From positions 124,001 to 188,000 of the forward strand of contig NIVC01001134.1 in the NCBI GenBank assembly GCA_002269645.1: a stretch of DNA of 64,000 bases, read 5' to 3'. A program made the translations under genes and the position numbers. The stretch is from Macrostomum lignano. Its lineage: Eukaryota. How positions within the stretch are numbered: the first letter of the stretch is position 1; each line of letters begins with the position of its first letter. This document shows, in pieces, positions 1 through 64,000 of the stretch. The notes below the pieces were generated by a model, which did not search any database, was not told the DNA's origin, and saw nothing but the letters and a program-made list of their open reading frames with translations.

Positions 1-670
1 TTAGATGAATGATTCTTTAGATGGGGGTTATTTGAACGGGGGTTCTTTAGATGAGGGGATTCTGGATTCTTTGGCCAATTATGCTTTTGATGGGGGATTA
101 TTTAAGGATGTGAATTATTTAGAGGGGGATTTTTTGGAGAAGGAATTTTTTGGATATGGATGGTTAAGGTGATTACTTAGATAGGAATGGATGGGGAAAT
201 TCTTTGGATAGGGATGAATAGGAGGATTCTTGGATAGGGATGGATGGGGGATTGTTTAGATAGGGATGGATGGGCGATTCTTTGGATAGGGATGGGTGGG
301 GGATTCTTTGGATAGAGGGTTTCTGTGGATGAGGGATTTCTTGAATAAGGGATTCATTGGACGGGGAATTCTTCAGATGGGAGGATTCCTTGAATGGGGA
401 ATTCTTCGGATCGGGGATTCTATCAATGGGATGGGATGGGGATGGGACGGGAAGGATTGGTATTCTTTGCATGTGAGATTCTATGGATGGGCGATTCATT
501 AAATAGGGAATTCTACAGATAGAGGATTCCTTGAATGGGGAATTCTTCGGATCGGGGATTCTGTCGATGGGGGGTTCTTTGTATGGGATTCTTTGGATGA
601 GGGTTTTTTGCACGTGAGATTATTTGCATCAGGGACTTTATGGATTAGAGATTCTTTGGATGGGGGGGGG
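1..670. repeat. Degenerate GGAT/GGGATTCTT-rich low-complexity repeat
   Basis: Recurring GGGATTCTTTGGAT(A/G)G variants. Confidence 0.7.
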
Positions 671-1087
671 GGGTTCAGTTGGGTGAATTTCTTTTGCGTG
701 GGAAAACTTTGGTAGGAGTTCTGACGGAAAGCCCCAACGGGGGTTGGAATTGGCTAGTCCCTCCTCATCCAGACCAACTCTGCGTCGCGTGGCGCAAGTT
801 GCATCACTCAAAAGTCAAAACTGAGCTGGAATTTAATGTTGTTGAGTATATCTATCTTTTGTCACCCTCTCCCCCCTACTGCATCTCTCCCTGCCTCTCT
901 CCTGCCTCTTCCCTGCTTCTCTACACATCTCTTAGTACGCGGCTTAAGGCTTATCCGCGTTTACTCCAACACTATACAAACAAGAGAAATTCTCTAGCGC
1001 ATGAGGACGGTGATAAATAAAAAACAATATAGTGCTTATTTTAAGGACGAACAGCTTTACACAGGCTTGGGTTAATTTCTTAATCTG

Positions 1088-1260
1088 GAGAGGCAGGGGG
1101 AGAGGCAGGGAGAGAGGCAGGGAGAGAGGCAGGGAGAGAGGCAGAGGGAGAGGCAGGGAGAGAGGCAGGGAGAGAGGCAGGGGGAGAGGCAGGGAGAGAG
1201 GCAGGGAGAGAAGCAGGGAGAAAAGGCAGGGAGAGAAGCAGGGAGAGAGGCAGAGAGAGA
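1088..1260. repeat. 12-bp tandem repeat (GGCAGGGAGAGA)n
   Basis: Direct reading. Confidence 0.9.
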
Positions 1261-1378
1261 CCATAATAGTGTCACTGTTATAGCACCCTCTGCCGTCACC
1301 CTTCTGTCACTCTGTGCTGTAACCCTTCCGTCACCCTTCTGGCACTCTAGACTATCACCCCGAAAAACCAAGTTTCAC

Positions 1379-2347
1379 CCGCTCGAGTCCGGCCGGGCCG
1401 TTCCGGAACGGCGCCGTCACCGCTGCTGCCGTCGCCGCCGACGCCGAAAGTCTCCCGGGTGAGGCTGGACAGCGCACCGCGCCAGGCACTACAGGACTCG
1501 GACTTATCCTTAGCCAGCAGCCGAGAAAACTGCTCAAGGTGCTCAGGTTTCGCCAGACCGTTGAGCTGCTCGCTGGGCTTGGCAGCGGCCGCGCGCAGCA
1601 CTTCCGGCCGGGCTGTCGGGTAGCAGCTGAGCGGATTTCCAGCAAGTTTAATTGAAGATCAGCTAAACTCTCAATGTACTGCTTTTACTACTGGTAATTA
1701 GTGTCTGTCAGTAGTGCGCAAAAAATTAAAAAGTAAAATTCTTTAAATTTAATTTCAATTTTGGTTTTTAACGAATATTTAGTAATGATACTGGACAGCG
1801 AATTGAACTCATCTGGTGAGCAGGAATTCAGAGTCGCACCCACGAACAGGTACTCAGCACCCACGAACAGGTACTCAGCACCCACGAACAGGTAATCAGC
1901 ACCCACGAACAGGTACTCAGCACCCACGAACAGGTACTCAGCACCCACGAACAGGTACTCAGCACCCACGAACAGGTAATCAGCACCCACGAACAGGTAA
2001 TCAGCACCCACGAACAGGTACTCAGCACCCACGAACAGGTAATCAGCACCCAAGGAACTCAGCACCAAAGGTACTCAGCACCAAAGGAACTCAGCACCAA
2101 GGGAACTCAGCACCAAGGGAACTCAGCACCAAAGGAACTCAGCACCAAGGGAACTCAGCACCAAAGGAACTCACACGTGCAGATGCAGCGGCATTTGATC
2201 ATCGACCACGCTGGGCACCTGGCAGCCGTGCAGGGAGCTGATGTGGACGCACCTGTGTGGGTGCGGGTTATGCCGGGTGTTGATGGCGGGTAATTCGAAA
2301 CGACCGTCAGCGGACCCGCCCGAACCTGATCGAGTTGACTGGGCCAT
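1379..2347 (-). CDS. TBATA: TBATA/SPATIAL-like protein, 5' part (exon 1 2347-2175, exon 2 1626-~1379; 3' end uncertain)
   Basis: ATG at 2347 with an in-frame upstream stop; GTGAGT donor at 2174 (phase 2) joins in frame to a CAG acceptor at 1627. Product MAQSTRSGSGGSADGRFELPAINTRHNPHPHRCVHISSLHGCQVPSVVDDQMPLHLHVCYPTARPEVL...SESCSAWRGALSSL. RHNPHPxRxxHI..LxG..V..VxDD and SxAWRxxL resemble recalled SPATIAL-family motifs (RHHPHPQHVTHIQDLTGKPVCVVRDE; SEAWKKEL). Confidence 0.6.
1838..2172. repeat. 21-bp minisatellite (CACCCACGAACAGGTACTCAG) grading into CACCAAGGGAACTCAG variants, in the TBATA-like intron
   Basis: Direct reading. Confidence 0.9.
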
Positions 2348-3617
2348 TCTGGGCAGGTGCGCTGGTTGAAGCTTTTAGGTCTGCGCATGGCTGCTGCGCT
2401 CGCGCTCACATTTATGAAGCAGAGGAGTGAGACATTTGCAAAAATACGAACACAGAGAGACAGAGGGGCATGGAAGCTGGAAAACAAGAGTCGCGGAGTT
2501 CAGAGCATAGATGCCTGGGTGTCTGCAATCTGGTTTGTTTCCAATCCAGATGCCAAAGTCCACCTGGGTCTCCATGCCTCTGTCTGACGCACCTGTTATC
2601 TGCAGCCGTCCCTCTTTTATTTTTTAAACTTCGCGCATAGATGGCCACTGTAGACGCCAAGCAGTTTGCAGTATAATGCCTTCCATTTAGTAAAGTCTTC
2701 AATGTGTCTGGATGCTTTTTCTGATTCTCTTTTGCTTGCGAACTAAACAATTAAGTGGCTCTGATTCTCGTTAACACTCATGAGGCCCTTTTATCACCAT
2801 AAGCACTAGCGCATTTGGTGCCTACTAAAGCTAACGCAATTGTGGAGGTCATAAAATTCTATTTTAAAGTGTATTTTAATAATCATTGATAGTCTTTGAA
2901 CAGTTATTGGGCCCGTTAAAGTAATTATAGTCTCGGACTAATTTTCACCAGTCTCTCCTCCCGATACATAGAGGTTCTCTCTCTCAAGCTGCAGCCCCGC
3001 TCTTGACGAACAATTTGTCAGTTTCAACATCCGGGAATTTTTTGTTCCATTGATTCAATCAGCTCAAGTTTGACATGGCTTGAAATGCGTGGCCTGTGAT
3101 GCTCGCCCTCCTGCCCTTGCTTGGTGGGCCTTGTGCTTCAGCAACCGCGCCATCGGCGCATCCTGCAGTGTCTTGAGTTTTCGGCCGTTAATTACTCATT
3201 GCCCGAATTTCTGACACTTTCAGGTGAATTTGAATTTTCTGAGTTCAACTGGTTCATTGCCGCTCCCTTTTGAGTGCAATGGTTGAGGCTAAGTGGTCCT
3301 AAGTGGCTAAGGTACATCCATCATCGATTCGTTCCCTGCCTTCTTCATCTCTTAATTTAACTGTAAGAGAAAATTTGCTAGGTAAAATGTATGCTCACTC
3401 GTACGAGCTAGTTTCATCATAGGAAAGATATGAGCCAATGTAATATAGAACAACATTTGCCTGGGAGTACTAGCTCAATATATATTTATAAATAGCTTGC
3501 ATTATGGTTGTGCACGCGGCCTGGACCCGTGAATAACTCTGCGCGTCCCCTGTAATCCCTTTGCCATCCGAGTTGGACAAAACCCACGCAAGTAGAATGA
3601 GGCAGGCTAGCATTTGA

Positions 3618-3912
3618 AATGCAAAATTATTCAATTACATAACTAAGTGGAGCGGGGGGTATCAGAATTTGTTGGGGTATCAGAATTAATATCATAATAC
3701 AACTTAATCAAACCACCACAAATTAAACTTCAGTTCTAGTATCTAAGTAATCTATATATCAAGTCTTGCTAATTTTATCATGGGATAAAAATCTAACAGG
3801 GATACAAAAGTAGAACTTCTGCCCCTATAGATTAGGAATTGGTAGCTACATGTAGCTTTAAAAGGCCATAATTACCGCTCCACTTAGTTAAGTAATTTAA
3901 CAATTTTGCATT
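3618..3912. mobile_element. MITE-like element with 38 bp inverted repeats
   Basis: AATGCAAAATTATTCAATTACATAACTAAGTGGAGCGG (3618-55) matches the reverse complement of 3875-3912 with 3 mismatches. Confidence 0.55.
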
Positions 3913-5032
3913 AAAAATTTAAGAGAAAGCCGAACTGCTCTTTTTGAATTGATTCAGTTAATCTTGGCACCTCATTAACCCACCCCATTCACAAAATCGA
4001 ATTTTAAGTTCGCCCAGACAACAGAGAGTATTAATTAACACTACCTTTCTTTAAGATATCACCACCTGTGACTGGGATCCAATACAATTGACCTGAGGTA
4101 TACTTCAAAGTGAGTAATTACATCTGAAAAGTGAAAAAGTTGAGTCTGCTAGTTGTGTATTGTGCTAATCACTGAGTCAAATAATTTTTCTTTAGTTGAG
4201 CAAGGTCTGAGCTCGATCAATGAGTCGTAATGTAATCCGAAAATTTGAATTATTTATCGCGCCGATTCACTACAACAAATTCAAAACCTCCCGAGCTGAA
4301 AAAGAACTGAAAAAGCATAAAAATTTCATTAAAACTTTCTTTTTGTGCCCAAAATTAAAGAGTATGTAAAATATATACATTTAAAAATCTCTCTTGTAAA
4401 AAGAACTCCTGAACCTACGATTTCGAAACACAATTTTTTTTTTCGACGAAATGATGATTAGACATTAGACAAGCAGCAGCTTATTTTGCAGCAGCAGAAC
4501 CACTGGCAATTTTTAACATTTCTAGCTTCTAATTTTACTATCTCTAAATGAACTGTTATAAATAGACATATCTCTACATAAACATAAAGAATACACTCAA
4601 TAAGACTTTAGTTCACACAGAATCACATGAAAAATATAATTGAATTGAATTGAATTATTTGAATAATAGGCCTATAGTATACTATAGTATAGACCTATTT
4701 TTTGTTTCGCCAGTTGTTTCATTTACAGATACTTTAGTAACATTGGTTTAAGTCTATTTTTAAGTTACAATATTTAGTTACTAGGCCTAGGATCTAAAGT
4801 TTAGTAGGGTCTATGAAAAGCAAATAGTAATATTAAATAAGTAATTTTGTTAAATTATATAATGTATTATATACAAATTTTATTAAGTATTTTATATTAA
4901 ATAAAAACATATATTATATATATTATATTATGTAATATACTACATTGTATACTATAGGTCTATTTGTGGCAATCTTACATTTTTGTTCAATAATTTTGCT
5001 TCAAATTTGTGCTTAGCAAACAATTATAAGAA

Positions 5033-6366
5033 CTTGGCAATTTTCCTCTTTCGTTCATTAAATTAATTTTTCATTTGAACATGAACAGTACTAACTTTAA
5101 ATGATAAAAAACAATAACAGTATGTTGTAAAAACCTTCGTAGTATTTAGAAAAGCATGAAATTGAAATTACACCAAGGCATATAAGAAAGTGAAGCAACA
5201 ATTGTCTTTTAGCAACTGTCTATAGTTAAAACTGTGGGGATATCACTAGAAAACTAAAAGGGGTATGAAGAAAATAATTTGTCCTAATAATCCTACTTAG
5301 GGAGGCTGTAGGCCTAGCCTAGCGGTAGCACAGCTACTCTAGTGTGCTAGCAACCTAGGCTTGATTCCAAGTGCAGTCACATTAATTTGTGGCTGAATTG
5401 GAATCTTGGCTTGGCTCTGATTGTACAATTTATGGCCTTAAAAGCCAACTCCCCAAGGTGTAGTAAAGTGTATATGCCTAATGATAATATAAAGTTAGGG
5501 CCATTGTATACTTCTATATGAGTGTGTGCCTGTATATGTATCCGTGTGCTTGTATGCCTGCTTAGGGGAGTCAGCGGAATGGGCAGTAATGCCTCTTGCC
5601 AGTTCTATGCCTATGTCACTTAAAGTTTGCCAGGGTGCACACAACCCCCTGCCTTTAATATAAAAATCCTATTTCTTTCACCAAAAGTACCACTAAGGTA
5701 CTGGCTTAGACAATGGGTACTAGGCATGTTTGAACAATGATGAACATGGTGCCAAGAAGTGTGTGATGATTGCTGTTCCTAACTGCACTGCTGCAATGCT
5801 GCTACCTTTAATTCAATGCCACATTCTCCCTGGTACACATATGTTTATTAATAGATAGCAAGCATATACCCAGCTCCAGAATCATGCTGCTGTCAACTAC
5901 CAGCTCTCATTCATCAATCCTCAAGACCCAACTATGCATACAAACCTCATCAAGGGGACATGGGTACACTATAAGGCAAAATTCCAAGCTATGCATGGTC
6001 CTCTTTAAGTCATCTTGAGGAATTCATGTGAGGCGGAAAATATACCTATAAACATCTTTGGCAACATACTCTTTAGGATTGCCCACTATTACCCCTATAA
6101 ACCAAACTTCAAACTTTTGACTTTTGAACTTCATTATGTTTTCTAGTGATATCTAGTATCCTTGCAGTTTTAACCATAGACAGTTGCTAAAAGACTATTG
6201 TTGCTTTACTTTCTAACATGCATTGGCACAATTTCAATTTCATGCTTTTCTAAATGCTATGAAGGTTTCCATAACATACTGTTATCATTTTTTGTTGTTT
6301 AAAGTTAGTACTGTTTATGTTTAAACAAAAAATTAATTTAATGAACAAAAGAGGAAAATTGCCAAG
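5033..6366. repeat. Diverged ~225 bp inverted repeat pair (5033-5254 / 6138-6366), probably a decayed TIR element
   Basis: Manual alignment shows the arms are collinear reverse complements with substitutions and one small indel. Confidence 0.85.
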
Positions 6367-9300
6367 AACTCCTATATAGTGAAACAAATATTTACAAGTA
6401 TATATCTTTCTTCATTTAAAAGGATAGAATTGACATTAGACATGGCTTAATTAGACTATTGACTATTGTGGCATAGTCTAATGTTTAAGCCTTACAGTTT
6501 ATTTCATGCTTAGAGTTAAGCCTAGCCTATACTACAGGAAAACTGATTGTTTGAGCCTAGAAATAGTATGGTTGATGGGGCTTTGATATGACATTAGGCG
6601 CCTAGTAGGCTCATCAAATGAAAGTTATGTTTATGTATAGTATAGTATAAGGGATGCTCTATTATAAATTCAATAGGAATGCCTATATTGAAAGCCTAAA
6701 GATTTTAGTTCCAGAGGGATTTTGAAAGTGGTTACTTTAGTATTTTAATTCTATTTGATAAATTTCATTTGCCTACTAAATAAAGTAAAAATACAATTAT
6801 TTTTGAAAATAATTTTAATAATAAGAAATAAAAATATAATTAATATTTTTATATCTTTAGTTTTAATTTTTTTTGCAATATATTTTGCTTATCCTATGTA
6901 ATTTAAGTTTTTTGTCTTTTGTTTATAGATGAAAAAATCTATTGGAGAACTACCTTATGCCTAATTGCTACCACACCCCAGATCATATTGTATATGCCCA
7001 AAATTTGAGTGTGCATTGGCCTTGTGCGCCAAAAGTTGGCATGCACAATTAGCATGCAAAATTCCTAAGAAAAAAGTATGTGTGCACACCTGGCATACAC
7101 TTATAGAATTATGCAGAAGAGTTAGTGGTAAGCTCATTAATAATATAATAAAACAAAATTTTGTGCATATTAATTATCTGCTATAAATAATAAAGACAAG
7201 AAAGGTAAATAATCAACCTAATTATCAGTTTAAAAAGGTTCTTTATGCAATACAAAATGTTCATCAAGGCCTTAGTGCTGTAGGCACTAGTTAGCAAGGC
7301 TGAATAGGCAAACAAAGCAGGTTCAAGAGAGAGTTATCTCTTTAAGATATTTTTTGCATTTATAAATAATCATTAAACATGGTAGACTATTTTGAAAAAA
7401 ACTTTTAGGTGAGAAAATATAAAATATGAATAATATTGCAATATAGGTTATTCAGATATATTCAAGTAGCTCTTTTATTAGAAAAAGGTAGAGATATTTT
7501 CATGAGTAAAAACGTATAATTTGTGTCTCTATTTCACAAAACAAGCATATACTACTAGAAAAAGGCATTTTTTCTAGTAGTATTTTTTCTAGTAGTACTG
7601 CATTTTTTAAATGAGTATTTTTCTAGGTTTTAGTCAGTATCTCCATTGGCAACTGATCTGAGTAGGGCCAGCCACACTCGTTGCCAAGCCACTAGACCAC
7701 AGTGTAGACATTGGCTCAGTTGACCCAGCTATGTTTAAATCAAACAGTGCATTTGCAACAATGCACTTCTAGACTGCAACAGCATGGGTGGTCAGCATCC
7801 ACTGTAATGTCTAGATAGTGGAGCAAAGGTCCTCTCATATAGGAAATGGCCTTGAACCATCCATGCGCTATCGCCCTACTTGCACCAAATAGAGTTGGAT
7901 CTCTGTGACTAGTTAGCGATGCTTGATGTGACAATGCTCTAGCATTATTGCAGTGGCTATCTTGCTATATCTTGCTATAATTGCCACTGATTTTGTGGAG
8001 TGGTTCTAGCTTGGACACATCTCACATTAATGGCAGGATCTCAGTTGGGGTTTCTTGTTTTGCTAGCAACCTGGTCGTAGCCTGATGCTGGGGTTGCCTT
8101 TTGTAGGTTGATGGTGGCATTACCAGAGGGGGTGACAATGGCTATTTAATAGGCAACCTTAGTTGTCATCTTGGGTCGTGGGATGATAAGGCTGTATATA
8201 TTGCTTGCTGTGATCCAAGATGGTGCATTCTTCTTGGGCATCTCACTGTGCAGCAGAACAATAGTCAATTTGCTATCTTTGGGCTGTCATGGTGCTATCG
8301 CAGGGGAAACATTAATTGGGACATCAGCCTACTATTTCAATAGCTTGGCCCAATCTTGGGGTGTTGTGGAAAGGGAGCAATCTGGGTGCACAACCACTAA
8401 GGATGGCTGCTCCTGGAGGATTGGGGCTAGTTCTCTGGCATTCCGGGGCTAGCAGTTCATTTTCAGTATCACTGTCTAACTCTCCTTTGTCACTGGCACT
8501 TAAATAGACTCAGCTCATCTTGTAGATGCTTCAGTTTGTCAGCTTTGGCAGTCATTGGAAGTAATTGGATTGGGGAGTAAAAGAATTTGGGATAGATAGC
8601 AATGGAGAGCAAAATTTGATTGTTGTGTAATCTTAGTTTGAAGTGTTTGACTTTAAACTTTATAATTTAGCATTTGATTGCACTTTATCAGCCTGATTAA
8701 TACCATCAATTGCAACATTATTTAGCCTGCTTTCTTTAACAAAGTTATCTACCTAGGACAGAAAGCTATGTTTTGTCCTGCTTCTTATTGACCTTGTTGA
8801 TGACATTTTGCCTAAAAATAGAAATCTAAATAAATCCTATAAAACGTTTTTTTCTGTAAGATGTTATGCCCTAATAGCAAAATGGATAATATAAAGCTTA
8901 TGAAAGTACCTATTTAAACAAAATCCAAGCCTATCATCATACTTAACAAGCAGAAAAGTGAAGTGGTAAAAAAGCTACTAGAAAATAGAATTTCATAAGT
9001 ATATATAATATATTATTAAGAGTTTAAAAGCAATTTATCTTATGTTAAACATCCAAATAAAATCATGATAATGGGCCAAGCATAAGATAAAAAACGAATA
9101 GTTCAAAATTACCAAAAAAATTGAAACTTTATTTGTCTGGTCCACTAAAGCCAGTCTGCCCTATTGAGTCATTATATATAAGACTAAATAGTAAAAGTAA
9201 AAAATGTATTTTGATTCTATGTATTTGATCATGATGTATAATCAAACTATATGCTTTGTGAATTTTAGTTGGTAAACGTTTGAAAATTTCTGTTTAATGT

Positions 9301-9451
9301 TTGAAATAAGCATATCAGTTGCTGAGAGTAAATTAAAAATATTCTACTTTAGATGCTACGAGTACTAAAAGTAGAAATACATAAGCTGCCATACAAATGG
9401 GTACAGAGAAGGTCATATGGCTGTTATACGAGCTATTGATTAATTTTGTGC

Positions 9452-12400
9452 ATGCCTCCTACACGCAGCAGCGTACAGCACTTTGGCTCCATCAATTGCG
9501 CTAGCAAGCTGTACAGACCTGGTGGCCATCTTCGGCCTGCTCTCCCTCTCAGCTAGGCCAGCAGACTGTCAAAGCGGCAATCATTGCGTCAAACAATTCA
9601 CAGAGCCGGCTGGCTTTTGACAAGTTCAACCGGGGCACCGACGACGTCTGGGATGCCAATGATGAGGAGTTTCTCAGCCAGGTACAGCACTCGGCTTCAT
9701 TGGCTAGCGCCACCGCTAATCAGGTAATTAGCAGTGATGCAATATATATGATCAACCCATTGAAAACGTTACCATGACGAGAATTGCTAAAGAGTCCTTG
9801 TAAACAACTCACGACTCAAACTATTGTAATGCGATGGAGAGGCGATTGTTGAGTCACGAGTGCATCACGTGAGTTGTAGAATAAATTCTATATTCTCATT
9901 AAACCCAAGTAGGCTAAATAGAGTTGTTATAAATGCGCTTTAGAATCAACTCAGTGATTTTACAGCGACTCCGGCACGCCTCAGATACGACTCAACGGAC
10001 CCAGAGTCAGTATAAAAGCGCCCCAGAGTCGCAGACAATTAAACGCCAAAAATTGAATCTTAGGCGACTCTCTTTGGCGACTTTTACTTTTTCCTTTTAC
10101 CTGTTTTAACATGCAACGACTCTGAAAGGTTTCTATGACGACGCAAATGATTCTGGGACGCTTCTTGACCTGGATACCAATTTCAGGCCACGTTAATTTT
10201 AGGGCTCCCGTGTTGTTGAATCCTCCATAAGAGGTTGCTGGGCAATTAGTTCTCGGAACGGGTCAGCGCCAGTTGAGGATGCCGCTTGCTATATTTATAG
10301 CCGCGCACCCGCAGGTGATTGAGAATCATCGCCGATCGGTTGGCAGCAGCAGCAGCAAGGCGACTCCTTCAGTCGCATCTTCTGCTCAATCTGCCAAAGA
10401 ACTGCAGCAGCAGCAGCAGCAGCAGCAACCACAACAGCAACGGCAGCAGCCAAACCGAGCAAAACCGAAGCTTCCAGCGCCCGGTCTAGGCGTCCGTCAG
10501 AGTGGCTATTCGACAGCTCAGATTCACAGCATCTATTGCGCCCACCGTAGACTATCAGAGGACGCTGGCGGCGGCGGCAGTAACGCTAGCGGCGGCAAGT
10601 CGGCCGACACAGTTGAGAAGGAGTCGAAATTCGCCTCCCTGATAGGCGCTGCCGCCACTAATATGGACGAGCTGCGCCGGCTGGCCTGGTCGGGCGTCAC
10701 TCATACTGTGCGCCCGATTGTGTGGAAACTGCTCATTAAATATGCACCGGTGAATTCCTCTAGGCGGGCCGCGGTGCTTCAAGAGAAACGACGAATGTAC
10801 GCTGGCATGGTTGACGAATACTATGGCAAGAGAACTCAGCCGGCTAACGACGGCATGTACAAGCAGATATTGAAGGATTTGGTGCGCATGACTGTGCTGG
10901 CTGAGCATACTCAGTTTCATCAGGTAATAGTTTATGGCACCTACCATGTCGATGCGTGTCTTAAATGGTTTCCTTAAACTTAGTTATAAAGAGATTGGAT
11001 TGCAAAATTTGAGAATGAGTATGATTTAGGCATGCTCAATTTAAACTGAGTATTAGTTTAGTTTTGGCACTTTCAAAATCAGGCATGGAATGTAGACAAA
11101 TGACAAGTAGTTATTGTACAGTATAGTCTATGGTCCGCGGCATGACTGTACTTTAGTGGTGTGGAATTATTGACAGTATAGTCTATGGTCCGCGGCATGA
11201 CTGTACTTTAGTGGTGTGGAATTATTGACAGTATAGTCTATGGTCCGCGGCATCACTGTACTTTAGTGGTGTAGAATTATTGTACAGTATAGTCTATGGT
11301 CTGCGGCATCACTGTACTTTAGTGGTGTAGAATTATTGTACAGTATAGTCTATGGTCTGCGCGAATTCGCATGACTGTACTTTAGTGGTGTGGTATTATT
11401 GTACAGTATAGTCTATGGTCCGCGGAATCACTGTACTTTAGAGGTGTAGAATTATTGTACAGTATAGTCTATGGTCCGCGGCATGACTGTACTTTAGTGG
11501 TGTAGAATTATTGTACAGTATAGTCTATTGTCCGCGGAATCACTGTACTTTAGTGGTGTAGAATTATTGTACAGTATAGTCTATGGTCCGCGGAATCACT
11601 GTACTTTAGTGGTGTAGAATTATTGTACAGTATAGTCTATGGTCTGCGCGAATTCGCATGACTGTACTTTAGTGGTGTGGTATTATTGTACAGTATAGTC
11701 TATGGTCCGCGGAATCACTGTACTTTAGAGGTGTAGAATTATTGTACAGTATAGTCTATGGTCCGCGGCATGACTGTACTTTAGTGGTGTAGAATTATTG
11801 TACAGTATAGTCTATGGTCCGCGGAATCACTGTACTTTAGTGGTGTAGAATTATTGTACAGTATAGTCTATGGTCCGCGGCATGACTGTACTTTAGTGGT
11901 GTAGAATTATTGTACAGTATAGTCTATGGTCTGCGGCATGACTGTACTTTAGTGGTGTAGAATTATTGTACAGTTTTGACCCACTGGATCGTTGCGAGAG
12001 GGGTCACTGATGATTGGGGTGGGCTATTAGTATCGGTAAAACGTAAAAGTAATTATATATATATATTTGAAAATTTAACAAACGTGCAGTAGCTCAGACT
12101 AGTAGAAATTTTCCATTGAATTTAGCTATTTCTCACCTCATTTTAATTTACCGTTTGCCAGGTGTTCGCCCGAATACTATTCATCTGGAGCATGCGCCGA
12201 CCGGCGAGCACCTACGTGCAGGGCATGAACGACCTTGTAACGCCATATTTCATAGTTTACCTATCCGAATATTGCACTGTAGACGTTGATTCGAGCGATC
12301 GTTTGAGATTGCGCGGCGAGCCGCCGAACGATAGTGAATTAGCCAGCATCGAGGCAGACTGCTATTGGTCCCTGTCGGCACTGCTGGACACCATACAGGA

Positions 12401-64000: not shown

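Follow-up and report, generated by a model that had tools for sequence, protein, structure and literature searches.

A CpG-depleted block 5' of TBC1D22 in Macrostomum lignano is probably a first intron or outron eroded through germline cytosine methylation

We analysed a window of 64,000 nucleotides of Macrostomum lignano DNA. About 85% of the CG pairs are gone from a block of some 4.9 kb within it (4460-9350), which is likely the first intron or the outron of TBC1D22. Our preferred reading, to which we assign a probability of roughly 0.7, is that CpG was lost by C-to-T changes which probably stem from germline methylation, laid in housekeeping genes only from the promoter to the first internal exon. 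The features of the locus are as follows.

1377..2374, minus strand: 5' coding exons of a SPATIAL-family gene (Pfam SPATIAL, E 7e-19), pointing away from the block.
4125..4459, no strand: AT-rich stretch with CpG kept (G+C 0.31, 11 CG, o/e 1.36), a putative bidirectional promoter.
4460..9350, plus strand: CpG-depleted domain (21 CG, o/e 0.155), a patchwork of decayed repeats and the candidate first intron or outron of TBC1D22.
5036..6363, plus strand: decayed DNA transposon of the Merlin/IS1595 type; its terminal inverted repeats measure 210 nt, and its 8-bp target duplication has one mismatch.
5311..5667, plus strand: 357-nt SINE copy with a 26-nt core, nested in the Merlin transposon, a natural reporter of decay.
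6970..7260, no strand: piece of a third dispersed repeat, with 78-86% matches on many contigs.
7640..8565, no strand: GC-richer decayed segment, 63-73% identical to distant relatives in another depleted domain (L138/L141).
9505..9723, plus strand: first recognisable coding exon of TBC1D22 (a Rab-GAP), an open frame with an FDKF...DVWD motif; CpG is largely kept (o/e 0.64).
10313..14732, plus strand: later TBC1D22 exons (10313-10923, 12159-12476, 12928-13059, 14502-14732), identical (100%) to proteins that UniRef/NCBI label as Macrostomum lignano.

The block has a G+C content of 0.33 and holds 21 CG against 219 GC dinucleotides, where 135.4 CG are expected (Poisson P 2e-34). An earlier sequence-only reading had estimated about 20 CG here and 45-50 in the non-coding stretch 15400-17000; the count for the latter is 46 (G+C 0.345, o/e 0.97), and both estimates stand. 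The flanks are CG-rich as claimed (o/e 0.75 in 2760-3560, 1.78 in 4200-4460, 0.96 in 9450-11000), and the MITE at 41988-42535 has an o/e of 0.76. By CG positions, the left edge lies after 4447 and the right edge before 9359-9429. With tandem repeats masked, neither the window nor the 20 kb upstream of it has another depleted domain; the remaining CG-free 500-bp bins of the window lie in minisatellites. The reported wealth of TAG/CTA words is also real (o/e 1.32 against 0.82 in G+C-matched control sequence) and arises because C-to-T change is raised at CpA too. The block is not unique, however: of the unmasked 500-bp windows lying away from SINEs, 49/1068 (about 5%) are as depleted.

The depleted block recurs, with its flanks, at two homologous loci (G000:C2891 and G000:C61), and 10 of 24 listed runs contain 50% or more of the words sampled from 2200-11100; one of these runs may be the assembly source, and no RNA run is listed as containing the stretch. 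Hence, a chimera or contaminant, which the sequence-only reading had named as a possible undoing, is ruled out. Divergence from the C61 copy is 6.5% inside the block (246/3813) against 1.7% (49/2912) and 1.6% (120/7644) outside. When the three copies are compared, CpG changed at 8 of 16 sites in the block versus 8/226 in the non-coding flanks, CpA at 49/355 versus 10/472, CpC at 20/167 versus 4/274 and CpT at 26/321 versus 15/446; transversions (94/2602 versus 73/3652) are 1.8-fold up in the block. The decay is recent and ongoing.

The repeats in the block record what was lost. The Merlin arms (5033-5242 and 6157-6366) are 87% complementary and differ by 24 transitions, including five TG/CA pairs, and 3 transversions; a Pfam DDE_Tnp_IS1595 match lies between them at 5739-6000 (E 2e-5, under the curated cut-off). 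The core of the nested SINE has 2152 exact matches in G000, and sister copies show a poly(A) end and target duplications. By eye the SINE looks tRNA-derived; ARAGORN found no tRNA in copy L030. The copy in the window retains 3 of 22 CpG, and young copies elsewhere retain all 22. An element natively poor in CpG in all its copies is thus ruled out: the shortage is decay, not native composition. In the window SINE, C-to-T changes hit 19 of 44 CpG cytosines, 15/55 CpA, 3/55 CpC and 3/47 CpT, with T-to-C at 0/149. As CAG changed at 8/18 and all CpT together at 3/47, symmetric CWG methylation is ruled out in favour of CA; in other depleted copies, CAG changed at 11/157 and CTG at 6/156. A single decayed gene or element was rejected as well. 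No Pfam match was found in six frames of 6400-9400, nor in 7640..8565 with stops read as X, and relative L138 gave only a non-significant Integrase_p58_C score (E 0.04).

Similar domains occur at other genes. Pfam names a cellular gene at 14 independent loci, and at 13 of them the domain is 5' of the named exon. We also used a set picked before looking, 16 proteasome-alpha and chaperonin genes versus 12 homeobox loci, with 7 kb tested for each; the homeobox regions were centred on the homeodomain, so that some start sites may fall outside. A 5' domain is present at 8/16 housekeeping genes and 0/12 homeobox loci (P 0.008; depleted windows 76/325 versus 1/218). The other eight housekeeping regions have no domain within 7 kb; three are depleted further up behind another gene, and the remaining five lack such a stretch over 10 kb. 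In 100 contiguous kb of contig C1 there is no domain (2/310 windows below 0.3), therefore domains are patchy. Exon 1 could be located beyond the domain in four genes, namely twinfilin, CCT5, CCT3 and one proteasome-alpha gene. In these genes the domain is intron 1 and ends at exon 2, while later exons and introns are normal. In three genes the o/e of intron 1 is 0.03, 0.11 and 0.25, and low-GC windows beyond exon 2 reach 0.97; past exon 2 of five genes such windows hold 66 CpG where 68 are expected. Over the 600 bp that precede exon 1, CCT5, CCT3 and the proteasome-alpha gene have an o/e of 1.1, like 4125..4459, and in twinfilin the promoter side is likewise spared. The zone is not always confined to intron 1: it also spans small early exons in IMPDH, a leucine-rich-repeat gene and a sorting nexin.

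Position decides CpG decay, not repeat family. Our SINE reporter set, drawn from the 100 places listed first, comprised 93 copies at 80 loci; 88 of the copies had enough flank. Copies with a flank o/e <0.3 (n = 9) changed at 77/383 CpG, 23/488 CpA, 6/456 CpC and 13/404 CpT (T-to-C 9/1282), and those with a flank o/e of at least 0.6 (n = 76) at 104/2955, 36/3763, 48/3496 and 47/3121, respectively. Loss of CpG cytosines is thus 20% versus 3.5%, and transversions are alike (P 0.37). Over all 88 copies the rank correlation between CpG loss and flank o/e is only weak (rho -0.18, P 0.09); the flank effect is confined to a few depleted loci. In young Merlin families (15 copies), changes amount to 7.9% at CpG, 1.6% at CpA, 1.1% at CpT, 0.7% at CpC and 0.24% for T-to-C.

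It is unlikely that the methylation is instead aimed at transposons, for example Merlin-type elements that favour the 5' parts of active genes, and extends across the repeat nest, with the link to first introns being an insertion preference. The patchwork of remnants in the block would fit, as would the mostly depleted state of the 28 relatives of the window Merlin (o/e 0.00-0.56), and transposons are reported to be targets in cnidarians (PMC8857917) and a chaetognath (PMC12460157). Merlins are also enriched in domains (a depleted flank at 11/18 independent loci vs 11/91 SINE copies, P 3e-5), which a transposon-led model predicts as well and which weighs against our preferred reading. However, young Merlins have an o/e of 0.8-1.0 within flanks of 0.0-0.4, and therefore the domain predates the insertion. 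In Merlin copy L211, whose flanks are normal, CpG changes number 0/142, as opposed to 12-22/181 in sister copies next to a depleted flank; retroelement ORFs adjoining domains are CpG-rich; only 29% of domain sequence matches another domain; and the edges lie at exons 1 and 2. The sequence-only reading had left open region- or repeat-targeted methylation or a genome-defence mutator. The localized, intense cytosine mutagenesis it described is borne out as region-targeted, with the signature of germline 5mC deamination (CpG >> CpA in SINE, Merlin and three-copy data). Repeat targeting, or a RIP-like defence, is not supported as the main rule: the 2152-copy SINE is near intact outside domains at equal transversion load, young Merlins are CpG-rich, unique coding exons within domains also look depleted and the edges follow gene structure.

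Quite unlikely is a promoter-proximal mutator in place of stable 5mC, that is, an AID/APOBEC-like deaminase, or a DNMT deaminating in RIP style, which causes C-to-T changes over the initial kilobases of active genes. Non-CG cytosines did change (the CpA and CAG of the window SINE), CpG changes in Merlins exceed T-to-C about 33-fold, which is high for passive decay, and the zone begins right behind the promoter, where somatic hypermutation also starts. Against this, the rate is set by the 3' base (CG >> CA > CT > CC) with no strong 5' preference, and there is no dependence on copy number. CpA is raised 5- to 7-fold, with CpG still 4- to 5-fold over CpA; the excess of CpA over CpC plus CpT is clear in three data sets (pooled P 2e-5) and not in the three-copy set (P 0.07). 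Nor is there a strand bias in 19 gene-oriented domains (TAG 1168 versus CTA 1174), which rules out transcription-coupled deamination of a single strand. The same order of sites by 3' base, CG >> CA > CT > CC, is that of DNMT3, whose ADD domain keeps it off H3K4-methylated promoters. A survey of methyltransferase genes had been suggested, and it returned DNMT1, DNMT2 and DNMT3 in three copies each: 12 PF00145 matches sort into DNMT1-, DNMT2- and DNMT3-like triplets (15 candidates scored; one of each translated). DNMT3 has an ADD domain and an intron-split, divergent PWWP that matches DNMT3B (E 8e-6); this domain overturned an apparent PWWP loss (0/59 Pfam matches on three DNMT3 contigs). According to two reviews, M. 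lignano keeps DNMT1 and DNMT3, and its 5mC is low (PMC9246332, PMC11292947).

The block is placed between two divergent genes, 5' of the first recognisable TBC1D22 exon. On the side of the SPATIAL-family gene, the upstream stretch 2400-4124 has an o/e of 0.63 and is not strongly depleted; the later parts of TBC1D22 are undepleted (exons 0.80-1.19, introns 0.72-1.11). Exon 9505..9723 differs from the C2891 copy at five sites, all third codon positions. Its left limit is provisional. It contains no in-frame ATG; hence, an upstream exon or a spliced leader is required. The spliced leader of M. lignano ends in ATG (PMC8629364). Neither an exon 1 left of the block nor the start site was found: the three copies have no GT[AG]AG donor in common on the plus strand of 4125-9500, and 9200-9660 lacks YTNCAG, the trans-splice motif used most often. 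That TBC1D22 starts near 9350-9470, at this locus only, and that the block is untranscribed methylated DNA between two promoters agrees with the lack of an exon 1, the CpG kept at both block ends and the divergent genes, but is very unlikely given the missing ATG and the position of the domain downstream of exon 1 wherever exon 1 could be placed.

In our preferred reading, the germline 5mC, as read from mutations, would cover CG plus some CA. DNMT3 would methylate CG, and to a lesser degree CA, in transcribed chromatin close to the promoter; its ADD domain would bar it from the H3K4-methylated promoter itself, and DNMT1 would maintain the CG part. A chromatin switch at the first splice acceptor would end the zone, and transposons landing within would take on the mark and then erode. 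A more speculative extension, possible but doubtful, is that a remodelled DNMT3 PWWP moved gene-body methylation out of the H3K36me3 zone to the stretch from promoter to first acceptor, with the boundary set by splicing and germline CA methylation acting as a RIP-like mutational sink that erodes the DNA transposons inserting by preference beside housekeeping promoters.

Fungal RIP changes C to T at CpA and leaves stop codons and AT enrichment in transposon remnants within sharp-edged blocks, and the M. lignano blocks resemble it in all of these. Here, however, CpG and not CpA is the main target, duplication is no trigger as repeats with many copies escape outside the zones, and within the zones single-copy exons are hit. 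The AID/APOBEC pattern is also absent, as the 3' base dominates and strands are alike. Transposon-targeted systems, as reported for a chaetognath (PMC12460157), Strigamia and Planococcus (PMC7343188) and cnidarians (PMC8857917), share the eroded transposons, but there methylation follows the element and falls at its edge, whereas here it would follow gene position; SINE loss varies with the flank, and the flanks are more depleted, with no sharp drop at the element edge. Chaetognaths share trans-splicing and an altered DNMT3 with M. lignano, but their DNMT3s are described in that source as being without ADD and PWWP (PMC12460157), whereas here ADD and a divergent PWWP are kept. The methylation is best read as a variant of invertebrate gene-body methylation, not as repeat-targeted defence. 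As reported for arthropods (PMC7343188) and for annelids and molluscs (PMC11292947), mosaic methylation likewise marks broadly expressed genes, while promoters and developmental regulators escape it; also shared are the use of DNMT1/DNMT3 and a CpG o/e landscape that is bimodal. There the mark is exon-enriched or spans the gene body, whereas the scar in M. lignano is mainly intronic, takes up the first 2-5 kb, stops at exon 2, leaves the later parts of TBC1D22 undepleted and includes non-CG decay. A human 5' intronic chromatin zone, with an H2Bub1 drop after the first internal exon, has the same geometry from promoter to first internal exon in the cited account (PMC4199367, citing Huff et al. 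2010). As that is a mammalian histone pattern and ours a putative DNA-methylation domain, the likeness is a lead only.

The finding offers a sequence-only map for a stem-cell model animal and predicts 5mC in housekeeping first introns and outrons, ending at exon 2. If true, this would be a third arrangement beside whole-gene-body and transposon methylation; the point where methylation ends would be linked to the first splicing event, and non-CG decay would be shown for the germline of an invertebrate. The start sites of trans-spliced genes, which are lost from the mRNA, would be marked by the CpG scars as well.

The sequence-only reading had tallied about 20 CG dinucleotides between 4460 and 9350. 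Counting bore this out, as this block holds 21 CG against 135 expected from base composition, an observed/expected ratio (o/e) of 0.155, while 15400-17000, which is as AT-rich, has 0.97. With tandem repeats masked, the block is the sole such domain across the window (G000:C1134:124001-188000 of the M. lignano assembly, G000) and 20 kb upstream. It is indeed rich in TAG/CTA (o/e 1.32 vs 0.82 in a G+C-matched control), and CAG/CTG are lowered (1.22 vs 1.33). The same locus lies on two further contigs, C2891 and C61, and the shared block sequence is depleted in both, which argues against a chimera or contaminant; both copies are broken up by their own CpG-richer insertions. Between the window and the C61 copy, 246/3813 aligned sites differ inside the block and 49/2912 and 120/7644 outside, and the excess mutation is therefore recent. 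The C2891 copy (L033) carries, at the match to window position 8520, a 1655-nt inserted element, which we take to be Tc1/mariner-like; it is flanked by TA, its terminal inverted repeats are perfect and begin with CAGT, and it keeps an o/e of 0.72.

The features in and around the block are as follows (window coordinates):
From about 2374 downwards, - strand: coding part of a SPATIAL-family gene, left of the block and reading away from it
4125-4459: AT-rich stretch keeping CpG, left of the block (o/e 1.36)
5036-6363: Merlin (IS1595-type) transposon remnant with 210-nt inverted ends and an 8-bp target duplication
5311-5667: 357-nt SINE nested in the Merlin remnant, of a family with 2152 exact core matches in G000
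About 9505-9723, + strand: additional conserved exon of the Rab-GAP gene TBC1D22, without an in-frame ATG
10313-14732, + strand: TBC1D22 exons mapped from a Rab-GAP TBC protein

The transposase fragment in the Merlin remnant (Pfam E 2e-5) falls under Pfam's cut-off, its two arms are 24 transitions and 3 transversions apart, and the remaining block pieces resemble further repeats or other depleted domains. Premature stops in Merlin transposase matches across G000 are about 100 TAG, 45 TGA and 25 TAA (hand tally, duplicates counted), the pattern expected from CpA decay of CAG and TGG.

Young SINE copies hold 22 CpG and the window copy 3, so that the element is not natively CpG-poor. Relative to the most frequent base at each site among nine young copies, C-to-T changes in the window SINE affect 19/44 CpG cytosines, 15/55 CpA (CAG 8/18), 3/55 CpC and 3/47 CpT; T-to-C is 0/149. 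When the three locus copies are compared, block vs non-coding flanks, the changes are CpG 8/16 vs 8/226, CpA 49/355 vs 10/472, CpC 20/167 vs 4/274, CpT 26/321 vs 15/446 and transversions 94/2602 vs 73/3652. Younger Merlins (15 copies, three families) gave CpG 137/1735, CpA 51/3144, CpT 26/2317, CpC 16/2175 and T-to-C 26/10738. CpA exceeds CpC+CpT among the Merlins and in both sets of SINE data (pooled P 2e-5); in the three-copy set, the excess is not significant (P 0.07). No strand bias was found in 19 gene-oriented domains (TAG 1168, CTA 1174). Judged from these comparisons, the CpG loss in the block is mutational. The observed rate depends on the 3' neighbour and does not differ between strands, which is consistent with 5mC deposited by DNMT3 and maintained by DNMT1. 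Of the domains seen, L080:1375-3375 has the strongest TAG/CTA enrichment; it contains a long inverted repeat that carries 35 CTAG words within 2 kb. Upstream of L062:2291, the PX motif of a sorting-nexin exon reads HRFSDF (usually RRFSDF), possibly a CpG loss altering protein.

Methylation targeted to a region or to repeats had been proposed, and the region part was supported. We sampled 80 ten-kb SINE loci from the first 100 places listed, giving 93 copies, 88 of them with at least 500 unmasked flank bases. Copies with flank o/e <0.3 (n=9) had lost 77/383 CpG cytosines and 23/488 CpA, compared with 104/2955 and 36/3763 at flank o/e of at least 0.6 (n=76); three copies fell between these classes. 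Low- and high-flank copies showed no difference in the rate of CpC changes or of transversions. As read from this observed dependence, decay is a matter of position, not repeat identity. One copy (L100) is decayed though its flank has 0.71, with a depleted patch close by on either side. Young Merlins have o/e 0.8-1.0 inside flanks of 0.0-0.4, hence the domains predate them, and Merlins are enriched in domains (11/18 independent loci with a sister copy vs 11/91 SINE copies). Off the SINE anchors, 49/1068 unmasked windows have o/e <0.3, as do 2/310 in a contiguous 100 kb of contig C1. The domains do not behave as transposon-targeted methylation or RIP would predict, and neither repeat targeting nor a RIP-like defence mutator is supported as the main cause.

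A Pfam scan of 150/207 candidate ORFs from 35 domain-bearing loci named a cellular gene at 14 independent loci. The domain lies 5' of the named exon in 13 (9-10 kb off in two) and on its 3' side in L102. For a set fixed in advance, made up of every proteasome-alpha and chaperonin gene located (17 loci, reduced to 16 because one repeated a gene already in the set), 8/16 7-kb segments carry a domain vs 0/12 homeobox control loci (20 planned; P 0.008); the background is 14/80 for SINE loci and 0/14 for C1 tiles. Among the eight domain-less loci, three are depleted only farther upstream, beyond another gene, the arrangement expected of an operon, and the other five show no depleted stretch in 10 kb. 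In every gene whose exon 1 was located, the domain follows it:
Twinfilin: 5-kb intron 1
CCT5: 3.2-kb intron 1, 2 CG, o/e 0.03
CCT3: 2.2-kb intron 1, o/e 0.11
A proteasome-alpha gene: 2.4-kb intron 1, o/e 0.25

Around these first introns, the sequence directly before exon 1 has an o/e of 1.1, and low-GC windows past exon 2 have 0.97. In IMPDH and a few other genes, the zone includes small early exons.

As TBC1D22 lies on the + strand to the right (exon 12147-12479 matches, at 100% identity, a Rab-GAP TBC protein labelled Macrostomum lignano) and the SPATIAL-family gene on the - strand to the left, the block separates two divergent genes, with the 5' end of each facing it. No TBC1D22 exon 1 was found at this locus, and the commonest trans-splice motif is absent from 9200-9660. 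In M. lignano, the spliced leader has ATG at its end and trans-splicing affects about 30% of genes (PMC8629364); a conserved AUG terminates flatworm spliced leaders (PMC12582326). Because exon 9505-9723 has no in-frame ATG, the block may be the outron (the segment 5' of the trans-splice site) of TBC1D22, with a putative start to its left. Upstream of the SPATIAL-family coding start, short stretches on the - strand (3310-3360 and 4065-4124) are conserved, resemble exons and have strong acceptors; they may be 5' exons or belong to a small additional gene. The stretch 3612-3918, left of the domain, is a small inverted-repeat element (44-nt arms, 89%). Near the match to window position 10713, a C61 TBC1D22 coding exon is frameshifted relative to the other two copies (tblastn), either an assembly error or a damaged copy.

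A survey of methyltransferases had been suggested, and both DNMT1 and DNMT3 are present: the 12 PF00145 matches in G000 are DNMT1-, DNMT2- and DNMT3-like triplets (one of each translated). DNMT3 has an ADD domain and a PWWP domain halved by a 4.5-kb intron (L272:3217-3624 and 8150-8260, contig C305), divergent enough to escape Pfam. The second half matches DNMT3B (E 8e-6); the first reads VWARWQRQ-SYP, presumably lacking one of the aromatic residues that form the methyl-lysine cage in DNMT3B. A genome-only scan would wrongly score this PWWP as lost. The first exon and upstream region of DNMT3 itself are CpG-poor. A DNMT2 gene adjoins one sampled SINE copy (L113/L124, contig C33).

Methylation limited to the stretch from a housekeeping promoter to the first acceptor most likely explains the domains. 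It would be deposited in transcribed chromatin directly behind active housekeeping promoters and would stop at the first splice acceptor in use; CG, and after it CA, would then be lost to deamination in germline or neoblasts. In human cells, H2Bub1 drops past the first internal exon (PMC4199367), and a similar drop is a candidate, as a lead only, for the putative boundary signal. A literature search, with most subscription papers outside its scope, found none locating methylation or CpG loss in Macrostomum. The M. lignano genome paper reportedly found 5mC to be low and may also cover where it lies. Invertebrate gene-body methylation is exon-enriched or whole-body, a distribution that the domains do not fit, but housekeeping genes would be marked here too, as read from CpG loss. 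The block is a real feature and one case of a genome-wide pattern.
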